From sequence record OP292222.1: a stretch of DNA of 64,000 bases; one strand, given 5' to 3'. The notes beneath the pieces were generated by a model. The model was not told the origin of the DNA. It searched no databases and saw nothing but the letters and a program-made list of their open reading frames with translations. This stretch comes from Escherichia phage Esco_phi_B-01. The stretch's first letter is position 1, and every line of letters starts with the position of its first letter. This document shows positions 1 through 64,000 of this stretch, in pieces. The translations under genes and the position numbers were made by a program.

Positions 1-183
1 CGGAAGTTTACGGTTATAATCTAGAAGACGAATTCTCCCATCCCATTGCCCGTAACGGTATTTAGGGTTAAATTTATATCCATCAGCTTCAAAGCTGAAA
101 TAGTCTCTGAGTTCGTAGAAGGTGGATTCATCACACTCAACACGAACATGACTAAAATTATCAAAATGTACTTGAATTTGCAT
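1..183 (-). CDS. uvsW: UvsW helicase, N-terminal 61 codons only (gene runs off window start)
   Basis: Minus-strand translation from ATG at 183 reads MQIQVHFDNFSHVRVECDESTFYELRDYFSFEADGYKFNPKYRYGQWDGRIRLLDYNRKLP, closely matching recalled T4 UvsW N-terminus. Confidence 0.8.
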   Translation of the reverse strand, partial: MQIQVHFDNFSHVRVECDESTFYELRDYFSFEADGYKFNPKYRYGQWDGRIRLLDYNRKLP

Positions 184-197
184 GTCTAATTCTCAGT

Positions 198-205
198 TAT
201 AAATA
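198..205 (+). promoter_or_regulatory. T4-type late promoter TATAAATA upstream of inh-like/hoc
   Basis: Exact TATAAATA 34 nt upstream of ATG 239; a minus-strand TATAAATA at 223-230 faces uvsW. Confidence 0.4.
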
Positions 206-238
206 TAATTATATTTATACACCAACAAGAGACTAATT

Positions 239-910
239 ATGGATACTCAATATATTGAAGAGCTTCGTGCACTCGAAGATAAAAAAGAAGCTAAAGCTAA
301 GTTAATCGAATACGGCGAACAATTCGGTTTAAAACTTAAGAAAACCCGTTCGTTTGATAATTTGATTATCGATATCTCTGAAGGCCTTAAAGCCTTGGCT
401 GATGAACCACTTCCAGAAACCGAAGGTTTGTCTATTTCCGATTTGATTGATGCTGCTGACGAACTCACAGGTGCTAATGAATTTGTTGATGGCGCGGAAC
501 CTGCCAAAGAAGAGGCTACCCTATTATTTGATGCCCCTGAAGCGGTAGTTGAAGTTATTGAGGTAGCCGAACTTCCTAAGGTAGAGATTATTGAAGAAGA
601 CGTCCCGTTTGTCGAAGAGAAATTCAAAGAGGCTGTAACCAAGGTTATTGAATCGGAAAAACCTGTATTCTCTTTGCCTGAAAACTTTAGCCCTAATCTT
701 TTACTCATTGGTAAAAACCCAGGGTATTGTACTGTGCCTTGGTGGATTTATCAATGGATTACCGAAACCCCTGATTGGAAAGAGCGTCCTAAAGATTTCC
801 AACACCCATCTGCCCACCAAACACTATTCAGTCTGATTTATTACATTAATCGTAATGGTTCAGTATTAGTACGTGAAACGCGTAATTCATCTTTCGTAAC
901 TTTAAAATAA
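239..910 (+). CDS. Acidic head-associated protein, candidate Inh (prohead protease inhibitor) by position and size
   Basis: 223 aa, Glu/Asp-rich, between uvsW and hoc as T4 inh (226 aa); sequence not recalled independently. Confidence 0.5.
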   Translation: MDTQYIEELRALEDKKEAKAKLIEYGEQFGLKLKKTRSFDNLIIDISEGLKALADEPLPETEGLSISDLIDAADELTGANEFVDGAEPAKEEATLLFDAPEAVVEVIEVAELPKVEIIEEDVPFVEEKFKEAVTKVIESEKPVFSLPENFSPNLLLIGKNPGYCTVPWWIYQWITETPDWKERPKDFQHPSAHQTLFSLIYYINRNGSVLVRETRNSSFVTLK

Positions 911-919
911 GGGTAAAAT

Positions 920-2329
920 ATGGCTTTTACTGTAAGTATAGCCGGCGCTGCGTCTATTAAAATAGGCGAAAGCGCCAACTACACTGCTACCGCAACAGGT
1001 GCAGCTGTAGAAGGAACCGTTACATATGTATGGACCATTGACGGTGCTTCTAATCCGGAGGCAACCAATGTTTTGAAATATACCGGTGTGGCTCCAGCTG
1101 GTAAGAAAGTTTTAAAAGTAGTAGCAACTTCTACTCCAGCCGAAGGCGAACCTGAGGTAGCTGAAAAAACTTTTGAAGTTACCGTAGCTAATAAGACCAT
1201 TGGGGCTCTTTCTTTGACCTTAGACCCTACTTCTGTTTCTAAAGAAATTGGTCAATCCCAAGTTGTTACTGCTAACGTATCGGGTGTCCCTGCTGGCGCT
1301 ACAATTACTTATGTTTGGAAACGTAATACAACTGTAATTTCAGGTCAAACTGGTAAAACTATTACCATAACCGAAGCAGCGGCAGCGAATTACACTTTGA
1401 ACTGTGAAGTTACTGTTACCGCCCCTGAATATGACCCGGCTACAGCTACTAAAGGTATTGCGGTAACTTTTGTTAAGAAAACTATATCAGGCGCTTCCGT
1501 TACTTTAACACCGGCCTCAATTAGTACAGAGAAAGGCTCATCTGCACAGTTTAAAGCGGATGTAGTTGGCGCTCCTTCCGGCGTAAATGCAACTTATTCT
1601 TGGAAGAAAAATGGTTCTATTATTCCGGGCGAAAGCAGTAATACCCTTGCTGTCGATACATCTACAGTAGGTTCTTACACTATTGAAGTTTCGGTAGTCC
1701 TAAAAGGTGCGGATTATAATGATTTAACCGTTACCAAAACCGGAAGTGTAACAATTACTAAAAAGACCATGACAGGTGTTTCTGTTACTTTAGCGCCGGC
1801 CTCTATTAATACTCCGGAAGGAACTCCAGCTTCTTTTAAAGCTACCGTAGCTGGCGCCCCTGCTGGTGCTACTTTTGCATATTCTTGGAAGAAAGATGGT
1901 TCGCCAGTCGCCGGTACCACAGATACTTTAGTAGTCGATACAAGTGCTGAAGGTTCACAGGTTATTGAAGTTTCTGTTGTGGTTTCGGCTACCGACTATA
2001 ATCCTGTGACTGTCAAAAAATCTGGTAATGTAACAATTACGCCTAAAGTCGCTCCTGAACCTGAAGGCGAACTACCTTACGTCCACCCGCTGCCGGTTCG
2101 TAATTCAGCGTATATTTGGGCCGGTTGGTGGGTTATGGATGAAATCCAGAAAATGACACTTGAAGGTAAAGATTGGAAAACTGATGACCCTGATAGCAAT
2201 TATTATCTCCATCGCTATACTCTTCAAAAAATGGTTGCCGATTATCCAGAGGTTGATGTACAAGAATCACGAAATGGAAGAATTATCCATCGTTCGGCTC
2301 TTGACACAGGTATAATTTATTTTTACTAA
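920..2329 (+). CDS. hoc: Hoc outer capsid decoration protein, four Ig-like repeats plus C-terminal capsid-binding domain
   Basis: 469 aa; four repeats of pattern TY.WK..G....G...TL.V.....G.Y..EV.V; C-terminal WAGWWVMDEIQ...YPEVDVQESRNG. Confidence 0.8.
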   Translation: MAFTVSIAGAASIKIGESANYTATATGAAVEGTVTYVWTIDGASNPEATNVLKYTGVAPAGKKVLKVVATSTPAEGEPEVAEKTFEVTVANKTIGALSLTLDPTSVSKEIGQSQVVTANVSGVPAGATITYVWKRNTTVISGQTGKTITITEAAAANYTLNCEVTVTAPEYDPATATKGIAVTFVKKTISGASVTLTPASISTEKGSSAQFKADVVGAPSGVNATYSWKKNGSIIPGESSNTLAVDTSTVGSYTIEVSVVLKGADYNDLTVTKTGSVTITKKTMTGVSVTLAPASINTPEGTPASFKATVAGAPAGATFAYSWKKDGSPVAGTTDTLVVDTSAEGSQVIEVSVVVSATDYNPVTVKKSGNVTITPKVAPEPEGELPYVHPLPVRNSAYIWAGWWVMDEIQKMTLEGKDWKTDDPDSNYYLHRYTLQKMVADYPEVDVQESRNGRIIHRSALDTGIIYFY

Positions 2330-2343
2330 TTTTGGCTAAATAA

Positions 2344-2372
2344 AAACGGGAGAGCGAAAGCTCTCCCGTTTT
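2344..2372. terminator. Bidirectional hairpin terminator between convergent hoc and hoc-like gene
   Basis: cgggagagc-gaaa-gctctcccg stem-loop flanked by A and T runs. Confidence 0.6.
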
Positions 2373-2373
2373 G

Positions 2374-3234
2374 TTATATGACATTTAATGTCAGGTGCTT
2401 CCTATTCAAAATATACCCATTTCTTGATTCCTGTATTTCTACATCAGGATATCGTGACAAAAGTTCTGCCACTTTTGCGAGCTCACACTTATACCTAAAA
2501 TTGCTATCTTCTATATTGATAGCCCAATCCTGGTTTTTATCAAGGGCACCTTTTATCTCATCCAACACCCACCAGCCTATCCACATGTGGGCCCTATTTC
2601 GGCCACCTGGATAAGACAAATACTGATTTAAATCATGTGAGTATATAAATGGACACACTTCAGGTTCAGGTAAATCACCATCCATAGGCATAATATCTAC
2701 CGTAACTATATCATGATACGGATTATAAGCACCTTCGGCTGTGGCAGAGACATTAAGAGAATATGTCCCATACATAGAAGGCTTTATATCAACATCTAAA
2801 TCCTTTACATTTGAAACCATTTTATCATATTTCCACCATTCACACTCTACTTCGGCCCAGGGTGTGGTACCCATAGAAATTAAAGGTTGTAAAGAAACTT
2901 TTTGACCTATTTCAGCCTTTATGATAGCATCTAAATTTTCTATGGAAATAACTATATCTCTAGGCTCTATCCCGATTTCCAAAACAAAATCTTCGCTTTG
3001 AAAAGTCTCTTGTGTTAGCTTATCAGTGGCTATCGCATAATAAGTCCCTGCTGCAGGAAACCCTACATCCCAAAGATTTAGATACATCGGGTCTTCTTTA
3101 TCTAATAATGGAACGTTTACACCGTTTTTGTACCATTTTATATCGACATCGGTTAAAGATTCAGATAAAACAGCCCTAAGAGTTACCGTTCTCCCAACCA
3201 ATTCATAATGAGGTCCATTTACTTGTATAGACAT
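2374..3234 (-). CDS. Hoc-family paralog: Ig-like N-terminal domains plus Hoc-type C-terminal domain
   Basis: 286 aa; C-terminal HMWIGWWVLDEIK...YPDVEIQESRNGYILNR aligns with Hoc C-terminus in this window; Ig-like motifs IKWYKNG, AGTYYAIATD. Confidence 0.75.
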   Translation of the reverse strand: MSIQVNGPHYELVGRTVTLRAVLSESLTDVDIKWYKNGVNVPLLDKEDPMYLNLWDVGFPAAGTYYAIATDKLTQETFQSEDFVLEIGIEPRDIVISIENLDAIIKAEIGQKVSLQPLISMGTTPWAEVECEWWKYDKMVSNVKDLDVDIKPSMYGTYSLNVSATAEGAYNPYHDIVTVDIMPMDGDLPEPEVCPFIYSHDLNQYLSYPGGRNRAHMWIGWWVLDEIKGALDKNQDWAINIEDSNFRYKCELAKVAELLSRYPDVEIQESRNGYILNRKHLTLNVI

Positions 3235-3245
3235 GCTACCTCCAA

Positions 3246-4253
3246 TTAATAAGGGAAACTAACCATTTTAACCAATATAGGTTTATTAGAATCTACACTG
3301 CGCCCGTGTTGAAATACCGTTATTTCTGAAATTGTTTTAGAACCCCATTCCTTTAAGGTTATATTAATAGGACGTAGCCCGTTATATGCCGCACTTACTA
3401 TAACAAATGAGCCTGTAGGAGACAAAGTCTTAGTTCCGCCACCGGTAGTAACCGTTCCACCCGAAACACTAGGAGCAACAAAGTGATAATCACAATATCG
3501 GGTAGTCCCACCTTTACTTAAAATGCTGTATTCTATTTGGTTGTTAACCAATCTAACTCTAAGAACCGTATTGGCGACCCCAGGTATTTTTATTTCGCCG
3601 TACCCAGCAGCAACGTTGGTATACTTATGGAATGAAAACAAATCTGTACCATCTTTACCAGGTTCGCCTTGAGGACCCTGAGGACCTAGAGGGCCAGTAG
3701 CTCCGTCAAGTCCATCAATCCCATCCACCCCAGGAGGACCTTGAACACCTTGCGGACCCTGCTCACCATCTTTACCCGGGATACCCTGTTCGCCTTGTGC
3801 ACCCTGAGAAGCCAATAAGGCCCAGTAAAGGCTGTTTTCTTCAGCAGGATTATTACCGGTAGAATCCTGAACGCAAAAATAAGAAGCCCCATTGTACCCT
3901 ACTGCATCATCCTTAACATAGGCTGTTGCAGCACTCCATGTTCCTTTCCAATTTAGACCCACAGGGCCTACAGGACCAGCCGGGCCTCTCGGTCCTACAA
4001 TGCTTTCACCTTTAGGGCCAGGGATACCAGGGGATAACATTTCTTCGGATATCCCCAAATGAGCCAGAACTTCAGCTCTTCCGGATTTACTAACCAAGCC
4101 TAAGCCATACGAATTACTCCCTACCAATCTTGCCGGGTTTATAAGACTTTCTTTAGTAAGAATTTTTTCAAAAGGGATAACAGTATCCGATTCCTTTAAA
4201 GCAATACCGGAAAAGGTCCCTCGACCGTCATGACCAAAAATAGAATCTGCCAT
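3246..4253 (-). CDS. Collagen-like repeat protein with embedded CBM5/12-like carbohydrate-binding motif
   Basis: 335 aa; Gly-X-Y runs (GIPGPKGESIVGPRGPAGPVGPVG and about 17 triplets GAQGEQGIPGKDGEQGPQGVQGPPGVDGIDGLDGATGPLGPQGPQGEPGKDG) flanking W..TAY..DAVGYNGASYFCVQ...W; GGAG RBS. Confidence 0.75.
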   Translation of the reverse strand: MADSIFGHDGRGTFSGIALKESDTVIPFEKILTKESLINPARLVGSNSYGLGLVSKSGRAEVLAHLGISEEMLSPGIPGPKGESIVGPRGPAGPVGPVGLNWKGTWSAATAYVKDDAVGYNGASYFCVQDSTGNNPAEENSLYWALLASQGAQGEQGIPGKDGEQGPQGVQGPPGVDGIDGLDGATGPLGPQGPQGEPGKDGTDLFSFHKYTNVAAGYGEIKIPGVANTVLRVRLVNNQIEYSILSKGGTTRYCDYHFVAPSVSGGTVTTGGGTKTLSPTGSFVIVSAAYNGLRPINITLKEWGSKTISEITVFQHGRSVDSNKPILVKMVSFPY

Positions 4254-4292
4254 TTAATACTCCTGTTTACAAGTTAAAAATCCTATGTTAAG

Positions 4293-4535
4293 ATGGCTTT
4301 ACCAAACTCAACAAGAGAATTTGTTATGGATAAGGTTAAAGTACATTTTTTACATGAATCTGGACTTAATTTTATAGAAATTGCTAAAAAATTAGGTGGT
4401 ACTGCTAAAGACATGGCTAAAGCATGGGTTGATGTGGAACAGGCCAAGGCCAAATTTAAGTCAAAAGAGAAAGTAGTATATCGCAAACGTCTAATCAATA
4501 AGGTTCGGCGCAAAGCGCGTTCTAGTTCAAAGTAA
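4293..4535 (+). CDS. Small basic protein, possible helix-turn-helix
   Basis: 80 aa, Lys/Arg-rich C-terminus; weak RBS, start uncertain (alternative ATG 4326). Confidence 0.4.
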   Translation: MALPNSTREFVMDKVKVHFLHESGLNFIEIAKKLGGTAKDMAKAWVDVEQAKAKFKSKEKVVYRKRLINKVRRKARSSSK

Positions 4536-4563
4536 TATGCTTTAAATTTAGGTGTGTTATAAT
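4536..4563 (+). promoter_or_regulatory. Candidate T4 middle promoter (MotA box TGCTTTA plus extended -10 TGTTATAAT) for rnlB
   Basis: ATGCTTTA at 4537-4544, TATAAT at 4558-4563 with TGn, 13 bp apart. Confidence 0.3.
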
Positions 4564-4649
4564 GGGTCTAGGTCCTTCCGTTAAACCATTTGGCTTGGTG
4601 ACAGAAGATTACTAGCTCTTCTATTTAATTATATTTATTATGGTGATTT

Positions 4650-5657
4650 ATGTTCAAGAAATATAGCAGTCTGGAAAACCACTACAACAGTAAGTTTATC
4701 GAAAAACTCCGTACCAATGGTTTGACTGGTGGCGAATGGGTAGCACGTGAGAAGATTCATGGAACCAACTTTAGTTTAATCATAGAACGTGACGCAGTCA
4801 CATGCGCCAAGCGCACGGGTCCAATTCTCCCTGCTGAAGATTTCTATGGTTATGAAATTGTACTTAAGAACTATGCTGATTCTATTAAATCCGTACAAGA
4901 TATTATGGAAACTTCGGCAGCCGTATCTTATCAAGTTTTCGGTGAATTCGCTGGAACAGGCATTCAGAAGAACGTTGATTACGGTGATAAAGATTTTTAT
5001 GTATTTGACATTATTGTTACAACCGAAAGTGGCGATGTGACTTATGTCGACGATTATATGATGGAATCATTTTGTAAGACGTTCAAATTTAAAACGGCGC
5101 CACTTTTAGGTCGTGGTAAATTTGAAGACCTTATTAAATTGCCAAATGATTTGGATTCCGTCCTTCCTGATTATAATTTTACAGTAGATAATGTCGGGCT
5201 AGCCGAAGCTAATGCTCATGTGTGGAATGCTGAAGCAAAAGGCGAAGTATTTACCGCTGAAGGGTACGTATTAAAACCTTGTTATCCACTTTGGCTCCCT
5301 AATGGAAATCGTGTAGCGATTAAATGTAAGAACTCTAAATTCAGCGAGAAGAAAAAGTCTGATAAGCCTATTAAAGTTGCAGTAGTATTATCTCAAGACG
5401 ATTTAGATTTATTACAACAATTCACTGATTATGTGACTGTTAACCGTATTAACAACGTTATCAGTAAGATTGGTGAAGTATCACCTAAAGATTTCGGAAA
5501 GGTAATGGGACTGACGGTCCAAGATATTTTGGAAGAGGCAGCCCGTGAAGAATTAGAATTAACCGATGCAGAAAACCCTGTTGAAGTTAAAAAGCAGCTC
5601 GTTGAGTGTGTAAAAGATACGCTACGGGCCGTGTGGATTGAATTAGTATCCAAATAA
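4650..5657 (+). CDS. rnlB: RNA ligase 2 (Rnl2)
   Basis: 335 aa; near-colinear with recalled T4 Rnl2 ([20 protein letters not shown]..., KIHGTN adenylyltransferase motif I). Confidence 0.9.
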
Positions 5658-5662
5658 ACAGT

Positions 5663-5692
5663 AAAGGGACCTTACGGTCCCTTTTATTTTTC
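5663..5692. terminator. Bidirectional hairpin terminator between rnlB and gp24 paralog
   Basis: gggacc-ttac-ggtccc then T-run. Confidence 0.6.
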
Positions 5693-6964
5693 TAGTGGTG
5701 GAAGTTTAACACCAAGATAAGAACTCAACTGGCTTTGGTTAGCCATTTTGTCCATATCAGAGCCATCAATAATGCGGGCTTCTTTATCGTCCTTAGCGAC
5801 GGTATAAGGGTTTGCAGTCAATGCATAACGAGCAAGCAATGCTACTGTAGGTTGTAAGCTTTCCGGGTCAACAATAACCTTAAATTCACCTACTGAAGTA
5901 TCACCTTCTTCATCAACCACATCCAAACCTTCCGTATAAGGCGCATAATATAAAGATGCGACCGTCTGTCCTTCACCCATCTGGGCATTTACACCAACAA
6001 TAACATAATCACATGGACTATTCATATCAGCATAAAGAGGCAGACCATTCTTTAATACACCATAGGCCAATTCGTCTTGGTCTTCCTTTTTCTCAACCCA
6101 ACCGGAAGCGGCGAGAATAGCAGCACAACGAGAACTAGCTACTGCATAAGTCCCAGCGAAAGAAGTTTGACGTTGGACGGCAGAGTTCATCTCACACATG
6201 TAATAATATAATGTACGAGCACGGTCCTGGGCGTTATCGTAACGTGGGTTGGTAAGGTCTAATACACCTTTTTCAGAAACACCTTGGACTTTAAAACGAG
6301 AACTCACCGTAATTAATGACTGTAATACATCCTTATTAATTTCTTCTGCCATTTGGATGCCTAGCAGATTTTCAACGAAATTAGGAGCATTAAACCCGTT
6401 TGATTCTAGGTCCTGGGCTAATTCGACTGTCAATGAAGTTTTCAGTTTACGTGATTTAACTTCAGATTGCCATTTATCAATACGGAAGCCTGCTTCAGCA
6501 ATTTCAGGATGGCCTTGTTCGAATTTAGAAGTAATAGCAGCATCCGATACCATACGAATATGTCCGGCTGCCACTGCTTCAGAAATAACTTCACCGAGGT
6601 CGGTTTCTGTGGTTCCAGCGAAAGGAGATGCTTCTAGAACTTTAAACACCACACTTTCAAACTGGAACATATCGCCGGCTGCATAAGCTGTAGACGAATC
6701 GGCAAATTCAGGAATATTTTCACGTTCCGACATACCAATCTGGCCCGCAAATGTAGCACCACCAAGATAAGTCATTTTGTCGTCAGGGTTAAGTACACGA
6801 ACCCCGTACAGAGCAGCAACAGGTTGGCTTGTTTTTTGTTCAGCAACTAGGGCTTTAAAGATTCGTTTATTAGTTGCTTGGGTGTATGAAAGAAGAGCAG
6901 GACGGCCAACCGAGTTGGCAGCCGTCAATGTGGATTCTTTAATTAGGTCTATAATCTTAGACAT
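5684..6964 (-). CDS. Second gp24-family head vertex protein (diverged paralog)
   Basis: 426 aa; gp24/gp23 fold motifs shared with adjacent gp24 (RIDKWQSEVKSRKLKT, ELAQDLESNGF, EINKDVLQSLITVS) but strongly diverged. Confidence 0.85.
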   Translation of the reverse strand: MSKIIDLIKESTLTAANSVGRPALLSYTQATNKRIFKALVAEQKTSQPVAALYGVRVLNPDDKMTYLGGATFAGQIGMSERENIPEFADSSTAYAAGDMFQFESVVFKVLEASPFAGTTETDLGEVISEAVAAGHIRMVSDAAITSKFEQGHPEIAEAGFRIDKWQSEVKSRKLKTSLTVELAQDLESNGFNAPNFVENLLGIQMAEEINKDVLQSLITVSSRFKVQGVSEKGVLDLTNPRYDNAQDRARTLYYYMCEMNSAVQRQTSFAGTYAVASSRCAAILAASGWVEKKEDQDELAYGVLKNGLPLYADMNSPCDYVIVGVNAQMGEGQTVASLYYAPYTEGLDVVDEEGDTSVGEFKVIVDPESLQPTVALLARYALTANPYTVAKDDKEARIIDGSDMDKMANQSQLSSYLGVKLPPLEK

Positions 6965-8247
6965 TAATCAGCCTCGTAAATAATTGCTGGAAGTTTAACA
7001 CCAAGCAGATAAGACATATTACTCTGTCCGGCCATTAAATCCATATTGGTGGCATCGATAACACGAGCTTCTTTATCGTCTTTAGCTACGGTGTACGGGT
7101 TAGCGGACAGTGCATAACGAACCATCAGAGAAATAGAAGGCTGTAATGAATCCGGGTCGACAATAACCTTATAAGCACCAACGTGTTCTGGGTCGTCTAA
7201 ATCCAGGCCTTCTGTATACGGGGCATAGAAAATAGAACCGACAACTTCATTACCGCCATAGTTCTCTTTAACACCTACGATAACATAATCCAATGGGCTG
7301 TTAACGTCACAGAACAATGGTAATCCATTCAACAAATAACCATAGGCAGTTTCTGGGAGCCAATTATTATCTTCAGGTCTATGTTTTAACCAGCCAGAAC
7401 CTGCAAGCATTGCAGCCACACGACTTGAAGCCACAACAAACGTACCGGAATAAGAAGTAGTTTTCTGGATTTCAGAATTCATCTCACAAACAATTTCATA
7501 AAGTTTACGTGCAGATTCTGGAGCACTATCATAAGTCAAATCGATGATGCCATTATCAGATACACCCGTAACTTTATAGCGTTTAGATACGGTTATCAGA
7601 GATTGCAGAACGTCTTTATTAATTTCATCTGCCATTACTGTAGCCAGGAGGTCTTCTAAGAATGCAGGGGCGTCGAAGCCATTTGATTCCATATCCTGGG
7701 CCAATTCTACAGTCAAAGCAGTCTTCAATTTACGGGTCTTAACAGGAGCATTCCATTTATTAACCTGGAATACAGCATCAGAGATTTCTACATTACTCGC
7801 TTCGAATTTAGTGGTATGGGCTGCATCAGGAACCAGACGACATGTTAATGACACCAAACCTTCTTGAAGGGCATCAGCCAATCCTGTAGCGCTAGTGGAT
7901 GCGAGTGGGCTTGCTTGAAGAGCCTTATAAACCACATTCTGATACTTAAAGTAGTCACCCTTGGCAATCGCCTGGGCTTTATCTGTGAGTTCTGGGATAG
8001 TTTCACGGTCTTTAGAACCAACTTCACCACCATAAACAGCACCAGTTTGGAAACTGAATTCATTATCAGGGGTAAGATATTTGACACCGTACAATGCAGC
8101 AATAGGCTGACTAGTACGTTGTTCAGCGATGATATCGCGATAAATTAGTTTAGTGGTAGCACGGGTCAAAGCAACAAGATTAGGGCGACCCAATGAGTTG
8201 CTGGTAGTAGTTGTTGACTCGCGCAGTAATTCGTTAATCTTTGCCAT
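6964..8247 (-). CDS. 24: Head vertex protein gp24
   Basis: 427 aa; MAKINELLRESTTT... matches recalled T4 gp24; stop overlaps start of paralog at 6964. Confidence 0.9.
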   Translation of the reverse strand: MAKINELLRESTTTTSNSLGRPNLVALTRATTKLIYRDIIAEQRTSQPIAALYGVKYLTPDNEFSFQTGAVYGGEVGSKDRETIPELTDKAQAIAKGDYFKYQNVVYKALQASPLASTSATGLADALQEGLVSLTCRLVPDAAHTTKFEASNVEISDAVFQVNKWNAPVKTRKLKTALTVELAQDMESNGFDAPAFLEDLLATVMADEINKDVLQSLITVSKRYKVTGVSDNGIIDLTYDSAPESARKLYEIVCEMNSEIQKTTSYSGTFVVASSRVAAMLAGSGWLKHRPEDNNWLPETAYGYLLNGLPLFCDVNSPLDYVIVGVKENYGGNEVVGSIFYAPYTEGLDLDDPEHVGAYKVIVDPDSLQPSISLMVRYALSANPYTVAKDDKEARVIDATNMDLMAGQSNMSYLLGVKLPAIIYEAD

Positions 8248-8275
8248 TGCGCTTTCCTTATTGAGGGTATATGTT

Positions 8276-8283
8276 TATTTATA
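8276..8283 (-). promoter_or_regulatory. Late promoter TATAAATA (minus) for gene 24
   Basis: Reverse complement of tatttata, about 30 nt upstream of gp24 start. Confidence 0.45.
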
Positions 8284-8288
8284 AAGTT

Positions 8289-8340
8289 GTTTACAGCAAG
8301 GTTCTCACGTGTTACTATAGTCCTATCAAAACACGAGGAG
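8289..8340 (+). promoter_or_regulatory. Early promoter with stem-loop (PeSL-like) driving the 88-aa ORF
   Basis: GTTTAC, 18-bp spacer, TACTAT, then conserved AGTCCTATCAAAAC. Confidence 0.5.
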
Positions 8341-8347
8341 ATTAAAA

Positions 8348-8614
8348 ATGAACAAATTAAACTTTATCCGTACCACGCTTTCTAACCTTGACAAAGACAT
8401 CAAAGCTCTGGTAGAAAAATTTGGTACCAATCCTAACGGTAATGCAGTTAATGCATTGGTTAAGAAATACGAAGCTCTGGCTTATGAAACCGACTTCTGG
8501 TGGAACGGCGAATACTCTACCCATACCAAAGACAAATATGGTAACTGGCTGAAAATCCAAGAAAATCGTATTGACTTCCGTGATATCATCAACCGTCGAG
8601 TTAAGATTGCATAG
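8348..8614 (+). CDS. Hypothetical protein at the position occupied by segD in T4
   Basis: 88 aa; GGAG RBS; own promoter and downstream terminator. Confidence 0.5.
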   Translation: MNKLNFIRTTLSNLDKDIKALVEKFGTNPNGNAVNALVKKYEALAYETDFWWNGEYSTHTKDKYGNWLKIQENRIDFRDIINRRVKIA

Positions 8615-8629
8615 TACAGAAACAAGAAT

Positions 8630-8647
8630 GGGAGACCGAAGTCTCCC
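8630..8647. terminator. Hairpin terminator (tetraloop) shared by gp23 and the 88-aa ORF
   Basis: gggagac-cgaa-gtctccc. Confidence 0.6.
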
Positions 8648-8663
8648 ATAATAAGGTTAGGTA

Positions 8664-10223
8664 TTAGATACCTTTAACATAAACGCGACGGAAGTAACCA
8701 TTCAGACCGAGGCTGTTAACGATGTCAGGCATACCGCTCTGAATACGTTTGGTAGGAGCCTGTGCAGACGGGTCAGCGAACGGGTTAATACCGATACCGT
8801 AACGAGTTTTGAAGCCCATTACCGGCTGGAAGTTCTTCGGATCGGAACCGCGCAGTGGGGTAAGTGCAACGTAAGGAGCGTAGTAGATACCTGCGTCCAT
8901 TTCGTTGGAACCTTTATAACCGATGGTGAAGTAATCAGCACGGGCATACTGGTCGATGTAAACGCGATATTTACCACCAAGAACACCGGCAAATACTGCT
9001 TTAGTGGTGTCAACGTTGAAACCTTGACCCAGACCTTGAGCTGCATAACTTACAGAAGTATCAACTGCAGCCAGTACGTTAACTACGTTACGGGAAGCGA
9101 TGATGAAGTTACCAGCACCACGACCGGTCTGACGAGCGATTTCGGCTGCTTCTTTATCAATCTGGAACAGAAGGGCTTTAAAGCTCTCACCGGCCCAACG
9201 AGCACCACGGATATCAATCGGGTCCTGGAAGTCAAACACACCAGCTTTAGCGCCAACGGTGTTGGTCATACCAGATTTACCAACCTGTGCAGAGTAGTTA
9301 ATCCAATCGATAACTTCACGGTTGATTTCGAGCATAATTTCGGTAGCAAGGATACCGGACAGTTCAGCATCTGCATCCATACCGTGTACTGCACGAAGGT
9401 CCTGTGCCAGTTCGATGGAATAGCTTGCTTTCAGCTGACGGGATTTAGCTTCGATAACTTGTTTATCGATACGGAAGCCCATTTCGTTCCACGGGTTATC
9501 CTGAGAACCGTTAAAGCCTTCCTGAAGTTCAGCGATAGAAGTAGCCATACCTTCAGCCAATTCAGCCAGCTGACCAGCTTCCAACAGAGCAGTTACGGCA
9601 ACATCCAGTTTAGCGGCATCAGTAGCAGCAGCATCAACGGTTACGGCTTCAACAGCCTGGAAGTGTGCAGCACCGGTAGCTTCGAAGAAGTGAGAATAAA
9701 TTTTACCAACTTCCAGAACTTTACCTGCAGCCAGTGCTTCAAAAGTCTGAGCAGCGCCCTGACCAGAGAACATAGCGTTCGGAGCATACATCGGGTGGAA
9801 AGCTTCTTTAGCGCCAGCAGCGATAGGGTCTTTACCGTATACTGCACGCAGTGCAAATACCTGGCCGGTAGGGTTATTCAGAGGCTGAACACCACAAATA
9901 TCAAAAGCAATCAGATGAGGAATAGCACGACGAACCATACCCATTACTGCCGGCCCAATCTGAGTTACAGCACCAGAGGTCTGGCCAGCTGCGATATTGG
10001 TAGCATCATAACCGTGGTCACCACCGATTTCAGCTTCGGTCAGGAAAGAACCAAATGCTTCAGAGATTTTTTCGTCACGATATTCAGGAGCGGTCAGAAT
10101 ATCTTGTTCCTGGTTTTCGAAAATTTTAGCGATGATAGCTTGTTTAGAAGCACCAACGATTTCAGGAAGAGCTTCGTTTTCCAGCAGAGCGGACCATTTT
10201 TGAACTAATGCATTCTTTTTCAT
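8664..10223 (-). CDS. 23: Major capsid protein gp23
   Basis: 519 aa; long stretches identical to recalled T4 gp23 (AEIGGDHGY..., QIGPAVMGMVRRAIP, DNPWNEMGFRIDKQVIEAKSRQLKA). Confidence 0.97.
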   Translation of the reverse strand: MKKNALVQKWSALLENEALPEIVGASKQAIIAKIFENQEQDILTAPEYRDEKISEAFGSFLTEAEIGGDHGYDATNIAAGQTSGAVTQIGPAVMGMVRRAIPHLIAFDICGVQPLNNPTGQVFALRAVYGKDPIAAGAKEAFHPMYAPNAMFSGQGAAQTFEALAAGKVLEVGKIYSHFFEATGAAHFQAVEAVTVDAAATDAAKLDVAVTALLEAGQLAELAEGMATSIAELQEGFNGSQDNPWNEMGFRIDKQVIEAKSRQLKASYSIELAQDLRAVHGMDADAELSGILATEIMLEINREVIDWINYSAQVGKSGMTNTVGAKAGVFDFQDPIDIRGARWAGESFKALLFQIDKEAAEIARQTGRGAGNFIIASRNVVNVLAAVDTSVSYAAQGLGQGFNVDTTKAVFAGVLGGKYRVYIDQYARADYFTIGYKGSNEMDAGIYYAPYVALTPLRGSDPKNFQPVMGFKTRYGIGINPFADPSAQAPTKRIQSGMPDIVNSLGLNGYFRRVYVKGI

Positions 10224-10244
10224 GTGTTGTATAACCTTATTAAA

Positions 10245-11060
10245 TTAAGAAATTCGAGATGCTGCGATTGCAGACAGGTCCGCGAAGGACAGGGTAGGCT
10301 TAGCGCCTTTTTCTTCAACTGCTTCCGAAATATAATTCAGTGCTGCAGCATCGTCTTCAGTTTTATTTATAGCGGCTTCGGTGATTGGTTTTTCAACGTC
10401 AGTCTGGCCTTTAACCATTTCAACGATAGCGCCAATTTTTTTACCAAATGCATCGGAATAATCCATGCCTTCTACCAGAGAACTAACTTTTTCTTTCTGA
10501 GATTCAGTCAGGTCTTTAGTTGCTTCAGTCAACGCAACTTCACGCTGTACGTAATTAATATATGCGTCACGCTTACCAACTTCTTCGAACAGACGAGCGG
10601 TTTCATCTTTCTGCTCTTGGAGTTCTTCTTCCATTTCAGCAACAACATCCACTGCTTCTTCTGGAACAACCACATTGTGTTCAACAAACAGTTCTTTCAT
10701 ACCCATCAACATGGATTCGAACAGTTCGGCTTTAATACCTTTATCAACAGCCAGCTGGTTTTCAGCCATCCATTCTTTAGCGACGTGGTCAAGGAAACGA
10801 CCGGCAGCTTCTTGGATTTTCTTATCAGCTTTTTCTTCAGCTTCTTCTTTATTTTTCTCAACTTCTTCTTCCGCTTTTTCAGCGATTTTAGCGATGTGAG
10901 ATTCAGCCAGTTTAACGGCGTGTTGCTTGACGGTAGCTTCGAATACAGTGCCGAAAGTTTCTTTTGCTTCCGGAGAAATATTAACTGATTCGAAAATACT
11001 GTCAAGAGCAACGGAAGCATCAATATTCTGTGCTTCGGCAATCAGTTGTTCTTTAAGCAT
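10245..11060 (-). CDS. 22: Prohead core scaffold protein gp22
   Basis: 271 aa, acidic coiled-coil, between gp21 and gp23. Confidence 0.85.
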   Translation of the reverse strand: MLKEQLIAEAQNIDASVALDSIFESVNISPEAKETFGTVFEATVKQHAVKLAESHIAKIAEKAEEEVEKNKEEAEEKADKKIQEAAGRFLDHVAKEWMAENQLAVDKGIKAELFESMLMGMKELFVEHNVVVPEEAVDVVAEMEEELQEQKDETARLFEEVGKRDAYINYVQREVALTEATKDLTESQKEKVSSLVEGMDYSDAFGKKIGAIVEMVKGQTDVEKPITEAAINKTEDDAAALNYISEAVEEKGAKPTLSFADLSAIAASRIS

Positions 11061-11090
11061 TTTGTAGTCCTGTTGTTTAGATAATAATAT

Positions 11091-11726
11091 TTATAACGCT
11101 TTTTTCATGGCCTCTGCGAGAGCCATAAAGGCGTCATCGGCACTGGTATCGGTATCTACCGTTTGTGATTCTGTAATTTGTTTAGGAGTTACATAAGCAT
11201 CAGGAGCAGATGGACCCCATACTGCATCAACACCGACGGTTAATTTATAACCTTCGTTTACACGCTTATATCCTTTATTGGTTTCGGTTAAAGAACCTAG
11301 ACCACGAGAACTAACACCAGGCACCCAACCAGCTCTAATATTAGCAGCTAGTTTATCACCAGGACCATGGTCGCCTTCAATAATACGAGCACGTCCATAA
11401 ACGTCATTACCTTTCCACCACATATCTTCAATAATAATAGCGGCTTGCATAGGGTCGACGTTAGCACGAGGCGGATGATTTAATTCTCCTAAAGCTTGTT
11501 TAGTAGCAACCTGTTCTGCCATATAATCGGCAACAGCTTTTTCCAAAATAGGTTTTGGATAAAGGCGTTTATTACGGTTAACCACTTCGGCTTGCATGAA
11601 TATGCCTTCTATATAAAGGCCCGGGGCAAGTCCAGAATCTTTTCCATCATGAGATTCCAACATCGGAACCCCATCGATAATTTCACCTGGTTGTCCCCAA
11701 TGTTCGATGAGCAATTCAGGTTTCAT
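11091..11726 (-). CDS. 21: Prohead core protease gp21
   Basis: 211 aa; matches recalled T4 gp21 (GEIIDGVPMLESHDGKD, NHPPRANVDPMQAAIIIEDMWWKGNDVYGRAR). Confidence 0.95.
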   Translation of the reverse strand: MKPELLIEHWGQPGEIIDGVPMLESHDGKDSGLAPGLYIEGIFMQAEVVNRNKRLYPKPILEKAVADYMAEQVATKQALGELNHPPRANVDPMQAAIIIEDMWWKGNDVYGRARIIEGDHGPGDKLAANIRAGWVPGVSSRGLGSLTETNKGYKRVNEGYKLTVGVDAVWGPSAPDAYVTPKQITESQTVDTDTSADDAFMALAEAMKKAL

Positions 11727-12154
11727 TAGTTAAGTCCAAAGGCTTTACGTTTAGAACGAGCTTTCTTACGCTTACGTTCAGCACGTACTTGAGTAGACGG
11801 GTTAGCACGTTTGGTTTTAGACGCTTTGCGAGCGATCTGACGGCGTTTTGCTTTAGACAACCCAGTCGTTTGATAAGCGTTGCGTTGACGGGTTTTAATA
11901 TCTTTAGTACGAGTAAGCTCACCTTTAGAAGAGACGTGCTTAACGATAAATTCGTTAAGAGCCATATTTTCATTCAAAGAGGCAATGGCAATAGCTGTAT
12001 CGATATCACCATCAGCAATCATGTTCTCTACAAGATTATTTATATCGCTTTTCTCGAGGGCTTCAGAAAGAGTAGCAAAACGTCCCTGTGCTTCTGGAAT
12101 TTTGGCCTCTACGCTTTCTAGAGTTAATTCGTAATCATCAGGGATAAGGAACAT
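11726..12154 (-). CDS. 68: Prohead core protein gp68
   Basis: 142 aa; position between gp67 and gp21; basic C-terminus. Confidence 0.7.
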
Positions 12155-12429
12155 TATTCGTCGTCCTCGTCGTCTTCATCGTCGTCATCACCTTCATCCG
12201 CATCGTCAGATTCTTTTTTGTCTTTCTTATCTGCTTTATCGGATTTTTCGTCTTTATCTTCGTCTTCGTCATCTTTATCAGCTTCTTCGCCTTCAATCAT
12301 AACGGAGCGAGCAATTTCTGCTTTACGGGCTTCAATCAAAGCGGCTACTCGAGATTCGATAAGCGGGCCTGCTGCTTTACGAACTGCTACGAGGTCGTTT
12401 GATTTAATAGCTTCGATTAAATCTTCCAT
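12154..12429 (-). CDS. 67: Prohead core protein gp67
   Basis: 91 aa, poly-Asp/Glu tail; directly downstream of gene 20. Confidence 0.65.
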
Positions 12430-14003
12430 TAGAAATCCTCTTCTTCTTCATCTGGGTTTTGGAAACGAGCCTCTTTAGACTCTTCTTCAATTTGCTTAGC
12501 TTCTTGATTAATTTCTTCGTCAGTCATCTGAAGGAAATCTTTCATAGCCGTTTGATGTGAAATATACTTACCAATAAATGGTTCAGCCATCGTTAGCATA
12601 TTGATTCTGCGTTCCATGATTTCCGCATCTTTCATTTCACTGAAATAGCTATCACGGTTGAACGTAACTTTAATATTATTTATTTCTCTTTCCCACTCAT
12701 CTTCTGTAATAATCTTTTTAAGAATGAGGTTTGTTTTTAATGGGTCTAAGAAAATTTCTTCAAATTTATTTTGGAGCTGGCGAATCCATTTAGCAAATTT
12801 CAACTCATCGCGAGTGATTGCTGTACCGGCATCAAACATAACGCCTGAATTAGATTCACTAGGGATACGTGACTCTGGAATACGCAGTGCACGATAAAGT
12901 GCTGTGCGGAAATAAAGAACATCATCCATATCACTCATACCAGTAGCACCTGGCATTGTATCAACTTCTGTTACCGCTTTACCGTCACGACGTTGCAACC
13001 AATAGTCTTCAGTCATGGACATATTGTGTTGTTGGTTTTTAATTTTACCGGTCGAAGCATCATACACCACACGGTTTTTCATCGTGTTCATGATATGTTG
13101 CATTTGTGCTGCAGCCTTACGTGAAGGCATATTACCTGTATCGATATAAAACACACGACGGTCAGGAGCACGTGTAATACGGTAGATGACCATTGCATCT
13201 TCCATCAATTTAAGCTGGTTTGCAGGCTTAATAGCACGTTGCAAATAGCCAATGATGTTTTTACCACAACAATCTAATAATCCAGAATGTGCATAAACTA
13301 CGGCAGCACGAGGAATTTTAACTTTAGTCCCGGCTGAATAAATGCGTCCATCAGCACAATAACTTTCATGACCAGTATCGTAAACGAAAAACTCGCGGTA
13401 CCCATCTACAATTTTAACACCATCTTCCATACGTGTAACAATTTCACGAATATATTGGACTTGGCGCGGGTCTAAGCGTCGAAGCTCTTGTACGCCATCT
13501 TTCATTTTTTTAGGGTTTATAATTTTATGAAAGAATATTCTCGAGTCCACATACCAACGTTGGAAATGGTCAGTGCCTTTACGTTGGAAATTTAAAAGAT
13601 TCAAAACTTCACTAAATTCAGCCAAAATTTTATCTTTAATTGATTGACTGAAATCTGTCCCGTCTAAATTTAATGCAACTACTTCTTTATCATCCTCGTA
13701 GACAATAGCGTCAGACACAATTTCTTGAACTGCGTTATCGACTTCATAGTTGTTCATCAAATTACGGTAGGTATCAATGAGTTCCCTGGTGTTTTTAACT
13801 TCAGGCTCATTACTACCAAACATTTGTTGCATAAGAGCGTTATAAGGAATATTTTGCTCTTGGGTTTCAATTTCGCGAGCGCCATCATCAAGCTTAGGTG
13901 CAGTGACAGACTCTAAATTGTTATTAATTTGTTGTTTATATTCTTTTTCGTCTTCATTAGCCCATGGCTTAAGAAAACTTAATATTGTATTAAAGTTTGC
14001 CAT
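12429..14003 (-). CDS. 20: Portal vertex protein gp20
   Basis: 524 aa, same length as T4 gp20, conserved position. Confidence 0.93.
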
Positions 14004-14051
14004 TAGAGTCTCCGATGAATGGGATAAGGAGCCGAAGCTCCTTTATAATTC

Positions 14052-14059
14052 TATTTATA
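14052..14059 (-). promoter_or_regulatory. Late promoter TATAAATA (minus) for gene 20
   Basis: Reverse complement of tatttata about 50 nt upstream of gp20 start. Confidence 0.45.
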
Positions 14060-14060
14060 C

Positions 14061-14564
14061 TCATTCCCACCAATCGATAGCGAACGTAGATTCGAAAGTT
14101 TCTACCTCGTTGTTTGAATCCCAATCCATCTGGACTTCACCAACGTTAGTAGGCCATAAGCCATAAATTGTAACTTCTTTAGTCACAGTCTTACCGTCAC
14201 GATGGAACTGACGAACAACTGCTTGTTTCTTATATTCTGCAGGTGCTGCACCCGTAATTTCATTGGTCATACCATGGCAGAGGTTTTGCCAATCAACAAT
14301 TGCCTGACGGGTGTCATGGGCATCATCGTTATAAATGGTAATGGTCCAATCATCAAACGTACGGTCGCCAGCTACGTTAATTTTACGGTTCATGTAGCCA
14401 ACCGGTACTTTTTCTACAATGCCTGCCGGCATAGGTGCTGCTTTACATTTAAAGCTAAAGTTTTTACCAAGAAATGGAATTTCCACTTCGAAAAGGTTAG
14501 GGCGTGCAAAGTCACCTGACTCAAACGCACGAGTGATATCTGTCAACTCCATGGGATGCCTCAT
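14061..14564 (-). CDS. 19: Tail tube protein gp19
   Basis: 167 aa; TRAFESGDFARPNLF..., GLWPTNVGE...DWDSNNE match recalled T4 gp19. Confidence 0.95.
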   Translation of the reverse strand: MRHPMELTDITRAFESGDFARPNLFEVEIPFLGKNFSFKCKAAPMPAGIVEKVPVGYMNRKINVAGDRTFDDWTITIYNDDAHDTRQAIVDWQNLCHGMTNEITGAAPAEYKKQAVVRQFHRDGKTVTKEVTIYGLWPTNVGEVQMDWDSNNEVETFESTFAIDWWE

Positions 14565-14604
14565 AAGTCAGTTCCTGGCCACACCAGGAACGTTCTGATT
14601 AATT

Positions 14605-14612
14605 TATTTATA
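14605..14612 (-). promoter_or_regulatory. Late promoter TATAAATA (minus) for gene 19
   Basis: Reverse complement of tatttata in the gp18-gp19 intergenic region; hairpin gttcctgg/ccaggaac lies between it and the start. Confidence 0.45.
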
Positions 14613-14737
14613 ACAGTTGATAAATCATATTCCTGATAGTAAATCACTCCCAGGCGCAATTCTACGTGATGTACGCTGTAACCAAACACATGGTATAATG
14701 GTTTTAGGTTCTTTATATTACAGCCTGGGATAATAGA

Positions 14738-16720
14738 TTATACTAAAGGTCCAATCAATTCATCAAAATCAGCACCAGTGCTCGTTGCAACGAAGTTCAA
14801 CGTGATGTAGTTAATAGAACGAGCAGGTTTAACATAGATATTAGCAATAAACTCATTACGGTCGATAACCGCAGGGGTGTTCACTGTAGTATCACAAACC
14901 ACACGTCCTTCATAAATCCCACCAAGTGCCTTAATACCATCTAAGTACTGAGAAACTTCCATACGGAAGCTTGAACGAGTGAAGTTATCGTTCAATTCAA
15001 ACAGTTTATATTTAGAGGCATCACCGATATTTTTCTTAAGCATGTTGAACAGACGGCGAACGTTAATATGGTCCATCGGAGATGGAACTTTAGTTGCAGT
15101 CTTATCACCAAACAATACGAAACCATCACCACCAGCAAAACCAACAACTGGGTTAATAGCTTCCTGGTACATGCGGTCACGTTGTGCTTGACGTGGTTCA
15201 ATTGCCAATTTCAGAACGTTAAGAATCTGACCACGGTTATAACCGGCAGGAGACATCCAAGGCTGAGACACATCATCAGTACGTGCACACAAACCAGCCA
15301 AATCGGCAGCCAGTGGTACCCAACGGTTTACGTCGTTATATTTGTCGTATTGATATTTATAGTTACCATCAATAGCGGCATAAGTGGTACTGATGTTCAT
15401 GTTGTTGGCATCGAAATTACCGGCACCGGTACGCCAGTCGATAAGGTTATCTACTGCACGAGTTAGTGGAACGTTAACCAACAGACCTTTAGGAGGAGAA
15501 ATAAATGCTAAGCAATCCTGACGTTCATCAGCAATACTCACAACGTGTTTCTGAACAGTAGAAGCCACTTCATCGCCTTCACCAGCAACAGCACCAGCAA
15601 TAAGCAGGTTAATATGGAGTGCTTCACGGTCGGCAAACAAATCCCAACCCTGCATCAAATCACCTGCAGTAACTTTATCGTTAGCGGAAATACCACCAGA
15701 CAGATTAATGATACCGCTAAATCCTTTCGGCCAGTTCAGAGAAGTCGCATAGATGTAATTAGAAGTACCTTTAGCGAAATAGTCGTCAAGATAAATGTTA
15801 TTACCGTAAACGTCTTTTTCACCTTCTTTGGTAGAAAGTACGACGGATTCTACGATAGCGCCATCGCGACGAACGATAATGGCATATTGGTCATCTGTTT
15901 GTGGGCCGTAATTAAATACTGCCTTGGCAATAGAAGCACGGGTACCGCCACCAGGATAAACATCCAACATTTTAGAAGAACCAGCTTCATAAGCTGCTTT
16001 AGAAACGATTTCTACTTCCAGAGTAGAACCAATTTCACCAGGATAAAGAGCCACTACGCCTGGCATAGCAAATTTCTTAAGGGCCGCTTGGAATTCAAGA
16101 GAAGTAATAGCTTCTTCACTATTCTCGGCTTCGGTCAAAAGAATACCGGAATCGGTAACAATTCGGCCAACGGTAATAGTACCGGAAACACCCGAAGAGG
16201 CGGAAGTAACTTCAGCAGTCCAAGCCGGGCCTAGGGTAGGATACTGGTTTAAAGAACGTGCGTAAGCAATAATTTTTGCTGACGGAATAAACACAGAAAG
16301 AATTTTACCGTCTGTATCTACAGAAGTCACACGACCTTCAGATTCGACTACAGTTTGGTTATATTTAATATTAATTTTATCGCCTACAGCATAGTTGGAA
16401 CCAGCCGTAGTAATAGTGGTTTCGATATTACCAGCGATAGGAGATGCGTTTTTAGCAAATTCGCGACTAACGACACGAACTGTACGAAGGTCATTACCAT
16501 ACTGGAGGAAGTTCATACCAGACATAAAGTAATCTGCTACTTCGTTATTAGGACCTCCAAACAAATCAACCAGTTCAACTTCATTGGTAATCTGAGTTAC
16601 CTGGAAAGCAGGGCCCCACTGGAATTTACCAACCAGCGCTGCACGACCCGTTGCGTTACGAACGACAGTACTCTGTACGGACGTTTCTTTGAGCTCAATG
16701 CCCGGTGATAATAAAGCCAT
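14738..16720 (-). CDS. 18: Tail sheath protein gp18
   Basis: 660 aa (T4 659); conserved position. Confidence 0.93.
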   Translation of the reverse strand: MALLSPGIELKETSVQSTVVRNATGRAALVGKFQWGPAFQVTQITNEVELVDLFGGPNNEVADYFMSGMNFLQYGNDLRTVRVVSREFAKNASPIAGNIETTITTAGSNYAVGDKINIKYNQTVVESEGRVTSVDTDGKILSVFIPSAKIIAYARSLNQYPTLGPAWTAEVTSASSGVSGTITVGRIVTDSGILLTEAENSEEAITSLEFQAALKKFAMPGVVALYPGEIGSTLEVEIVSKAAYEAGSSKMLDVYPGGGTRASIAKAVFNYGPQTDDQYAIIVRRDGAIVESVVLSTKEGEKDVYGNNIYLDDYFAKGTSNYIYATSLNWPKGFSGIINLSGGISANDKVTAGDLMQGWDLFADREALHINLLIAGAVAGEGDEVASTVQKHVVSIADERQDCLAFISPPKGLLVNVPLTRAVDNLIDWRTGAGNFDANNMNISTTYAAIDGNYKYQYDKYNDVNRWVPLAADLAGLCARTDDVSQPWMSPAGYNRGQILNVLKLAIEPRQAQRDRMYQEAINPVVGFAGGDGFVLFGDKTATKVPSPMDHINVRRLFNMLKKNIGDASKYKLFELNDNFTRSSFRMEVSQYLDGIKALGGIYEGRVVCDTTVNTPAVIDRNEFIANIYVKPARSINYITLNFVATSTGADFDELIGPLV

Positions 16721-16749
16721 TTTGAATCCTCTTGGTTATGCTTTATTGT

Positions 16750-19059
<2,310 letters not shown>

Positions 19060-19063
<4 letters not shown>

Positions 19064-19929
19064 GGGTTTCTCCTTGGTGCTGGAGGTTCTGGTTCAACAG
19101 GCACCGGAATATCTTGTGAATATGTTTGAATGGATTTACCGTCCCATTCTTTTTCTTCTACACCTCTAGGAACTACTTCGCTATCAACCGATTCAAAATT
19201 ACCCTCAGGAGCGAGTTCTTTAGAGTTGGCAAAGAAATCAAGATAAATGGTTTTGATTTCGCCTTCCATTTCTTTAACAGGAGGATATAGCCATCCGTTA
19301 ACCTCAAACATCATAGACCATTCCAAGCGACGACGTGAAGTGGTATCGCCTTCTAATTGTTCATCCATTGCTATAGATTGGAACACAATACGAATATCAC
19401 GGTCAAATTTAATTTCGTTTGTATAGAGTTCGGTAATTGTTGTATTAAAGTGAGGTTGGAAATACGGCATAATTTGTTCCACAATCTGGAACATATCATC
19501 TTGAGTTCTAGTGTAAATACCCAGTTCAAAAATCATTTTTACTGGAGTAGGAGAATATTGGCTGACTCGTTTACGAGGGTCTCCATTCTCAAATTGAATT
19601 TGTGTTCTATTTTGAAGAGCTGTTTTGTATTGTGAGTTATAAAGCATGTCAACCATTTGGAGGTTCATACGTGGAAGAACAGTTTCAACCTTAGCTTTTT
19701 GTTCAGCCCTTTCTTTTGGCGTCATATTAGGATTTGGGATATTCTGTACTGCTGTCCACTTACCTAAATTAGCCATAAATCTTTCTTTAGAAGCATACGT
19801 AATAGGAACCTTAATAAATTTAAGCCCTGTATCTTCTCTTTGACGTGCTACTTGAACATGGGAAAATAAATCACCCATCAAAACAATATAGCGACGTAGC
19901 GAACTATTATACCAATGTCCAAACATCAA
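19060..19929 (-). CDS. 15: Tail completion / connector protein gp15
   Basis: 289 aa; position and size. Confidence 0.8.
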
Positions 19930-19965
19930 ACCTCCTAAAATGGCGCGGGATGCGCCATGTATTAT

Positions 19966-20739
19966 TTAATCATCTAAAAAAGCATCATCAAATGCTGTAG
20001 GAGGAGCATCTTCTCCTCTACCGTTAATCACTACATAAGGGTGTACGAATTCCGCTGCTTCAGCATTAATCTCATTAACCTCTTCATATTGGATATCAGA
20101 GATATCAGCCAACCCATCAATATTCTTAACAGGCATTAAATCAAGCTCACTGAATTCAGGAATATTAATGCCTTCATTTCTCTGTAATTCAGGACGAAGT
20201 TCTTCACCATTATAAATGAACTTGGTAGCAGTAATGCGACGCTGGACGTTTGTACCGACTTGATAGAACGGGTCGTAAGGTTGAACCCAGTTAATTTCAA
20301 ATAGGCTGTTGTCCATTGGGAAATAAATCAAATCACCCGAAACAGGTTCAGTACCGTTGCATTGATGTTTAAAAAGGTTAGGGTTAATTGTGATTGTTAC
20401 TTCATCATTAACCATCATACCGAACTTACTGAAATAAGTATTGTCACCGGAATAACCTTCAAAGGAATCCAAATAACCCGCAAACTTCCAGGCTTTAGTA
20501 AATTTGTTCTGAAGGTCTTCGCCAAATAGCTGGTCAGGATTAACGTATTCGCGTGGTATATAATAAAGCTCGATACCACGCATTTGAATAGACTCAGCAA
20601 CTAAAGCATCAGCCAATGTTTGAGTGTTCTCATGGCGATAAAAGTTGACGAAAGGGTTCATTATTTCAGTTTCGTTCGTGTTAGCATAGCCGGTGTTATT
20701 TTCCAGCTTAGCAAATAAACTCGAATCGAAAGTAGCCAT
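19966..20739 (-). CDS. 14: Neck protein gp14
   Basis: 257 aa; position and size. Confidence 0.8.
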
Positions 20740-20741
20740 AA

Positions 20742-21677
20742 TTATCCAATTAAAATAGGTGTTGGTGGGTCGAGCAAATCTAATTCTTCGCGAAGACGTT
20801 CTTTTTCTAAACGAGCTTCTTCAATCAATCGAATGCCGTCTACAGTGGTTCCGCCGGCTAATTGCATACCTTGGTGTTTGGCTAAAATATTACCATTGAC
20901 CTCTTTAACTAATGCCGTAGCGTAATCTTTGACCCAACGGTTATTATACGCGCCATCTTGTAGTCCAAGGTCCTCACCAGCTCTCATTCCAGAAATTCGA
21001 CGCGCAGGATTGTCCCAAATAGCCCCAGGACTCCATTCATTTTCGTCACAGCCACCAGAAGCATATCCATATCCTGCTGTATTCCCAACCATGGAATCAA
21101 CGCCATTAAATGAACGGGTATAAACTTCAATTACAATAAAGTCGCCTTTAACAAAGTTGCCCATTACCTTCAATTGTTCAGTGGCATCATTATACCAATA
21201 ATCAGGCAGCGGAACCAAAAGGTCCTGCATCATAGAACGATATTGCATTAATTGTGTAAAATAGCCAAGGTCGGCGCCGAAGGCATTAGGTCCAAAACTA
21301 TTACATGAAGACCCAAGACCACCATTAATACCTGCCAAACCTAGTACAAAATCTGTAAACCATGGATAAGTTGCTTGCCCGTCCATAGATGTTAAAGAGC
21401 CAACGTTAGTTCTCAAAATTTGTGTTACTGCAAATATATTACGTCCTTTAAGGTCGAATACGCCATTACGGAATTTTTCTTCATCGTCATGGCCAATATA
21501 AAAAGCCTGATAACCTTTGTTATACCCGTTATAATGGTATTCGCCGTAGAGCTCCAGGGCGCGCTGGATGCAATCGTATACTTGGTCAGTAGTTACTTCA
21601 ATATTTGTAATCGGTGCACCCAGGCGGCGCAGAATAGCGTCCTTGAGTTGCTTAGGGTTATATGATTCACTTGCCAT
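20742..21677 (-). CDS. 13: Neck protein gp13
   Basis: 311 aa; position and size. Confidence 0.8.
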
Positions 21678-21698
21678 GTTTTATTCCTCTAATAACCG

Positions 21699-21706
21699 TA
21701 TTTATA
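21699..21706 (-). promoter_or_regulatory. Late promoter TATAAATA (minus) for gene 13
   Basis: Reverse complement of tatttata between the wac terminator hairpin and gp13 start. Confidence 0.45.
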
Positions 21707-21710
21707 GCAA

Positions 21711-21728
21711 AAAAAGGGCCGAAGCCCT
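21711..21728 (-). terminator. Hairpin terminator downstream of wac
   Basis: agggc-cgaa-gccct flanked by A/T runs. Confidence 0.5.
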
Positions 21729-21732
21729 TTTA

Positions 21733-24216
21733 TTATGGTGCTGAGTTTAAAGTCACAAAATCAGACAATAATACCCATGCGTTATCAACCAGAACATACG
21801 GAAGTCCATCTGCGGCAGGAGCCACCGGTGGACGTTTAGATAATTCTGTTTCTAAGGCTGTAATTTTACCTTCGGCAGCGGTTAAACGGGTTCCTAAGTC
21901 AGCAACTTTATCAGATTCAACTTTAACATCATCCAAACCTGTTTCAAGAGTACCAACTTTACCTTCGACCGTGCCTAAACGGGTATTAATACCTGCTACC
22001 TTATCGGATTCGACTTTAACAGCAGCTAAACCTGTTTCAAGAGTACCAACTTCACCTTCAACAGCGGTTAAACCAGACTCAAGGGTAGTTATTTTACCTT
22101 CTGCCGTAGTTATTTTACCTTCAGCCGTACCTAAACGGGTATTGATTCCTGCCACTTTGTCAGATTCAACTTTAACTGCTGCTAAACCAGACTCAAGGGT
22201 AGTTATTTTGCCTTCAGCTGTACCTAATCGAGTATCAATTCCTTCTACTTTATCGGATTCAACTTTAACATCATCCAAACCTGTTTCAAGGGTAGTTACA
22301 CGAGTTGTTAAAGGAGCTATTTTAGCAGTATCAACTTTAACTGCAGCCAAATCAGACTGAAGGGTAGTTATTTTACCTTCAGCTGTGGTCACACGAGTTG
22401 TTAAAGGAGCTATTTTAGCGGTATCTAATTTAATATCAGTAATTTCGCCTTCATTAGCTGCTACTCGCCCGGTTAAAGTAACGATATCACCTTTATTCTT
22501 GGTTATATCGGCTTTAATAGGGGTTAATTGTGATTCTATAGAACTCACATCTAAAGCCAAAGCCGTAACATCAGAATCGGTTGTATCCGTCTTGGTTTCC
22601 AATGCGGTTATTTTGCCATTAATAGTTACGTCACTTTCTTCCAAAGCAGTAATACGATTATCTTGCTCGGTGTCTTTGGATTTTAGCAAAACGACATCTG
22701 CTTTAATTTCTCCTACCGAAGTGTTTAAAGCACCAGTTCTAGTATCAAGAGAAGAAATGGAGGCGTCATTAGTATCGACTCTGGAAGTTAAAGCGGTCAC
22801 TTTACCATTGGTAACAACCAAATCGGCTTTAACAGTTTCTATTTCTGTGGAATTATTAACAACTTCGGCCCATGCCGCATTTCGACGTGCATAGAGTTTA
22901 CCATCAGAAGGCGCGTCACCTAATTTACCTTGCATCTGGGTTTCTAAAGAAGTAACCGCATTAATAAGACCACGTTCTTCTACGGTAGCTCCGTTAGGGT
23001 TCGTTCCGTCAACCTTATTTGTGAGCTTAAGCAAAGTACCTTTTATACCGGATTGGTTGTTACCAATTTCTACCTGAATATCCTGGATGGACGAGGTAGA
23101 TTGGTTTGCTTGAATAATAACATCATTCAAACGCTTATTAATTGTGCCAGCAGCAGGAGACACTTCACTACCAAGGCGTCGATTAATATCGGAAACCTGG
23201 AAACGAAGCCCTTCACTAGAACTATTACCAACAACGGTTTTTAAATCATTTACATCAGTACGAAGCCCACTTAAACGTCCATTAATAGATGCTGGTGCAG
23301 ACTCAGAACCGATTTGAGTTTCTATAGAAGTTACTCTAGGTTTTAAATCATCATTAACCGAATTTTCTAAGGTAAAGGTTTTGCTTTCTAAAGTAGTTAC
23401 TCGGTCCTTTATAGGCATACCAGAGAAATCAATATTATCCTTAATTTCGTCAATAGCTGTATTAAAATTAACTGCAGCCGTTTCTAATACTGAAATTCGG
23501 GTATATGCAGGTTGTTTACCTACCGTATCAGAATGTGGTCCTAATTCGGCGCGAATTTCATTTAATTTAATACCCAATTGTCCAACATCAGAATCTTCAT
23601 AGTTTCTTTCAAGGGTATCAATACGAAGACGATGGTCCACCAATTCAGTGGTATTATCCATGATGCGGCGTTTTATACCAGTGGCTTCGCTAGTTTCACC
23701 CGGAGGTAAAGGATTGCCGTTTATATCCTGGTCCTCATAGTGACCAATTTCATTTTTAAGAAGAACAATATTTTCACGTACAGTTAAATATGGGCCGTCT
23801 TGTAAAGGGTCATGATATCCAACATCTTCACGCAAGAAATCAAAATTGGTTGTTAAGGTGTCCAATTTTTCTGTTGTATCTTCGGTGACTTTTTTAAGGT
23901 CTACAATATCAACACGGTTTTTCTCTATTTGTTGAATGATGGAAATATCTGTTGACATTTCTAAAGCGTCATTGATATTATTAACGTTTTCTATAAGCTC
24001 ATTAACTTTATCAGCAGTTTTTAAATCGTTGGCATCAAGAGCTTCTACGTTTTTCTGAACTCCTAAAGCAGCAGCGTTCAAATTACCTTCATTGCCGTAT
24101 TTTGTTTTTGCTGCAGACATACAATCACCCTCGCGTATCCATTGGATACGCTTTTGAGGAGCATCAGGTACGCCGTCAACAAATGGTAACTCACTAAGTT
24201 CCAATTTGTTAATCAT
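21733..24216 (-). CDS. wac: Fibritin (whisker) with expanded coiled-coil and C-terminal foldon-like motif
   Basis: 827 aa; N-terminal ELPFVDG, TVEERGL, VEIGNNQSGIKG, C-terminal DGLPYVLVDNAWVLLSDF resemble T4 fibritin. Confidence 0.85.
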   Translation of the reverse strand: MINKLELSELPFVDGVPDAPQKRIQWIREGDCMSAAKTKYGNEGNLNAAALGVQKNVEALDANDLKTADKVNELIENVNNINDALEMSTDISIIQQIEKNRVDIVDLKKVTEDTTEKLDTLTTNFDFLREDVGYHDPLQDGPYLTVRENIVLLKNEIGHYEDQDINGNPLPPGETSEATGIKRRIMDNTTELVDHRLRIDTLERNYEDSDVGQLGIKLNEIRAELGPHSDTVGKQPAYTRISVLETAAVNFNTAIDEIKDNIDFSGMPIKDRVTTLESKTFTLENSVNDDLKPRVTSIETQIGSESAPASINGRLSGLRTDVNDLKTVVGNSSSEGLRFQVSDINRRLGSEVSPAAGTINKRLNDVIIQANQSTSSIQDIQVEIGNNQSGIKGTLLKLTNKVDGTNPNGATVEERGLINAVTSLETQMQGKLGDAPSDGKLYARRNAAWAEVVNNSTEIETVKADLVVTNGKVTALTSRVDTNDASISSLDTRTGALNTSVGEIKADVVLLKSKDTEQDNRITALEESDVTINGKITALETKTDTTDSDVTALALDVSSIESQLTPIKADITKNKGDIVTLTGRVAANEGEITDIKLDTAKIAPLTTRVTTAEGKITTLQSDLAAVKVDTAKIAPLTTRVTTLETGLDDVKVESDKVEGIDTRLGTAEGKITTLESGLAAVKVESDKVAGINTRLGTAEGKITTAEGKITTLESGLTAVEGEVGTLETGLAAVKVESDKVAGINTRLGTVEGKVGTLETGLDDVKVESDKVADLGTRLTAAEGKITALETELSKRPPVAPAADGLPYVLVDNAWVLLSDFVTLNSAP
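21850..22450 (-). repeat. Intragenic tandem repeats (about 29-aa units) in the wac C-terminal coiled-coil
   Basis: About five units of VKVESDKVAGINTRLGTAEGKITTLESGLAA; also seen as the repetitive antisense ORF 21662-22360. Confidence 0.6.
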
Positions 24217-24225
24217 TTTTTACCC

Positions 24226-25752
24226 TTATTCTACTTTAATAATAAAAAGAACGGACATTGTCCAAGGACGTGTTTCATTTGCAATAAGTCCTTCACTATT
24301 CAGTGTGGTATGGCCGTCACGGTTCCAAGGTTCAGTGGTCTCAAAACCTTCGTTAGTATAATAACTACGGTTATCCCAGTCAAGTCCTTTACGAGTACCG
24401 ACATATCCAGAGTTAGCAGTGTTACCAAAAGCGCCATAGTTATCATGTTCACCAAAACCACCAGCATGTTTATGATAACGTAATGCTTGGGCTTGAACAG
24501 AAGATTGCGGGAACGAACCTACACCGTTACCTAAACGGGCTTTACCTTTACCGTCTTCTCCTCGGTTACCTGCAATATGTGGGTTAACTTCACCTTCAGA
24601 ATATCCACCAACCATGTTAGCACCACGAGGATATAATCCACGGAAATCTGGAATAGCACCCCACCATCCCCAACGTCCACCGACAGCATTTAAATATGCA
24701 CCACCGGTATAAGTTCCACCTACACAAGCTCGCCATTTGCCTGGGATATTACCTTCATGTCCACCCCACATACAAATAGTACCTACAGGAACGCTATCTG
24801 ATAATTGGTCATGGGTAACAACATCAACACCATTACGACGTAATGCGCCATTAACGTTTAAAGTACCCCATATTTCACCGCCCGAAGTAGAAATAACGTT
24901 AGCATTATAAGCCAGGGCCGTATTACCATCGCCTTGACCTACTGTAGTAGTTAAACGCACTAAGCCAATTCGTCCTGTATTACCTGTACGAGCTAGCAAA
25001 GATGCCGGAGTAACAGCGGCAGTATGGTCAGTACCATTAGATACCATATCCCAACCTGCGAGTTTAATAATACCGCTTCGTTCTTCGGTGGAAGTTAATG
25101 TGGCCAATCCCGCTGGAGAAATAGCAATACCTATAGAAAGATTTCCATTACCAACTTCAGCATTAGTCGCTAAACGAACTAAACCTTCATTTGTAGTCGT
25201 TGCCGTAGAATAAACCGGTAACGCCGCTGTCGCTGCACCAATTGCTTGCGATACTTTAAGTGGGGTCATCGCCGTGGTATCGTCGGTACCAGCTAATGCA
25301 GCAGGTGTAGTTGAAATCTTGATAACGCCTGTAGTGTTCTCTGTTGATAAACGGTTCTCAAATGTATAATCCATTACCGCTTTCAAAGAGGTTGCTACGA
25401 TTGCAGCCTGGGGCTCTGTGCCTGCTATAGCTTCAGCGTTAGTAGCATAACGGGTAATACCTACATAAGTTTCTGTTGCCTGAGTAGGAATATCTAAACG
25501 TGCTTTTAAAGTTGCAGGGGTCACTGCACTATAGGCATCCAACCCATCCATTACTTCTTGTGTTGTGGCAAGACGAATAATACCTTGGGATGTTTCTGTG
25601 GCTGAAGGAACATTACCTGTGACACCGATTAATGAAATAGCCGCCAATGCTTCTTGAACATTAGTAATATCAGGTGGGAAATTCGACCCAGTAGGGTCGA
25701 ATGATTTGAATTCCGATTTATCACTAATGTGTTTTAGTGTGTTTGTTGACAT
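24226..25752 (-). CDS. 12: Short tail fiber protein gp12
   Basis: 508 aa; position between gp11 and wac; C-terminal Gly/Trp-rich receptor-binding region. Confidence 0.85.
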   Translation of the reverse strand: MSTNTLKHISDKSEFKSFDPTGSNFPPDITNVQEALAAISLIGVTGNVPSATETSQGIIRLATTQEVMDGLDAYSAVTPATLKARLDIPTQATETYVGITRYATNAEAIAGTEPQAAIVATSLKAVMDYTFENRLSTENTTGVIKISTTPAALAGTDDTTAMTPLKVSQAIGAATAALPVYSTATTTNEGLVRLATNAEVGNGNLSIGIAISPAGLATLTSTEERSGIIKLAGWDMVSNGTDHTAAVTPASLLARTGNTGRIGLVRLTTTVGQGDGNTALAYNANVISTSGGEIWGTLNVNGALRRNGVDVVTHDQLSDSVPVGTICMWGGHEGNIPGKWRACVGGTYTGGAYLNAVGGRWGWWGAIPDFRGLYPRGANMVGGYSEGEVNPHIAGNRGEDGKGKARLGNGVGSFPQSSVQAQALRYHKHAGGFGEHDNYGAFGNTANSGYVGTRKGLDWDNRSYYTNEGFETTEPWNRDGHTTLNSEGLIANETRPWTMSVLFIIKVE

Positions 25753-26417
25753 TAATATAATCTCTTATAGTAATATAAAGGAATCGTGCCGTTAACTGTA
25801 CCACCTGCTAACGATTGGGTAGAGTTACCTAAGTATTCCCACTTACCATATCCGGCCCTTGGCTGCTGGACTATAGTATGGGAAATTGTACAACCCGATT
25901 GTTTATATGGTGAAAAAATATGATTCTGATAGTCATTGTATTTAATATTCAAGGTAGATTGGTCTAAGGCGTCAATAGACGTTTCGGCTAAAATATAGCT
26001 ATTAGCAATGGCGTCTAAAAATACATCATTTACTTTAGATGCAACCAATACAGATGAATCACCAACTAAGACCTCTACAGGAAGTCCAAACACTTTAATA
26101 ATAACCGGGTCGCCAAGTTCGCCGCCTGAAGAAATAGAACCGGTAAATGTAATTTTATCAGATTGTTGGATAAATCCGGGTGCTCTGTTTTCTGTGGTAA
26201 TAATAACAGAGTTCACAGGAAGCTCTGTTCTAAATGCAATATCATCTATTGCACTTTGGACTGTAGGAAAATAAACGCCCTTCTGGGTTTGGTTTGCAGA
26301 AGGGCCACCGATAGGTCGTTGGTCAGCAACAGCAGTAGGCTTGTCACTGGTGTAAGATAATTCCAAATAGTCAGCTAAGCGGGATTTTAACCCGCTTTTC
26401 ATTTCAGTTAAAGTCAT
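25752..26417 (-). CDS. 11: Baseplate wedge protein gp11
   Basis: 221 aa (T4 219); position. Confidence 0.8.
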   Translation of the reverse strand: MTLTEMKSGLKSRLADYLELSYTSDKPTAVADQRPIGGPSANQTQKGVYFPTVQSAIDDIAFRTELPVNSVIITTENRAPGFIQQSDKITFTGSISSGGELGDPVIIKVFGLPVEVLVGDSSVLVASKVNDVFLDAIANSYILAETSIDALDQSTLNIKYNDYQNHIFSPYKQSGCTISHTIVQQPRAGYGKWEYLGNSTQSLAGGTVNGTIPLYYYKRLY

Positions 26418-28228
26418 TATGCAATCCTCATCCAGCGATGAACAGTTAAGTATGGTGGTAGAGTATTAACCGGGATAGGAGTGGTCCCTTGAGCCTTATT
26501 AATACTGGCTTTATCTTCACGATATTTTGTATAAGCCGGTCCTTGTGAATCAGGGTCAACTAAACATCCACCTACAAAAATAGGGCCATCATTATCAGCA
26601 ATAAGGACTTTATCATCTGTATTAAGTTCTGGGATATTCTCATATTTCAAATTAGCCACATGAGCACCACCAGTCCCGCCTGCAGTTGATTGTGGAACAC
26701 CCGCTGAATCCAGGTCGTTATTATTTGCATTAAACAAAGAACTAGCGTCAGGAGACCAACCTACCAAGAACACATCAGATAAACGCTTCCATGAACCAAA
26801 GCCCATATAAGTTTTAGGGTTATTAGGGTTCACCGTGTTCTCATAGATGGTTCCTACAGGGTAAATTAAATCAAAAAATGTCGATGCCGTATCTATTGTA
26901 ATATTAGATGGGGCGACAGGTTCAACGTTAGGTGCAAAAGGATTATCTACATCAGTGATACGAACCTGGCCTGATATATCAATAGAAGGGCCTTTAGAAA
27001 TATAGATGTTATTGGTATAATCCAAAATCTCATCAATTTCCATGGTAGTGCCGATATCGTTATTGTACCAAATTACCGTAAGAATATCGCCATGTTCAAA
27101 GTCACGTCCAAATTCGATGGATTCAATCTTATCTTCAGGGGTCAAATTAAAAATATAGTCTGATTTAGATTGAGTCCATTGCCCACCTGCATTAAAACAC
27201 TCGGTAGCAGTACGTCCGTCGGCACCTTCACAATAAAACGAAGGAAGGCCAGCAGTACCAGCTTGATGAAGTAATGTGCTATTAAGCATGACTTGGCAAG
27301 CATTTGGGTTGATAGGACTGTTAACGGAAATATTCAAATCAGCTGCTGATATAACATGTGAAGTACTCAAATCGCCCACGAAAGAAGAACCAGGAACAGA
27401 AACGTCTTTAGTCAATTCTGAACTTTTGATTGTTATATCACGGCGGTTATAAGAACTGCGCCATTGGGCAAGTCCGTCATTATACGATTTGATAATAACA
27501 GTATCACCTGCTTCGCATGGATATTTTAAACGGATGTCCTTACCATTCAAGGCAACCAATTCACCTGGTTGAGCACCCGGAGAACCAAACTCTGCGGTAG
27601 CTGCATCAAAAATATCATCAACACCATAGAACAAATTGTTACCACGTTGTGAAACGCTTAAACTTGCTACGTTGTAAGAAAGGCCAGGGAAAACATCTAG
27701 AAAATCTGTTTGACCTTCAGTGGCAATAAACTGCTTAGTTGCTACAGTAGCAAGGTCGTTATTTGGGATACGGTTTACTTGCTTATTTTCAACATATTCC
27801 CAACGACCAGGTGCACAATAAACTAATTCAAGGTCAGAGAAGTTGCGAGCAATTTCAACTGGAGTAGCTGAACCTTTAATGGTATCACCTGTGGCAGGGA
27901 TTAAGGTTACCGGGTTAGCTTGCCATGAAGAATACACGTCACGTACACGGATGACAAAGTTATATTCTTCAGGAGAGCCTTTAGGAAGCTGGACGTTAAT
28001 ACGCCCACCCTGGGTATTAAGGGTGTAGCTATGACCCATTACGGCATTCAACAAAGCACCGTCTTCAGTAGAATGTTGTTTCCAAGCGCCTGCGGCATGT
28101 GGGTTATTGCCGTCGCCTAATTGGTAATAAAGCTCATTGAAGTTGTTATTAATTTTAAGACCACCTGCGCGCAGGTAATCACCGGACCCGTCATCAACAG
28201 CGGAACCTACTTTTAAGTCTTGTTTCAT
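26417..28228 (-). CDS. 10: Baseplate wedge protein gp10
   Basis: 603 aa (T4 602); position. Confidence 0.85.
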   Translation of the reverse strand: MKQDLKVGSAVDDGSGDYLRAGGLKINNNFNELYYQLGDGNNPHAAGAWKQHSTEDGALLNAVMGHSYTLNTQGGRINVQLPKGSPEEYNFVIRVRDVYSSWQANPVTLIPATGDTIKGSATPVEIARNFSDLELVYCAPGRWEYVENKQVNRIPNNDLATVATKQFIATEGQTDFLDVFPGLSYNVASLSVSQRGNNLFYGVDDIFDAATAEFGSPGAQPGELVALNGKDIRLKYPCEAGDTVIIKSYNDGLAQWRSSYNRRDITIKSSELTKDVSVPGSSFVGDLSTSHVISAADLNISVNSPINPNACQVMLNSTLLHQAGTAGLPSFYCEGADGRTATECFNAGGQWTQSKSDYIFNLTPEDKIESIEFGRDFEHGDILTVIWYNNDIGTTMEIDEILDYTNNIYISKGPSIDISGQVRITDVDNPFAPNVEPVAPSNITIDTASTFFDLIYPVGTIYENTVNPNNPKTYMGFGSWKRLSDVFLVGWSPDASSLFNANNNDLDSAGVPQSTAGGTGGAHVANLKYENIPELNTDDKVLIADNDGPIFVGGCLVDPDSQGPAYTKYREDKASINKAQGTTPIPVNTLPPYLTVHRWMRIA

Positions 28229-29088
28229 TATACTGGAACTCCAATAGTTTGGGTTTCTACGACCTTAATTGCAAGCCTCATAGGATTGACAGAAGAAGCG
28301 GTCGCGATAATATAGTTTGATGTATCGAATTTAAAATCTAGAGAATAAATTTCGTCATCATCTGAAGTTTGTCCACGTTTAATAACTGCATATTCAGTGG
28401 AATAAATCTTTTTAGCTTGGTTGTCGATAAACACAAGATATTCTGAAGCTTTGTAAATGGTTTCGTTGGCATTCACTGCAGTAACTAAAAGTTTGACCAA
28501 TGAATACTGACCTGAATAAACCAGCGGGATATCACGAGCGACAGAAGATATATTATATGTCTTATTTAATGGAACTCGTTTATCACCAAACATGCTTTCA
28601 ATTGAATAATCCCATACCGCAACACCGTTTGTATCTGATACACACCATAAAAGAACTCGGGTATAAGGTGTTACAATACGTAGGGTTGAAGTAGGATGAC
28701 TTGCAAAAGTATCTAATATACGGATTTCAAGATAGTTGGTAGACGAAATACTTCCGTTAGAGTTGATAATCTCAATTCCTTCACCAACTGCACCCTTTAC
28801 AGTGGTTAATACGATAGAACCGCTAGAAGCATCGATATCCACCAAAGAGCCTAAATCAACCGAGCTTGCTTGGTCCATATCACCAAATTTTTGATAATAC
28901 CCTGTAGCGTGTAATTTCTGGCCGGTCAATTCGCCGGTTAAAGCGGTTTTACGTTGGTCGCCGAAAGTATTATAGATGTTGTTTAAGTCAGTGTTCAGTT
29001 TAACACCGCCGTCATAAAGAATGTCGCCGGTGCTGGCATTACCAATTTCACCGACGTCAATTAGTTCTTTACCAGTTTGCTTAATCAT
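28228..29088 (-). CDS. 9: Baseplate wedge protein gp9 (long tail fiber socket)
   Basis: 286 aa (T4 288); position. Confidence 0.8.
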   Translation of the reverse strand: MIKQTGKELIDVGEIGNASTGDILYDGGVKLNTDLNNIYNTFGDQRKTALTGELTGQKLHATGYYQKFGDMDQASSVDLGSLVDIDASSGSIVLTTVKGAVGEGIEIINSNGSISSTNYLEIRILDTFASHPTSTLRIVTPYTRVLLWCVSDTNGVAVWDYSIESMFGDKRVPLNKTYNISSVARDIPLVYSGQYSLVKLLVTAVNANETIYKASEYLVFIDNQAKKIYSTEYAVIKRGQTSDDDEIYSLDFKFDTSNYIIATASSVNPMRLAIKVVETQTIGVPV

Positions 29089-29149
29089 AGGTATGCCTCA
29101 TTATTGATATACTGTATTTATTAAACCCGAAAGGGCCTTGCGGCCCTTA

Positions 29150-30154
29150 TTAGAATTCGAAGACAATGTTAATTTCTTCTGTTTGGTCCATGGAACGAAT
29201 AACCGGAGGACGGTTTTCCATATAAATCATTTCACCGGAGTGGCGGGAGAGGTCTATAACATCATAGTACTCTTTTTCGGCTTTAATGATCGGATCGGAT
29301 GGGTAGGCTTTAGCTTCTAACGGGTTAGAAATTATCGAAAGCTGTCTAAAACCTTTGTTTCCCGGCAAACTAAATTCAGGGAAATAAACCGAATCTAAGA
29401 ATGCTTTAAAGCGAATAGTATTGGCTTTAATACGGTAAATTAATCCATAATCGTCTTGTTGCCAAGTGAGGTTATTCTCGTATCCCCAACGTTCAGGGTC
29501 CTCAGCAATTTCTTCTGGCCATGGAACTACAATATATTCATTAGTGCATCGGTTAATACTTACATCAGGTGGAATCTCATACAAATATTCCCAGAGATAT
29601 CCATCACCAGTATCCACCATACCTTCCGTATCACCCTGTCCTGCCGGGGCTTTAACTGATTGCACATTTGAAGTCCATTTGCCACCAAGTTTAATACACT
29701 CAGTTTTATTATCAAGGGACAAGATAGAACATGTACCTGATTCAGGAATATCTACACAACGATAAACCATCCACCCGGCACCTACATCAGTACGGTTTTG
29801 TGGCTGGCTATTCGCTACTACAATTTCACCGATCTGGAAAGTAAATGGGTTAGGATAAGTTGTGTCACCCCAGTCTTTGCGTGGGACAACACAATCCAGC
29901 ATACTCTTATAAACCTTAACACAACCCATCATGTTGGTCCAGACGTCTTCTACGCCTTCAGAATCATCTACAGGATAGGGTGGTGCAAAACCAGGGTCAT
30001 TTTCGTTATCGGCCCACGGTCGGGCCCTTCCGAAAGATACATACATAGTGTTCTGGTCTTCGCCATCACCTATTGTTCTGTAAAAGTTGTACATTTTTTC
30101 CGTTCTAAATTTTGAAGTAACAATAGAACGATAAACTACTGTAGAATTAATCAT
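29150..30154 (-). CDS. 8: Baseplate wedge protein gp8
   Basis: 334 aa (T4 334); position. Confidence 0.85.
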   Translation of the reverse strand: MINSTVVYRSIVTSKFRTEKMYNFYRTIGDGEDQNTMYVSFGRARPWADNENDPGFAPPYPVDDSEGVEDVWTNMMGCVKVYKSMLDCVVPRKDWGDTTYPNPFTFQIGEIVVANSQPQNRTDVGAGWMVYRCVDIPESGTCSILSLDNKTECIKLGGKWTSNVQSVKAPAGQGDTEGMVDTGDGYLWEYLYEIPPDVSINRCTNEYIVVPWPEEIAEDPERWGYENNLTWQQDDYGLIYRIKANTIRFKAFLDSVYFPEFSLPGNKGFRQLSIISNPLEAKAYPSDPIIKAEKEYYDVIDLSRHSGEMIYMENRPPVIRSMDQTEEINIVFEF

Positions 30155-33100
30155 TAATTTTTACCTGAGTTGGAACTTTAGGGTCTCTAGGATTTCCAAT
30201 ATCGTCTTTAAGACGCTTATCAACCAGTGCACGCCAATTGGCAAAAGTCACAGCACTTTGGTCAAACAATGGACTATGCTTTTTAATACGTTCGTGTGGT
30301 AATTGACCTTGGAATACAGAGAAATCATTTTCTGCATCATAATCGGCAGGAATATCAAACGGTTCACCCGCTTTAGGTCCAACGTTGTACATCGGAGCAC
30401 CTGTACGAGGGTCTCGTTCTATATTACCATCAAAACCTATTACAGCAACTCTATCATACCATTCAGATGGCAAACCTGAGTCCCATTTATAGTTCTTAAG
30501 GATATTAATAATGGTTTCTGTATGTTTTAGTGTTAAACCAACGTTAACAAACATAGAAAGCAAAGTTATACCTATAAAGCCGAAACCTACCGGGTGAACA
30601 AATCTCAAAACGTCGTTGCGATAACGAGAGGTTGGGAGATTAGACTTAATAGTCATCACATAGTAAGAACGGTTACGGTTGATATAATCGATATTGTTAC
30701 TCAAAAGCTCTTTACCGCGAACGCCTTGAACAATCATACCCTTAAATGAAGTACGTTCAGATTTGATTTCCTGACCGACTATAAAACGACCTAAAAGATT
30801 ATGAATGGTTAAACGCCATTGCAATTTACCATCTTTGTAATTTCGTTCTATATAAGTAACATTACTTCTTCCTGTAGGAGTATAAATCGTTTGGCCTACG
30901 ATATCTTCACTGATATTGTCGGATTCTACGATGATATCATATTCGATAGAGTTCTTGGACTCGATATCAATTTCGACATCTTCATTATAAAGCAATTTAA
31001 ACAGGAATTTATATGAAGCTTCAGTACCTTTAGTTGACCAAAAATCAGACTGACGAGCTTGGAAAAATCTAACAACTTCGTCGCGTTTTTCTTTTGACAA
31101 ATAGATATTACGTTTATAAATTTCAGACCATAGGTATTCCCATGAGTCTTCTTCACGAGGATACTGATTTCGAATAAGGTTTAACAAATTATTATAATGA
31201 GTGCCAGAACCATCACTAATAAACTGTAGATAATATTCGCAGAATTTTTCAAAATTGGAATCTTGGAGTAAATAACTATCCGGGACCATTTTGACCAATA
31301 ATGGTTTCAAATCAGGGTCTTGTTCGCCGGTCTCTTCTTTAGGGGCCCATGGAATTTCATGTTCTTGGTTTTGGAGCTCTGCCGTAAACATAATTTCTTT
31401 AGGCTTCCAAATAACACGGACTTCATCACGCACACGATAGTCGAATTCAAAATAACCAACTAATTCACCGGTAGATTTGTGAATCATCATACCAGAGGAA
31501 TATTTTTTAAAGCCATTAAATTCGATATTAGGGGATGTAACTTTGCAAAATCCTTTATTCCAAATCTCATGAACAATACGTTCTGGCGATGAACCACTAT
31601 TAAGGTCGATTACTTTCTGATACAAAGCATCGTTATAAACAACCATCGCATGGTCACCTGTAGTAATCCAAGAACGGGTTCCATCACGACGTGACCAACT
31701 GAAGAATGGTTCAGCATAATAAGCCATACGACCTGGTTTAAATTCTTTAAAATCTGATTTAGAGTTAGACCTAAAGCTCATCATCAAATAATGTTTATTA
31801 TGAATCCACTGTTCGTCTTTAACGTATTTAACGGCCGAAGTAACAATTTCAGGATATTTCCAAGGAAGTTCAGAATCAACCTCTACTTCATATCTAAAGT
31901 TGCTTGAACTGAAAAATAACTCTTCGCCATCTGTAGACATGCTAGTATATCCATGCTCTATACGACGACGTTCTTCTTCAGTATTTCCGAATACACGAGT
32001 CCAAGTATCTGTTTCTACATCCAACCAATAGACACCTTTAGATTCAGAATCAATTACGTTAGCCTCTACTGTAGGGTCCATTTTTTCTTCTTTAACTTCG
32101 CCTGTAATTAAAGCAAACGTATGCCCTTGGATAGAATCTAATTTATAGCAAACAGCTTTAGGGTTCCCTGTGATAGTTGAATATCCGCTTTCAAATATCT
32201 TCTCGCCGTAAGTTGGTGAGCTAGGGTCAGTGTCTATAGGGGCCTCGGATGTTTTTGCTTTATAAACTCTGTCTCTACCCGCAACATAAATGAAATCGTC
32301 AGAAGCACACATAGCTTCGGCAATAGTGGAAATAGGCAGTGGGAGTTTTGCATATGACCCAAATATTTCTATTTCAAACGGAAGGTCGATATCACTACCG
32401 ATTTTAGCAAATGTTACATCCTGAGAACTAAAGCGAACGTCATCAGCGGACCATCTAATATCACTTGATTTACGCCCGTAAAATATTTGGTCGTAACCTA
32501 GTACGTATGTAGTAGTTTCTGTTTGGTAATGCGCCGTTCTAGATACTGGATTACCTACTCTATCGTTAAACAATCTAATATAGTGCCAGTTTTGTCCTTT
32601 ATCATTAGAAACTTTAGCTGTGCTTTGGAATCTTTCTAAAAGATACAGAACTCCACCAAGTTCCATTAAAATAGAACGTTTAGGGTCTTTACAAACTGCT
32701 TGAATGCTTCCTTGGATTTCATGGAATCGGTCGGCTTTTAAAACATAATTTGATATAGATGACAAATGCGAATACGCCGGCGTAAAGTTAAAATCTTCCG
32801 TCATTAAGGAAGCCATAATGGCATCAGTATTAAAGTTCACATAATTCTGATTATTTTTTGTGAATTTTTCTTCAATAAATTTATTAGACAATGTGAATTC
32901 GCGCATATGCTCAAATGTATATGCGTTGGTAGAGAAAGTTTCAAATTCTTCAGTGTAAACCCACTCAGACTGCTCAAACCCTTGAGCAGCTACCGCAACT
33001 CGCATTTTATAAAATGAATTAGGAGAAATGAATGCCTCTTCAAACCATTCGTTATTAGGGGTGTAACCTAAATTTCTCCAAAATAATCTATCGTCGGGAA

Positions 33101-33242
33101 TTTCTACACCCGCATCCTTCGTTTGGGCCAGTTCTACGAAATAATAGAAGTTGGCGCCTACGTCATCCCAAAGAATGCTCACATGGTTAGCCGAGAGCTT
33201 ATCAATTCTCAGACTAGTAACATAAGGCGCTTGTACAGACAT
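30147..33242 (-). CDS. 7: Baseplate wedge protein gp7
   Basis: 1031 aa (T4 1032); position. Confidence 0.85.
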   Translation of the reverse strand: MSVQAPYVTSLRIDKLSANHVSILWDDVGANFYYFVELAQTKDAGVEIPDDRLFWRNLGYTPNNEWFEEAFISPNSFYKMRVAVAAQGFEQSEWVYTEEFETFSTNAYTFEHMREFTLSNKFIEEKFTKNNQNYVNFNTDAIMASLMTEDFNFTPAYSHLSSISNYVLKADRFHEIQGSIQAVCKDPKRSILMELGGVLYLLERFQSTAKVSNDKGQNWHYIRLFNDRVGNPVSRTAHYQTETTTYVLGYDQIFYGRKSSDIRWSADDVRFSSQDVTFAKIGSDIDLPFEIEIFGSYAKLPLPISTIAEAMCASDDFIYVAGRDRVYKAKTSEAPIDTDPSSPTYGEKIFESGYSTITGNPKAVCYKLDSIQGHTFALITGEVKEEKMDPTVEANVIDSESKGVYWLDVETDTWTRVFGNTEEERRRIEHGYTSMSTDGEELFFSSSNFRYEVEVDSELPWKYPEIVTSAVKYVKDEQWIHNKHYLMMSFRSNSKSDFKEFKPGRMAYYAEPFFSWSRRDGTRSWITTGDHAMVVYNDALYQKVIDLNSGSSPERIVHEIWNKGFCKVTSPNIEFNGFKKYSSGMMIHKSTGELVGYFEFDYRVRDEVRVIWKPKEIMFTAELQNQEHEIPWAPKEETGEQDPDLKPLLVKMVPDSYLLQDSNFEKFCEYYLQFISDGSGTHYNNLLNLIRNQYPREEDSWEYLWSEIYKRNIYLSKEKRDEVVRFFQARQSDFWSTKGTEASYKFLFKLLYNEDVEIDIESKNSIEYDIIVESDNISEDIVGQTIYTPTGRSNVTYIERNYKDGKLQWRLTIHNLLGRFIVGQEIKSERTSFKGMIVQGVRGKELLSNNIDYINRNRSYYVMTIKSNLPTSRYRNDVLRFVHPVGFGFIGITLLSMFVNVGLTLKHTETIINILKNYKWDSGLPSEWYDRVAVIGFDGNIERDPRTGAPMYNVGPKAGEPFDIPADYDAENDFSVFQGQLPHERIKKHSPLFDQSAVTFANWRALVDKRLKDDIGNPRDPKVPTQVKIND

Positions 33243-33269
33243 TAAATCTCCTTAAACCTCCGAAGAGGC

Positions 33270-35228
33270 TTATATTGTAATTGGTTCCAACTCTATAGTT
33301 GTGTACTGAGGACGAAGGTCATCTTCAAATACGATTAAAGAACCGTCTTTGGTAAAGATGTTGTCTTGGTCTGGTCCTGCATAAAGTTCAATAGACTGGA
33401 CTTCAAAACGGTCGGAAGTAAGGCCTATCGCGGCGATATCCCAGAAAATAAAGTCTGAGTAATAATCAATTTCGCCAATAACATAGTAGACCGATTGGTC
33501 TGCAGGAGCTGCCATTTTATCGAAGTCATCTCCGGTATAAGGTTGGATGTATTGGTTTTCAATTACATCACCTGGACGGAAAGGACCTATAACCATTTTA
33601 CCATCGCCTCGTTCGTCTTTATCTGTGGCAACAATACGTACGTTATAAGATTTAATATCATCCGATACGTTTGTTGGGACGAACTCAAATTCACTAGAAG
33701 TTACAGAACGGTTGGTGTATTGATTATAGTATTTAATACCTGCTTCAGGTGTTTTGAAGAAGTTTAATACCTCGCGAACCATTGTTACCGTAGCCGAAGA
33801 GCCAAGGATACTGTGGTCTGCATTATCAATATAAGTCAGCATTTTAGACTTGGCAAATCCATGGTTGAATATTTCAACTTCGTTAATATAATAACGGTCT
33901 ATTTGAGAAAGGATTTGAGCCGTTAGCCATTGTTCGGATTCCTGTAATTTGTTCAGTGCATATGAAACCTTAATTTTATGCTTTAAGAACAAGTAGTCTG
34001 GAGAAATAACCGAAGGAGTAATAGGCGCCAAGTTAAATTCTGAAAGATAATTTTGGATATCTTCACGTTGAACCGCAGTCAAATACAATCCTGATTTAGG
34101 TTTAATAGTAACAAAGGCGTAACCTGGTTTATTTGGGTCCGTAAAGGTTTGTACTGCTTGTACAATAGAACCAAATCGCTCTGAAACGAATGTATCATAA
34201 TCCGTACCAGTTACGGCACGCATCTGGGCTTCGCGTTTAACTACAGCTAGTTCACGAATACGTTCGATATCTTCAGGGTCACCGCCACCATCAGCACCTA
34301 CATAATCCGGATTCCCATCATAGTTTTCTGTAATTTTTTCAACCGTAATATATGCCAAAGAATCCGCATAACTAAAGTCCACTGCGCCGTTAGCAACTTC
34401 ACCATCGGTACGAAGATATTCTATAACAATGGTAGCATCTTTAACAGGTTTTAAACCGCCAATATAATTAGCTTCTAATACACCGCCCGCAACTGATTTT
34501 TCGGCAACGCCTTCACCAAAGAAGAATTCGGTATTACCATCTACGGTTTCACGCATATAGTAAATGGTTGATGTACTACCGGCATGAACCATGGATTTAT
34601 TAGTCCAGTTAGTCCATTCTGCACCATCGACATAAAGTTTAACTTCTTGTCTATCAATATCCGGGTCACGAATAAGAATAGGGGTTTTAGGGTCGTACTT
34701 AAGTTCGGTACGAATAATACGACCTTGTGCTAAAGATACAATAGGGAGATATTGGTTATTAACATCACGTACGGCAATAACGTTTTCCGTGGTAACAAAA
34801 GCATACGGGTCTGCCGAAGTATCACGAGCATAGGCCAAGAATTTAGTACCACGTGGGATACGAATATTCTTTTCATTCAGGGCCTGAGTACAGGTCAACA
34901 TAATACTTGTTTTTGCCGCGGATTTGGAACTAGGAAGGTATCCGTTATCTTGTGCAGCCTGGACAACCGAAGAACGAAGGTTTGCCGTTCCTATAAAAGA
35001 CTCGTATAAAGCTGTGTTAGCAAATTGCTGTATATAAAGAGTATTATAAGCAAGCATATCAATAAGGATATTCATTCGAGAACCAACGAAATCATAATCC
35101 TTAAATTCTTCCTGGCTGGAAAGCCAATCGATAATATTCTTTTTAATTTCTTCAAACGTAGCTCCCACAAATACTTTTGGGATAGCGTTAACGGTTCTTG
35201 TTAATTGGTAATTCGTAGGAGTAGCCAT
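33270..35228 (-). CDS. 6: Baseplate wedge protein gp6
   Basis: 652 aa (T4 660); position. Confidence 0.85.
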   Translation of the reverse strand: MATPTNYQLTRTVNAIPKVFVGATFEEIKKNIIDWLSSQEEFKDYDFVGSRMNILIDMLAYNTLYIQQFANTALYESFIGTANLRSSVVQAAQDNGYLPSSKSAAKTSIMLTCTQALNEKNIRIPRGTKFLAYARDTSADPYAFVTTENVIAVRDVNNQYLPIVSLAQGRIIRTELKYDPKTPILIRDPDIDRQEVKLYVDGAEWTNWTNKSMVHAGSTSTIYYMRETVDGNTEFFFGEGVAEKSVAGGVLEANYIGGLKPVKDATIVIEYLRTDGEVANGAVDFSYADSLAYITVEKITENYDGNPDYVGADGGGDPEDIERIRELAVVKREAQMRAVTGTDYDTFVSERFGSIVQAVQTFTDPNKPGYAFVTIKPKSGLYLTAVQREDIQNYLSEFNLAPITPSVISPDYLFLKHKIKVSYALNKLQESEQWLTAQILSQIDRYYINEVEIFNHGFAKSKMLTYIDNADHSILGSSATVTMVREVLNFFKTPEAGIKYYNQYTNRSVTSSEFEFVPTNVSDDIKSYNVRIVATDKDERGDGKMVIGPFRPGDVIENQYIQPYTGDDFDKMAAPADQSVYYVIGEIDYYSDFIFWDIAAIGLTSDRFEVQSIELYAGPDQDNIFTKDGSLIVFEDDLRPQYTTIELEPITI

Positions 35229-35236
35229 TTTAATTC

Positions 35237-35530
35237 CTATTTTATGAATACTTTAGATGAGGCTTGTGCGACTGTATCTCCGCACGAAATAGGGTCTGCC
35301 ATTTGGACAGCCTTTTTGCCTGTAACATATACCTTTGATGTTCTAGGTTGGGTTACCCCACCGTGGGTTTTATATGGTTTTTTAATTTCTGTATGAGGAG
35401 TTATTGGGTCCCCATCGACTAATACAGGAATGCCGCCTGTAAATACTTTACCCTGGGTGGCATTTATTACTGTAGGAGGCCATGCTTCATGACCTGCTGT
35501 TACGCATTGATTATAACTTAAGCCCGACAT
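35237..35530 (-). CDS. 5.4: PAAR-repeat spike tip protein gp5.4
   Basis: 97 aa (same as T4 gp5.4); immediately upstream of gene 6. Confidence 0.75.
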
Positions 35531-36111
35531 TATGGCCTCGCATATACATATTCTCTGAGTTGATTAGCCCATTTACTCCAATTACCCACTATAACCTTGG
35601 TATAAACCTTAGTAAGAGTTTTTCTTACCGGTGCTGGAGGAGGGTCGGTTTCGTTACCGGCTCTAGAATTACTTCCTCCTGAGTTCCCTGTATCACCTCC
35701 TGATGACTCTTCCTGAAAGTCATAGATTAATGTGACGGTATAGGAAAAAGTCTTCTGAAGATTACCAGGGGCTTTCCAGAGGTATAATTGAGTGCTCTTG
35801 TCCTCTGGTAAATCTTTCCATGAACCTGCTGTTTTAAATTCATCACCTAATCGATATTTTAACGCATCTTCAGAAAATCCGAATACCGATTCATAGGTTC
35901 CGTATAAACGAGCCCCATCGACAATAATGCCTTCTGTTGGCTCATATTCTGTTATATTTATTTCAACTAATGTTTCGTTTGTTTCTAATTGAGCGGTAAA
36001 CGTAACATCGATTGAGGCTCCTTCCATGGAGTCTCCTAAATCTGTGCTCATAGGTAAAATATTAGCCAATGTCAATCCTCGAACCATCAATAGTATATTG
36101 ACCGGACGCAA
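35530..36111 (-). CDS. Hypothetical protein between gene 5 and gene 5.4 (gp5.1-like position)
   Basis: 193 aa in track; 5' end overlaps gp5 by about 50 nt so true start may be an internal ATG (about 36051). Confidence 0.55.
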
Positions 36112-37804
36112 TAGAACTCATAGTCGACATAGTTTCAGACCAATTACCCGCAACGGTCATATCGACGTTTCCGTTTACCGACCACTTAACATTTCCATTT
36201 ACTGTATAATCATGGTTGCCTTCGACTAAGGTTTTTGCATCACCTTTAACAGTTATATCGGCATTGCCTTCAACAATAACCGTAACATTTCCTTTAACAA
36301 TAAGGGTCCCGTCGCCTTCTACCGTTTTGGTTTCATTACCACGAATATGGATGCTTTCAGAACCGTCGGTTTGACGACGAACGTTTGCCATATTATAATA
36401 GGTTTCATCGCCACCTATATTGACTTTATTATTACCACCAACATAAGTATTAGAATCGCCTTGGGTCATATAATACCCGTCGGCTACTGTCTTAGAAGTT
36501 TTACGTCCGTCAGGAGCGACTTCTTCGTAACTACCTGTAGGGTGGATTAATCGGTAACGTTCTTGCCCTGGGGTGTTATCGAATTCTTGGATATGCCCAC
36601 CTTCAGTTTGCATGGTTTGGACATATGGGTATTCGCCTTTATAACTAGAATCCGGCTCTTTAAAAAGAATCCTTGTATCTTCCGGAGTCCACGGGTCGGC
36701 AGGGTCAGAATTTGTAGGGGCTGCAAAGGTTTGAATCATCCTATAAGAACGGCCATTAAATTCTCTTTCTTTAGGGGCCATAATACCGTATGATTCCATA
36801 TTACCTGTAAGGATAATCATTGATACCCTTGATGCTCGGCCTTTAGTTTGGTTGAACCATACTGAATTGCGAGCTTCCTCAAATGCCTTTTTATAATCAC
36901 CTATTAGCATTGCACTGAGCATACCACGGAATTTAGCAAGCCCACCTAAACCCATTTGGAAGGCCATGTTTTCAAGAGCCATTTGTCTTGAACGGTTTTC
37001 TTTATTGTAAACAGGACCTACAACACTATGCCTGCCTATATCGTTTTGAACTTTTTTAAGGTCTTCTTGGAATAATTTAGAGGCCTCGTCCATTGATATT
37101 GCACCCGGGTTTCCTTTAACTTCACGACCTATTTGATTAGATAATATTTTGTTTATCTGATTCATATCTCTAATAGGTTGTGGTGTAATAAGGTGACCTA
37201 TACCAATAGTAGGGTATCCTTCGGTATCCCAATATACCTTCAGACGAAGACCCTCATCACGATGAAGCATGTTTTCTATTGTGAAATTAGGATTATCATC
37301 AGGCTTAACTTGGCTTAAATCTAATCCATCCGGATTAATACCTACATCAGTGTTTGCATCTTGTATTACGTTAGAAGTGGCATCATATCCAACTTCACCA
37401 CCTCGGTTTAGTGCAGCGGCATCATTACCTAAATAAAGTGGATACTGCCCTGTAGGGTCACTAAAACCTTCGTTTGGATTTGCCTTTTGTTTTGAAGCCG
37501 AACCATATGTGCCGAGGACAAGCCCGTTTAATTTCCACTTATCAAGAAAGTGTCCGTAAACTTGTGTACCTGGGACCATACCAGTCATAGCGGTTTGGAT
37601 ACCTGAAACAGAGGCGGAAGATGTAGGCATTAATACCGACATCCATGGTAAATCTTCTGTACGAAGGCCTTTTACAGGACCTTGTACTTTTTCATATGGA
37701 TGCATACCCCAGACGCGTACGCGTACTCGGCCCTGTTTGAGTGGGTCCATTCGGTCTTCAACTACACCGACGAACCAACTTAAATTATCAGACATGTTAA
37801 TCAT
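36062..37804 (-). CDS. 5: Baseplate hub / tail lysozyme gp5
   Basis: 580 aa (T4 575); internal lysozyme domain LHRDEGLRLKVYWDTEGYPTIGIGHLI; C-terminal beta-helix repeats (VxGN pattern). Confidence 0.9.
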   Translation of the reverse strand: MINMSDNLSWFVGVVEDRMDPLKQGRVRVRVWGMHPYEKVQGPVKGLRTEDLPWMSVLMPTSSASVSGIQTAMTGMVPGTQVYGHFLDKWKLNGLVLGTYGSASKQKANPNEGFSDPTGQYPLYLGNDAAALNRGGEVGYDATSNVIQDANTDVGINPDGLDLSQVKPDDNPNFTIENMLHRDEGLRLKVYWDTEGYPTIGIGHLITPQPIRDMNQINKILSNQIGREVKGNPGAISMDEASKLFQEDLKKVQNDIGRHSVVGPVYNKENRSRQMALENMAFQMGLGGLAKFRGMLSAMLIGDYKKAFEEARNSVWFNQTKGRASRVSMIILTGNMESYGIMAPKEREFNGRSYRMIQTFAAPTNSDPADPWTPEDTRILFKEPDSSYKGEYPYVQTMQTEGGHIQEFDNTPGQERYRLIHPTGSYEEVAPDGRKTSKTVADGYYMTQGDSNTYVGGNNKVNIGGDETYYNMANVRRQTDGSESIHIRGNETKTVEGDGTLIVKGNVTVIVEGNADITVKGDAKTLVEGNHDYTVNGNVKWSVNGNVDMTVAGNWSETMSTMSSIASGQYTIDGSRIDIG

Positions 37805-38406
37805 TAGAGGGCTTTCTCCATTTCACGAATAAGAGCAGAAATAAAAGACTCAATATCATTAGGGTCTATAATTTTTATTTCGCGCTTATATTCATTTTTG
37901 CGAATAGCATCCTCGTAAATATCTACTGCGGCCAATGGGCCTTCGTATTGAGGATAACGTTTTTCTGTATCGCCTTTATCATACCAAGTATACGGATTTT
38001 CTGGTGTGTTGACAAGATTCCAGAATTTCTCGCCTTTTTCGTTTACATGGTAAAGGACCTGGTTTCCACCAGCTGTAGAATATCTTTGGATGGCTGCTTG
38101 GTAGGCGGCTTCTTGGCCGGTAATCCATCCATAATACGGGTCGTATATATTATTACACATCAGTAGAACCCAATATAATTGGACATTGCCATAAAGAAGA
38201 TGGGCTAATTCTTCCGGACGCGGGGCTCCATTGATATAATAAGTTTTTAGTGTATAATTTTTAGCCACTCTATCAAAGTATTCTTTATAATTTCTAAATA
38301 TATCAGTCATCGGCACGCTCAATACATCGGCATTTGTTAATGAGCCCGAATCTGGCTTGACTGTTTTTGATTCGTAATCGATAGGATCGAAAAATGAGAA
38401 GAGCAT
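37804..38406 (-). CDS. 53: Baseplate wedge protein gp53
   Basis: 200 aa (T4 196); upstream of gene 5. Confidence 0.75.
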   Translation of the reverse strand: MLFSFFDPIDYESKTVKPDSGSLTNADVLSVPMTDIFRNYKEYFDRVAKNYTLKTYYINGAPRPEELAHLLYGNVQLYWVLLMCNNIYDPYYGWITGQEAAYQAAIQRYSTAGGNQVLYHVNEKGEKFWNLVNTPENPYTWYDKGDTEKRYPQYEGPLAAVDIYEDAIRKNEYKREIKIIDPNDIESFISALIREMEKAL

Positions 38407-38418
38407 AGGGCCTCCGAG

Positions 38419-38426
38419 TATAAATA
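38419..38426 (+). promoter_or_regulatory. Late promoter TATAAATA for gene 4
   Basis: Exact TATAAATA 27 nt upstream of ATG 38453. Confidence 0.45.
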
Positions 38427-38433
38427 ATATTAA

Positions 38434-38441
38434 TATTTATA
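38434..38441 (-). promoter_or_regulatory. Late promoter TATAAATA (minus) for gene 53
   Basis: Reverse complement of tatttata; divergent with the gene 4 promoter. Confidence 0.45.
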
Positions 38442-38452
38442 AGGAGGCAACT

Positions 38453-38902
38453 ATGGCTTACTCAGGGAAATTTAAACCTACCAACTTACAAAAATATAAA
38501 GGTGACTGGAAGAAAATCCAATATCGTTCCTCATGGGAAGCATGGCTCATGCGTTGGCTTGACAACCATCCTAACGTAGTCCAATGGAACTCTGAAGAGG
38601 TAGTTATTCCGTATTTTAGTAATGCAGATGGAAAGAAACGTCGATATTTTATGGACTTCTGGGTTAAGTTTGATAATGGCCAACAATTCTTTTTTGAAGT
38701 CAAACCTTTTAAAGAAACCCATCCTCCAGCGGCTCCTGCTAAAATGACTACAGCTGCTAAAAAAAGATATATCAACGAACATTATACATGGAGTGTAAAT
38801 AAAGATAAATGGAAAGCTGCTAAAGCTACAGCAGATAAAATGGGAATCAATTTTAGATTGATAACTGAAAACTCACTGAAAAAATTAGGATGGAAAGGAT
38901 GA
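38453..38902 (+). CDS. 4: Head completion protein gp4
   Basis: 149 aa (T4 150); AGGAGG RBS; position. Confidence 0.7.
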
Positions 38903-39726
38903 GTATATTTTCCTACATCAATGAGGCTACTGAAACCACAAAAGGTTCTAAGCCTACTCGTTCAGAACAACAATGGATAGCTTTAGGTGTTGAATATGCC
39001 AAAGCTAAGGCCAAAGGTGTCTCGGCTAAGAAATTCGCTGAAGATAAAGGCATTAAGTATTCTAGCTTTACATCTGCGATGTCTCGATACTCGAGTCGAA
39101 TTAAAACTGCTGTACAGGTCGAAAAACTCCAGAAGAAACCTGGCAATAAATTGACCAAAGCCGAACGCCAATTAATTTTGGTGAATAGTTTTAGAAAGAG
39201 TATTCGTGATAAGATTGCTAACGAAGGCGCTGCTGTAAACAATAAATCAGCTAAATGGTTTACAGAAACATTAAAGAAAGGAATTCGTGGACACCAGGTA
39301 TCTAAACCATCTCCTGGCAAGCTTTATGCTTATATCTATGATGCTAAACACAAGGACACATTACCCTACTGGGACAAATATCCTTTAATCATTTATCTTG
39401 GACTTGGTAAGCATAATCTGATGTACGGGTTGAACTTACACTATATTCCGCCTAAAGCGCGCCAACAATTTCTAGAAGAATTGCTGAAGCAATACGCGAG
39501 TACGCCTACCATTACAAACTCGACTAAATTAAAAATCGATTGGAGTAAGGTAAAAGGATTCGCTGGCGCCGACGTGATGATTAAGGCTTATATCCCTGGA
39601 AATATCAAGGGTCCTTTAGTAGAGATAAAACCTTCTGATTGGGCTAATGTCGTAATGATGCCTCTCCAGCAGTTCATGTCTAAAGGTAAGCGTTACTCAG
39701 CTCAGAAAGTATGGAAGAACGCATAA
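38890..39726 (+). CDS. 2: DNA end protector protein gp2
   Basis: 278 aa (T4 274); overlaps gp4 stop; position. Confidence 0.7.
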
Positions 39727-39811
39727 TAATCTATTATACCAGCCAGTTATTGAATGGAACAGACCTAGGACCATTATACACTGTCTGGGACTTAAGCAAT
39801 ATAGGAATCCT

Positions 39812-40402
39812 ATGAACGGTTTATTTAACCAAACTAACACTACCAACTTTATCTTAGAGGTTAGTGACTCAGGAATGACGCAGTCATTCAAATTGAACGT
39901 GCAAGATGTAACACTACCAGGTATCCATATTCCTATCTCAGACGTCCCAGGATCGACCCAGGGCATACATCGTGCTAAACTGCCAGGTTCTACTGTAGAA
40001 TTCGACCCTTTGATTGTGAACTTTCTTGTAGACCGCGAATTGAAATCATGGCTGGATGTTTATAAATGGATGCTATCATTAAACAACTATGTAACACATG
40101 AATCTGAAGCCTGGCATCCTAAAGGTCAGCCTGAGGCTATCACCCTCCACATTCTTGATAACAACAAACAGAAAATCGTAATGAGCATTCATTACTACGG
40201 CGGTTGGCCATCCGACCTTTCAGAGATTCAGTACTCTTATAAAGAAGATTCCGACCCTGCGATAATCGCTACAGCAACCTTCAACTTCAAATCGTTTGCT
40301 GTAGAAATAGATGGTACAATAGTTACAGGTCGTCCACAAATTGATTCGTATGCCGAACAACGTGTGGCTCGTATGTCTATGCATCCATCTATGAGAAAAT
40401 AA
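39812..40402 (+). CDS. 3: Tail completion / sheath stabilizer gp3 (start may be internal ATG 39875)
   Basis: 196 aa by longest ORF, 175 aa from second ATG (T4 176); position. Confidence 0.55.
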   Translation: MNGLFNQTNTTNFILEVSDSGMTQSFKLNVQDVTLPGIHIPISDVPGSTQGIHRAKLPGSTVEFDPLIVNFLVDRELKSWLDVYKWMLSLNNYVTHESEAWHPKGQPEAITLHILDNNKQKIVMSIHYYGGWPSDLSEIQYSYKEDSDPAIIATATFNFKSFAVEIDGTIVTGRPQIDSYAEQRVARMSMHPSMRK

Positions 40403-41155
40403 TGAAACTAATATCAATTGTAGGAATCAAACGTAGCGGTAAGGATACCGTTGCTAACTATGTAATTGAGAATATGGATTCCGTAAAATTCCAACTCGCT
40501 GGTCCTATTAAAAAGTATCTGGCTGAAGCTTATGAATACATATCTGATGACCCTGTATTCGACCGTAGTTATATGCCTAAACTTGATTTTAACTGTTTTG
40601 AAGGTATCGGTTACGACCGTGAAGAAATCCTTCCTTTAAAATCATATGATGTGGTTGATATTTTTGAAAATGCTATTGTTAAGCTGAATAATATCCTTCC
40701 TATTCCAGGAATTGATGTTCGTACCGCATATCATTATGGTCTTACCCCGGTCCAGTATCTGTCTGAAGAAACAAAAGACCAGCTATTTGAAGTAATAAAT
40801 AAAAATAACAATTGGTCAGTACGTCGTCTCATGCAGACCCTTGGGACTGATATTATTGTTAACCAATTTGATAAGATGTATTGGGTTAAGTTGTTCGCTT
40901 TAGACTATTTTGATAAAATATACTCTGATGCGAAATACTATGTCGTACCTGATGTTCGTCAAACACATGAAATTGATTCGCTCAGAGCGATGGGTGCTAC
41001 GATTATTCATGTAGTTCGCGCTGAAACCGGTCAAGTACAAGACTCGCACATCACTGAAGCGGGTCTACCAATTTTACCTGGTGACGTTGTTGTTGAAAAT
41101 AACGGCACTCTTTCTGAACTATACACTACTATTGATAAATTATTAGGAAATAAAA

Positions 41156-41163
<8 letters not shown>
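40402..41163 (+). CDS. 1: Deoxynucleoside monophosphate kinase gp1
   Basis: 253 aa; N-terminal P-loop GIKRSGKDT; position upstream of 57A. Confidence 0.85.
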
Positions 41164-42062
<899 letters not shown>

Positions 42063-42080
42063 TTTAAACTAAGGAACAAA

Positions 42081-42335
42081 ATGAAAACTTACTCTGAATT
42101 TTCTGAAAAATCTCTAACTGAATCCTCACATGGTATGGAAGTAAAACTTGGTACGGCTTTGGCTGAAGCCGAACGTTTGTTCGCGCGTATTAAAGAACTT
42201 GCTGATTCTGTTGACCCGGGTTCCTTTAAAGGTGACCAGACTAAAGTTAAAGCTCTTTTGGCTCTGTGTTCTGATGCCGGTGAAATTGCTAAGAATGGCT
42301 CTAAGATGAAGAAACGTCTGGAAGACCTAAAATAA
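42081..42335 (+). CDS. Internal (capsid-targeted) protein, CTS-bearing
   Basis: 84 aa; N-terminal MKTYSEFSEKSLTE. Confidence 0.6.
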   Translation: MKTYSEFSEKSLTESSHGMEVKLGTALAEAERLFARIKELADSVDPGSFKGDQTKVKALLALCSDAGEIAKNGSKMKKRLEDLK

Positions 42336-42347
42336 TTTAAAAAAGAT

Positions 42348-42395
42348 GTTTACAAGGTCTATAGGCATGATACTATAGACCTATCAAAACAAACT
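42348..42395 (+). promoter_or_regulatory. PeSL-type early promoter
   Basis: GTTTAC, 17 bp, TACTAT, AGACCTATCAAAAC; palindrome ggtctatag/ctatagacc spans the -10. Confidence 0.55.
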
Positions 42396-42413
42396 AACCA
42401 CATGGAACCCAAA

Positions 42414-42638
42414 ATGAAAACTTATCAAGAATTTATTACAGAAGCTAAAAAGCACGAAGACCAGCTGCCGGTTGTTACAAAAACCTTTGATGGTACACTG
42501 GCCGATTTTAAAAAAATCCCTAGTGATAAACTTGCTAAATTGACCGGAAGCATCAGCGAAAAAGATGGCAAGGTTACGTTTTCTGCCCAAGGCACCGCCA
42601 ATCTTAAAAAACTTTTGAAAGCCGCTGGTGCAGAATAA
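42414..42638 (+). CDS. Internal (capsid-targeted) protein, CTS-bearing
   Basis: 74 aa from MKTYQEFITEA (track ORF starts 12 nt earlier). Confidence 0.6.
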   Translation: MKTYQEFITEAKKHEDQLPVVTKTFDGTLADFKKIPSDKLAKLTGSISEKDGKVTFSAQGTANLKKLLKAAGAE

Positions 42639-42646
42639 AAATAATT

Positions 42647-42700
42647 GTTTACAACGGGCCTTAGTGATGATACTATAGCCCTATCAAAACAAATGAGTGA
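42647..42700 (+). promoter_or_regulatory. PeSL-type early promoter
   Basis: GTTTAC, 18 bp, TACTAT, AGCCCTATCAAAAC. Confidence 0.55.
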
Positions 42701-42712
42701 TTGGAGAATAAA

Positions 42713-42898
42713 ATGAAACGATGCGAATTAATTAGAAATGTTACTGCACTGGCCGCCGTTACTGCTTTTGGCTTTAGTATGTTTGCAGGATTCATGTTGG
42801 ATTTGCTTACAACTTCCGAGAATACAATCTCTTTAGTAGTGGCATTCTTAATTGGTTCAATCTCTTTCGTTATGGATAAAATCTCTAAAGGTGAATAA
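42713..42898 (+). CDS. Small membrane protein (two predicted TM helices)
   Basis: 61 aa from ATG 42713 with GGAGA RBS; hydrophobic segments. Confidence 0.5.
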   Translation: MKRCELIRNVTALAAVTAFGFSMFAGFMLDLLTTSENTISLVVAFLIGSISFVMDKISKGE

Positions 42899-43299
42899 TG
42901 AACGTTGAATATTATGTATATGCGGATTACGAAAATAATCCGTCTAAAGATGAAGATAACCGTTTAGGTGTGGATGCTTTTGAATCCCCTGCAGCGGCAT
43001 GGCAATGGGTTGAAAGAACTGATATTCCTTACCGTTATATTGAAGTGGTCGACCACGCAGGAAACAAGTATCCAAAGGAAGCCTATATCCCTTCTGGGAA
43101 GGTAAATTTCCTTTTGTTCGCGGGTGATAATTATTATCCACGTGGCGGGTATACCGATTTAATCGCTAAGGCATTTTCTGAAGACGAACTACGTAATATC
43201 ATTAAAGAAAACGAGAATAAGCCTCTTTACGGTTCTAATCGTTTTGGCTGGTGGCAGATTGTTAATGCCAATACCCACACTATTGTAGACGAGGGTTAA
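42898..43299 (+). CDS. Hypothetical protein
   Basis: 133 aa; ATGA overlap with upstream gene. Confidence 0.5.
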   Translation: MNVEYYVYADYENNPSKDEDNRLGVDAFESPAAAWQWVERTDIPYRYIEVVDHAGNKYPKEAYIPSGKVNFLLFAGDNYYPRGGYTDLIAKAFSEDELRNIIKENENKPLYGSNRFGWWQIVNANTHTIVDEG

Positions 43300-43590
43300 A
43301 TGTTATACGTTAAGGTTACTAATCCAGAGAATGGCTATAAATCCGATCAGGTTGCAGCTGAGTTGTTGATTCGAAATTACGGCAAAGATGCTGTGCTTGA
43401 TGTTCAACAGGTTAATATTGGCCGTAGTTCAAGCGATGTTAAACTCAAAGTTAACAGCCAACGCTATAATTCTGTTAACTTTACTTTTTATACGGCAAAT
43501 GAAAATGGGTTGGTCGAATATGACATCTTTAAAAATCCTTTGAAAATTGCTTCTATTAAACTTGATTACATTAATATGTGGCCACAATGA
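43300..43590 (+). CDS. Hypothetical protein
   Basis: 96 aa; tightly packed. Confidence 0.5.
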   Translation: MLYVKVTNPENGYKSDQVAAELLIRNYGKDAVLDVQQVNIGRSSSDVKLKVNSQRYNSVNFTFYTANENGLVEYDIFKNPLKIASIKLDYINMWPQ

Positions 43591-44063
43591 ATATTAAATT
43601 CGGACAAATTATCCCTAAAGGTTATGCAATTGAAATTGAAACCTGGGAAAATGATGGCGATAACTATAAAACCCAGACTGTATTTGGCGTAGAAGAACAT
43701 GAAATCCAACAGTACAAATATATCCTAGAACTTTTCCATGGTTCGCATTGCAACAACCCGGATAAATGCGGTAATTCGGAATGGGACGTAGTTAAGCATT
43801 TGGTTATTGCTCACATTGAATCTGGTGTAAAATCAGGCCAATTGACTCCTGAATTTTTAGATAAAGTCCTCGGTATCCAAGACTTGGAAGCCTTGCTGAA
43901 CGATGACGAAGAAGAATACTACTTGAATGAAGCCCTTACTGAGCTCCTTGGTATGGCTTGTGAATATGGTGGCGATTTTATCCGTGCAATTTCTTATGTC
44001 AAGCTGTATATCATTGAAGAAGAAATTAAAATCCCTGATGTGAAAGCACTTGATATGCTTTAA
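43587..44063 (+). CDS. Hypothetical protein
   Basis: 158 aa from ATG 43587 overlapping upstream stop (ATGA). Confidence 0.5.
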   Translation: MNIKFGQIIPKGYAIEIETWENDGDNYKTQTVFGVEEHEIQQYKYILELFHGSHCNNPDKCGNSEWDVVKHLVIAHIESGVKSGQLTPEFLDKVLGIQDLEALLNDDEEEYYLNEALTELLGMACEYGGDFIRAISYVKLYIIEEEIKIPDVKALDML

Positions 44064-44148
44064 GAATTATGTGATAATATTACTCTATCATTAATACCCT
44101 CTATTACCAAAGGTTCTTCCCTCAAAGAGCCTTTCATAATAGAATTAA

Positions 44149-44222
44149 GGCCCTGTAGCTGGACGGTCAAGCGAGCGACTCATAATCGCTGGATGGTGGT
44201 TCGATTCCACCCAGGGCCACCA
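44149..44222 (+). tRNA. tRNA with CAU anticodon (Met or lysidine-modified Ile)
   Basis: Hand-folded cloverleaf: acceptor ggccctg/cagggcc, anticodon stem agcga/tcgct, loop cuCAUaa, T-arm ggtgg-ttcgatt-ccacc, encoded CCA. Confidence 0.8.
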
Positions 44223-44226
44223 ATTT

Positions 44227-44301
44227 GGATGTGTAGCTCAGTGGTAGAGCAGTTGACTGTTAATCAATTGGTCCATGGTTCGAATCCATGCATGTCCGCC
44301 A
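44227..44301 (+). tRNA. tRNA-Asn (GUU)
   Basis: D-arm gctc-agtggta-gagc, anticodon loop cuGUUaa, T-arm catgg-ttcgaat-ccatg, 7-bp acceptor with two G-U pairs, encoded CCA. Confidence 0.8.
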
Positions 44302-44305
44302 AATA

Positions 44306-44381
44306 CGAGGCATAGCTCAGAAGGAAGAGCAACGGTCTTCTAAACCGTAGGTCGTAGGTTCGATCCCTACTGTCTCGACCA
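44306..44381 (+). tRNA. tRNA-Arg (UCU)
   Basis: Anticodon stem acggt/accgt, loop cuUCUaa, T-arm gtagg-ttcgatc-cctac, encoded CCA. Confidence 0.85.
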
Positions 44382-44550
44382 AACAAGAAACCGGGTCGCT
44401 ACCGGTAAGTCGTCGGACTGAAGTTCCCTGAATAAGACCCGACTTTAAGGAGTACATGAGTTCCTCTTAAAGTCCCTTATCTCACAGCTGAAACGGCGCA
44501 CAGAACACTTGCCTAGCAGGTGGAACCCCGACAAGGTTACCCTAGGTTAA
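44382..44550 (+). ncRNA. Candidate small stable RNA downstream of the tRNA cluster (analogous position to T4 stable RNA species)
   Basis: About 170 nt non-coding, several short hairpins, ends at terminator; no ORF. Confidence 0.3.
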
Positions 44551-44551
44551 A

Positions 44552-44579
44552 GGCCCTTCCGAAAGGTTGGGCCTTTTTT
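44552..44579 (+). terminator. Intrinsic terminator ending the tRNA/small RNA unit
   Basis: ggccc-ttccgaaaggtt-gggcc then TTTTTT. Confidence 0.6.
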
Positions 44580-44580
44580 G

Positions 44581-44588
44581 TATAAATA
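44581..44588 (+). promoter_or_regulatory. Late promoter TATAAATA
   Basis: Exact TATAAATA 27 nt upstream of ATG 44615. Confidence 0.45.
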
Positions 44589-44614
44589 TACAGTAAACTA
44601 ACTTAGGAAATAAT

Positions 44615-45169
44615 ATGAAACTTTTAAAATATTTGAGTTGGATTCTGTTGGTCCCACTAGATTTTATCTCTATGGTTCTGGCTGTTATCCTTGCACCTTT
44701 TGTAGTTCCTTTCCACAATAAAAAGACTGGTAAATTGCCATACGGTTTTGATTGGATGATGACATACGATAATCCAATTGACGGTGATAAAGGTCATATT
44801 AAACGTTGGGCTAAAATCAGGAAAATGCCTGGTGGTGTTTATCTCCAGAGAGTAGCTTGGCTATGGCGAAATAAAGCTTATAACTTTGCTTATCATAAAC
44901 TAGGACGTGATTGTAGTTCAGAATTCCATTATCGTGGTAATCCTGACGTAGAATCAGGTTCTCCTGATAAAGCCCACCATGGTTGGTTATGGATGTGGAA
45001 TGATGATGCCTGGGGTGTATTTGCTTCAGTTCCTTATCTTAAGGTCGGCGGAATCACATTTTACCTTCGCGTGTACTGTGGATGGAAGCTTAAGAGCCTT
45101 TTGTCTCGTAAAATCCCTAAAGCTATGTTAGCCTTCCACGTGAACCCGTTCCGGTTCTACAAGAACTGA
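44615..45169 (+). CDS. Hypothetical protein with N-terminal transmembrane segment
   Basis: 184 aa; Trp/His-rich; AGGAAA RBS. Confidence 0.55.
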   Translation: MKLLKYLSWILLVPLDFISMVLAVILAPFVVPFHNKKTGKLPYGFDWMMTYDNPIDGDKGHIKRWAKIRKMPGGVYLQRVAWLWRNKAYNFAYHKLGRDCSSEFHYRGNPDVESGSPDKAHHGWLWMWNDDAWGVFASVPYLKVGGITFYLRVYCGWKLKSLLSRKIPKAMLAFHVNPFRFYKN

Positions 45170-45176
45170 TTTACGG

Positions 45177-45203
45177 CCCTTCCGAAAGGTTGGGCCTTTT
45201 TGT
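45177..45203 (+). terminator. Intrinsic terminator (second copy of the 44552 hairpin)
   Basis: Same ggccc-ttccgaaaggtt-gggcc hairpin and T-run. Confidence 0.55.
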
Positions 45204-45210
45204 ATAAATA
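45203..45210 (+). promoter_or_regulatory. Late promoter TATAAATA
   Basis: Exact TATAAATA 29 nt upstream of ATG 45239. Confidence 0.45.
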
Positions 45211-45238
45211 GATAAGTTAATTAACACAGGAAACAATA

Positions 45239-45862
45239 ATGAAAACTTACAATGAATTTTTGAACGAAAGCGTTCTGAGTGAAGCCGGCTTGCGCATGAC
45301 TAAAGATATGTGGCAAGCTGCTTATGATAAAATTTCCGGGACTAAAACCACTACCGAGTTCTTTAAAAACGTTTATGATATGTATGGTTTTGATACTAGT
45401 AGCCAGAAAGAATATTACAAAGCTTCCAAAGCTTTTAAAGATATCGTAGCCGGTGGCGCTACTAAGCCTGCTAAACCAGCTAAAGCTCCTGTTGCTAAAC
45501 CTGCAGCCCCAACCAAAGTTGCACCACCTAAACCTGCTGCAGCGCCTAAAGCAGAGCCTGTAAAAGAAGCTCCTAAATCTAAAATCAAGTTTGACACCAC
45601 TACTATTGTTAAAAAATATAACCAGCTGGCTTCTTTGGTTTCTGAAATCGAAACTGAAACTAAACATCTCGTTCGAGAATTCAACGCTCTTCGTAACGGA
45701 CAGCACATTAACAACCTAGATACCCCAGACCTTTATCGCCTCTATCTGACGGTTGAAGGCCTTAAGTATACCCAGCCTATGCATGAAGAAATTGATAACA
45801 AACTTCGTCAAGCCCGCCGCCTTGCAGGTGACGCAGCACAGTTCGAAAAGACTCGTAAATAA
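45239..45862 (+). CDS. Internal-protein-like capsid-targeted protein with Pro/Ala/Lys-rich linker
   Basis: 207 aa; N-terminal MKTYNEFLNES CTS-like; low-complexity PAKPAKAPVAKPAAPTKVAPPKPAAAPKAEP. Confidence 0.6.
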   Translation: MKTYNEFLNESVLSEAGLRMTKDMWQAAYDKISGTKTTTEFFKNVYDMYGFDTSSQKEYYKASKAFKDIVAGGATKPAKPAKAPVAKPAAPTKVAPPKPAAAPKAEPVKEAPKSKIKFDTTTIVKKYNQLASLVSEIETETKHLVREFNALRNGQHINNLDTPDLYRLYLTVEGLKYTQPMHEEIDNKLRQARRLAGDAAQFEKTRK

Positions 45863-45866
45863 TGAA

Positions 45867-45884
45867 AGGAGACTTCGGTCTCCT
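45867..45884 (+). terminator. Hairpin terminator
   Basis: aggagac-ttcg-gtctcct then TTTT. Confidence 0.55.
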
Positions 45885-45921
45885 TTTAGGGGGTTTAGAC
45901 CAAAAATAATTTCACAAAGTT

Positions 45922-45975
45922 GTTTACACCTCCTTTAAACATGATACTATAGACCTATCAAAACAACAGTGTGAA
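45922..45975 (+). promoter_or_regulatory. PeSL-type early promoter
   Basis: GTTTAC, 17 bp, TACTAT, AGACCTATCAAAAC. Confidence 0.55.
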
Positions 45976-45985
45976 GGAGAGTAAA

Positions 45986-46249
45986 ATGGATAATTATGGC
46001 GAATTGTTTAATTTCTTTATGAAATGCGTTCCTGAAGAATTTGGTGCTACTGTTAACGATATTAAGGTTATAGGTGATGACCATCCCATATTTGAAACTT
46101 ACGCAGTAATGGGTAATGATGATGGACAATGGTACACCGTAAAGGTTGTGGTTAATATGTTTGCCGCCGAAGGTTATGTTAAATTGTCTACCAAAGTTTA
46201 CCATGATAACGATTTTGATGCGGAAGATTATTTCAATAATATGAAATAA
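45986..46249 (+). CDS. Hypothetical protein
   Basis: 87 aa from ATG 45986 with AGGAGA RBS. Confidence 0.5.
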   Translation: MDNYGELFNFFMKCVPEEFGATVNDIKVIGDDHPIFETYAVMGNDDGQWYTVKVVVNMFAAEGYVKLSTKVYHDNDFDAEDYFNNMK

Positions 46250-46305
46250 TTGTTACACGGGCTCATGATTGAGATATTATGAGCCTATAATTTGAGGAGA
46301 GCATA

Positions 46306-46704
46306 ATGAATATCGAAGATAAAGAAATGCAAGAGTTGTATAATTCATTAACACCCGAACAACAAAAAGCTGCCAAAGAATTAGAGAAAGCTCTTACTTT
46401 CAGCTTGGCAAAAACTGATTGGGCCGCCATGTATGAAGAAAAAAGGAGATCGGAAATTGAAGCTGCCGAGAGAAATGAATGGATTGTAGAAACCAAGATT
46501 TCTGATGGTGGTTGCTCTGTTGAGGTGTCAGCTGTGGTTAAAGGTACTCATGGTGAAAAATCACTAGGTTGGCATAATGAGGCAAACAAATATATTGTTC
46601 TCTCAACGTCAAAAACTTATGGTCAAAAGGTTCCTGTATCCAAAGCTATTATTAAGCAAGCTCAATGGGAAGCCAATGAAATCTGCCTCGCCAAAATGAA
46701 ATAA
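46306..46704 (+). CDS. Hypothetical protein
   Basis: 132 aa; GAGGAGA RBS. Confidence 0.5.
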   Translation: MNIEDKEMQELYNSLTPEQQKAAKELEKALTFSLAKTDWAAMYEEKRRSEIEAAERNEWIVETKISDGGCSVEVSAVVKGTHGEKSLGWHNEANKYIVLSTSKTYGQKVPVSKAIIKQAQWEANEICLAKMK

Positions 46705-46706
46705 AT

Positions 46707-46750
46707 GTTTACAACCCTCAGAGGACAGGGTATAATGTCCTCATGGATTA
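46707..46750 (+). promoter_or_regulatory. Early promoter (GTTTAC, 18 bp, TATAAT) with flanking inverted repeat
   Basis: Consensus -10 TATAAT at 46731-46736; gaggaca/tgtcctc inverted repeat around it. Confidence 0.5.
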
Positions 46751-46779
46751 CAAAATACCAACCGACTGAAGGAAATACT

Positions 46780-47373
46780 ATGAATACTTTAAAGAAAATT
46801 GTTGAGTTCATCCGTTCTAAACTGGGTACCGCGATGACTCAGAACCTGTCAATCGAAGACCAGTATACTAAAGCTGCTTCTACCCTGATTGATAAAATTA
46901 CCGAACTCCAGACTGCTCATGTTAAGTCTGTGAATGAAGAAAAACGCATTCGTGCATTGGCAAATGAAAAAGACCAACTGGCTGCTTCTAAAGAACGCGA
47001 AATTCGTAAACTGATTGCCGAAGGCGCCGATGTCCAGGTGCATGCTAAACTTGGCCTCCTTTATCGTCGTACAGCCACTCAACTTCGTAAGAAAGCTGAC
47101 GATTATATCGAAATGCGTAATGAAATTAAACTGAAGGTCAAGGAACTTGATGACTCTCGACAGGAACTGGCTGTTAAGCTCGAGTACATCCGTGAAACTC
47201 GTAATATGGCTGCCCTTGGTATTGCTACTGCCGATGATGTGGTTGAAATCGCTGCACTGACTAAGATTGATATTGAAGATACCCTGCTGCGTGTAGAAAC
47301 GTTTAAAGGCCCACAAGTTGGAATGGATACGACTTCTGCCGATATAGACGACTACATTAATTCACTTAAGTAA
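46780..47373 (+). CDS. Coiled-coil protein, weak PspA/IM30-like pattern
   Basis: 197 aa from ATG 46780 (AAGGAA RBS); heptad-rich; similarity to PspA judged by eye only. Confidence 0.45.
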
Positions 47374-47380
47374 TGTTACT

Positions 47381-47398
47381 GGGAGACTTCGGTCTCCC
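47381..47398 (+). terminator. Hairpin terminator
   Basis: gggagac-ttcg-gtctccc. Confidence 0.5.
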
Positions 47399-47421
47399 TA
47401 TTTGGAGGAGAGGAGAATATT

Positions 47422-47964
47422 ATGAGTTTATATGATGACCTGATATCAAATGTCGATTGGTTTAAACATAGTGGTCTTTCCCATGAAACTAATGCAGTTC
47501 TTTATAGAATTCGCCAAGACTTAGGTTATTCCAATGATTTCTTAAGTCGAACAAGCAGACGTGGGCATACTACCAAATTACCTTTTATCTTTGCTTTAGC
47601 TGAAGACCTTTCTTTTGCAGAAGCTTTAGAAATTATTGACGTAAATCTGGGTATTCAACGGGTGGAATTCGCTGGACTACGTTATTCAGTATACTCTTTA
47701 AATGAACCAAGCGATTATAAACAGCTTGTTGATGCTGATGATGATTATCACTTGGTATGCTATTTGATGTTAGAAAACGGTGACCACTTTGGTATGGTAG
47801 ACCGTCGTCCGAGTTATTCGGATATTAAAAATTACGATAAAGATGAGCTTATTATTTTAGCCAACGAATATACATCAGAGAGTCGTAAACAACAACGGAA
47901 GCTTAATCGCTTTATTGCTGAATGCCGTGAATACGCTAAAGAGGTTCAAAATGGAACGGCCTAG
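47422..47964 (+). CDS. Hypothetical protein
   Basis: 180 aa; GGAGGAGAGGAG RBS. Confidence 0.5.
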   Translation: MSLYDDLISNVDWFKHSGLSHETNAVLYRIRQDLGYSNDFLSRTSRRGHTTKLPFIFALAEDLSFAEALEIIDVNLGIQRVEFAGLRYSVYSLNEPSDYKQLVDADDDYHLVCYLMLENGDHFGMVDRRPSYSDIKNYDKDELIILANEYTSESRKQQRKLNRFIAECREYAKEVQNGTA

Positions 47965-48304
47965 TCTTTCATCGCATGTTTATCAATTGGCTGAATATGA
48001 TATTGCTATTTCCTTATTCACGGGAATTGTCACAGGTATGCTCGGCGGTCTGGTTGGTCTGGTAATGACCACAGTTATGGCTGCAATCGAAGGAGTCATG
48101 CCTATTGAGATGGGTTTCTATATGATAATTGCTCCGGCTGTCGTGGCTTATTTTATCCCTCTCGTGTATGATATTTGCCATACAAATGCTTTGAATGCTC
48201 CCATCCGTAAGAGATATGCTTTAGAGATGGCTAATTATAATGAGTATGTAAAACAAACCAAACGTAATGACCTTGAAACCTTTATTAAGGAATGTAAATC
48301 ATGA
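47951..48304 (+). CDS. Small membrane protein
   Basis: 117 aa from ATG 47951; two hydrophobic helices. Confidence 0.45.
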   Translation: MERPSLSSHVYQLAEYDIAISLFTGIVTGMLGGLVGLVMTTVMAAIEGVMPIEMGFYMIIAPAVVAYFIPLVYDICHTNALNAPIRKRYALEMANYNEYVKQTKRNDLETFIKECKS

Positions 48305-48591
48305 ATAAAATTGAAATTGAAATCCCTGAATACAACGACGAGAAATCTGCAGAAAAAGCTATCTATGCTCTTCTGAATAAAGTAGATACCATCGAACATG
48401 AATGTGAAGCTATTGCCGATAAGTACGGTATTCAATTCGGAACAGGTGATTATGGCTCAGGACGTACATACTACCCTGTTGGTTATGAATGCTCCCAGTG
48501 GTTTAAAGATGAAATTGAAAACAATGGTGGTGAAGTTGAAAATGGCGTCGTTACAGTTGGTGCCTGGATTTCCTCTTCAGCAATGTGCTAA
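48301..48591 (+). CDS. Small protein, member 1 of tandem paralog array (C-terminal WISSSAMC)
   Basis: 96 aa; conserved C-terminal tail and gene junction shared with next three ORFs. Confidence 0.55.
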   Translation: MNKIEIEIPEYNDEKSAEKAIYALLNKVDTIEHECEAIADKYGIQFGTGDYGSGRTYYPVGYECSQWFKDEIENNGGEVENGVVTVGAWISSSAMC

Positions 48592-48600
48592 GGAAACGCT

Positions 48601-48882
48601 ATGATGAATGATAACCATAACCACCCAGAGCTTCTGGCCGCAGTAAAAGAAATTCATGAAGCTATTCGTCGTGCCGAGGAAATTGCAGACAAATATGAGA
48701 CTCATTTTAATATATACCCTGCTCGCGGTATGGGCGGTGACTATTATTCTCCTGGTGCCTTGAAAGCTGACCTTGCCCATTGGGAAGAAGATGGTCATCC
48801 TGAATGGGCTATTGTTAATACTCATGACTATACAACTGACCTGGAAAATGGTGGTTGGGTGTCCTCTTCTTCTGAATGTTAA
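48601..48882 (+). CDS. Small protein, member 2 of tandem paralog array (C-terminal WVSSSSEC)
   Basis: 93 aa; same junction TAAGGAAA-N-ATG. Confidence 0.55.
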   Translation: MMNDNHNHPELLAAVKEIHEAIRRAEEIADKYETHFNIYPARGMGGDYYSPGALKADLAHWEEDGHPEWAIVNTHDYTTDLENGGWVSSSSEC

Positions 48883-48891
48883 GGAAATATT

Positions 48892-49089
48892 ATGTCTCGT
48901 GAATTAGATTGTGCAATCCGAACTGCCGCGGCGGCTATTGAAAACGTTATCCAGATTTGCAAAGAAGAACGTGAAGAAGCTGATATCTATATCGATGGTG
49001 TTCGTGACTTAGAACGACATATCACGCTTTATAACGGTTGTATTACTATTAGTGGTACCTCTTGGGTATCATCCTCTTACGAATGCTAA
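48892..49089 (+). CDS. Small protein, member 3 of tandem paralog array (C-terminal WVSSSYEC)
   Basis: 65 aa. Confidence 0.55.
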   Translation: MSRELDCAIRTAAAAIENVIQICKEEREEADIYIDGVRDLERHITLYNGCITISGTSWVSSSYEC

Positions 49090-49099
49090 GGAATAAAAA

Positions 49100-49324
49100 A
49101 TGACTGATATTGATGAATTAGAAAAAGCTGCTCTTGAACTGGCTGCATTGTATAAGAAAGTAAAAGATATGGCTTCTGCTCAAAGTTTTGGTGTTGAGTT
49201 AGACGATTACGATGGTGAAGTTCGTCTTGAAGATTGGCTGAATAGCTCTTGTTACGGCGAAGAAGCTGGCCGAACCTTCGTTGCTCGTCCCGATGGTAAA
49301 ATCTGGTACCCGAGCTCATGCTAA
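49100..49324 (+). CDS. Small protein, member 4 of tandem paralog array (C-terminal WYPSSC)
   Basis: 74 aa. Confidence 0.5.
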   Translation: MTDIDELEKAALELAALYKKVKDMASAQSFGVELDDYDGEVRLEDWLNSSCYGEEAGRTFVARPDGKIWYPSSC

Positions 49325-49545
49325 AATTAAAGAAAAGATACATTCGTAAAATAAACGGTCTTCGTGATTATGCCAAAGGTTGGCCGTTAAGTATTATTAT
49401 GGCTGATAGACACCCACGTTATAATACTGAGATGACCTATTACAAAAAGTATGATTCATATTGTCGGTCTAAAGCAGGTCGTTTAGATGGTTCTTATGAA
49501 GAATACTTTGGTAAAAAACCTACTCGTATTTCGTTAGGAAAATAA
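49318..49545 (+). CDS. Hypothetical basic protein
   Basis: 75 aa; no clear RBS. Confidence 0.35.
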   Translation: MLKLKKRYIRKINGLRDYAKGWPLSIIMADRHPRYNTEMTYYKKYDSYCRSKAGRLDGSYEEYFGKKPTRISLGK

Positions 49546-49575
49546 TTTAGCCACATGGATGTGGTAGGAGGACTT

Positions 49576-49905
49576 ATGCATAAAGATTCAGTATTCAAAT
49601 ACCTTTTGAAAACGGATAAAGAATTCTATATGAATGGGCAAGCTTTCTTGTTCATTCGTGGTAAACGTGAGATGTTTTATAAATGCGACCTCTCAATGCA
49701 TCACCATATGTATCATACCCATGGCGAGTCTATACTAGGGTTCTCTAGTGACGAGACTAGACACATAGCTATGTACTACGACCATTTTAAGCTCAATGAT
49801 TGTGGTGACAACGCTTTGGTCTGGAATCCATCTTGGCGACGTTGGGATATGGTAGACAACGATAAATTATTTTTAGAATATTGTAGAAGTGATGTACAAC
49901 TCTAA
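49576..49905 (+). CDS. Hypothetical protein (His/Cys-rich)
   Basis: 109 aa from ATG 49576 with AGGAGG RBS. Confidence 0.5.
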   Translation: MHKDSVFKYLLKTDKEFYMNGQAFLFIRGKREMFYKCDLSMHHHMYHTHGESILGFSSDETRHIAMYYDHFKLNDCGDNALVWNPSWRRWDMVDNDKLFLEYCRSDVQL

Positions 49906-49948
49906 AAACTTGTGTTACTATTACCCTACACAAACATGAGGAGAACAT

Positions 49949-50188
49949 ATGTGGTATTACTCTCCGCTGTCTGATAAGTCTGATGAGCCGGTACGAATTA
50001 GTCGTGCTAAGTTTAAAAAGATTTATGGCTTTGCCTATAAGAAGTCTGATTATGGTGTTCGTTTTGAAGATGCCCACTGTATCAATGACCCTTATGCGGA
50101 AGAAATCTCTAATGAGATAATTCCTATCGTTAAGAATAATTCTGATGATATGTGGGAATTGCATAACGATTACGTTGCTGAAATTTAA
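49949..50188 (+). CDS. Hypothetical protein
   Basis: 79 aa; GAGGAGA RBS. Confidence 0.5.
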   Translation: MWYYSPLSDKSDEPVRISRAKFKKIYGFAYKKSDYGVRFEDAHCINDPYAEEISNEIIPIVKNNSDDMWELHNDYVAEI

Positions 50189-50207
50189 GTTTACTGAGGA
50201 AAATATT

Positions 50208-51167
50208 ATGATGCTAGTTATTGGTTCTCGTGCACTGCACCACGCCGGTCTGATTGAAAGTAAGTATATCGAAAATTCTGATTGGGATTTTATTGCCGAC
50301 CAAGGCTCATGGAATCACTTTAAAGCCCGGATGTTCGGCGCTCATGTGCACGTAGACAACCCAGACGTCCAGGCTTTTAAATGCATGCACAACGGTAAAG
50401 AAACCTATTTTGAAGCTTATATCGTCCGCGCCTTGACTAACGTACGTGAAATTACCGGCGAGCTTCAGGACGAAGATTTAACCTCAAGTTATCGACTCCT
50501 GAAATACGCCGAAAATCATATTAAAAAGGATCGTCTTACAGGTTTCTATTGGGCAACGCCTGATATCTGTCTGGCTATCAAAATGAGCCATCGTTATTTG
50601 AAGAACCACCCTTTCTTTTTGAAGACGATGTCCCACATCAAATATCTTCGTAATAAAGGTGTAACCTTGAATGAAGAGCTCCAAGAAATCATGCTGCAAC
50701 GCCAGAAAGAAACGTTGAGCTATTCTCATCCTAAATTGGATGTAAACAAATCATCATTCTTTAATGATACCATTTATACATTAGACCATGACTCCATCCA
50801 CGAAGCTGTGGCATTGGCTGGACGCCCTGCATATACCTTTTATATGAAAGATGGTTCTGAAGTCATGACCTCACGTGAGAAGTTTGAAGCTTTGCCTGAA
50901 GCTATTAAACTGGCTGGCGTATATGAAGAAACTTGTGTGTTGGCCCTAGAACGTTCACAGGTTCCTAACGACTTTAATATTTCACCATCATTAAGTTTCT
51001 ATATGGCTCTTGAGAAAGTGTGTACCTCAATCACTTCAGGCTGGTTCCGCACTTATGCCTGGGAAAACTACCAAGCTGTAGTGAATATGTATAAGACGCT
51101 AGGTGAAAATGACTACATCAAGCGGTTCCAAGATAACCAACATTTAATTCGTCCTTTCACAAAATAA
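50208..51167 (+). CDS. Putative nucleotidyltransferase-fold protein
   Basis: 319 aa from ATG 50208 (GAGGAAA RBS); N-terminal IGSRALHHAGL...SDWDF resembles GS...DxD motif, with atypical spacing. Confidence 0.5.
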   Translation: MMLVIGSRALHHAGLIESKYIENSDWDFIADQGSWNHFKARMFGAHVHVDNPDVQAFKCMHNGKETYFEAYIVRALTNVREITGELQDEDLTSSYRLLKYAENHIKKDRLTGFYWATPDICLAIKMSHRYLKNHPFFLKTMSHIKYLRNKGVTLNEELQEIMLQRQKETLSYSHPKLDVNKSSFFNDTIYTLDHDSIHEAVALAGRPAYTFYMKDGSEVMTSREKFEALPEAIKLAGVYEETCVLALERSQVPNDFNISPSLSFYMALEKVCTSITSGWFRTYAWENYQAVVNMYKTLGENDYIKRFQDNQHLIRPFTK

Positions 51168-51179
51168 TTGCATAAAACA

Positions 51180-51235
51180 GTATACAAGGTCTATAGGTGT
51201 GATACTATAGACCTATCAAAACAACAGAGTGAAAT
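51180..51235 (+). promoter_or_regulatory. PeSL-type early promoter (degenerate -35 GTATAC)
   Basis: GTATAC, 17 bp, TACTAT, AGACCTATCAAAAC; palindrome ggtctatag/ctatagacc. Confidence 0.45.
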
Positions 51236-51245
51236 GGAGAATAAA

Positions 51246-51458
51246 ATGAAACTTTCTAACCAAGCAATCAACATGTTAAACGAAGTTCGTGCAGCTGGTG
51301 CTAAATGCCTGATGGTTAACACTCGTGACGGTGACCTTCGTCAAGCATTTGGTGAATTGAAATCTGCTGACCTGGTTAAATGTTCAGTTGGTATCGGTAA
51401 CGCACTTCGTGTATCTTTATCCCCTAAAGGTAAAATGTACTTTTTCAACAAAAAGTAA
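51246..51458 (+). CDS. Hypothetical protein
   Basis: 70 aa from ATG 51246 with GGAGA RBS. Confidence 0.5.
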   Translation: MKLSNQAINMLNEVRAAGAKCLMVNTRDGDLRQAFGELKSADLVKCSVGIGNALRVSLSPKGKMYFFNKK

Positions 51459-51472
51459 TTGAGGAAAATATT

Positions 51473-52159
51473 ATGAACAGCCCGAAAACTTTTAATTCTC
51501 AAGCTCGTGCAGTAGGTAGTTTTGCCGGTAAAATTTCTAACGATAAAATCAAAAACGAAACTATGTTCTTCAACAGCTCGTTGGCTTTCGCTTTTGATAA
51601 TGGTGGCCCTATTACTCGCAGCTTCATCATGAACCTGCCGGATGATTGGAACACTGACCAGGTTGTATTTGATTCTCGAGTTCATATGCTTATGCCTGGT
51701 TGGTATCCTGCTATCCCAGGTTATCATCATGATGATGTACCACGTCCGGATATTCCGGTTGGTCAACACTTTATTACTGCAGGGCAACCTGATTATGATA
51801 ATCCTCGATACCATTCTGAACATATTCTTGGTCTTGTTAACGCTGATGTGTGTCCTACTTATTTTGCAACCGGAACTGCACAATTTAGCCAGATTCCTGA
51901 TGGCGAACTTATCTATCGCCGGTGGCATAAAGAAGTTCTGGAAAAAATCGAGTCCAATGAATTAACCAAGTGGGATGCTCCTGACCGCACATTGCTCCAG
52001 TTTGATTGGCAGACATGGCATACAGGTTCTCGTGCAGTAAGTAATGGCTGGCGCTGGTTTGGTCGTGTGTCTCGTAATACCGACCGTGTTAAAAAGATTA
52101 CAAATGAAATCCGCGTTAATGCTCAAGTATATCTGGAATTCCCTATGGAGGGCTGGTAA
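51473..52159 (+). CDS. Hypothetical protein
   Basis: 228 aa; GAGGAAA RBS; His/Asp-rich central region. Confidence 0.5.
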   Translation: MNSPKTFNSQARAVGSFAGKISNDKIKNETMFFNSSLAFAFDNGGPITRSFIMNLPDDWNTDQVVFDSRVHMLMPGWYPAIPGYHHDDVPRPDIPVGQHFITAGQPDYDNPRYHSEHILGLVNADVCPTYFATGTAQFSQIPDGELIYRRWHKEVLEKIESNELTKWDAPDRTLLQFDWQTWHTGSRAVSNGWRWFGRVSRNTDRVKKITNEIRVNAQVYLEFPMEGW

Positions 52160-52746
52160 TGGCCCTTTATGAACCTGGTTGCATGGGTGTTGATGTAAAC
52201 TTCATCCGTCGGTCAGAAAATGCCGGAATCATTATCCCAAGTGGTGAACATATGATTATTAAAAAGTCCTGGCGAAATATTGATGATGGGGATGAAGGAA
52301 TTTCAGCCAGTACAATAGATTGGTCGGGTTGTACTGCTGAAATGAAACAACTTTTAATTGAGGAATATAAAATGGGCTATATCGTAAATGGTTGGCAACC
52401 GGAACCCCATAAAGAACAGACACCAGACCCATTGATTTGTTATAGCAAAAAATACGGCTTTCGTACATGGAGTGATGAATACGACAAATTAGTGAGTTCT
52501 AGGTTCTATGTTTGGATGGGTATATTATTTTTCCCACTCCTAGGGTTTTTCCTGACAACAGATAATGACTTACCCATTAGTGTATTCGCTTCAGCGATGT
52601 CTGCAGCTATCTTAGGACTTATCGCATCATTTTTATGGACTGCAGTTATTGAAGTACCTTTTCGTATTTCTAAAGTTAAAAAGGTATATGACGATATCAC
52701 TAAGAAAAATACATTAAACTCTTTTATTGAGGAATGCCGTAAATGA
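52159..52746 (+). CDS. Hypothetical protein with C-terminal TM helices
   Basis: 195 aa; GGAGGG RBS. Confidence 0.5.
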   Translation: MALYEPGCMGVDVNFIRRSENAGIIIPSGEHMIIKKSWRNIDDGDEGISASTIDWSGCTAEMKQLLIEEYKMGYIVNGWQPEPHKEQTPDPLICYSKKYGFRTWSDEYDKLVSSRFYVWMGILFFPLLGFFLTTDNDLPISVFASAMSAAILGLIASFLWTAVIEVPFRISKVKKVYDDITKKNTLNSFIEECRK

Positions 52747-52979
52747 GTATTGCTATTTACATTAAATCCGAATCGTGTGATTCATATCTGTATTCCTACG
52801 ACACAGGAACATCAGAAGAGAAAATCAAAGAAGATTTAGAAAGCGACTTGGATATGTTCCGACCTATTTCTGATTATATGGTCCAAATATCTGATAGTGA
52901 AAGTCCGTCAACAGAAACGTGTGTTGAAATTATTATACGAGATATTTTTGAACAATCATGGAAACGAGACGATGAGTAA
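52743..52979 (+). CDS. Small acidic hypothetical protein
   Basis: 78 aa. Confidence 0.4.
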   Translation: MSIAIYIKSESCDSYLYSYDTGTSEEKIKEDLESDLDMFRPISDYMVQISDSESPSTETCVEIIIRDIFEQSWKRDDE

Positions 52980-53418
52980 AGTTAAAGAATTATCTGCTGG
53001 TATTTTGTTCATGACCGCCGATAAAGAACTAGTTATGGGTCGTGTAACAGGCTCTCGTAATCCAGAGAACATGCGTCATAAATGGGACATTCCTAAAGGT
53101 CATGTCGAACCGGGTGAAGAGCCTATTCAAGCAGCAATGCGTGAAACCGAAGAAGAGATTGGATTCACAGCATACGATCCTGCGTTCCTGAAAGACCTAG
53201 GTGAGTTCAAATATTCAAGCAATAAGAATCTACATCTGTTCTTATATACTGTGCCTGTCGAACACGAGCAGTTCAAGAATTGCAAATGTACAGCTTACCA
53301 TACGTTCCCTGATGGTCGTACGATTCCTGAATTCGATGCTTTTGCCTTAATTAAACGTCCACAATGGAAATACGTCATGGGCCCGTCGATGTTTAAGGTT
53401 TTAGATTCACTCTTTTGA
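52972..53418 (+). CDS. nudE: Nudix hydrolase
   Basis: 148 aa from ATG 52972; Nudix box [23 protein letters not shown]; adjacent to e as T4 nudE. Confidence 0.8.
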
Positions 53419-53426
53419 TATAAATA
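53419..53426 (+). promoter_or_regulatory. Late promoter TATAAATA for lysozyme gene e
   Basis: Exact TATAAATA; predicted start falls inside the SD-sequestering hairpin. Confidence 0.5.
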
Positions 53427-53448
53427 CCTCCTATAATCAGGAGGTATT
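53422..53448 (+). promoter_or_regulatory. Hairpin sequestering the e ribosome-binding site in upstream-initiated transcripts
   Basis: Inverted repeat aaatacctcc/ggaggtattt with loop tataatca; the 3' arm contains AGGAGG immediately before ATG 53450. Confidence 0.6.
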
Positions 53449-53449
53449 T

Positions 53450-53938
53450 ATGGATATTTTTGATATGTTACGTCAAGACGAAGGTCTTGATTTAAATCTT
53501 TATAAAGACACCGAAGGTTATTGGACTATTGGTATAGGCCAGTTAGTTACCAAGAACCCATCTAAAGATGTTGCTCGCGCTGAACTTGATAAGCTTATGG
53601 GGCGAGTTTGTAATGGTCGTATTACTATGGCTGAAGCTGAACAGCTCTTTAACCGTTCAGTGGAAAATGCTCGTAGAGCTATAATGCGTAATCCTAAATT
53701 GAAACCGGTTTATGATGTGCTGGACGAAGTTCGTCGTTGCGCATTGATTAATATGGTCTTCCAAATGGGCGAAGCTGGTGTAGCAGGATTTACCAACTCT
53801 CTGCGTATGCTCCAACAGAAACGTTGGGATGATGCAGCAGTTAACCTGGCACAGTCTCGTTGGTACAAGCAAACCCCGAATCGTGCCAAGCGTGTTATCG
53901 CCACCTTTAAAACCGGTACTTGGGCTGCTTATAGATAA
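53450..53938 (+). CDS. e: Lysozyme (endolysin)
   Basis: 162 aa; [13 protein letters not shown]...[13 protein letters not shown] matches recalled T4 lysozyme. Confidence 0.95.
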
Positions 53939-53942
53939 AGCA

Positions 53943-53990
53943 GTTTACATCTCCTAGAATTGTGATAGTATATCTACAGTTACTTGAACA
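53943..53990 (+). promoter_or_regulatory. Early promoter (GTTTAC, 18 bp, TAGTAT), diverged PeSL
   Basis: GTTTAC at 53943; -10-like TAGTAT. Confidence 0.4.
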
Positions 53991-54021
53991 AACTAATTAA
54001 ATTTACATTTGAAGGACCCGT

Positions 54022-54618
54022 ATGAAAACGTATAAAGAATTTATCACCGAAGCTACTGCAGGAAAGGTCAAAGGCATTAATAAAGATGAGTGGACTTACC
54101 GAGGAAACGGTGTTGACCGCATAGGAAACGGCTTTGACGCTAAAACAGCTCCTATTGAACGATACTTAGCTACAAAGGCTTCCGACTTTAAAGCTTTCGC
54201 TTGGGAAGGACTTCGCTGGCGTAACGATTTGAATATTGAAGCTGATGGACTTAAATTTGGCCATATTCAAGATGTTGTTGCTAGTAACTTAGACTCGGAC
54301 TTTATTAAAGCTGATGAATCCCTTCGTCGCTGGAATTTAAAACTGTTCTCTAAACAGAAAGGTCCGGTGTTTGTACCTAAAGCAGGTAAATGGACTATTG
54401 ATAATAAATTGGCTAAGGCTGTCAACTTCGCCGGACTTGAATTTGCCAAGCATAAATCAGCATGGAAAGGTCTTGATGCAATGGCTTTTCGTAAAGAATT
54501 TGCCGATGTTATGACTAAAGCCGGCTTTAAGGCAGAACTAGATACCTCTAAAGGTACGTTTAAAGACGCTAATATTCAGTACGCTTACGCCGTTGCTAAT
54601 GCAGCCCGTGGTAATTAA
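54022..54618 (+). CDS. ipIII: Internal protein III-like capsid-targeted protein
   Basis: 198 aa (T4 IPIII 193); N-terminal MKTYKEFITEA CTS; adjacent to e as in T4. Confidence 0.55.
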   Translation: MKTYKEFITEATAGKVKGINKDEWTYRGNGVDRIGNGFDAKTAPIERYLATKASDFKAFAWEGLRWRNDLNIEADGLKFGHIQDVVASNLDSDFIKADESLRRWNLKLFSKQKGPVFVPKAGKWTIDNKLAKAVNFAGLEFAKHKSAWKGLDAMAFRKEFADVMTKAGFKAELDTSKGTFKDANIQYAYAVANAARGN

Positions 54619-54644
54619 TAAAGTCCTCTTATAGATAAAAAGTT

Positions 54645-54699
54645 GTTTACTTCTCCTGTAGGCATGATACTATAGACCTATCAACTACAGGAGATTAAA
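54645..54699 (+). promoter_or_regulatory. PeSL-type early promoter
   Basis: GTTTAC, 18 bp, TACTAT, AGACCTATCAA; stem ctcctgtag/ctacaggag pairs the spacer with the SD region. Confidence 0.55.
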
Positions 54700-55116
54700 A
54701 TGACTCGTATCAACCTTACCTTAGTATCTGAATTGGCTGACCAACACTTAATGGCCGAATATCGTGAATTACCACGTGTTTTCGGTGCAGTTCGTAAGCA
54801 TGTTGCTAACGGTAAACGTGTTCGTGATTTTAAAATCAGCCCTACTTTTATCCTTGGCACAGGCCATGTTACATTCTTTTATGATAAGCTTGAATTTTTA
54901 CGTAAGCGTCAAATTGAGCTTATAGCCGAATGTTTAAAACGTGGCTTTAATATCAAGGATACTACAGTCCAGGACATTAGTGATATTCCTCAGGAATTCC
55001 GTGGTGATTATGTTCCTCACGAAGCTTCTATCGCTATTTCACAAGCCCGTTTGGATGAAAAAATTGCACAACGCCCTACCTGGTACAAACATTATGGTAA
55101 GGCGATTTATGCATAA
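54700..55116 (+). CDS. denV: Endonuclease V (pyrimidine dimer DNA glycosylase)
   Basis: 138 aa; essentially identical to recalled T4 endoV ([34 protein letters not shown]...). Confidence 0.95.
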
Positions 55117-55254
55117 GGGAGCAACCTGGACCTCACAATTCTGTGAGGGACTCCCGCCAACCTGTAATAAGGTCGAGCCCAAGTGCGGTAATGGGTAAAT
55201 GCAGAAATGGATGAATTAATGTGCCAAGGAGTGGCCCACAACTAAGAGACAATT

Positions 55255-55800
55255 ATGAAAACGTTTTTAACTGGTAGTTACCTATCCCTGATGAATGCTT
55301 TTGCAAACCATTCTGATGCTAGAGTAGAACACATTTGTAATAGTGGGTTTTATGTACCTGATTCACAAACCCTGTTTAAAGAATGCTGCACCCTAAAACT
55401 TGATGGTGGGCGCCAATCTGGTAAAACAAGGGCAGTATCCATTTTTGCGTCTGATTGGCTCGCAGGTGGTGGGACTGTAATTATTTTGTCTAATTGCGCC
55501 GCGTATGCTAATGTTTCGGCTACTGCAATCCGAAAGGAATATTTTAATAACCATACAGAAAGTATTAAGTACCGTTTGTACACTGATTCTGTTCGTAGTT
55601 TTATTGGTAACACTGCATGTAAATTCCGTGGATTATCACTTTCACGGGTTCTGTATATAATTGATGAGCCTGTTAAAACACCCGATATGGATAAGATTTA
55701 TGATGCCCATATAAAGGTGGTGCAACATTGCTGTCGTGCATCATGTGAAGAAAGCAATCAAACTACTCGCCCTCTGTTCTTTGTGATAGGAATGCAATGA
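55255..55800 (+). CDS. Small P-loop-containing protein
   Basis: 181 aa; Walker A-like GGRQSGKT; hydrophobic strand then DE (YIIDEP). Confidence 0.5.
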   Translation: MKTFLTGSYLSLMNAFANHSDARVEHICNSGFYVPDSQTLFKECCTLKLDGGRQSGKTRAVSIFASDWLAGGGTVIILSNCAAYANVSATAIRKEYFNNHTESIKYRLYTDSVRSFIGNTACKFRGLSLSRVLYIIDEPVKTPDMDKIYDAHIKVVQHCCRASCEESNQTTRPLFFVIGMQ

Positions 55801-56093
55801 TGACCGATGAAGAACTTTTTGAGTTCTGTTATTTCTCACGTAAGGTTCGAAGAGAGGACCTTACTACAAACTTTGAGCATGCTTATTTCTACCCATTAGA
55901 ATATGTATTCATGTCAGGGCCCTTTAAGGGCTCTCGTTTTAGATGCCACGCTCCTAGTATCCGATTAATGAAACAGGTTCCTTACTTCACCCTCGAGTTC
56001 ATCTCTGGGCCTTGTAAGGGTATTATTACTCGCAGTCTCTTGACGTATGACCAAGAGATTCATATGATTTCTGACTGGAAAAAATATGTCTAA
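55797..56093 (+). CDS. Hypothetical protein
   Basis: 98 aa; ATGA overlap. Confidence 0.45.
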   Translation: MMTDEELFEFCYFSRKVRREDLTTNFEHAYFYPLEYVFMSGPFKGSRFRCHAPSIRLMKQVPYFTLEFISGPCKGIITRSLLTYDQEIHMISDWKKYV

Positions 56094-56304
56094 ATTGACA
56101 ATTGAAGGCTCTGATGAAGCTTTGAAGATGTTTGTTGACTGGTTCCATGAACAAGGCGAACAAGGCTTTATGGAATGTTGGGACGGCGGCCAATGGAATG
56201 GTAAAGAAACTGTTTACCCGACTACGTATATCTCTGTTAGTGGTGGATATGACGGCCTTCGTTTTGTAGAATATGATATTGCATCTGATGAGGAAGTGAA
56301 ATGA
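56086..56304 (+). CDS. Hypothetical protein
   Basis: 72 aa. Confidence 0.45.
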   Translation: MSKLTIEGSDEALKMFVDWFHEQGEQGFMECWDGGQWNGKETVYPTTYISVSGGYDGLRFVEYDIASDEEVK

Positions 56305-56579
56305 TTGAAGATATCAAAGGTTACAAGCCACATACCGACGATAAAATCAGTAAAGTGAATGCCATTAAAGATGCTGAAGTTCGATTAGGCTTAATCTTTA
56401 AAGCATTAGAAGAAGAATACGTTGAAGCCTTTACATGCTCAGGTGTTGATAAAATGAGTGATGAAGAATTCGACCTCACTCATGAACGTCTCGCCCAGAT
56501 TCGTACGGCAATCGAACGCTTGAAAGAAGCTTCTATGTGGGCCTGCCGTTCCGTTTTCCAACCTGAAGAAAAATACTAA
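56301..56579 (+). CDS. Hypothetical protein
   Basis: 92 aa. Confidence 0.45.
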   Translation: MIEDIKGYKPHTDDKISKVNAIKDAEVRLGLIFKALEEEYVEAFTCSGVDKMSDEEFDLTHERLAQIRTAIERLKEASMWACRSVFQPEEKY

Positions 56580-56584
56580 AAGCA

Positions 56585-56641
56585 GTTTACATCTCCTGTA
56601 GACGTGGTACTATAGACCTATCAACTACAGGAGATTACAAA
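56585..56641 (+). promoter_or_regulatory. PeSL-type early promoter
   Basis: GTTTAC, 18 bp, TACTAT, AGACCTATCAA; stem tctcctgtag/ctacaggaga. Confidence 0.55.
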
Positions 56642-57100
56642 ATGTCAGAAATTAATTCAGAAGTATTCATCCGCCGCAACAAATTACGTCGTCAGTTCGA
56701 AACCGAATTTCGTGAACTTAACGCGTCCATCAAAAAAGCCGCCATTAAGAGCGGTGTCCCAGCTTTCTTTATTAAGTACTCTAATCACTTGTTGGACCGT
56801 GCTATCCAACGTGAAATTGACGAAAAATATGTTTTCTCTTTGTTCAAGAAGCTCCATAATCATGTTAAAGAAATCCATGAATTTTTAATCCAGGAGCCTC
56901 TTCCTGACGTAGAATCTGAAATTATCCCAGGTAAGGTGTATCGTCCACTGCGTCTCGAGATTACCGATAAAACCTTATGGTTGGGTATGACCGTAGATCG
57001 TAAACATCCTGATAAAGGATATTCATTAAAATGTCGTATGGCATTTGTTAACTCTAAACGTTTAGAAGGTAAAACCAGCACGAAAGTAATCTATCTTTAA
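56642..57100 (+). CDS. regB: RegB site-specific endoribonuclease
   Basis: 152 aa (T4 153); EVFIRRNKLRR, HLLDRAIQREIDE, RLEITD match recalled T4 RegB. Confidence 0.8.
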   Translation: MSEINSEVFIRRNKLRRQFETEFRELNASIKKAAIKSGVPAFFIKYSNHLLDRAIQREIDEKYVFSLFKKLHNHVKEIHEFLIQEPLPDVESEIIPGKVYRPLRLEITDKTLWLGMTVDRKHPDKGYSLKCRMAFVNSKRLEGKTSTKVIYL

Positions 57101-57112
57101 TAATGAGGTCTC

Positions 57113-57652
57113 ATGAAAAAAGTATTAGCCACTTTACTATTGACAGTTAGTATGTCTGCCTATAGCGTAGAGCCTACTTTCAGTAATGAACAACTCGATA
57201 ATTTACATTATGCGTATGCTTTCGGTGAACAATACCAAAAGTCGGGAAAGTTCAAAGAAAACCCTAATCAAAAAGGATTAGGATATATAATGGCCGGATT
57301 ATTATGGCAGGAATCGTCTGCCGGAATTAATCAAGGTTTAAATAAAGATAAGCACCATGCTTATGGCATGTTCCAAAATTACTTGCCTACGTTAAGAAGT
57401 CGTGTTCAACAGGTAGGTTGGAAGATGTCAGACAAAGAAATAATTCGTATGGTCCAAAAACGACAGAACAGTGCCTCTTGGGCCTACATTGAGCTGTCTT
57501 ATTGGATTAATGTTCACAAAGGTGACCTGAGAAAAGCGATTGCTTCTTATAATGCGGGCTGGAATGTCAAAGCAGGCAGTAAATATGCTTCCGAAGTTCT
57601 AGAAAAGGCCAATTACCTAAAATCTAAAAAGATGTTTGAGGCGGTATATTAA
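57113..57652 (+). CDS. Secreted protein with lytic-transglycosylase-like YNAGWN motif
   Basis: 179 aa; N-terminal signal-peptide-like MKKVLATLLLTVSMSAYS. Confidence 0.5.
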   Translation: MKKVLATLLLTVSMSAYSVEPTFSNEQLDNLHYAYAFGEQYQKSGKFKENPNQKGLGYIMAGLLWQESSAGINQGLNKDKHHAYGMFQNYLPTLRSRVQQVGWKMSDKEIIRMVQKRQNSASWAYIELSYWINVHKGDLRKAIASYNAGWNVKAGSKYASEVLEKANYLKSKKMFEAVY

Positions 57653-58009
57653 ATGATTAAACAGATGACTATAGCGCTTATGTTGATTGCTCCGGGAGTA
57701 TTAGCATCACAGGTTGATGATACAAATAATTCAATTGTCGAGTATGCCACCCGTACAGCAAAAGATTATTGTCATCCGAGTAATACTGAATGTGTTATTG
57801 AATTCAGTTCAAAAATAACAGCTGCTTTTAAAGATGGACAGAACGACGTCGAGCATCGCCGAATGAAAGAGAAAACTCTTTCTAAAAGATACGAGCAACG
57901 TCTAAACGTTACTGAATGTGTTCCGTCTGATAAAAAGTACAAAGAAATGTGCGCGTCTATGGTAGACAGACTCGTTGACTCTTACAACCGAGGGCTAAAC
58001 TCTAAATGA
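57653..58009 (+). CDS. Small secreted protein
   Basis: 118 aa; signal-peptide-like N-terminus; four Cys. Confidence 0.45.
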   Translation: MIKQMTIALMLIAPGVLASQVDDTNNSIVEYATRTAKDYCHPSNTECVIEFSSKITAAFKDGQNDVEHRRMKEKTLSKRYEQRLNVTECVPSDKKYKEMCASMVDRLVDSYNRGLNSK

Positions 58010-58485
58010 TTATTGATTATATTAAGGGCGATATCGTCGCCCTGTTTCTTCAAGGTAATATTATTGCACACGGGTGCAACTGTTTTCATACTATGGGTTC
58101 AGGTGTTGCCGGTCAATTAGCAAGGGCCTATCCTAAAATATTAGAAATTGATAAGACCACTACTGAATACGGTTCTCGTGATAAATTAGGCGACATGTCT
58201 ATTGTTTTTAAACATAAGCCTAATGGATTTGCAATGTGCTATAATTTATACACCCAATACGAACCAGGCCCTAATCTTGATTACGGTGCTTTAGTAAACT
58301 GTATGATAGAATTAAATCTACAAGCAAACGACCTTTTGTTTAAACCAAGAATTTATATTCCTCGTATAGGTTGTGGTATTGCTGGCGGTGATTGGGACAA
58401 GGTTTCTAAATTAATCGACATGTTTACTCCTGATATTGATTTAATAGTGGTGGATTATGAAAGCACATTACCCACATCCGTTTGA
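58006..58485 (+). CDS. Macro domain protein (ADP-ribose binding / hydrolase fold)
   Basis: 159 aa; IAHGCNCFHTMGSGVAGQLAR and PRIGCGIAGGDW resemble macro-domain Gly-rich loops. Confidence 0.65.
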   Translation: MIIDYIKGDIVALFLQGNIIAHGCNCFHTMGSGVAGQLARAYPKILEIDKTTTEYGSRDKLGDMSIVFKHKPNGFAMCYNLYTQYEPGPNLDYGALVNCMIELNLQANDLLFKPRIYIPRIGCGIAGGDWDKVSKLIDMFTPDIDLIVVDYESTLPTSV

Positions 58486-58669
58486 CCCTAAAAACAAAGC
58501 GGAAATTATTCGGCACTGGACCGAAACCCGAGTAACTAAATGCCCTATAAAAAGTCAGCATAACACCGATAAATGGTATATTGGTGAATACGTTGAATAT
58601 ACTTTTATAGATAAAAATAAACGTAAACAGCATGTAGAAGAATATTGCTTAAAGGTGCAATGGTTATGA
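58457..58669 (+). CDS. Hypothetical protein
   Basis: 70 aa. Confidence 0.4.
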   Translation: MKAHYPHPFDPKNKAEIIRHWTETRVTKCPIKSQHNTDKWYIGEYVEYTFIDKNKRKQHVEEYCLKVQWL

Positions 58670-58872
58670 GCCAAGCCCGAATTCTTAAAACGGCCAAATG
58701 TGAAAAATGCGAATGGCCAGTAATAGCCGCTTTATGCAACGATGAAATGGAATGTGAATTTGATTACTGGTGGTACTGTTCTAATAAAGGATGTTCTAAT
58801 CATAAGGGTGAAGGTTTTCATTCCGGTTATTGCGAACATCCTAAATTTGTGCGATATGGGGAACCCAAATGA
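58645..58872 (+). CDS. Cys-rich small protein (possible zinc ribbon)
   Basis: 75 aa; CEKCEW...CNDEMEC...YCSNKGCSNH...YCEH. Confidence 0.45.
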   Translation: MLKGAMVMSQARILKTAKCEKCEWPVIAALCNDEMECEFDYWWYCSNKGCSNHKGEGFHSGYCEHPKFVRYGEPK

Positions 58873-59051
58873 GTTTGAGTAAAGAACAGAAAGACAAATT
58901 GTTTGAGCTTATCCATGAGCTCATGGAACTTAATATAGAATGTGAATTTGATAACTCTCTGGACTGGGATTGGAGAGGTGACGAAGAGGATGAGTTTTCT
59001 AAAAAGGAAAACGAATTAATAGCTTATGTGAATACGCTTTAAGAAGGTAAT

Positions 59052-59624
59052 ATGGCTCAACTTTATTTTCATTATGCGGCAATGAACTCAGGTAAGACCG
59101 CTTCATTGCTAACGGCCGCTCATAACTACAAAGAACGCGGTATGGGCGTGCTCCTTTTAAAGCCTGCGATAGACAATAGAGAATCAAGCCATACCATTTC
59201 GTCTCGTATAGGGATTAGTCAAGAGGCTAATGCAGTGACTCCGGATATGGACCTATACGAGTTCTATCGTTGGGCTGAATCTCAAAAAGATATCCACTGT
59301 GTGTTTGTGGATGAAGCCCAGTTCTTAGAACCTGCACAGATAAAACAACTGGCAAAGATAGTAGACAATTATAATGTTCCGGTTATGTGTTACGGGCTAA
59401 GAACTGATTTTCAGGGTAAACTGTTTCCTGGTTCTGCTGAATTACTCGCTACGGCAGATAAACTCGTTGAGTACAAAGGTGTGTGCCATTGCGGCCGTAA
59501 AGCTACTATGACTGCTAGGGTCCAAGATGGTGTCGCAATTAAGGACGGAGCCCAAGTTTCTATAGGTGGCAACGATTCTTACGTGTCATTGTGCAGGAAG
59601 CACTGGATAGAAATAACGAGTTGA
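59052..59624 (+). CDS. tk: Thymidine kinase
   Basis: 190 aa; P-loop AAMNSGKT, VFVDEAQF, CHCGRKA zinc motif; matches recalled T4 Tk. Confidence 0.9.
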   Translation: MAQLYFHYAAMNSGKTASLLTAAHNYKERGMGVLLLKPAIDNRESSHTISSRIGISQEANAVTPDMDLYEFYRWAESQKDIHCVFVDEAQFLEPAQIKQLAKIVDNYNVPVMCYGLRTDFQGKLFPGSAELLATADKLVEYKGVCHCGRKATMTARVQDGVAIKDGAQVSIGGNDSYVSLCRKHWIEITS

Positions 59625-59631
59625 GGGTACT

Positions 59632-59910
59632 ATGGACCTAAATTCAAAGATTTTAATTCTAGCGTTCGCTGTGGCCATCTCTTATATTGTTCTTTCGCCC
59701 ATCATGGATGATGCGGCTTACAAAAGAGAGATAGAAGTTGTAGCAGCGACGTATAATGCTAATAATAAAGAATGTCCTAATAAAAATGGAGTGGATTTAA
59801 TTAAAGCACATTATATGCTTTCTATTACCTCGCCTATACAGAGGAATTGGGTTGAATATAATTTTAACGACGTGTTCTATTCTTATTGTCGTAAGCTTAA
59901 AAAGCTATAA
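59632..59910 (+). CDS. Small membrane-anchored protein
   Basis: 92 aa; N-terminal TM helix. Confidence 0.45.
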   Translation: MDLNSKILILAFAVAISYIVLSPIMDDAAYKREIEVVAATYNANNKECPNKNGVDLIKAHYMLSITSPIQRNWVEYNFNDVFYSYCRKLKKL

Positions 59911-60003
59911 ATAGTAATACTAACCGTAGAGCTTTAGCTTTTGGTAATCGCTATCGGTTAAGGCCGAAAGGCAAATTCGTATAAAATAACAAAGGACTTT
60001 TGT

Positions 60004-60297
60004 ATGGGTATTTTCCGTACAGTGGCTTGTATCCTTATGATTGGATGTTTAAGCCCGACATCTTCACTAGCAAACAAATCCGACCCTAAATTGATGGACG
60101 CCTTTGCTAGTAGTGCGATGCCAGTTTATGCGCAAATGAGTAAACCTAGTGTAAAGGCCTCCGAAGACTACTGGGCTTATGTAACTGCTTCTTGGAAAAT
60201 TTCAAATTGCAATACAATAGAGTCTTGCTCGATTGAAGGTCGGGCTATCGGAGAACGATACGCTAAACTAATGAAGGTAGATGATGAAATTCAATGA
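60004..60297 (+). CDS. Small secreted/periplasmic protein (possible rI-like by position)
   Basis: 97 aa; N-terminal hydrophobic signal; near tk as T4 rI. Confidence 0.4.
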   Translation: MGIFRTVACILMIGCLSPTSSLANKSDPKLMDAFASSAMPVYAQMSKPSVKASEDYWAYVTASWKISNCNTIESCSIEGRAIGERYAKLMKVDDEIQ

Positions 60298-60667
60298 TTT
60301 CGTACTTAGTCGAGGGACTGAAGTAGATTCTTATATTGGTTGGCTGTTGGTTTCTTTAGCCTATTTTAAGTCAGCCCATTTGGAAACCAAAAGCTATGCA
60401 AGACACAAAGCATATGACTTCTATTATACAGAAGTTCAAGGACCACTAGACCAGTTCAGTGAACAGTATTTAGGATTTAGTGGCAAAGAATATAAAGCAT
60501 CACTACCATCTGCTTCAGAACTGCCTAAAGACCCCATAGATTTTCTTGATGAACTTATTAAAGCGTCTGATAAAATCTACAAAAATCTTCCTAAGGCCAT
60601 CCAATCGACTTTGGACGACATCACTGGTGTCTTTTACCAGACTAAGTATTTGTTAACGTTAGAATAA
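60281..60667 (+). CDS. Hypothetical protein
   Basis: 128 aa. Confidence 0.45.
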   Translation: MMKFNDFVLSRGTEVDSYIGWLLVSLAYFKSAHLETKSYARHKAYDFYYTEVQGPLDQFSEQYLGFSGKEYKASLPSASELPKDPIDFLDELIKASDKIYKNLPKAIQSTLDDITGVFYQTKYLLTLE

Positions 60668-60672
60668 TCAAA

Positions 60673-60698
60673 GGTCTCACTTCGGTGGGACCTTTTTT
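60673..60698 (+). terminator. Intrinsic terminator
   Basis: ggtctcac-ttcg-gtgggacc then TTTTTT. Confidence 0.6.
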
Positions 60699-60707
60699 CG
60701 TTTTAGT

Positions 60708-60764
60708 GTTTACATCCTCTAGGAACGTGATACTATAGACCTATCAACTAATGAGGAGAAAGTT
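60708..60764 (+). promoter_or_regulatory. PeSL-type early promoter
   Basis: GTTTAC, 17 bp, TACTAT, AGACCTATCAA. Confidence 0.55.
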
Positions 60765-60947
60765 ATGTTAACTACCGAACAGATTGAGAAAATTATTAAA
60801 CTCGCCCAGCATATTGAAAACGCATCCAATGACCTAGCTGTTGAATATTGTGAAGGCTATTCATATTCCGGAATAGAGCAGTGTAAACGAGATTTGGCTA
60901 ACTCTAAAGCAGCCTTGGTTGAGTATCTTAATGAGTTGAAAGCATAA
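60765..60947 (+). CDS. Hypothetical protein
   Basis: 60 aa; GAGGAGA RBS. Confidence 0.45.
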   Translation: MLTTEQIEKIIKLAQHIENASNDLAVEYCEGYSYSGIEQCKRDLANSKAALVEYLNELKA

Positions 60948-61204
60948 TGGCTGTTGGATTTGCTAAGGACGGAGCTGAACAGCTCGAAATGGAAGCGGTC
61001 GTTCAGGCCGCTATAGTACACGCCCGTAAGCAAGTAGCAGTTGAACGTGAATCGGCTAAATATTGTTTTGATTGTGATGAAGAGATTCCTGAAGCACGAC
61101 GTCAAGCTATCAAAGGTGTGATATATTGTATAGGTTGTCAGTCAATGCATGATGAAATTTTTAAACGTGAGCCACGTAACTGTTGGCACAGGAGCATGAG
61201 ATGA
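60947..61204 (+). CDS. DksA/TraR-family C4 zinc-finger protein
   Basis: 85 aa; CFDC-x17-CIGC. Confidence 0.6.
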   Translation: MAVGFAKDGAEQLEMEAVVQAAIVHARKQVAVERESAKYCFDCDEEIPEARRQAIKGVIYCIGCQSMHDEIFKREPRNCWHRSMR

Positions 61205-61295
61205 TTTACTATCTTGAACCTTGGGCTTGGCTTACAATGCTTATTGGTCCAGTTTTAATGGGTTTATTCTTTTCATGGTTAGCGAGGAAACTGTA

Positions 61296-61493
61296 ATGTT
61301 ATACGACCCGAGTGGTAATTCTGAAGATGGTATTATTGTCCTTTTGGCAGATGTTGAAGAGTCTGACGATGACATCTTTGTTAAAGATTGGGAAGAAAAA
61401 GGCGGAATCACGCTCCAACAAGAAAATGATATGATTTGTCTGAATGCAAGCCAAGTCGAAGAACTTTATAGTATTTTAAAACATAACCGTTGA
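61296..61493 (+). CDS. Small acidic hypothetical protein
   Basis: 65 aa from ATG 61296 with GAGGAAA RBS. Confidence 0.4.
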   Translation: MLYDPSGNSEDGIIVLLADVEESDDDIFVKDWEEKGGITLQQENDMICLNASQVEELYSILKHNR

Positions 61494-61503
61494 GGAACAG
61501 AAA

Positions 61504-62064
61504 ATGATTATTGAAACAACTGAATTGTTTGGTGAACTGACCGCTGAAGTAGTTGATAATGCAATTGTGCTTTCACAAGAAGACGATAAAATCGTACTAA
61601 CTATCCAAGATATTAAACCACTTTATGATTTAAAGGTTTTGGATAAAGATGGGTATCTTGATGGACGCCATAGAGCATCGTTTGATATTAACGACGATGT
61701 ATGGGCCCAGATTTATAAAAATGAAGACGGATTTAATATCGAAACTGATACGGAATGTCTAAGCATTAGGAATTCTAGTAATTTCTTTAAATGTATTTTT
61801 AAACTGTTCCAGGAAGAATGCAAGCCTGAAGTTGAATGGAAAGTTCCAGGTCAAGATGCGGTGATTCGTTCTAGTGAAACATTTGAAGGTGATGAAGAAG
61901 AAATGGATTATGATACCGAACTAACCGTGTATCAACACCAGGGCCGTGATTTGCTATCCTTGGTCCAAAGACACGACGGTGAAAGTGAATTGGTATTTAC
62001 TAAAGACGAGCTAAAAGTTTTAGTCTCTTATCTGAACTCTGTTATCCCAACTATGAACTCTTAA
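61504..62064 (+). CDS. Hypothetical acidic protein
   Basis: 186 aa. Confidence 0.5.
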   Translation: MIIETTELFGELTAEVVDNAIVLSQEDDKIVLTIQDIKPLYDLKVLDKDGYLDGRHRASFDINDDVWAQIYKNEDGFNIETDTECLSIRNSSNFFKCIFKLFQEECKPEVEWKVPGQDAVIRSSETFEGDEEEMDYDTELTVYQHQGRDLLSLVQRHDGESELVFTKDELKVLVSYLNSVIPTMNS

Positions 62065-62074
62065 GGAAAATATT

Positions 62075-62527
62075 ATGATTATCAATTCAAACTCTTGGCA
62101 CGTTAAATTACACGACCGTTTTTACGACCGTCATTCTCGACCACACTCTTTGTGTGCTTATTTCTGGAAAATGGTTTGGGCTTGTTTTGCTTGTGCAGTT
62201 GTTGCAGGTAGTACGCTTTTTGGATTAACTGTTGCAGGAGCTGGTGTATTAGAGCATTTCTTTGTATTAAGTACTCCCGTTCTGTTGAGCCTCGGGTTTG
62301 TTTTAGGGTTGACTGCAATAGCTCTTATTATTGCGCTATCCATCGGTTTGGCATTCGGTGCGATGAATTTACACGCATGGTATGATGCCCGTAAAGAAGA
62401 AAAGGAATGGGAACGAATTAAAGCTAAACGTGAAGGAAAGGAAATTAAAGAAAATATAGTCGTCCAATACATTAAAGCTCGTAAATCTAAGATGTGTCCT
62501 GTAATTCACTTCGAGAACAAAGAATGA
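62075..62527 (+). CDS. Membrane protein (multiple TM helices)
   Basis: 150 aa; AAGGAAA RBS. Confidence 0.5.
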   Translation: MIINSNSWHVKLHDRFYDRHSRPHSLCAYFWKMVWACFACAVVAGSTLFGLTVAGAGVLEHFFVLSTPVLLSLGFVLGLTAIALIIALSIGLAFGAMNLHAWYDARKEEKEWERIKAKREGKEIKENIVVQYIKARKSKMCPVIHFENKE

Positions 62528-63534
62528 GAACAGTTATGAAAGGCTACTTCGGTAGCCATCTTTATGGAACAAGTACTCCGGAATCCGATGTCGATTTTAA
62601 AGAAATCTTTGTTCCACATCCGCGTGATATTCTGTTAGGTACGGCAATGAACCATACCAACCTGAACACGAATAACACTGCTTCCAAAAACACTAAAGAT
62701 GATGTTGACCATGAGCTTTACAGCCTGAAATATTTCTTTAAACTGGCTGCTGAAGGCGAAACCGTTGCTCTGGATATGCTCCACACTCCACCTGAACTAG
62801 TGGTTAAATCTGATTTACCTGATGTATGGAAATTTATCCAAGATAACCGTTCACGTTTCTATACAACTAACATGAAAGCCTATTTAGGGTACGTCCGTAA
62901 GCAAGCTTCTAAATATGGTGTTAAGGGTTCTCGATTGGCTGCTCTGCGTGGTGTACTGGCAATTGTTAACCAGATTCCTGAACAGTGGGTCGATTATCAA
63001 GAAGGCATTCCAGATCGTTTACGTCGGACTAAGGTAGAAGATATCAAGCACAGGCTCCCTGAAAACGAGTTTTGCGAATGGGTATTTCATAACCATGAGA
63101 AAACAGGTCCTCAAACGTTCTATACTGTCCTCGGACGTAAGTACCAAACTACTTTGTCATTGGTCGAGCTTAAGCAATCTCTGAATAAACTCGATGCCGA
63201 ATATGGCGAACGTGCTCGTAAGGCTGAAGCCAATGAAGGTATTGACTGGAAAGCTCTGAGCCATGCTTATCGTGCCGGGTACCAATTGATGGAAATCTAC
63301 CAAACTGGTGACTTGGTATTCCCATTGCGTGAAGCCTCTATCATTAAGCTGATTAAAGCTGGTGAATTACCATTTAAAGAAGTTCAAGAACTTCTTGAAG
63401 ATACTGTCGATTTAGTTGAAGTTCTGGCCATCCAGGCAGCTAAGAATGGTATGCCTGCGAAGGTGGACATGAAGTTCTGGGACAAGTTCGTCGAAGAGGT
63501 GTACCTTGACAACCACAACTCTTATTACCGTTAA
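62521..63534 (+). CDS. Putative Pol-beta-type nucleotidyltransferase-domain protein
   Basis: 337 aa from ATG 62521; N-terminal YFGSHLYGTSTPESDVDF matches hG[GS]x9-13[DE]h[DE]h. Confidence 0.55.
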   Translation, partial: RMRTVMKGYFGSHLYGTSTPESDVDFKEIFVPHPRDILLGTAMNHTNLNTNNTASKNTKDDVDHELYSLKYFFKLAAEGETVALDMLHTPPELVVKSDLPDVWKFIQDNRSRFYTTNMKAYLGYVRKQASKYGVKGSRLAALRGVLAIVNQIPEQWVDYQEGIPDRLRRTKVEDIKHRLPENEFCEWVFHNHEKTGPQTFYTVLGRKYQTTLSLVELKQSLNKLDAEYGERARKAEANEGIDWKALSHAYRAGYQLMEIYQTGDLVFPLREASIIKLIKAGELPFKEVQELLEDTVDLVEVLAIQAAKNGMPAKVDMKFWDKFVEEVYLDNHNSYYR

Positions 63535-63542
63535 CTAAATTT

Positions 63543-63566
63543 AGGACCCTTCGGGGTCCTTTTTTG
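63543..63566 (+). terminator. Intrinsic terminator
   Basis: aggaccc-ttcg-gggtcct then TTTTTT. Confidence 0.6.
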
Positions 63567-63584
63567 GGTTTAGTGCAAAAAAGA

Positions 63585-63650
63585 GTTTACACTCTCGTAG
63601 AGCATGTTATTATGGACCTATCAAATCTACTGAGTGAAACGGAGAATATA
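63585..63650 (+). promoter_or_regulatory. PeSL-type early promoter
   Basis: GTTTAC, 17 bp, TATTAT, GGACCTATCAA. Confidence 0.5.
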
Positions 63651-64000
63651 ATGTTAACTATCAAAATCAACAAAGGTATCTATCGCGGTAATGAAATCTC
63701 TGGTACGTTCATGAGTTCAGGTAAAACCTGGTTCCCTAATAAAATTCATGAATCCGAAGCTCATCTCGGTGATGGCAAGGTATTTGTACAGATTGATGGT
63801 GTTGAACGTGGTGTGTGGGTGTTCAAATGCGACATCGAAATGGAAGGTGCTGAAGCTCATGCAATGGTTACTGAATCCTCTGAAGAAATGAAACATCGCA
63901 TCAACAAACGTTTTAAAGTAATGAACATGATGACTAACGGAATCATCGATGGTAAAATTCGTTCCCTTATCATCTCTGGTGCCGCAGGTATTGGTAAAAC
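63651..64000 (+). CDS. Hypothetical protein, N-terminal part only (runs off window end); P-loop-like GAAGIGK at the end
   Basis: ATG 63651 with GGAGAA RBS; open to position 64000. Confidence 0.4.
   Translation, partial: MLTIKINKGIYRGNEISGTFMSSGKTWFPNKIHESEAHLGDGKVFVQIDGVERGVWVFKCDIEMEGAEAHAMVTESSEEMKHRINKRFKVMNMMTNGIIDGKIRSLIISGAAGIGK

What the first reader, a model, noticed from the sequence alone, without database searches (positions are those of the whole stretch)
920..2329. hoc carries four Ig-like repeats and lies tail-to-tail with its paralog
The 469-aa Hoc shows four Ig-like repeats rather than the three usually described for T4 Hoc (376 aa). The 3' ends of hoc and the paralog face each other across a bidirectional terminator and share short DNA similarity in the capsid-binding-domain coding region (around 2100-2150 versus 2560-2610, inverted). 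That arrangement could support recombination or domain exchange.
Basis: partly seen in the sequence, partly recalled or inferred. Interest (0 to 1): 0.5.

Follow-up and report, generated by a model that had tools for sequence, protein, structure and literature searches.

The report
Four-domain Hoc and its short paralog
This T4-like coliphage has a head-decoration gene (hoc) with four instead of three immunoglobulin-like modules, lying tail-to-tail with an old, short hoc paralog; both features are real but already known for this phage group, and nothing suggests the two genes swap parts.

Summary
The window is a Dhakavirus (JS10/JS98-like T4 relative). ORF 920-2329 (+) is the T4 Hoc ortholog. 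It has four 95-aa Ig-like modules plus the capsid-binding C-domain. This rests on a 285-nt DNA periodicity, the alignment to T4 Hoc, and an AlphaFold model with four beta-sandwich domains. ORF 2374-3234 (-) is a genuine Hoc paralog with two Ig-like domains plus a C-domain. The two genes converge on a perfect 13-bp-arm hairpin that looks like a terminator on both strands.

It is exactly what conservation of the W-x-G-W-W-V-x-D-E motif predicts: codon resampling gives 52.0% identity against 51.7% observed, and the longest exact match is 13 nt. In five genomes the C-domains of the two lineages are 31-43% identical with no within-genome rise, so exchange between the paralogs is unsupported.

The recombination that is visible is among direct repeats inside hoc. 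Close relatives differ by exact 95-aa modules, giving 3-, 4- and 5-Ig classes, and the 4-Ig class is common.

JS10's record already annotates both genes as hoc. Fokine et al. 2023 describe variable Ig numbers and second short Hocs.

Side observation: hoc2 is almost always preceded by a collagen-like fibre gene with a conserved N-terminal domain.

The parts
198..205 (+). T4-type late-promoter consensus TATAAATA upstream of inh-hoc
   Evidence: Exact match. Inh (239-910) ends 9 nt before the hoc start, so co-transcription of inh and hoc is inferred, not shown.
239..910 (+). inh (inhibitor of prohead protease gp21), the upstream neighbour of hoc as in JS10
   Evidence: ORF; the JS10 annotation of the syntenic gene is.
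920..2329 (+). hoc (Hoc1), 469 aa: Ig1-Ig2-Ig3-Ig4 plus the capsid-binding C-domain
   Evidence: A 100%-identical protein is on an unnamed 170,483-bp NCBI record. JS10 Hoc is 98% identical.
920..1198 (+). Ig-like module 1 (aa 1-93)
   Evidence: AF2 beta domain 4-90. Aligns to T4 Hoc domain 1.
1199..1483 (+). Ig-like module 2 (aa 94-188)
   Evidence: AF2 beta domain 98-185. It is the unit that is duplicated in the 563-565-aa relatives.
1484..1768 (+). Ig-like module 3 (aa 189-283), the 'extra' module relative to 3-Ig Hocs
   Evidence: Exactly these 285 nt are absent from the otherwise ~84-95% identical locus L008. All 3-Ig relatives lack aa 186-280.
1769..2053 (+). Ig-like module 4 (aa 284-378)
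   Evidence: AF2 beta domain 288-374. 57% identical to module 3. Orthologous to T4 Ig3.
2054..2326 (+). Capsid-binding C-terminal domain of Hoc1 (aa 379-469), with Y387, H389, R394, W403, W404, D407 and E449-S-R-N-G453
   Evidence: 87% identity and TM 0.77 to 8t1x_X, the T4 Hoc C-domain on gp23*. Motif positions. Contact residues from PMC10385173.
2343..2372 (.). Palindromic hairpin between the two stop codons: a putative bidirectional intrinsic terminator
   Evidence: 13-nt perfect arms and a GAAA loop (I21). Terminator-like on both strands. dG -23.6 / -22.2 kcal/mol, z -6.7 / -6.8.
2374..3234 (-). hoc2, 286 aa: two Ig-like domains plus a diverged capsid-binding C-domain (aa ~188-286; Y198, H200, R212, W221, W222, D225, E269-S-R-N-G273)
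   Evidence: JS10 annotates the 94%-identical gene as 'hoc head outer capsid protein'.
3246..4253 (-). Collagen-like / CBM5_12 'tail fiber-like' gene, 335 aa, 11 nt upstream of hoc2; the conserved partner of hoc2
   Evidence: Pfam Collagen 1.2e-10 and CBM_5_12 7e-5, the latter at 23.2 bits, below its 26.2-bit cut-off. Synteny with hoc2 in other phages.

Best explanation
**What the locus is.** It holds two long-diverged members of the Hoc head-decoration family in convergent orientation, with one palindromic hairpin that probably terminates both.

**Hoc1.** Hoc1 is the direct ortholog of T4 Hoc. Its C-domain keeps essentially all residues that dock T4 Hoc into the centre of a gp23* hexamer. A string of Ig-like modules projects outward. 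Here the string has four modules, because the allele carries one more 95-aa module (Ig3) than T4-type alleles.

**How module number changes.** It changes in exact 285-nt steps. Every module boundary encodes the same linker, (V/T)KKT(M/I)(S/T)G(V/A)SVTL. Misaligned recombination or slippage between direct repeats, or recombination with a different hoc allele in a co-infection, therefore adds or removes whole modules in frame.

**Hoc2.** Hoc2 is an old paralog, not a recent inverted duplicate. It keeps the docking motifs, so it probably binds the same capsomer site. It is inherited together with the collagen-like gene upstream of it.

**The DNA similarity.** The short inverted similarity between the two C-domain coding regions is a by-product of purifying selection on the docking motif. 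It is not a functional recombination substrate.

**Shown and inferred.**
- Shown: gene structures, module count, paralogy, the hairpin, exact-module indels among relatives, and the absence of an exchange signal.
- Inferred: capsid binding by both proteins, terminator function, and the unequal-recombination mechanism.
For: Module count:
- Four modules from DNA periodicity, repeat units, the alignment to T4 Hoc, the AF2 model and fold matches.
- The Hoc1 C-domain has TM 0.77 and 87% identity to the T4 Hoc C-domain.

Module indels:
- Homologs fall into length classes of 373-377, 467-472 and 563-565 aa.
- 3-Ig relatives lack aa 186-280, and 5-Ig relatives have +95 aa after residue 184. The extra unit in the 5-Ig forms is a copy of Ig2.
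- Contig L008 differs from the window hoc by a single 285-nt gap (1484-1768), placed at the repeated KKT linker. Its hoc2 is 94.5% and its collagen-like gene 90.1% identical in nt.
- Per-module identities are mosaic. For example P0005 is 53 / 76 / 91 / 98 / 87% across Ig1 / Ig2 / Ig3 / Ig4 / C.

Age of Hoc2:
- Hoc2 orthologs occur in other Dhakavirus phages and in Gelderlandvirus, Roskildevirus and Aeromonas phages.
- The convergent hoc/hoc2 arrangement is also seen in IME08, dhabil and ABTNLsp5.

Docking and exchange:
- Docking residues are conserved in both proteins.
- Nucleotide similarity equals the expectation from the proteins.
- The C-domain identity matrix shows no within-genome rise.
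Against: - No experiment here shows that either protein is on the capsid, or that the hairpin terminates transcription.
- The direction of the Ig3 indel is unresolved: loss in 3-Ig alleles or gain in 4-Ig alleles.
- Ig3 is only 57% identical to Ig4, so it is not a recent duplicate in this lineage.
- At present the repeated linkers share only 8-9-nt exact runs (read from the sequence). Unequal crossing-over within this genome would be rare, and allele replacement between co-infecting phages may be the more frequent route.
- No late promoter consensus lies directly upstream of the collagen-like/hoc2 pair, so its expression timing is unknown.
Confidence: 0.85

Rival explanations
1. The inverted, homologous C-domain coding segments act as a substrate for homologous recombination. 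This would invert the segment between them and swap C-terminal tails, or convert one paralog with the other.
For: - The geometry is right. Recombination between inverted repeats in convergent genes would exchange the 3' ends in frame.
- Short patches of similarity exist: 20/27 nt at 2114-2140 / 2560-2586, 35 nt at 80% at 2243-2277 / 2417-2451, and 13 nt exact at 2054-2066 / 2658-2670.
- A small inversion at this very locus is visible. The terminator loop is GAAA in the window and TTTC in JS10.
Against: - Overall codon-aligned identity is 51.7%, equal to the 52.0% expected from the proteins alone.
- The longest exact match is 13 nt. From my own knowledge (Singer et al. 1982, Cell 31:25), efficient T4 recombination needs about 50 bp of homology.
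- Inverted repeats of similar quality occur between non-homologous parts of the same 2.4 kb (I2-I5).
- C-domain identities separate cleanly into a Hoc1 and a Hoc2 lineage in five genomes, at 33-43% between lineages, with no within-genome rise.
- The loop flip rests on 13-bp perfect arms 4 nt apart. That is a different situation.
Confidence: 0.04
2. Hoc2 is a recent inverted duplication of hoc within this phage lineage, and has since lost two Ig modules.
For: The two genes are adjacent and share the C-domain fold and the Ig-like modules.
Against: - Identity is only 30% over 197 aa and 39% in the C-domain.
- Hoc2 orthologs at 33-51% identity exist in Gelderlandvirus, Roskildevirus, Aeromonas phage 65 and others. 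Each is closer to window Hoc2 than Hoc1 is.
- Hoc2 has a 9-residue insertion in the beta1-beta2 loop, also present in the P0121-P0124 homologs.
Confidence: 0.02
3. Hoc2 is not an independent decoration protein. It is one half of a two-gene head-fibre module. The short Hoc2 docks on the capsomer, and it either holds the collagen-like, carbohydrate-binding trimeric fibre encoded just upstream or cooperates with it.
For: - The gene pair is conserved across distant T4-like phages while the surroundings change: JS10, dhabil, dhaeg, CLB_P2, CGG4-1, ABTNLsp5, FBB1, Cronus, IT22, Phynn, and Aeromonas phages 65, AS4, GomatiRiver_11 and AhFM11.
- The two genes overlap at stop/start in Aeromonas 65 and FBB1.
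- Only the ~75-aa N-terminal domain of the upstream protein (motif GHDG(R/L)GxFxG) is conserved. The collagen, CBM and C-terminal parts vary, as expected for an attachment domain carrying a variable tip.
- IME08 keeps a 24-codon remnant of that gene in front of hoc2.
Against: - There is no evidence of physical contact.
- Synteny could reflect co-mobility of two accessory genes in a hypervariable region.
- The stoichiometry is awkward: a monomeric Hoc against a trimeric collagen.
- PHROGs and depositors call the upstream gene a tail fibre.
- IME08 and PspYZU05 keep a Hoc2-like gene without an intact partner next to it.
Confidence: 0.3

Closest known systems
T4 Hoc (highly immunogenic outer capsid protein; PDB 5vf3_Z, 8t1x; 376 aa)
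   Same: - Same family and the same genomic neighbourhood beside inh.
- The C-domain is about 87-90% identical, with all docking residues and the ESRNG loop.
- Ig1, Ig2 and Ig4 of the window align to T4 Ig1, Ig2 and Ig3.
   Different: - One additional 95-aa Ig-like module (aa 189-283), giving 469 aa.
- From my own knowledge of the T4 map, T4 has no second hoc and no collagen-like gene here. I did not check the T4 record.
Escherichia phage JS10 hoc pair (ACL78404.1 and ACL78403.1) and 'tail fiber-like protein' ACL78402.1
   Same: - The same three genes in the same order and orientation.
- 98%, 94% and 99.7% protein identity.
- Both hoc genes are already annotated as 'hoc head outer capsid protein'.
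   Different: - About 94% nt identity overall.
- The terminator loop is flipped: TTTC against GAAA.
- JS10 has an extra small ORF between 24.3 and rnlB.
467-472-aa Hoc proteins of Klebsiella, Salmonella and Shigella T4-like phages (e.g. KP185, vB_KpnM-JEC, SG1)
   Same: The same four-module plus C-domain architecture at 66-70% identity over the full length. This is the commonest class among the 120 best clusters.
   Different: Ig1 is only about 53% identical and Ig3 about 60%. I did not examine whether they have a second hoc.
Second, short Hoc proteins described by Fokine et al. 2023 (Serratia phage Muldoon, 314 aa, two Ig + C-domain; Enterobacter phage PG7); Aeromonas phage 65 hoc-2
   Same: - A short paralog with one or two Ig-like domains plus the capsid-binding C-domain, alongside a longer Hoc.
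- Aeromonas 65 hoc-2 is 34% identical to window Hoc2 over its full length, and it too follows a collagen-like gene.
   Different: - The paper does not mention the collagen-like partner gene.
- I did not test orthology between Muldoon or PG7 short Hoc and window Hoc2.

Membership tests
Hoc family (T4 highly immunogenic outer capsid protein): Hoc1, 920-2329 | C-terminal capsid-binding domain homologous to T4 Hoc 281-376, including the conserved E-S-R-N-G loop and the W-W pair | tested here: met
   phmmer 3e-118 to 5vf3_Z. Foldseek TM 0.77 and 87% identity to 8t1x_X. ESRNG at 449-453 and WW at 403-404. Residue roles from PMC10385173.
Hoc family (T4 highly immunogenic outer capsid protein): Hoc1, 920-2329 | N-terminal linear string of Ig-like beta-sandwich domains | tested here: met
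   AF2 model with four all-beta domains, pLDDT about 90 or higher. Fold matches to multi-Ig and cadherin strings. Pfam Ig_3 36.2 bits against a 30-bit cut-off.
Hoc family (T4 highly immunogenic outer capsid protein): Hoc1, 920-2329 | One copy bound at the centre of each expanded gp23* hexamer | not testable with these tools
   Needs virion proteomics or cryo-EM. Inferred only from conserved contact residues.
Hoc family: Hoc2, 2374-3234 | C-terminal capsid-binding domain with the ESRNG loop and the W-W pair | tested here: met
   phmmer 3.6e-16 to T4 Hoc 222-370. Invariant columns Y198, R212, W222, D225 and E269-R271, with G273, in the 14-sequence alignment. Motif positions. PHROG 1149 'Hoc-like head decoration' 3.7e-46.
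Hoc family: Hoc2, 2374-3234 | Ig-like domains N-terminal to the C-domain | tested here: met
   AF2 model with two beta domains, 3-88 and 97-183. The best PDB fold hit is RB49 Hoc 3shs, E 4.7e-12. Pfam hits are sub-threshold only.
Bidirectional intrinsic (rho-independent) terminator | Stable G+C-rich stem-loop followed by a U-run, on both strands | tested here: met
   The scan finds it on both strands. dG -23.6 / -22.2 kcal/mol with 0 of 200 shuffles as stable. The arms include an AAAA / TTTT extension (I21).
Bidirectional intrinsic (rho-independent) terminator | Transcripts of both genes end at the hairpin | not testable with these tools
   Needs 3'-end mapping (Term-seq or RNA-seq).
Inverted-repeat recombination / gene-conversion substrate between paralogs | Extended stretch of near-identical inverted DNA (tens of bp) | tested here: not met
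   Longest exact match 13 nt. 51.7% identity over 261 aligned nt, equal to the 52.0% protein-only expectation.
Inverted-repeat recombination / gene-conversion substrate between paralogs | Phylogenetic trace of exchange, meaning within-genome paralogs more alike than expected | tested here: not met
   Between-lineage C-domain identity is 33-43% in all five genomes. The within-genome values are 39 (window), 38 (JS10), 34 (dhabil), 33 (IME08) and 43 (CGG4-1).

The most novel reading that the evidence does not exclude
The short paralog Hoc2 and the collagen-like / CBM5_12 gene directly upstream of it (window 3246-4253) form a conserved two-gene head-fibre module.
- In this reading Hoc2 docks on gp23 hexamers. 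The ~75-aa N-terminal domain of the upstream protein (GHDG(R/L)GxFxG) is the only conserved part of an otherwise variable, probably trimeric fibre. That domain would attach to Hoc2 or next to it.
- Some T4-like phages would then carry a second, carbohydrate-binding kind of capsid fibre.
- The pairing is seen in at least 14 named phages of several genera.
- I found no paper describing it in the held library.
Probability: 0.3. Interest if true: 0.5.

Novelty: already known. Interest (0 to 1): 0.15.

Why it matters
For the finding as given, very little changes. The locus is a well-behaved example of known Hoc modularity, and both genes are already annotated as hoc in the near-identical phage JS10.

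Three points are still useful:
- The window and contig L008 are a clean natural pair that differ by exactly one Ig module. That could serve studies of Hoc fibre length, for example mucus adherence or phage display.
- The appealing inverted-paralog recombination idea can be set aside.
- The conserved pairing of a collagen-like fibre gene with hoc2 gives a concrete hypothesis about a second capsid decoration system in T4-like phages. It can be tested by virion proteomics or cryo-EM.

Tried and rejected
- **Pfam as a domain counter.** Whole-protein Ig_3, I-set and Ig_2 pass their cut-offs, but only two stretches are called. Single modules are sub-threshold and Ig1 has no Ig, PKD or other Ig-like hit. 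The count therefore rests on the repeats, the T4 alignment and the AF2 model.
- **Foldseek of the whole Hoc1 model.** It ranked generic multi-Ig, cadherin and complement chains first, not RB49 Hoc. This supports the fold class and the C-domain match only.
- **The JS98 genome paper** (DOI 10.1128/JB.00838-07) is not held.
- **Literature searches** for 'Hoc-like' plus collagen, and for head fibre plus collagen-like, gave nothing relevant.
- **IMG/VR scan with the N-domain alignment.** It returned only CGG4-1 and Aeromonas phage 65 again, so the pairing could not be quantified beyond GenBank phages.
- **Search for a late promoter in front of the collagen-like/hoc2 pair.** There is no TATAAATA within one mismatch in the 39-nt gap upstream. 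A sigma-70-like match at 4657-4628 (-) is only a consensus hit.
- **PDB sequence search with the collagen-like protein.** It hit only collagens.
- **Rejected: recent inverted duplication**.
- **Rejected: exchange through the inverted C-domain segments**.
Full report
**Identity of the window**

Bases 1-6000 match Escherichia phage JS10 (Straboviridae, Tevenvirinae, Dhakavirus) at 94.4% identity over 100% of the query. In JS10 the syntenic genes are annotated uvsW, inh, hoc, hoc, tail fiber-like protein, gp24.3, rnlB, 24b and 24a. The three proteins of interest occur with 100% identity on an unnamed NCBI record of 170,483 bp.

**The observation: the gene and its four modules**

ORF 920-2329 (+) encodes 469 aa. 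Several independent lines show four repeats:
- The repeat finder reports a four-copy family with start-to-start spacing of exactly 285, 285 and 285 nt, at 981, 1266, 1551 and 1836.
- Cutting the protein into units of 93, 95, 95 and 95 aa gives pairwise identities of 27-37%, and 57% for units 3 and 4.
- phmmer against PDB sequences finds T4 Hoc (376 aa, 5vf3_Z) at 3e-118 in two pieces. Query 1-177 aligns to T4 1-178, and query 194-469 aligns to T4 99-375. T4 domain 2 is therefore used twice, and the query has one module more than T4.
- An AlphaFold2 model built on 37 homologs (mean pLDDT 87.8) has four all-beta domains at 4-90, 98-185, 193-280 and 288-374. A less confident alpha/beta C-domain follows.
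- Foldseek matches strings of Ig and cadherin-type domains. [quoted passage not shown]

Pfam alone would not have settled the count. Ig_3, I-set and Ig_2 pass their cut-offs for the whole protein, but only two stretches are called. The separate modules are sub-threshold, and Ig1 has no Ig, PKD or other Ig-like hit.

**The paralog and the hairpin**

ORF 2374-3234 (-) encodes 286 aa.
- It aligns with Hoc1 at 7e-19, at 30% identity over 197 aa covering the last Ig module and the C-domain.
- It aligns with T4 Hoc at 3.6e-16.
- Its AlphaFold2 model (pLDDT 84.3) has two beta domains and a C-domain.
- Its best PDB fold match is the crystal structure of the Ig domains of RB49 Hoc, 3shs.

The two stop codons are 44 nt apart. 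Between them lies AAAACGGGAGAGC-GAAA-GCTCTCCCGTTTT at 2343-2372 (I21). The scan calls it terminator-like on both strands. It folds at -23.6 and -22.2 kcal/mol, with z about -6.7 and -6.8. Terminator function is inferred.

**The inverted DNA similarity**

That is better than random 51-mers of the window (P about 3e-4). This is the coding sequence of the motif (I/M)W-x-G-W-W-V-x-D.

- Over the 261 codon-aligned nt of the two C-domains, identity is 51.7%. The longest exact run is 13 nt, in the PEPE linker at 2054-2066 / 2658-2670.
- I resampled synonymous codons from the phage's own codon usage with both protein sequences held fixed. This gives 52.0 +/- 1.8% identity (P = 0.60), a longest run of 10.9 +/- 2.1 nt (P = 0.21), and 18.6 +/- 2.7 identical codons at identical residues against 20 observed (P = 0.37).
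- The DNA similarity is therefore fully explained by protein conservation. There is no sign of recent gene conversion.
- The same 2.4 kb contains inverted repeats of similar length and quality between unrelated positions (I2-I5).

**Test of exchange across genomes**

I took the C-terminal 100 residues of the Hoc proteins of the window, JS10, dhabil, IME08 (all Dhakavirus), Salmonella phage CGG4-1 (Gelderlandvirus), Aeromonas phage 65 and Erwinia phage FBB1.
- The Hoc1 lineage is 70-100% identical within itself.
- The Hoc2 lineage of Dhakavirus and Gelderlandvirus is 58-95% identical within itself.
- Between these two lineages the values are 33-43%. The within-genome values are not raised: 39 for the window, 38 for JS10, 34 for dhabil, 33 for IME08 and 43 for CGG4-1.

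The two paralogs therefore separated before these genera did, and they have kept their own C-domains. The convergent arrangement is itself conserved in IME08, dhabil and ABTNLsp5. The hairpin sequence differs there, and dhabil has an extra small ORF between the genes.

**What does vary: the number of modules**

The 120 best homolog clusters fall into three length classes: 29 of 373-377 aa, 87 of 467-472 aa, and 4 of 563-565 aa.
- In an alignment of 37 of them, every short form lacks residues 186-280 of the window protein. Every long form has exactly 95 extra residues after residue 184.
- The extra unit of the long forms is a second copy of module 2.
- All boundaries fall in the recurring linker (V/T)KKT(M/I)(S/T)G(V/A)SVTL.
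- A metagenomic contig (L008) carries the same locus, with hoc2 94.5% and the collagen-like gene 90.1% identical in nt. Its hoc differs from the window's by a single gap of exactly 285 nt (1484-1768), placed at the KKT repeat.
- Identities per module are mosaic. For example P0005 is 53, 76, 91, 98 and 87% across Ig1-Ig4 and the C-domain. This points to recombination between hoc alleles of different phages.

Recombination does shape this gene. It acts through direct repeats and allele exchange, not through the inverted paralog. The direction of the Ig3 indel is not resolved.

**Comparison with what is known**

Fokine et al. [quoted passage not shown]
- They report 650 homologs, most of them strings of Ig-like domains, with up to 10 in Serratia phage Muldoon.
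- They describe second, short Hocs with one or two Ig-like domains in Muldoon and PG7.
- The JS98 Hoc C-domain is in their alignment.
- The residues they list as contacting gp23*, or as holding the ESRNG loop in place, are present in both window proteins. These are Y293, H295, R300, W309, W310, D313 and E355-G359 in T4. They correspond to Y387, H389, R394, W403, W404, D407 and 449-453 in Hoc1, and to Y198, H200, R212, W221, W222, D225 and 269-273 in Hoc2.

Binding of both proteins to the hexamer centre is thus a reasonable inference, and it would make them competitors for the same sites. JS10's GenBank record already names both genes hoc.

**Side observation**

The gene directly upstream of hoc2 (3246-4253, -, 335 aa) has collagen repeats and a sub-threshold CBM5_12-like segment (23.2 bits against a 26.2-bit cut-off).
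- Its first ~75 residues carry the motif GHDG(R/L)GxFxG. This domain recurs in front of Hoc2-lineage genes in JS10, dhabil, dhaeg, CLB_P2, Ec2-ASingh, CGG4-1, ABTNLsp5, Cronus, IT22, FBB1, Phynn, and Aeromonas phages 65, 65.2, AS4, GomatiRiver_11 and AhFM11. The genes on either side of the pair differ between genera.
- The two genes overlap in Aeromonas 65 and FBB1.
- Phynn's version has no collagen segment.
- IME08 keeps a 24-codon remnant in front of hoc2, plus a frameshifted copy after gp24.
- PspYZU05 has a decayed remnant next to an Ig-less 132-aa Hoc.

A conserved N-terminal domain with a variable rest is the usual pattern of a fibre that is anchored by its N-terminus. I found no paper on this pairing in the held library. 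This is a hypothesis only.

**Verdict**

The description is accurate except that the DNA similarity is trivial. The recombination reading is not supported. Both the four-module Hoc and the second short Hoc are already known kinds and are already annotated in the sister phage. Interest is low for the finding itself. The gene pair of collagen-like fibre and hoc2 is the only part that might repay further work.

Noticed in passing
window 2374-4253 (-); also L001, L002, L004, L005, L006, L010, L011: The collagen-like / CBM5_12 gene and hoc2 form a gene pair conserved across several genera of T4-like phages. Only the ~75-aa N-terminal domain of the upstream protein (motif GHDG(R/L)GxFxG) is conserved; its middle and C-terminal parts vary.
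   Followed up: partly
window 2356-2359 versus L001 (JS10), same position: The 4-nt loop of the palindromic hairpin is GAAA in the window and in contig L008 but TTTC in JS10, with identical stems and flanks. That is a flipped loop, best explained by one small inversion between the 13-bp arms rather than four substitutions.
   Followed up: partly
L003 (IME08) 1088-1290 and 3913-3987: IME08 has a 24-codon remnant (MPDNPLYGHDGRG...) of the N-domain gene directly upstream of its hoc2. It also has a second N-domain ORF just after gp24 that is out of frame with the annotated collagen-like CDS. This could be a frameshift, a pseudogene or a sequencing error.
   Followed up: no
window 5684-6964 (-) and 6964-8247 (-): There are two tandem gp24 (head vertex) paralogs, 56% identical, annotated 24b and 24a in JS10. 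This is already annotated for the group.
   Followed up: partly
window 198-205 (+) and 212-219 (-): A back-to-back pair of exact T4 late-promoter consensus sequences (TATAAATA) lies in the uvsW-inh intergenic region. The motif occurs 18 times in the window against 7.2 expected. None lies directly upstream of the collagen-like/hoc2 pair.
   Followed up: partly
L002 (dhabil) about 3340-3600; L001 (JS10) 6148-6516; L008 7318-7581: Small accessory ORFs come and go around this locus. Dhabil carries extra sequence, with a second hairpin, between the two hoc genes. JS10 and L008 carry a small extra ORF between gp24.3 and rnlB that the window lacks.
   Followed up: no
L004 (CGG4-1) 5883-8717: Salmonella phage CGG4-1 has a third Hoc-family gene of 944 aa, annotated as hypothetical. 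It has a Hoc-type C-domain (41-46% identical to the Hoc2 lineage) and lies tail-to-tail with its Hoc2 ortholog.
   Followed up: no
L007 (PspYZU05) 3501-4165: Pseudomonas phage PspYZU05 has a decayed N-domain ORF followed by a 132-aa Hoc. The Hoc is too short to hold Ig domains, and only the C-domain (window Hoc2 residues 150-286) matches.
   Followed up: no

What the first reader, a model, noticed from the sequence alone, without database searches (positions are those of the whole stretch)
2374..3234. Second Hoc-family gene convergent with hoc
The 286-aa protein shares the Hoc C-terminal capsid-binding region (HMWIGWWVLDEIK...YPDVEIQESRNGYILNR versus hoc WAGWWVMDEIQ...YPEVDVQESRNGRIIHR), but its N-terminal Ig-like domains are different. 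This suggests a second, alternative decoration protein competing for or complementing Hoc sites.
Basis: seen in the sequence. Interest (0 to 1): 0.7.

Follow-up and report, generated by a model that had tools for sequence, protein, structure and literature searches.

The report
Second short Hoc, paired with fibre gene
The gene is a real, intact second copy of the phage head-decoration protein Hoc that databases already annotate in close relatives; the new point is that it always sits beside a collagen-like fibre gene, which suggests the two proteins work together on the capsid.

Summary
Window 2374-3234 (-) encodes a 286-aa protein. Its C-terminal ~92 residues are a Hoc capsid-binding domain (BLASTP vs the neighbouring hoc E=7e-19; T4 Hoc PDB chain E=3.6e-16; PHROG "Hoc-like" E=3.7e-46). 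AlphaFold2 gives two Ig-like domains ahead of it.

This is not new. The window is a Dhakavirus (T4-like). The 94%-identical JS10 gene has long been annotated "hoc head outer capsid protein". Phage 65 annotates "hoc-2, second copy". Fokine et al. 2023 describe second short Hocs.

The gene is under purifying selection (dN/dS 0.096). It keeps R300, W306, W309/W310, D313 and the ESRNG loop, and gp23's docking loop is 18/19 identical to T4. Docking at hexamer centres is therefore likely but untested.

I found no description of the following. Hoc2 forms a conserved two-gene cassette with the upstream collagen/CBM5_12 fibre gene (3246-4253 -). The fibre's rare N-terminal domain was found intact only next to a Hoc2-type gene, across several genera. 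Hoc2's distal Ig1 is more conserved than Ig2, and Ig1 distances track the fibre N-domain (Mantel rho 0.69, p≈0.0008).

My best inference is that Hoc2 anchors the fibre to the capsid. The probability of that step is about 0.4.

The parts
2374..3234 (-). hoc2 CDS, 286 aa: a short Hoc paralogue made of Ig1, Ig2 and a Hoc C-terminal capsid-binding domain.
   Evidence: ORF. BLASTP vs Hoc1 E=7e-19. PHROG 1149 E=3.7e-46. PDB T4 Hoc E=3.6e-16. 94% identical to JS10 ACL78403 'hoc head outer capsid protein'. dN/dS 0.096.
2959..3234 (-). Hoc2 Ig-like domain 1 (aa 1-92). This is the capsid-distal domain and the best conserved non-C-terminal part of the Hoc2 lineage. Its motif is WYK..(I/V)P.L..E(D/N)P..L.L(W/Y)D(V/I).(F/Y)PAAG.YY.
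   Evidence: AF2 beta-sandwich, pLDDT mostly above 90. Identity to dhabil/CGG4-1/phage 65: Ig1 57.6/43.5/42.7% against Ig2 37/31.5/26.4%. Ig1 is retained and Ig2 is lost in Cronus (166 aa) and in L018 (195 aa).
2677..2958 (-). Hoc2 Ig-like domain 2 (aa 93-186). It is the most variable domain and is dispensable in some orthologues.
   Evidence: AF2; domain identities.
2377..2652 (-). Hoc2 C-terminal capsid-binding domain (aa 195-286). It keeps R212, W218, W221-W222, D225, Q268, E269-S-R-N-G273 and Y274, which correspond to T4 R300, W306, W309/310, D313, Q354, ESRNG 355-359 and Y360. Three contact residues differ: F196, Y198 and H216 in place of T4 Y293, H295 and Y304. There is a 9-aa insertion in the beta1-beta2 loop and a 3-aa insertion before the last helix.
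   Evidence: Alignment with T4 Hoc. Motif positions. Residue roles from PMC10385173. AF2 secondary structure beta198-201, beta214-219, H221-232, H249-261, beta264-269.
3239..3243 (-). GGAGG ribosome-binding site for hoc2. It lies 5 nt before the ATG and 11 nt after the fibre gene's stop codon, which implies co-transcription with the fibre gene.
   Evidence: Sequence read.
2342..2373 (.). Bidirectional intrinsic terminator between the convergent hoc and hoc2 genes: AAAAA-CGGGAGAGC-GAAA-GCTCTCCCG-TTTTG.
   Evidence: Sequence. The terminator scan hits both strands.
3246..4253 (-). Upstream cassette partner: a 335-aa collagen-like fibre protein. Layout: N-domain aa 1-75 (4029-4253); G-X-Y repeats; CBM5/12-like insert at about aa 100-148; G-X-Y repeats aa 149-203; beta-rich C-terminal domain aa 204-335.
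   Evidence: Pfam Collagen E=1.2e-10; CBM_5_12 E=7e-5 here, and above Pfam's cutoff in the dhabil homologue. PHROG 5073 'tail fiber protein' E=1.5e-69. Alignments. AF2 C-terminal domain pLDDT 71-90. Adjacency to Hoc2-type genes across genera.
920..2329 (+). Canonical hoc (Hoc1, 469 aa, four Ig-like domains plus C-domain). It sits directly after inh, as in T4. It is the presumed competitor for the same docking site.
   Evidence: PHROG 1149 E=1.5e-120 and Pfam Ig_3/I-set hits. C-domain 84.6% identical to T4 Hoc.
9198..9254 (-). gp23 loop (aa 324-342 of the window's gp23, equal to T4 Gly326-Arg344). This loop forms the Hoc docking site at the hexamer centre. It is 18/19 identical to T4, and the residues equivalent to Asp336 and Arg344 are conserved.
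   Evidence: Alignment with T4 gp23. Role of the loop from PMC10385173.
4632..4639 (-). AATAAATA, a one-mismatch match to the T4 late promoter TATAAATA, about 380 nt upstream of the fibre gene. It is the only late-promoter-like site upstream of the cassette in this window. Its status is uncertain.
   Evidence: Scans. It is conserved in JS10 and dhabil. Exact TATAAATA lies 42-75 nt upstream of the orthologous cassettes in TH15, ABTNLsp5, Phynn and L020.

Best explanation
SHOWN. The ORF is a functional member of the Hoc family. It has two Ig-like domains and a complete Hoc C-terminal capsid-binding domain. It belongs to an old 'short Hoc2' lineage that is distinct from the canonical Hoc next to it. 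In every intact case examined, this lineage is paired with a collagen-like fibre gene that carries a rare, dedicated N-terminal domain.

INFERRED, about 0.8. Hoc2 is made late. It docks one copy per expanded gp23* hexamer centre through the conserved R/WW/D/ESRNG surface. It therefore shares the ~155 sites with Hoc1, which would give a mosaic capsid surface.

INFERRED, about 0.4. Hoc2 is the capsid anchor for the fibre. Its conserved distal Ig1 domain would hold the fibre's conserved N-terminal domain. Some hexamers would then carry a trimeric collagen-like fibre with a CBM5/12 carbohydrate-binding module and a variable tip, used for adhesion to host or environmental glycans.
For: Family membership.

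Key contact or structural residues named by Fokine 2023 are conserved in Hoc2.

The docking loop of gp23 is 18/19 identical to T4.

Selection: dN/dS 0.096 against JS10, with 47 synonymous and 20 non-synonymous changes. pI 4.5, acidic like Hoc.

Separate lineage: Hoc2-type C-domains of Dhakavirus and Gelderlandvirus cluster apart from all Hoc1-type C-domains.

Cassette evidence:
- The fibre N-domain occurs in only 22 of 50,697 phage records and in 27 of 1.84 billion protein cluster representatives, some of which are spurious TPR hits.
- In 20 of those 22 records a Hoc2-type gene lies directly downstream on the same strand.
- Direct inspection shows the pair in JS10, dhabil, CGG4-1, phage 65, ABTNLsp5, Phynn, Cronus and TH15, and in metagenomic contigs L020 and L022.
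- In L018 the gene order is swapped but the two genes are still adjacent.
- No intact fibre gene without Hoc2 was seen. Hoc2 without the fibre occurs only in IME08, where a 24-codon remnant of the fibre gene remains.

Ig1 evidence: Ig1 is conserved more than Ig2, and it is the domain kept in the two-domain variants. Mantel test: fibre N-domain vs Ig1 rho 0.69, p≈0.0008; fibre N-domain vs Hoc2 C-domain rho 0.17, p=0.21.

Late expression: exact late promoter TATAAATA lies 42-75 nt upstream of four orthologous cassettes. In Cronus the cassette directly follows genes 23, 24a and 24b on the same strand.

Precedent: the collagen-like trimer gp12 of SPP1 decorates hexamer centres.
Against: There is no proteomic, cryo-EM or binding evidence for any Hoc2. 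I found none in the searchable literature.

This window has no exact late promoter upstream of the cassette.

Three gp23-contacting residues differ from T4: Y293F, H295Y and Y304H. The beta1-beta2 loop, which carries the gp23 Asp336-contacting residues in T4, has a 9-aa insertion with low AF2 confidence. The site or its affinity could therefore differ.

Against the adaptor step in particular:
- A monomeric Hoc2 would have to hold a trimeric fibre.
- IME08 keeps Hoc2 without the fibre.
- Between this window and JS10 the fibre gene is 99.5% identical but hoc2 only 92.2%, so the two genes recombine independently at fine scale.
- The N-domain could not be modelled (pLDDT 32-68), and no complex prediction was possible.
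- The Mantel test rests on only 8 cassettes, and the two genes are physically linked.
Confidence: 0.45

Rival explanations
1. Independent alternative decoration. Hoc2 binds hexamer centres on its own and competes with or complements Hoc1. Its different Ig domains would give a second adhesion specificity. The collagen-like fibre is an unrelated virion or tail fibre that merely travels in the same hyperplastic region.
For: All the Hoc-family evidence applies. IME08 keeps Hoc2 after deletion of the fibre gene. hoc2 and the fibre gene show different divergence from JS10. PHROG and GenBank call the fibre 'tail fiber(-like) protein'. The hoc / 24 / rnlB region is a known site of accessory gene turnover; for example, JS10 has an extra ORF and QL01 has no cassette.
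Against: Hitch-hiking does not explain several things. The rare N-domain was never found intact away from a Hoc2-type gene across at least six genera and two subfamilies. Adjacency survives an order swap (L018). The distal Ig1 is the conserved domain, which is the opposite of the canonical Hoc pattern of variable Ig domains and a conserved C-domain. Ig1 distances track the N-domain, while the C-domain does not.
Confidence: 0.35
2. Hoc2 docks at a different site from Hoc1, for example on pentamers of the second vertex paralogue gp24b or on a subset of hexamers. The altered beta1-beta2 loop would be the reason.
For: There is a 9-aa loop insertion and three changed contact residues. Dhakaviruses, CGG4-1 and Cronus carry both two gp24 genes and Hoc2.
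Against: gp24a and gp24b lack the loop that forms the Hoc site in gp23. QL01 has both gp24 paralogues but no hoc2 or fibre cassette. The central ESRNG loop, which contacts all six gp23 subunits, and the WW pair are intact.
Confidence: 0.08
3. hoc2 is a decaying or non-functional duplicate of hoc.
For: There is no canonical late promoter in this window. Decayed versions exist elsewhere: a PspYZU05 remnant and an AP1 N-domain stub.
Against: The ORF is intact and has a strong RBS. dN/dS is 0.096, equal to hoc1. Full-length orthologues are kept from coliphages to Aeromonas phage 65. The AF2 model is confident. It is not a recent copy of the neighbouring hoc: the C-domains are 36% identical, against 85% for Hoc1 vs T4.
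Confidence: 0.03

Closest known systems
T4 Hoc (highly immunogenic outer capsid protein; PDB 5vf3/8t1x C-domain, RB49 Hoc 3shs Ig domains)
   Same: [quoted passage not shown] Both proteins are acidic. The gp23 docking loop is also conserved in this phage.
   Different: Hoc2 has two Ig domains rather than three, or four in the window's own Hoc1. The C-domain is only ~35% identical to T4. It has a 9-aa insertion in the beta1-beta2 loop and the changes Y293F, H295Y and Y304H. The gene lies in an inverted cassette rather than after inh. Its distal Ig1 is conserved rather than variable. It is always linked to a fibre gene.
Annotated second Hocs: JS10 EpJS10_0177, IME08 ADI55501, dhabil_241, Salmonella phage CGG4-1 'Hoc I', Aeromonas phage 65 'hoc-2 (second copy of the hoc gene)'
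   Same: These are orthologues at 94%, 51%, 51%, 43% and 34% identity over 98-100% of the length. They have the same domain order and, except in IME08, the same upstream fibre gene.
   Different: There is no functional difference to report. The window's allele matches only JS10 closely. Among otherwise ~90-94% identical Dhakaviruses the cassette exists as highly divergent alleles (50% aa identity) or is absent, as in QL01.
Second short Hoc of Serratia phage Muldoon (314 aa, two Ig plus C-domain) and the Hoc-like proteins of Enterobacter phage PG7 (Fokine et al. 2023, PMC10385173)
   Same: The concept is the same: one phage encodes more than one protein carrying the Hoc capsid-binding domain, so the capsid can display different ligands.
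   Different: I did not test whether Muldoon or PG7 proteins belong to the Hoc2 lineage. The fibre N-domain search found no Serratia or Enterobacter phage. The paper does not mention a linked fibre gene.
SPP1 gp12, a collagen-like trimeric capsid decoration at hexamer centres
   Same: It is a collagen-like (G-X-Y) trimeric protein displayed on a tailed-phage capsid at quasi-six-fold positions. It serves as a functional analogy for the fibre partner.
   Different: gp12 binds the capsid directly. Here a separate Hoc-type protein is proposed to supply the capsid-binding domain. No sequence relationship was tested.

Membership tests
Hoc family (T4-like head outer capsid / decoration protein) | A C-terminal ~95-aa capsid-binding domain homologous to T4 Hoc 281-376. 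| tested here: met
   phmmer vs PDB T4 Hoc E=3.6e-16, covering T4 residues 222-370. PHROG 1149 E=3.7e-46 and PHROG 21694 E=1.3e-10. BLASTP vs the window's Hoc1 E=7e-19.
Hoc family (T4-like head outer capsid / decoration protein) | The conserved Glu-Ser-Arg-Asn-Gly loop between beta3 and beta4. Mutations there impair capsid binding. | tested here: met
   E269-S270-R271-N272-G273 is present and invariant across all Hoc1 and Hoc2 sequences aligned. The role of the loop is taken from PMC10385173.
Hoc family (T4-like head outer capsid / decoration protein) | The highly conserved contact or structural residues Tyr293, His295, Arg300, Trp309, Trp310 and Asp313. | tested here: inconclusive
   Arg, Trp-Trp and Asp are conserved (R212, W221, W222, D225). 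Tyr293 is Phe196 and His295 is Tyr198, and Tyr304 is His216. There is a 9-aa insertion next to Arg.
Hoc family (T4-like head outer capsid / decoration protein) | An N-terminal string of Ig-like domains. | tested here: met
   AF2 predicts two beta-sandwich domains at 1-~90 and ~93-183, pLDDT mostly 87-96. The top Foldseek PDB hit is RB49 Hoc Ig domains 3shs at E=6.4e-13, followed by many Ig-superfamily proteins. Pfam Ig models do not detect them.
Hoc family (T4-like head outer capsid / decoration protein) | Binds as a monomer at the centre of expanded gp23* hexamers and is present in virions. | not testable with these tools
   Only indirect evidence is available: the gp23 docking loop is 18/19 identical to T4. 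I found no proteomics or cryo-EM for any Hoc2.
Hoc family (T4-like head outer capsid / decoration protein) | Late (virion-gene) expression. | tested here: inconclusive
   This window has no exact TATAAATA upstream of the cassette, only AATAAATA at 4632-4639. Exact late promoters lie upstream of the orthologous cassettes in TH15, ABTNLsp5, Phynn and L020. The cassette is on the same strand as gene 24 in all loci seen.
Short-Hoc2 / collagen-like-fibre cassette (defined here) | A Hoc2-type gene immediately adjacent, on the same strand, to a gene whose product starts with the M-x-D/E-x-x-L-F/Y-GHDGRG ... LGI N-domain. | tested here: met
   Window fibre gene 3246-4253 and hoc2 2374-3234 are separated by an 11-nt gap. 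N-domain alignment across 7 cassettes. Co-occurrence.
Short-Hoc2 / collagen-like-fibre cassette (defined here) | The conserved distal Ig1 motif (WYK...P.L..E.P..L.L[WY]D[VI].[FY]PAAG.YY). | tested here: met
   Present at aa 33-72 of the window protein. Conserved in JS10, dhabil, IME08, CGG4-1, phage 65, TH15, ABTNLsp5, Cronus and L022.
Collagen-like capsid decoration of the SPP1 gp12 type (considered for the fibre partner) | Direct, reversible binding of a collagen-like trimer to hexamer centres. | not testable with these tools
   G-X-Y repeats are present (Pfam Collagen E=1.2e-10). Oligomeric state and binding site are unknown. The AF2 monomer is uninformative for the N-domain.

The most novel reading that the evidence does not exclude
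Hoc2 is not just another decoration. It would be a dedicated adaptor: its Hoc C-domain plugs into the gp23 hexamer centre, and its conserved distal Ig1 domain captures the N-terminal domain of the neighbouring collagen-like, CBM5/12-bearing trimeric fibre. A subset of T4-like phages, from coliphages to Aeromonas phages, would then carry long exchangeable capsid fibres on a mosaic Hoc1/Hoc2 surface. This would be a two-component, modular capsid-appendage system not described for Straboviridae.
Probability: 0.35. Interest if true: 0.65.

Novelty: new member of a known kind. Interest (0 to 1): 0.42.

Why it matters
Hoc is the standard model of a non-essential, Ig-bearing capsid decoration. It is used for phage display and vaccines and is invoked in mucus adherence.

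A second Hoc that shares the same sites would make the capsid surface a tunable mosaic. That matters for anyone using JS10/CLB_P2-type Dhakaviruses in therapy or in gut-colonisation studies.

If Hoc2 is really the anchor of a collagen-like fibre, the Hoc C-domain would be a general socket for mounting large trimeric appendages on T4-type heads. That would be a natural precedent for engineered display, and a new route by which capsids, and not only tails, engage glycans.

Tried and rejected
1. Pfam on Hoc2, on the fibre N-domain and on the fibre C-domain gave no hits.

2. The JS98 genome paper (Zuber 2007), which might hold virion proteomics, is not in the library. Searches for Hoc combined with JS98, Dhakavirus, collagen-like, structural proteome, head fibers or CLB_P2 found nothing on Hoc2 incorporation or on the cassette.

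3. I tried a linker-fused N-domain plus Ig1 construct as a pseudo-complex AF2 prediction.

4. AF2 of the fibre monomer left the N-domain unmodelled (pLDDT 32-68). Foldseek PDB gave no significant match (best E≈3e-3, low TM). My guess of a C1q-like head was not supported.

5. I considered whether Hoc2 pairs with the extra vertex protein gp24b and rejected it. QL01 has 24a and 24b without the cassette, and both gp24 paralogues lack the docking loop.

6. In the N-domain search, the long 700-1000-aa hits with repeated matches are TPR-like 'GRAEVL..LGRL.EAL' repeats, which are spurious.

7. Lower-identity 'full-length' tblastn hits (Serratia 92A1, MN01, fHe-Yen9-01) are canonical Hocs in the inh-adjacent position, not Hoc2 orthologues.

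8. ORFs on the opposite strand inside 2374-3234 are short (54-78 aa) and have no support.
Full report
**What the window is.** The first 6 kb match Escherichia phage JS10 (Dhakavirus, Straboviridae) at 94.4% nucleotide identity over their full length.

The gene order is as follows:
- inh, 239-910 +
- hoc, 920-2329 +, 469 aa
- the ORF in question, 2374-3234 -, 286 aa
- a collagen-like 'tail fiber-like' gene, 3246-4253 -
- gp24.3, 4293-4535 +
- rnlB, 4650-5657 +
- two gp24 paralogues, 5684-6964 - and 6964-8247 -

The exact Hoc2 and fibre proteins of the window are on an NCBI contig of 170,483 bp.

**Observation check.** The ORF is real. It has a GGAGG ribosome-binding site 5 nt before its ATG and 11 nt after the stop codon of the fibre gene. 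It is convergent with hoc across a 44-bp spacer that holds a bidirectional hairpin terminator.

The C-terminal similarity to Hoc is highly significant:
- BLASTP E=7e-19, 30% identity over 197 aa
- phmmer against the T4 Hoc PDB chain 5vf3_Z, E=3.6e-16
- PHROG 'Hoc-like head decoration', E=3.7e-46

AlphaFold2 (pLDDT 84.9) gives two beta-sandwich domains (1-~90 and ~93-183), a short flexible linker, and a C-domain with the beta-beta-helix-helix-beta order described for T4 Hoc. The best PDB fold match is the Ig-domain string of RB49 Hoc (3shs, E=6e-13). Pfam does not see these Ig domains.

**Capsid-binding determinants.** Fokine et al. 2023 (PMC10385173) list the T4 Hoc residues that contact gp23* or hold the binding loop. 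In Hoc2, Arg300, Trp306, Trp309, Trp310, Asp313, Gln354, the Glu-Ser-Arg-Asn-Gly loop and Tyr360 are all conserved, as R212, W218, W221, W222, D225, Q268, E269-G273 and Y274.

Three residues differ: Tyr293 is Phe, His295 is Tyr and Tyr304 is His. The beta1-beta2 loop carries a 9-residue insertion.

The receptor side is unchanged. The gp23 loop Gly326-Arg344 is 18/19 identical to T4, with Asp336 and Arg344 kept. Both gp24 paralogues lack that loop.

Docking at hexamer centres, shared with Hoc1 (whose C-domain is 85% identical to T4's), is therefore the most economical inference. It remains an inference.

**Is it functional?** Against the JS10 orthologue there are about 47 synonymous and 20 non-synonymous differences. 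This gives dN/dS 0.096, the same as hoc1 at 0.091, and the value is uniform across the three domains. The protein is acidic (pI 4.54, net charge -20), like other Hocs.

**Is it new?** It is not:
- JS10 annotates both genes as 'hoc head outer capsid protein' (ACL78403 and ACL78404).
- IME08 and dhabil do the same.
- Salmonella phage CGG4-1 has 'Hoc I' and 'Hoc II'.
- Aeromonas phage 65 annotates 'hoc-2: second copy of the hoc gene'.
- Fokine et al. note second, shorter Hocs with two Ig domains in phage Muldoon, and Hoc-like proteins in PG7.

**It is an old paralogue, not a local duplicate.** Hoc2-type C-domains from Dhakavirus and Gelderlandvirus form a clade apart from all Hoc1-type C-domains. 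Hoc2 is only ~35% identical to its own neighbour's C-domain.

Full-length orthologues occur in about 18 phages: Dhakavirus, Gaprivervirus, Gelderlandvirus, Roskildevirus, Erwinia FBB1, Pantoea Phynn, and several Aeromonas phages including the Emmerichvirinae phage 65. This is out of 1,087 phage records with any Hoc-like match.

Some Dhakaviruses lack it entirely (QL01). Among the ones that have it, the alleles are only ~50% identical.

**The new context: a conserved two-gene cassette.** The upstream gene encodes five parts:
- a 75-aa N-terminal domain (M-x-D/E-x-x-L-F/Y-GHDGRG ... LGI)
- G-X-Y collagen repeats
- a CBM5/12-like insert
- more collagen repeats
- a variable beta-rich tip

The shaft is common in bacteria and phages (752 hits). 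The N-domain is very rare. It occurs in 22 of 50,697 phage records and in about 17 genuine 50%-identity clusters among 1.84 billion representatives.

Comparing coordinates shows that in 20 of those 22 records a Hoc2-type gene lies directly downstream on the same strand. The other two records are PspYZU05 and AP1. PspYZU05 holds a decayed pair: an N-domain stub plus a bare Hoc C-domain. AP1 holds an N-domain stub alone.

Weaker N-domains that tblastn missed were found by direct inspection upstream of Hoc2 in ABTNLsp5, Phynn and TH15. All three metagenomic fibre homologues I looked up are also paired. In L018 the order is reversed (hoc2 then fibre) yet adjacency is kept.

The only Hoc2 without a fibre gene is in IME08. 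There a 24-codon mini-ORF (MPDNPLYGHDGRG...STF*) is the scar of a deletion. Intact fibre was never seen without Hoc2, while Hoc2 is occasionally seen without the fibre. That is the asymmetry expected if the fibre depends on Hoc2.

**Pointers to a physical link.** In canonical Hocs the Ig domains vary and the C-domain is conserved. In Hoc2 the capsid-distal Ig1 is clearly better conserved than Ig2:
- Ig1 is 57.6/43.5/42.7% identical to dhabil/CGG4-1/phage 65.
- Ig2 is 37/31.5/26.4% identical to the same three.
- Against phage 65, Ig1 is even better conserved than the C-domain (35.8%).

Two natural two-domain variants (Cronus, 166 aa; L018, 195 aa) have lost Ig2 but kept Ig1 and the C-domain.

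Across eight cassettes, pairwise identities of the fibre N-domain correlate with those of Ig1 (Mantel rho 0.69, p≈0.0008) but not with the Hoc2 C-domain (rho 0.17, p=0.21). This fits a model in which Ig1 co-evolves with the fibre N-domain while the C-domain follows the resident capsid. The sample is small and the genes are linked, so this is suggestive only.

**Expression.** The window has no exact T4 late promoter upstream of the cassette. There is only AATAAATA about 380 nt upstream, conserved in JS10 and dhabil.

Exact TATAAATA lies 42-75 nt upstream of the cassette in TH15, ABTNLsp5, Phynn and L020. Near-matches are present in L022 and phage 65. In Cronus the cassette directly follows 23-24a-24b. 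In every locus the cassette is on the gene-24 strand. The cassette therefore belongs to the late, virion class in its relatives. In this window its promoter is unresolved.

**Mechanism.** I commit to the following.

Hoc2 is a late capsid protein that docks at gp23* hexamer centres through a Hoc-type C-domain. It shares the ~155 sites with Hoc1. Probability about 0.8.

Through its conserved Ig1, Hoc2 anchors the N-domain of the neighbouring collagen-like fibre. This would put carbohydrate-binding fibres with exchangeable tips on the head. Probability about 0.4.

SPP1 gp12, a collagen-like trimer at hexamer centres, is the nearest functional precedent. The main rival, at about 0.35, is that Hoc2 is an independent alternative decoration and the fibre merely co-travels.

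**What argues against the adaptor step:**
- There would be a monomer-to-trimer mismatch.
- IME08 keeps Hoc2 without the fibre.
- There is a recombination breakpoint between the two genes relative to JS10: the fibre gene is 99.5% identical and hoc2 92.2%.
- No structural or proteomic data exist.

**Verdict.** The added value is the cassette. It is well supported by comparative genomics and was not described in any literature I could search. Overall interest is moderate.

Noticed in passing
window 239-910 (+), inh: The C-terminal ~65 aa of Inh (the prohead protease inhibitor / minor head protein) align in register with the Hoc C-domain motifs (G-K/R-N ... WW ... DW ... RE[ST]RN). PHROG 1149 'Hoc-like' gives E=9.3e-5. 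BLASTP gives E=0.028 against Hoc1 and 0.07 against Hoc2. This would be a third protein in this locus with a diverged Hoc-type domain.
   Followed up: partly
window 5684-6964 (-) and 6964-8247 (-): There are two tandem gp24 vertex-protein paralogues, 57% identical to each other. 24a is 70% and 24b 58% identical to T4 gp24. They are annotated 24a/24b in JS10 and are also present in QL01, CGG4-1 and Cronus. Their presence is independent of the hoc2 cassette. What two vertex proteins do is unexplained.
   Followed up: partly
L022/L023 5388-5675 (-), metagenomic T4-like contigs: The canonical hoc position next to inh holds a 95-aa ORF that is a bare Hoc C-terminal capsid-binding domain with no Ig domains. 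The neighbouring Hoc2 (268 aa) is full length. PspYZU05 likewise has only a 132-aa C-domain Hoc.
   Followed up: partly
L003 (IME08) 3953-4110 (-): A 24-codon mini-ORF (MPDNPLYGHDGRGVSLELTSESTF*) lies upstream of IME08 hoc2. It fuses the first 13 codons and the last few codons of the fibre gene, which is the scar of a clean deletion. IME08 has a different collagen-like 'tail fiber-like' gene, lacking the N-domain, between rnlB and 24b.
   Followed up: yes
window 1-8250 vs JS10 (L001): Divergence from JS10 is strongly mosaic. Nucleotide identities are: fibre 99.5%, 24a 98.2%, inh 97.9%, hoc1 97.4%, hoc2 92.2% and rnlB 82.4%. JS10 also carries an extra 122-aa ORF between gp24.3 and rnlB that is absent here. 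This indicates frequent recombination in the region.
   Followed up: partly
window 2377-2652 (-), Hoc2 C-domain: Hoc2-type C-domains (and CGG4-1 gp168, PspYZU05, phage 65 hoc-2) carry a conserved Cys pair that T4 Hoc lacks: C194 in 'CPFIY' and C250 in 'YKCEL'. It may be a stabilising disulfide. The distance in the model could not be checked.
   Followed up: no
window 5663-5684: A strong bidirectional terminator hairpin (AAAGGGACC-TTAC-GGTCCCTTT) lies between the convergent rnlB and 24b genes. It would have to be read through if late transcripts from the 24a promoter (TATAAATA at 8276-8283) serve the fibre-hoc2 cassette.
   Followed up: no
Literature: bioRxiv 10.1101/810705 (CLB_P2): That study reports that a Pfam-based search found no Ig-like motifs in CLB_P2. 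Yet CLB_P2 encodes both a Hoc1 and a Hoc2-type gene. Hoc2's Ig domains are invisible to Pfam here as well. Pfam-based screens for mucus-adherence Ig domains therefore under-call this group.
   Followed up: partly
L006 (CGG4-1) 7883-10717 (-): CGG4-1 has a third Hoc-family gene of 944 aa, annotated as hypothetical, between Hoc I and Hoc II. Its C-domain forms a third type. A similar 944-aa gene is present in MN01.
   Followed up: no

Follow-up and report, generated by a model that had tools for sequence, protein, structure and literature searches.

A minus-strand gene of Escherichia phage Esco_phi_B-01, at positions 3246–4253 of the 64,000-nucleotide stretch of record OP292222.1 analyzed here (the window), encodes a collagen-like protein that is probably an optional, sticky fiber of the virus particle, because in T4-like phages it is always encoded beside a second Hoc gene. 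The explanation that we tentatively favor is a non-essential, accessory trimeric adhesin that the capsid would display along with, or by way of, this second Hoc protein (Hoc-2); its place would possibly be the head, not the tail. The fiber gene itself is ordinary and not new, having already been annotated in phage JS10. The new point is its pairing with Hoc-2 in a two-gene cassette, and no other clue speaks as strongly about the location of the fiber.

The first-pass annotation had called a 335-residue minus-strand reading frame, and the call is borne out: an ATG start codon, preceded by an AGGAG Shine-Dalgarno sequence 6 nt upstream (4260–4264, minus strand, read directly from the sequence), opens a frame that closes with a stop codon at 3246–3248, and the product is 99.7% identical to the 'tail fiber-like protein' EpJS10_0176 of JS10 (Dhakavirus), encoded at the same locus. 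The protein also matched PHROG 5073, 'tail fiber protein' (E 1.5e-69), of which it spans only profile positions 139–312; a Drexlerviridae collagen protein covers this profile end to end and has a different N-terminus (DUF1737). Collagen combined with CBM5/12 is a common architecture, with 1632 homologues found, the majority carrying both Pfam domains. The window fiber is laid out in five parts, namely an N-terminal domain (N-domain), 3 + 5 Gly-X-Y triplets, a CBM5/12-fold module, 18 further Gly-X-Y triplets and a C-terminal β-sandwich (C-domain).

Collagen segment 1 (3951–4028, minus strand; residues 76–101) consists of three triplets (residues 76–84), an IV break (85–86) and five triplets (87–101), and would extend ~7 nm as a triple helix, while segment 2 (3642–3803, minus strand; residues 151–204) is uninterrupted over its 18 triplets, would extend ~15 nm and matches solved collagens. 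Two runs had been noted at first pass as uninterrupted and of about 8 and 17 triplets; the pair of runs stands, but the first is broken and the second slightly longer. The Pfam collagen profile (PF01391), which had been suggested as a check, was matched with an E value of 1.2e-10, at 41.4 bits against a cut-off of 27.2. Both segments had pLDDT values below 50 in the AF2 monomer model, in line with expectation, and it is through them that the fiber would trimerize. The parts of the stalk appear to be dispensable spacers, because the orthologue from Pantoea phage Phynn joins the N-domain directly to the head domain, with neither collagen nor CBM and with Hoc-2 kept, and the ABTNLsp5 fiber has three CBM modules.

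The module between the two collagen segments (3810–3950, minus strand; residues 102–148) was delimited by profiles, the AF2 model and Foldseek, and contains the motif W..TAY..DAVGYNGASYFCVQ...W at residues 106–144; since it lies between two triple helices, it should be present in three copies around the fiber axis. The CBM5/12 signature that had been reported between the Gly-X-Y runs proved correct at the level of the fold. The module profile aligned end to end with the chitin-binding domain of B. circulans ChiA1 (1ed7, E 4.6e-7), and the modeled module (pLDDT ~90) matched a chitinase C binding domain with a Foldseek probability of 1.0. The Pfam check for CBM_5_12 (PF02839; cut-off 26.2 bits) gave a divided answer, the whole fiber scoring 23.2 bits and thus falling short, and the 53-residue module scanned alone scoring 27.6 bits and passing; the family was matched by 50 of 53 homologous modules. 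Tyr112 and Trp144, invariant in these 53 modules, correspond to the hydrophobic-core aromatics of a small three-stranded β fold, and conservation of aromatics is confined to this core. The fiber module thus resembles the ChiA1 domain, S. griseus ChiC and CjCBM5 in its fold, its core Tyr/Trp and its V-Y-N-G-x-x-Y motif but, unlike them, lacks exposed binding aromatics.

Both the core role of the Tyr/Trp residues and the exposed Y-W or W-W pair that binds chitin have been described for CBM5 (PMC8449059). This exposed pair aligns with Gln129-Asp130 of the fiber, a placement that relies in part on the spacing from the core Tyr (PMC8449059), the loop of the solved CBMs that carries ChiA1 Trp687 ('gWe') is an insertion relative to the phage-module profile, and aromatic residues occur at a frequency of only 0–3% across residues 127–142 in the 53 modules. 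Neither the exposed pair nor an equivalent of Trp687 was found in the window module or in the phage module family. Chitin binding by the module is therefore doubtful. A functional binding site in the embedded module, for chitin or another GlcNAc-rich glycan presented by the collagen stalk, had been the first-pass reading, and we consider it improbable. CBM5/12 fold and family membership at the profile level speak for it, as does Tyr143 at the position of a third, less conserved binding aromatic (PMC8449059), and phage fibers very commonly carry the module, often in two or three copies, which would raise avidity. These points are set against the missing aromatics and against the internal position of the module, a bead in the stalk with triple helix on either side, as well as its absence from the Phynn orthologue, which retains the parts at both ends. 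E. coli surfaces, moreover, are not known to carry chitin. Of the proposed trimeric stalk displaying a glycan-binding module, the trimeric-fiber anatomy, the head-gene locus and the CBM5/12 fold hold, whereas the glycan-binding label is unproven.

Ligand binding probably resides in the C-terminal 131-residue domain (3249–3641, minus strand; residues 205–335), which was overlooked at first pass. It is predicted to be a β-sandwich of 10 strands (pLDDT 85–94 in the full-length AF2 model) for which no fold match was found in the PDB. A C1q/TNF-like head after the collagen stalk was considered and rejected, as the domain showed no structural similarity to C1q/TNF. The domain is rare, with 15 representatives or clusters among 1.84 billion proteins, and always C-terminal. 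By tblastn it was found in 20 phage records, two of them Kosakonia and 18 coliphage, the coliphages being Straboviridae, Vequintavirinae-like phages, Drexlerviridae and Autographiviridae; in the podophage PAS7 it sits on a 'putative tail fiber' whose gene adjoins that of the tailspike. A domain common almost solely to coliphages of four morphotypes is what would be expected of an exchangeable ligand-binding tip.

The N-domain (4029–4253, minus strand; residues 1–75), a presumed virion anchor delimited by tblastn and alignment, carries the pattern FGHDGRGxFxG...IPFxxILT...ALxxLGIxxEML, and all 22 phage records in which tblastn detected it belong to the Straboviridae, from five host genera. It has no relatives in Pfam or the PDB and no likeness to a known tail-attachment domain; its AF2 pLDDT values were low (33–79), and an IMG/VR scan with the pattern returned nothing beyond three genomes already in the set. 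The N-domain thus tracks phage lineage and the C-domain tracks host, a pattern typical of fibers that have an anchor at the proximal end and a binding tip at the distal one. Phage VR25 and Kosakonia phage 305 have a short, related N-terminus (type B). It also heads the fibers of contig L019 and of A7_1, a Vequintavirinae-like phage, where the gene lies after a tail-fiber gene and before a head-tail adaptor gene, with neighbors that are not Hoc-like; therefore, the N-terminal motif is not intrinsically Hoc-specific. The neighbor of the A7_1 fiber (phrog_4998) was considered as a cryptic Hoc-like adaptor on a weak BLAST hint (E 0.026), which an HMM did not confirm.

The first-pass annotation had overlooked both this T4-like-specific anchor domain and the strict pairing of the fiber with Hoc-2. 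It had correctly placed the gene at a position where T4 has only small genes: the T4 interval from rnlB to hoc contains just 24.2 and 24.3. In the window the fiber gene lies between two Hoc-like genes (920–2329, plus strand; 2374–3234, minus strand) on one side and 24.3, rnlB, gp24 and gp23 on the other. The second Hoc-like gene encodes Hoc-2, a short Hoc paralogue of 286 residues (PHROG 1149 Hoc-like, E 3.7e-46) with two Ig-like domains and the Hoc capsid-binding C-terminal domain, the latter aligned to that of Hoc-1. Hoc-2 starts 11 nt past the fiber stop codon and has a GGAGG of its own at 3239–3243, and a bidirectional intrinsic-terminator-like hairpin at 2348–2367 closes both the fiber/Hoc-2 unit and the converging inh/Hoc-1 unit.

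The type-A distal Ig domain of Hoc-2 was found in 24 phage records, and all 24 also have a fiber with the type-A N-domain in the locus. The N-domain search, too, recovered 19 of them; in these the two genes share a strand and the fiber starts 1.0–1.6 kb before Hoc-2, a distance of about one fiber-gene length. In those annotated loci that were inspected, the two genes proved to be immediate neighbors. The five records outside that search were ABTNLsp5, Phynn and TH15, where the fiber is immediately upstream of Hoc-2, and two records of IME08, where the N-domain is a frame-shifted reading frame and the fiber lies ~2.7 kb from Hoc-2, beyond rnlB. All six metagenome contigs checked likewise have Hoc-2 adjoining the fiber, in one of them with the order swapped and adjacency kept. 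The pair also comes and goes as a unit within a genus, both genes being absent from the Dhakaviruses QL01 and UP19, and in PspYZU05 the two have decayed jointly to a 50-residue fiber remnant and a truncated Hoc. A gp24 duplication was considered as a correlate of the cassette and ruled out, since gp24 is still present twice in QL01 and UP19, where the cassette is missing.

The distal Ig and capsid-binding domains of Hoc-2 are about equally conserved (44% and 41% identity to Cronus). Distances between N-domains follow those between Hoc-2 distal Ig domains, with a correlation that is moderate and confounded by linkage (Mantel r 0.48, p 0.012), and do not track RnlB distances (r 0.14). Because RnlB is 96–99% identical among the window, dhabil and contig L022, and the fiber N-domain and Hoc-2 only 27–60% identical, the cassette is a hypervariable island. 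The gene linkage could also mean that two accessory genes, independent of each other, were transferred together.

Such co-transfer in a recombination hot spot is how the vicinity of Hoc-2 would be explained if the protein were an accessory tail or neck fiber, of the side-fiber or whisker-like kind, whose N-domain binds a conserved component of the T4-type tail, collar or baseplate, a reading that we regard as rather unlikely. This reading can draw on the PHROG 5073 match and the JS10/RefSeq annotation, on the C-domain and related type-B N-terminus, which occur at the end of the A7_1 tail-fiber locus and beside the PAS7 tailspike, and on S. thermophilus phage tail proteins that share a layout of collagen, CBM insertion, collagen linker and C-terminal domain (PMC7533335). 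The 'tail fiber' name given to EpJS10_0176 and PHROG 5073, however, is a similarity label, transferred through resemblance in the collagen and CBM segments, and the N-domain is unlike any known tail-attachment domain. In all T4-like genomes examined, moreover, the gene lies in the head-decoration locus (gp24/rnlB/hoc/inh) and never in the tail-fiber or baseplate clusters. The fiber gene and Hoc-2 stay neighbors even where their order is exchanged, and they are kept, lost or degraded as one. A head-module gene that is genetically dispensable, as its absence from the congeneric QL01 and UP19 indicates, is consistent with a head fiber. Outside the T4-like phages, in both Drexlerviridae genomes that were inspected, the gene for the homologous collagen protein directly precedes that for the major capsid protein. 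The AugustePiccard collagen protein gene comes after that of a 'head decoration' family protein. The 'putative head outer capsid protein' of AugustePiccard was also considered as a Hoc-2 homologue, but the two share no similarity; the AugustePiccard protein belongs to the 'head decoration' family PHROG 9703 and is an SGNH/GDSL esterase.

No T4 late-promoter box was found within 150 nt upstream of the window fiber gene, which, together with the dispensability of the gene within its genus and the fiber remnants in PspYZU05, AP1 and IME08, would suit an expressed non-structural 'moron' or a decaying gene whose product is not part of the virion. We judge this to be very improbable. The frame is intact, has a strong ribosome-binding site and is conserved with JS10, its three globular domains are all conserved across genera, and a fiber architecture makes scant sense away from the particle. 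Late-promoter boxes also precede many orthologues, with an exact box, TATAAATA, 42–75 nt upstream of the fiber gene in four orthologous cassettes and a box with one mismatch upstream in six more.

Known systems offer partial parallels to a capsid-displayed fiber. The SPP1 protein gp12 is a non-essential, collagen-like trimer for which a position on the capsid surface, at hexamer centers, has been proposed and a role in adhesion is suspected (PMC5292684, PMC7602432). By description, the window fiber may be set beside it as a collagen-like, candidate non-essential capsid decoration with an adhesion role; unlike it, gp12 is tiny and binds hexamer centers directly through its helical C-terminal part, whereas the window fiber has a putative N-terminal anchor, a CBM-fold knob, a β-sandwich tip and a co-encoded Hoc paralogue. 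The phi29 protein gp8.5 is a trimeric, non-essential head fiber that aids ordered attachment to the host wall (PMC7602432), but its stalk is a helical coiled-coil rather than collagen and no relation in sequence or fold is evident. Window Hoc-2 resembles T4 Hoc in its conserved capsid-binding domain and Ig-like domains. Second short Hocs (Muldoon, PG7) and the display of other ligands by the Hoc capsid-binding domain, including a GDSL lipase fusion, have been described (PMC10385173); no collagen-like partner gene is mentioned in that paper, and the window fiber itself has no Hoc domain. The collagen-plus-CBM devices of streptococcal and lactococcal siphophages are Tal extensions at the tail tip with BppA-like rather than CBM5/12 modules, unlike the window fiber, a separate protein whose gene lies in the head locus of a T4-like myovirus.

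In the mechanism that we propose, the fiber would be produced together with its dedicated Hoc-2, whose C-terminal domain would plug into the centers of gp23 hexamers as Hoc does. The N-domain would anchor the trimer to the particle, with the fiber either sitting beside Hoc-2 or docking on its distal Ig domain, which is conserved. A stalk of triple helix, interrupted by a knob of three CBM5/12-fold modules, would carry the β-sandwich outward as a swappable ligand-binding head common to coliphages. The fiber would then act as a long-reach, reversible head adhesin for host-surface or mucosal glycans, raising the rate of host encounter. A trimer on a monomeric Hoc-2 poses a problem of symmetry and stoichiometry, and literature searches for virion proteomics, electron microscopy or binding of any family member found nothing. 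We see as possible, although unlikely, a two-component swappable capsid adhesin in at least seven T4-like genera, with Hoc-2 in gp23 hexamers, its distal Ig domain as the socket for the N-domain and the tip swapped among coliphages. If this is true, no head fiber would have been described before in the T4 group, nor any Ig-like decoration protein that serves as adaptor for a second structural protein.

Hoc-type decorations are under study as mediators of mucus adherence and as display platforms (PMC10385173, PMC11853027). A fiber on the tail or neck would be one more accessory fiber, of modest interest. The JS10/JS98 group was developed for diarrhea therapy. If the capsid reading is true, a subset of therapeutic-type T4-like coliphages has an extra head fiber of ~25–30 nm with an exchangeable tip, a natural scaffold for capsid display. 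Surface recognition would then have a second, modular layer, which is missing from current host-range models, and the fiber could explain the hypervariability of the locus between otherwise near-identical genomes.

The window belongs to a T4-like coliphage, a Dhakavirus in the JS10/JS98 group, and is 95% identical to JS10 across the 3 kb surrounding the fibre gene, a 335-aa ORF at 3246-4253 (minus strand) that starts with ATG and has a ribosome-binding site, AGGAG, six bases 5' of this codon. Because the fibre protein is 99.7% identical to the annotated JS10 EpJS10_0176 (a 'tail fiber-like protein' when deposited, renamed 'tail fiber protein' for RefSeq), the gene is not new to the databases, and capsid decorations and accessory fibres are known kinds; no experimental work on the protein was found in the literature searched. 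An indel splits the window/JS10 alignment into two pieces: JS10 carries an additional 369-bp hypothetical ORF, EpJS10_0174, between 24.3 and rnlB (5650-6018 of the JS10 locus), which has no counterpart in window 4536-4649. T4 has only the small genes 24.2 and 24.3 at the equivalent position, as the first-pass annotation had said.

That annotation saw a single globular domain, and the fibre has three: an N-terminal domain (residues 1-75), a module between two collagen segments and a C-terminal domain (residues 205-335). This architecture is a common phage theme. Both of the Gly-X-Y runs claimed earlier are real, with slightly different counts: the first consists of 3 triplets (residues 76-84), a two-residue Ile-Val break and 5 triplets (residues 87-101) rather than about 8 without interruption, and the second of 18 uninterrupted triplets (residues 151-204) rather than about 17. 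The Pfam Collagen profile scores 41.4 bits against a threshold of 27.2. Stalk composition varies among relatives; the N-domain of the Pantoea phage Phynn is fused straight to a head domain without collagen or CBM, the ABTNLsp5 fibre has three CBM modules, and among the best 120 homologues one to three modules per protein alternate with collagen. Judged by these sequences, the stalk parts behave as spacers.

The CBM5/12-type motif proposed between the collagen runs holds up as a fold. Pfam CBM_5_12 scores just below threshold on the whole protein (23.2 against 26.2 bits) and reaches 27.6 bits on the isolated 53-aa module, while 50 of 53 homologous modules from other proteins match it. A profile of the modules matches the solved ChiA1 chitin-binding domain from Bacillus circulans over its full length (1ed7, E 4.6e-7) and hits CBM5/12 domains in several chitinases and deacetylases as well; the AlphaFold model of the module (pLDDT about 90) matches the chitinase C binding domain in Foldseek with probability 1.0. 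In characterised CBM5/12 domains, chitin is contacted by exposed aromatics, a Y-W or W-W pair together with a third Tyr; the core is built on a different Tyr and Trp (PMC8449059). Tyr112 and Trp144, equivalent to that core pair, are invariant in the 53 phage modules, aromatics at residues 127-142 occur in 0-3% of them, and the fibre has Gln129-Asp130 at the expected place of the exposed pair. The 'gWe' loop with ChiA1 Trp687 is an insertion missing from the phage profile. Because the exposed pair and the Trp687 loop are both absent, the term 'chitin-binding' does not hold on its defining feature, whereas the CBM5/12 fold stands. Canonical chitin binding by the module is unlikely, and we consider the first-pass idea of a working glycan-binding CBM improbable. 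The module may instead be a trimeric knob that keeps the two triple helices in register, or it may bind another ligand through Trp102, Trp106 and Tyr143.

Hoc-2, a short second Hoc paralogue (2374-3234, minus strand; 286 aa, two Ig-like domains and the Hoc capsid-binding C-terminal domain), has a GGAGG of its own and starts 11 bases past the fibre stop. Hoc-1 (920-2329, plus strand) is a 469-aa protein with four Ig-like repeats and the same capsid-binding domain, so competition between the two for shared hexamer sites is to be expected. A bidirectional terminator (2348-2367) forms the common end of the fibre/Hoc-2 unit and the converging inh/Hoc-1 unit. On the other side, the gene for a gp24.3-like DUF2774 protein (4293-4535, plus strand) diverges from the fibre gene, the two start codons being only 39 bp apart, and a sigma-70-like promoter match, TTGAAC-18-TATAAT (4657-4628, minus strand), is directed through 24.3 to the fibre gene. 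No late-promoter box lies within 150 nt 5' of the fibre gene in the window; such boxes precede the gene in many orthologous cassettes (4 exact, 6 with one mismatch). A non-structural product of the fibre ORF would be very surprising. The gp24 vertex-protein genes are duplicated in tandem (5684-6964 and 6964-8247, both minus strand; 24b/24a as in JS10), a duplication that we rejected as a correlate of the cassette, as it also occurs in Dhakaviruses lacking it.

The fibre gene is followed by Hoc-2 in dhabil, VR25, Cronus (where Hoc-2 is short), Aeromonas phage 65 (annotated hoc-2), CGG4-1, ABTNLsp5, Phynn, Kosakonia 305 and TH15. By tblastn, the distal Ig domain of Hoc-2 occurs in 24 phage records, 19 of them also found by the N-domain search; in those 19, the two genes share a strand and Hoc-2 begins 1.0-1.6 kb after the fibre start, roughly the length of a fibre gene. 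The remaining five also carry a fibre: ABTNLsp5, TH15 and Phynn have a more divergent N-domain, and in the two IME08 records a frame-shifted ORF encodes the N-domain, with the fibre located behind gp24b, 2.7 kb from Hoc-2. At 3543-3749 and 3752-4939 of the IME08 locus, the annotated 'tail fiber-like protein' lacks the N-domain, which has its own 68-aa ORF directly upstream in a different frame; this is a frameshift or sequencing error, or else the gene is a pseudogene. Fibre and Hoc-2 adjoin in six metagenomic contigs, and Hoc-2 lies upstream of the fibre in one contig, so that adjacency survives a change of gene order. Within Dhakavirus the two are present or absent jointly, QL01 and UP19 having neither; in PspYZU05 both the fibre and Hoc genes are truncated. 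Such strict, order-independent linkage between a fibre family and a dedicated Hoc paralogue appears undescribed in the literature searched. Among the window, dhabil and one metagenomic contig (L022), RnlB is 96-99% identical and the fibre N-domain and Hoc-2 only 27-60%; on these comparisons the cassette is a hypervariable, exchangeable island. It marks a sharp recombination or diversification boundary. The Hoc-2 distal Ig is about as conserved as the capsid-binding domain. N-domain distances are correlated with those of the Hoc-2 distal Ig (Mantel r 0.48, p 0.012) and not with those of RnlB (r 0.14); given the linkage of the two cassette genes, this is no more than suggestive.

The N-domain (FGHDGRGxFxG...IPFxxILT...ALxxLGIxxEML) was found by tblastn in 22 phage records, all Straboviridae, with Escherichia, Salmonella, Erwinia, Aeromonas and Pseudomonas as hosts; no relatives were found in Pfam or PDB. 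The C-terminal domain, a predicted ten-strand beta-sandwich (pLDDT 85-94 in the full-length model), is very rare, with 15 representatives among 1.84 billion in an exhaustive HMMER search, each at a protein C-terminus. It occurs in 20 phage records, 18 of them coliphages, spanning four morphotypes: T4-like (JS10, VR25/26, Kosakonia 305), Vequintavirinae-like (A7_1, A5-4), Drexlerviridae (AugustePiccard, RobRod40, e4/1c and others) and a podophage (PAS7). Its predicted fold resembles a stand-alone 124-aa protein of phage vB_EcoS_AHP42 (BFVD A0A067YYN2; TM 0.78, 17% identity), and the head domain may also exist as a free protein. By these distributions the proximal domain tracks virion lineage and the distal domain host, a split that appears undescribed in the literature searched.

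An accessory fibre of the tail or neck is a serious rival, though we think it unlikely. Streptococcal phage tail tips share the collagen/CBM/collagen/head layout (PMC7533335), and a short type-B N-terminus related to the type-A motif (VR25, Kosakonia 305) also heads the fibres of A7_1 and a related contig, whose genes follow a tail-fibre gene and precede a head-tail adaptor gene. No Hoc-like neighbour was found at those two loci, so the motif can work without Hoc-2. Each element of a capsid fibre has precedents, among them SPP1 gp12, a collagen-like trimer at hexamer centres (PMC5292684, PMC7602432), and the phi29 head fibres, which help attachment (PMC7602432). Fokine et al. 2023 present second short Hocs, and likewise a fusion of the Hoc anchor with a GDSL esterase, as means of capsid functionalisation, and mention no collagen partner (PMC10385173). 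In the two Drexlerviridae genomes inspected, the homologous collagen protein gene is directly upstream of the major capsid gene. That of AugustePiccard, whose N-terminus is DUF1737, adjoins a PHROG 'head decoration' protein with an SGNH esterase domain ('putative head outer capsid protein', PHROG 9703; GDSL/SGNH esterase Pfam E 4.2e-13); this pair, at 3098-4387 and 4470-5903 of the AugustePiccard locus, may be a capsid-displayed esterase and fibre in a siphophage.

We infer a virion location from genomics and propose, at slightly under even chances, a trimeric accessory fibre anchored by its N-domain and displayed on the capsid with Hoc-2 or docked on it; a two-component head fibre anchored by Hoc-2 itself is a more doubtful proposal. 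With about 0.29 nm per residue taken as the standard rise of a triple helix, the collagen segments would span about 7 nm and 15 nm, giving, with knob and tip, a length of roughly 25-30 nm. The lineage-versus-host split of the end domains is the classical signature of a structural anchor with an exchangeable binding tip, and in the proposed capsid fibre that tip, the C-terminal domain, would make reversible contact with host-surface or mucosal glycans.

Follow-up and report, generated by a model that had tools for sequence, protein, structure and literature searches.

T4-like phages owe their dedicated vertex protein to an older duplication from gp23 to gp24, and in T4 "bypass-24" mutants gp23 fills the vertices (PMC9958956; PMC10580926). 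In T4, the 11 vertices hold 55 gp24* subunits, all in the same conformation. Structures of the prolate T4 head, which give a structural meaning to residues 11–20 and 22–29 and to the I domain, show that residues 11–20 of gp24 reach the neighbouring gp23 hexamer and that residues 26–29 are paired to the linker of the I domain in the adjacent subunit of the same pentamer (PMC9546572). Examination of the T4 genes confirmed that this phage carries a single gene 24, as a preliminary description of the locus studied here had stated. Paired genes are annotated in other phages: GenBank names them 24a and 24b in IME08 and in two Escherichia phages of the genus Dhakavirus, JS10 (EU863409) and JS98 (EF469154), and the pair appears as 24(1)/24(2) in VR7, as "capsid vertex protein I/II" in VR5/VR20/VR25 and as "head vertex protein I/II" in Salmonella phage CGG4-1. 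The JS98 genome paper by Zuber and colleagues of 2007 reportedly mentions a gene 24 duplication. The preliminary description had left room for such a duplication being typical of this phage group and already characterised; the pair is indeed typical and long annotated, but no discussion of what 24a and 24b do was found in the literature searched. Since the pair is already in GenBank annotation and ordinary for the group, it adds nothing new to the catalogue and, as a sequence feature, is already known.

The stretch of DNA analysed here (the window) comprises 64,000 nucleotides of Escherichia phage Esco_phi_B-01 (OP292222.1). Over positions 5600–8400, it was 97.5% identical in nucleotide sequence to JS10, whose 24b was 99.5% identical in amino acid sequence to that of the window. 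JS10 and its kin also have the same order of g23, a small reverse ORF, 24a, 24b and rnlB, and the gene order in the window reads g20-67-68-21-22-23-24a-24b-rnlB (Table 1). Two complete gp24-family genes lying head-to-tail, with stop and start overlapping at 6964, had been reported previously; the ORF listing and translations reproduced these coordinates exactly and placed both genes on the minus strand. At the junction (...GAT TAA TGT...), the TAA of 24a (6966–6964) and the ATG of 24b (6964–6962) overlap by 1 nt within TAATG (6966–6962). Stop and start are adjacent in JS98 and VR7, otherwise with no difference of substance from the window, and the junction gap ranged from −4 to +1 nt in all ten two-copy loci examined.

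Table 1. Features of the 24a–24b locus and its surroundings, with functions and signals as predicted (positions of the window).
Feature	Coordinates	Strand	Details
rnlB	4650..5657	plus	Convergent with 24b
Bidirectional GC-rich hairpin terminator	5663..5684	both strands scanned	Directly 3′ of the 24b stop; common to the convergent rnlB
Gene 24b, conserved divergent vertex-protein paralog, 426 aa	5684..6964	minus	N-terminus MSKIIDLIKE|S; signature LLSYTQATNKRIFK...RVLNP
GAGG ribosome-binding site of 24b	6972..6975	minus	Within the 3′ end of 24a; read from the sequence
Gene 24a, canonical head vertex protein, 427 aa	6964..8247	minus	N-terminus MAKINELLRE|S
Shine-Dalgarno-like AAGGA of 24a	8255..8259	minus	7 nt ahead of the start codon; read from the sequence
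T4-type late promoter TATAAATA	8276..8283	minus	Pattern search; last base 28 nt upstream of the 24a ATG
Hairpin terminator 3′ of gene 23	8628..8649	minus	Terminator scan; 9-bp stem, 5 GC pairs, T-rich tail
Gene 23	8664..10223	minus	Adjoins 24a
gp21 (prohead protease) gene	11091..11726		

The expression signals point to a single transcription unit. Judged from the terminator scan, the hairpin following gene 23 sets the gene 23 transcript apart from the 24a–24b unit. The T4-type late promoter pattern, for which 18 matches were observed in the window against 7.2 expected, precedes 24a, and in eight of the ten two-copy loci the box lies 33–37 nt upstream of 24a, counted to its first base. The same search of the window found no late promoter of its own in front of 24b. 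A hairpin 3′ of 24b was present in all ten two-copy loci, and the whole layout of the two-gene cassette (g23, a canonical gp24, a gene of the 24b clade, one late promoter and one terminator) was found in the window and in nine other loci alike. Given one late promoter, the TAATG overlap and one terminator, 24a and 24b should be made together late from one mRNA; by these operon signals, the pair is a fixed late operon of two genes for predicted paralogous capsid vertex proteins.

The two proteins were identical at 241 of 428 positions (56%; 77% positives; BLASTP, E = 1e-180), far beyond chance. Both aligned over their full length with the T4 gp24 structure 1YUE (24a: 664.8 bits, E 4e-199; 24b: 507.6 bits, E 2.6e-151), a much stronger match than either gave with T4 gp23 (44 and 47 bits, respectively), and within the window 24a and gp23 shared only 27% identity over 254 aa. 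Pfam PF07068 was passed with 330 bits by 24a and 326 bits by 24b (cut-off 24.4), and 24b matched PHROG 138 with E = 2e-123. Judged from these matches, 24a and 24b both belong to the T4 gp24 head vertex protein family (PF07068 Gp23; PHROG 138). The locus shares with that of T4 gp24 (PDB 1YUE, 5VF3, 7VS5) not only this full-length homology but also the position after gene 23, the late promoter and an N-terminal motif of the LLRE|S type, whereas T4 has one gp24 gene and the window two. The preliminary description had called the upstream copy T4-like and the downstream copy strongly diverged. The former holds when "upstream" is read in the direction of transcription only, 24a being 70% and 24b 58% identical to T4 gp24; as to the latter, 24b is the diverged copy, but "strongly" was an overstatement, as it aligns end to end with only three short indels. 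The full gp24 length is kept in 24b, as are the 131 alignment columns in which Tevenvirinae gp24 sequences never vary. The T4 prohead protease gp21 cuts gp24 after residue 10, and the prohead-protease motif (L/I)-x-E ends at this residue in both proteins (24a: LLRE|S, 24b: LIKE|S), with conservation of the cleavage motif in all 13 24b sequences. An HK97 fold with an inserted I domain is implied for 24b by its end-to-end alignment to 1YUE; an AlphaFold2 model of 24b from a 55-sequence alignment was poor (mean pLDDT 61, pTM 0.51).

Two equal-sized paralogs lying head-to-tail would fit a recent, lineage-specific tandem duplication with a drifting or pseudogenised second copy, and both a duplication particular to this phage and a possible pseudogene had figured in the preliminary description. 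Neither idea held up. 24b was intact in 113 of the 113 records that have it, with dN/dS values of approximately 0.02–0.10. Between the window and JS98, dN/dS by the NG86 method was 0.058 for 24b and 0.064 for 24a; values over all pairs of both genes ranged from 0.02 to 0.16, most of those between genera being approximate because dS was near or beyond saturation. These values indicate strong purifying selection of similar strength on both genes, and a dN/dS of approximately 0.06 together with the absence of disrupted copies from all 113 records argues against drift or pseudogenisation. The GC, GC3, CAI and ENC of 24b matched those of 24a, giving no signal of compositional foreignness, and the divergence of 24a was correlated with that of 24b (r = 0.91).

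A phylogeny with gp24 of other T4-like phages, which had been proposed as a check, placed the 24b of the window inside a separate 24b clade with 100% bootstrap support. Key supports were computed as unrooted splits on distance trees; labels on re-rooted trees can shift along the root path. In five distance and site settings (Kimura or gamma; with or without the I domain), 24b grouped with the neighbouring 24a type, or with the whole set of 24a sequences, in 0 of 100 bootstraps; support in the distance trees for the node defining a canonical clade that excludes 24b varied with the analysis from 28% to 72%. The copies are not each other's closest relatives, as a recent in situ tandem duplication would require: 24a is closer to T4 gp24 (70% identity) than to 24b (57%), and the canonical partners of 24b come from at least three different gp24 lineages. 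Moreover, the identity between the two copies within a genome was 52%–57% in 11 of 11 genomes, while 24b orthologs were 66%–99% identical across at least six lineages. A recent duplication is therefore extremely unlikely. The possibility that the copies evolve in concert or undergo gene conversion was also considered and was rejected, as the within-genome identity was not above that between genomes. Based on these comparisons, 24a/24b is an old paralog pair, now apparently cassette-like and alternative to a single-gp24 cassette at the same locus.

Full-length 24b orthologs were found in 113 of 1,418 gp24-bearing records of T4-like phages, covering Dhakavirus, Gaprivervirus, Gelderlandvirus, Kanagawavirus and Marfavirus, and a more distant 24b (69% identical) of the same clade occurred in Erwinia phage FBB1 as well as in uncultured contigs. 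The gene directly upstream of 24b was a canonical gp24 at every locus inspected, and the uncultured contigs inspected all had the order g23-24a-24b. No locus with 24b only was found in IMG/VR, and the six contexts checked among the best matches from 5.8 billion proteins were pairs without exception. The gene 23 of phage 04086 is 95% identical in nucleotide sequence to that of the window, yet this phage has a single gp24, and PEi20, which is congeneric with two-copy phages, likewise has one. A recombination chimera of 24a and 24b was considered for the single gp24 of phage 04086 and was rejected by sliding-window identity, which was 68% to 24a and 55% to 24b throughout; by sequence comparison, this protein is a third canonical type.

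A comparison of 13 24b with 27 canonical sequences (T4 numbering, 90% clade rule) identified 12 residues fixed in 24b relative to canonical gp24, namely V25L, A26S, T32N, L34R, Y36F, K56R, Y57V, P244Q, I261V, Y267F, E335Q and L415Y. Seven of the 12 lie within residues 25–57, and L34R, Y57V and E335Q alter residues that do not vary even among distant outgroups. The 24b of the window shows L25, S26, N32, R34, F36, R56 and V57 in LLSYTQATNKRIFK...RVLNP and Q244 in the alignment, and the other four follow from the clade rule. Unlike T4 gp24, 24b has these 12 clade-fixed positions, keeps a short, outgroup-like loop at T4 293–300, is without the KHKPEDDxYL loop extension and carries a unique acidic insertion of 4–7 residues at T4 350–357. 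Residues 11–22 of 24b, the counterpart of T4 11–20, were identical at eight of 12 positions. In all gp24 proteins, the I domain (residues 59–147) evolves faster than any other region, so its divergence is not specific to 24b. The same site comparison yielded no residues specific to paired 24a proteins, and at these sites 24a cannot be told from gp24 in T4-like phages that have only one. The earlier suggestion of specialised vertices or neofunctionalisation is a reasonable idea for 24b, and the site pattern is compatible with it.

We consider it probable, although by no means assured, that the old pair encodes two co-expressed vertex proteins, of which 24b is specialised, perhaps to the point of forming homopentamers of its own. 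Both proteins would be produced together from one mRNA late in infection, cut by the prohead protease and then incorporated in the head as subunits of vertex pentamers, with 24a performing the standard vertex job and 24b serving as a specialised version. The stretch of 24b that would face the gp23 hexamer is mostly kept, and the clade-specific changes cluster in residues 25–57, a stretch that includes the counterpart of the T4 subunit contact at 26–29. In the least certain steps of this proposal, the altered subunit–subunit contacts may keep 24a and 24b from mixing, and 24b homopentamers may take some of the 11 non-portal vertices; paralogs kept from mixing in this way would form their own homopentamers. 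The duplication that produced gp23 and gp24 is a precedent for capsid-protein paralogs dividing positions in one shell, and the bypass-24 mutants are one for vertex occupancy being replaceable. In that pair, however, the proteins are only approximately 20%–27% identical and occupy hexamer and pentamer positions, whereas 24a and 24b are far closer and both look like pentamer subunits. Several observations count against the proposal: the uniform conformation of gp24* in T4 gives no evident geometric reason why a head should require a second sort of vertex protein, close relatives (04086 and PEi20) manage with one gp24, and the divergence of the I domain is not particular to 24b. No proteomics or structure addressing 24b in the virion was found for any two-copy phage in the literature searched. 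A more specific version, in which 24b homopentamers occupy geometrically distinct vertices (apical or one ring of five) and perhaps dock a collagen-like fibre and a short Hoc-like protein, seems unlikely.

The same junction and interface features could instead reflect co-assembly of 24a and 24b as mixed pentamers at every vertex. The translational coupling at all ten loci suggests co-synthesis in a fixed ratio, the changes specific to 24b lie in elements contacting the neighbouring subunit, and a canonical gp24 stood directly upstream of 24b at every locus inspected, with no 24b-only locus found in IMG/VR. However, equal numbers of two subunits are impossible in a five-fold pentamer without a break in symmetry, a new interface should mark both partners although paired 24a proteins show no distinguishing sites, and the partners of 24b belong to three different canonical lineages. 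Mixed pentamers are thus doubtful. The patchy distribution of 24b and the cassette-like exchange of the gp24 locus among close relatives would also suit a self-sufficient alternative or spare vertex protein, useful under some conditions (temperature, pH or gut) or in evading a vertex-sensing host defence. The full conservation of both genes agrees with this, and capsid composition in T4 affects stability at low pH and to digestive enzymes (PMC10580926). Nevertheless, self-sufficiency predicts phages with 24b alone, none of which was found in IMG/VR or among the contexts checked, tightly coupled co-transcription speaks against conditional use, and a defence system targeting gp24 was without evidence in this analysis; we regard a spare protein as improbable.

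A role of 24b outside the shell could lie in assembly or elsewhere, for example in the timing of prohead protease activation or in docking the collagen-like and Hoc-like proteins encoded nearby. In T4, the attachment of gp24 to vertices is thought to trigger gp21 activation (PMC9958956). In five of seven uncultured two-copy loci, 24b is immediately followed by a collagen-like and short Hoc-like gene pair, and that of the window is downstream on the same strand as 24b, beyond the opposite-strand rnlB and 24.3. Such a role is nonetheless very unlikely, given that 24b keeps the length, the invariant columns and the cleavage motif of gp24 and that the collagen/Hoc-like pair is missing from JS98, CF-SP2, P545 and Q7622, all of which have 24b.

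The pair raises a question of structural virology: why has strong selection long preserved an additional, differently "zippered" vertex protein in at least six T4-like lineages, when a single one suffices for heads of this kind in T4 and in some of the very close relatives? If the more specific version, with 24b homopentamers at geometrically distinct vertices, were true, these heads would be the first known tailed-phage capsids with two penton proteins at defined positions.

The preliminary description had placed two complete gp24-family genes with overlapping stop and start codons in this region, and both ORFs were recovered intact at exactly the positions it had given. The first (24a) is the upstream copy in the direction of transcription, but not if the label is read otherwise, as the genes lie on the minus strand; its stop codon overlaps the start codon of its downstream paralog (24b) in TAATG. 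Both proteins aligned end to end with the T4 gp24 crystal structure 1YUE (24a: 664.8 bits, 24b: 507.6 bits), scored only ca. 45 bits against T4 gp23 and passed the Pfam PF07068 model. They shared 56% identity and 77% similarity over the full length (E = 1e-180) with three short indels; hence, the characterisation of 24b as strongly diverged was overstated. T4 had one copy of gene 24, as described.

Coordinates of the gene 24 pair, its expression signals and other features of the window
Feature	Position	Strand	Remarks
Gene 23	10223..8664	minus	
Hairpin terminator	8649-8628	minus	after gene 23
88-aa ORF	8348..8614	plus	between gene 23 and 24a; PHROG 6003
T4-type late promoter TATAAATA	8283-8276	minus	last base 28 nt and first base 36 nt upstream of 24a ATG
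24a	8247..6964	minus	uninterrupted ORF, 427 aa; just downstream of gene 23
GAGG ribosome-binding site of 24b			7 nt before 24b ATG
24b	6964..5684	minus	uninterrupted ORF, 426 aa
Bidirectional hairpin	5684-5663	both	directly 3' of 24b stop codon
Collagen-repeat + CBM_5_12 'tail fiber-like' protein	3246..4253	minus	335 aa
Short Hoc-like protein	2374..3234	minus	286 aa; Hoc capsid-binding C-terminus; after collagen-like gene
Long Ig-domain hoc	920..2329	plus	
tRNA genes Met-CAT, Asn-GTT, Arg-TCT	44149..44381	plus	sole Rfam matches in the window

As a sequence feature, the pair is already known, because it has been annotated in GenBank relatives: the same genes are labelled '24a' and '24b' in JS10, JS98 and IME08, '24(1)/24(2)' in VR7, 'capsid vertex protein I/II' in VR5, VR20 and VR25, and 'head vertex protein I/II' in Salmonella phage CGG4-1. 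Across positions 5600-8400, the window shared 97.5% identity with Escherichia phage JS10 (Dhakavirus) and 85% with JS98. No discussion of the role of the second vertex protein was found in the searchable full-text literature, a body that does not include the JS98 genome paper.

A tblastn search with 24b identified gp24 homologs in 1,418 of 50,697 phage records, and 113 of these 1,418 carried 24b orthologs (77%–100% identity), all full length and in a single piece. The carriers belonged to Dhakavirus, Gaprivervirus, Gelderlandvirus (S16, Melville and CF-SP2), Kanagawavirus (Q7622, CIP9 and Kosakonia 305) and Marfavirus (F48, Marfa and P545), and a search of 5.8 billion proteins added deeper members with 66%–76% identity in Erwinia phage FBB1 and uncultured contigs. 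The order gene 23, canonical gp24 and 24b was found in all two-copy loci inspected. Neither these loci nor a dedicated search yielded a phage with 24b alone, which argues against 24b being a self-sufficient alternative vertex protein.

The signals around the genes indicated that 24a and 24b form a conserved bicistronic late operon that is probably translationally coupled. In 10 two-copy loci, the junction gap was −4 to +1 nt, a hairpin followed 24b in every case, and a late promoter was located 33–37 nt (to its first base) upstream of 24a in eight loci and within the pair in none. In the window, no late-promoter box was found inside 24a or 24b. The window contained 18 TATAAATA boxes in total (7.2 expected by chance), including two arranged back to back on opposite strands with 6 nt between them (198..219), just before inh (239..910).

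The possibility that 24b is a pseudogene or a drifting copy was also considered. The dN/dS values between the window and JS98 (Nei-Gojobori) were 0.064 for 24a, 0.058 for 24b and 0.082 for gene 23, and those across all pairs of six genomes ranged from 0.02 to 0.16 for 24a and 24b, with dS near saturation in distant pairs. GC content, GC3, codon adaptation and ENC were similar between 24a and 24b, and the pairwise identities of 24a orthologs correlated with those of 24b orthologs (r = 0.91, 11 genomes). Thus, 24b is neither a pseudogene nor drifting. The identity between 24a and 24b within a genome was 52%–57% throughout the 11 genomes, with nothing to suggest gene conversion.

Trees were built from 45 gp24 sequences by neighbour joining; the five settings used Kimura or gamma distances (alpha 1 or 0.5) and either kept or excluded residues 59–147, and bootstrap support was counted as unrooted splits. 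The 24b proteins were monophyletic in 100/100 replicates and joined neither the window-type 24a clade nor all 24a together in any setting (0/100 in each). A recent tandem duplication is therefore not tenable, and the term fits at most a very old event. The upstream partners were monophyletic in 0/100 replicates; they formed three groups, each with 100% support, interleaved with single-copy gp24, and one individual partner clustered with the T4/CC31 type. Support for a canonical clade excluding 24b was 28%–72%, which does not fix the attachment point of the 24b clade. The indel pattern agreed with an old split: the loop at T4 residues 293-300 was short and outgroup-like in 24b and read KHKPEDDxYL in T4-type proteins and window-type 24a, and an acidic insertion of 4–7 residues at T4 350-357 was unique to 24b. 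Root-to-tip lengths of the 24b and canonical clades were nearly equal, so a burst of fast evolution need not be assumed.

The gene 24 locus is mosaic and can be exchanged as a module. In a gene 23 tree, two-copy phages were scattered among single-copy phages, with CF-SP2 beside the single-copy KM16 and P545 beside CC31. Escherichia phage 04086 (OR842557), which is labelled Dhakavirus and has a fragmented-looking annotation and uncertain assembly quality, was 95% identical to the window in the gene 23 region at the nucleotide level, yet its only gp24 belonged to a third type (68% identity to 24a, 55% to 24b). The Edwardsiella phages PEi20 (NC_028683) and PEi26 had one gp24, whereas other members of Kanagawavirus have two. 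Therefore, the pair behaves as a cassette alternating with a single-gene cassette, via loss or homologous exchange.

In five of seven uncultured two-gp24 contigs (L041 [4890-6427], L042, L043, L045 and L047), 24b was followed immediately, and on its own strand, by a homologous collagen-like/short Hoc-like pair with 48% identity to the window pair over the first 187 aa and 40% in the Hoc C-domain. Among T4-like isolates, the collagen-like N-terminal domain occurred mainly in two-copy lineages (JS10, dhaeg, dhabil, CLB_P2 and Erwinia FBB1); it was also present in Aeromonas phage 65 and in Erwinia Cronus and IT22, where a second gp24 was not checked. The pair is a candidate head-fibre module with a physical link to 24b. 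The block 900..4600, comprising the long hoc, short hoc-like and collagen-like genes, was complete only in JS10 among the 50,697 phage records (coverage ≤ 43% in other Dhakavirus genomes). With its two hoc-family genes, this block is a hypervariable region for head decoration. At ca. 4536..4649, the window differed from JS10, its closest relative, by a small indel, lacking the 369-nt hypothetical ORF EpJS10_0174 (L001 4681..5049), which sits between gp24.3 and rnlB in JS10. The 88-aa ORF occupied the same place in JS10, JS98, VR7 and Mosigvirus APCEc01; in T4, this site is occupied by the homing endonuclease segD.

Comparison of 13 24b with 27 canonical sequences (13 partner 24a and 14 single-copy) revealed 12 differences fixed in 24b (at least 90%; T4 numbering): V25L, A26S, T32N, L34R, Y36F, K56R, Y57V, P244Q, I261V, Y267F, E335Q and L415Y. 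Seven of these fell within residues 25-57, and L34R, Y57V and E335Q affected positions that show no variation even in Krischvirus, Biquartavirus, Gualtarvirus and Acinetobacter phages. Conservation of residues 29-58 was 77% in the comparison of 24a with single-copy gp24 but fell to 56%–58% when 24b was compared with either of them; the I-domain region (59-147) was not diagnostic of 24b because it varied in every comparison. No position separated the 13 paired 24a from the 14 single-copy proteins, and this lack of 24a-specific adaptation speaks against obligate hetero-pentamers of 24a and 24b. In T4 gp24*, residues 26-29 pair as a parallel beta-strand, once the head has expanded, with the linker of the I domain in the adjacent subunit of their own pentamer, the I domain sits atop the adjacent subunit, and residues 11-20 extend onto the neighbouring gp23 hexamer (PMC9546572). 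The intra-pentamer strand changed from ALTR in 24a to SYTQ in 24b, and residues 11-22, spanning the hexamer-contacting stretch, were similar (STLTAANSVGRP in 24b, STTTTSNSLGRP in 24a). In T4 gp24, the prohead protease cuts after residue 10 and so takes off ten residues (PMC9958956), and the (L/I)-x-E|S motif at this residue was kept in all 24b sequences. The AF2 model of 24b was weak and did not aid interpretation.

Collectively, the sequence evidence firmly supports a conserved cassette, annotated previously, in which 24a and 24b encode vertex-protein paralogs that are functional and, by prediction, co-expressed. Processing of both proteins and their incorporation into the head are likely. 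More speculatively, the changed intra-pentamer contacts would keep the paralogs apart, and some of the 11 vertices would then consist of pentamers made of 24b only. The 55 gp24* subunits of T4 fall into no conformational classes (PMC9546572), which argues against positional specialisation, as does the success of close relatives with one gene. The earlier suggestion of a second, specialised vertex protein thus stands insofar as a specialised-looking protein is present, but its duplication was neither recent nor unusual. The interest of the pair is modest and lies only in a readily testable question, namely, where 24b is located in the capsid.
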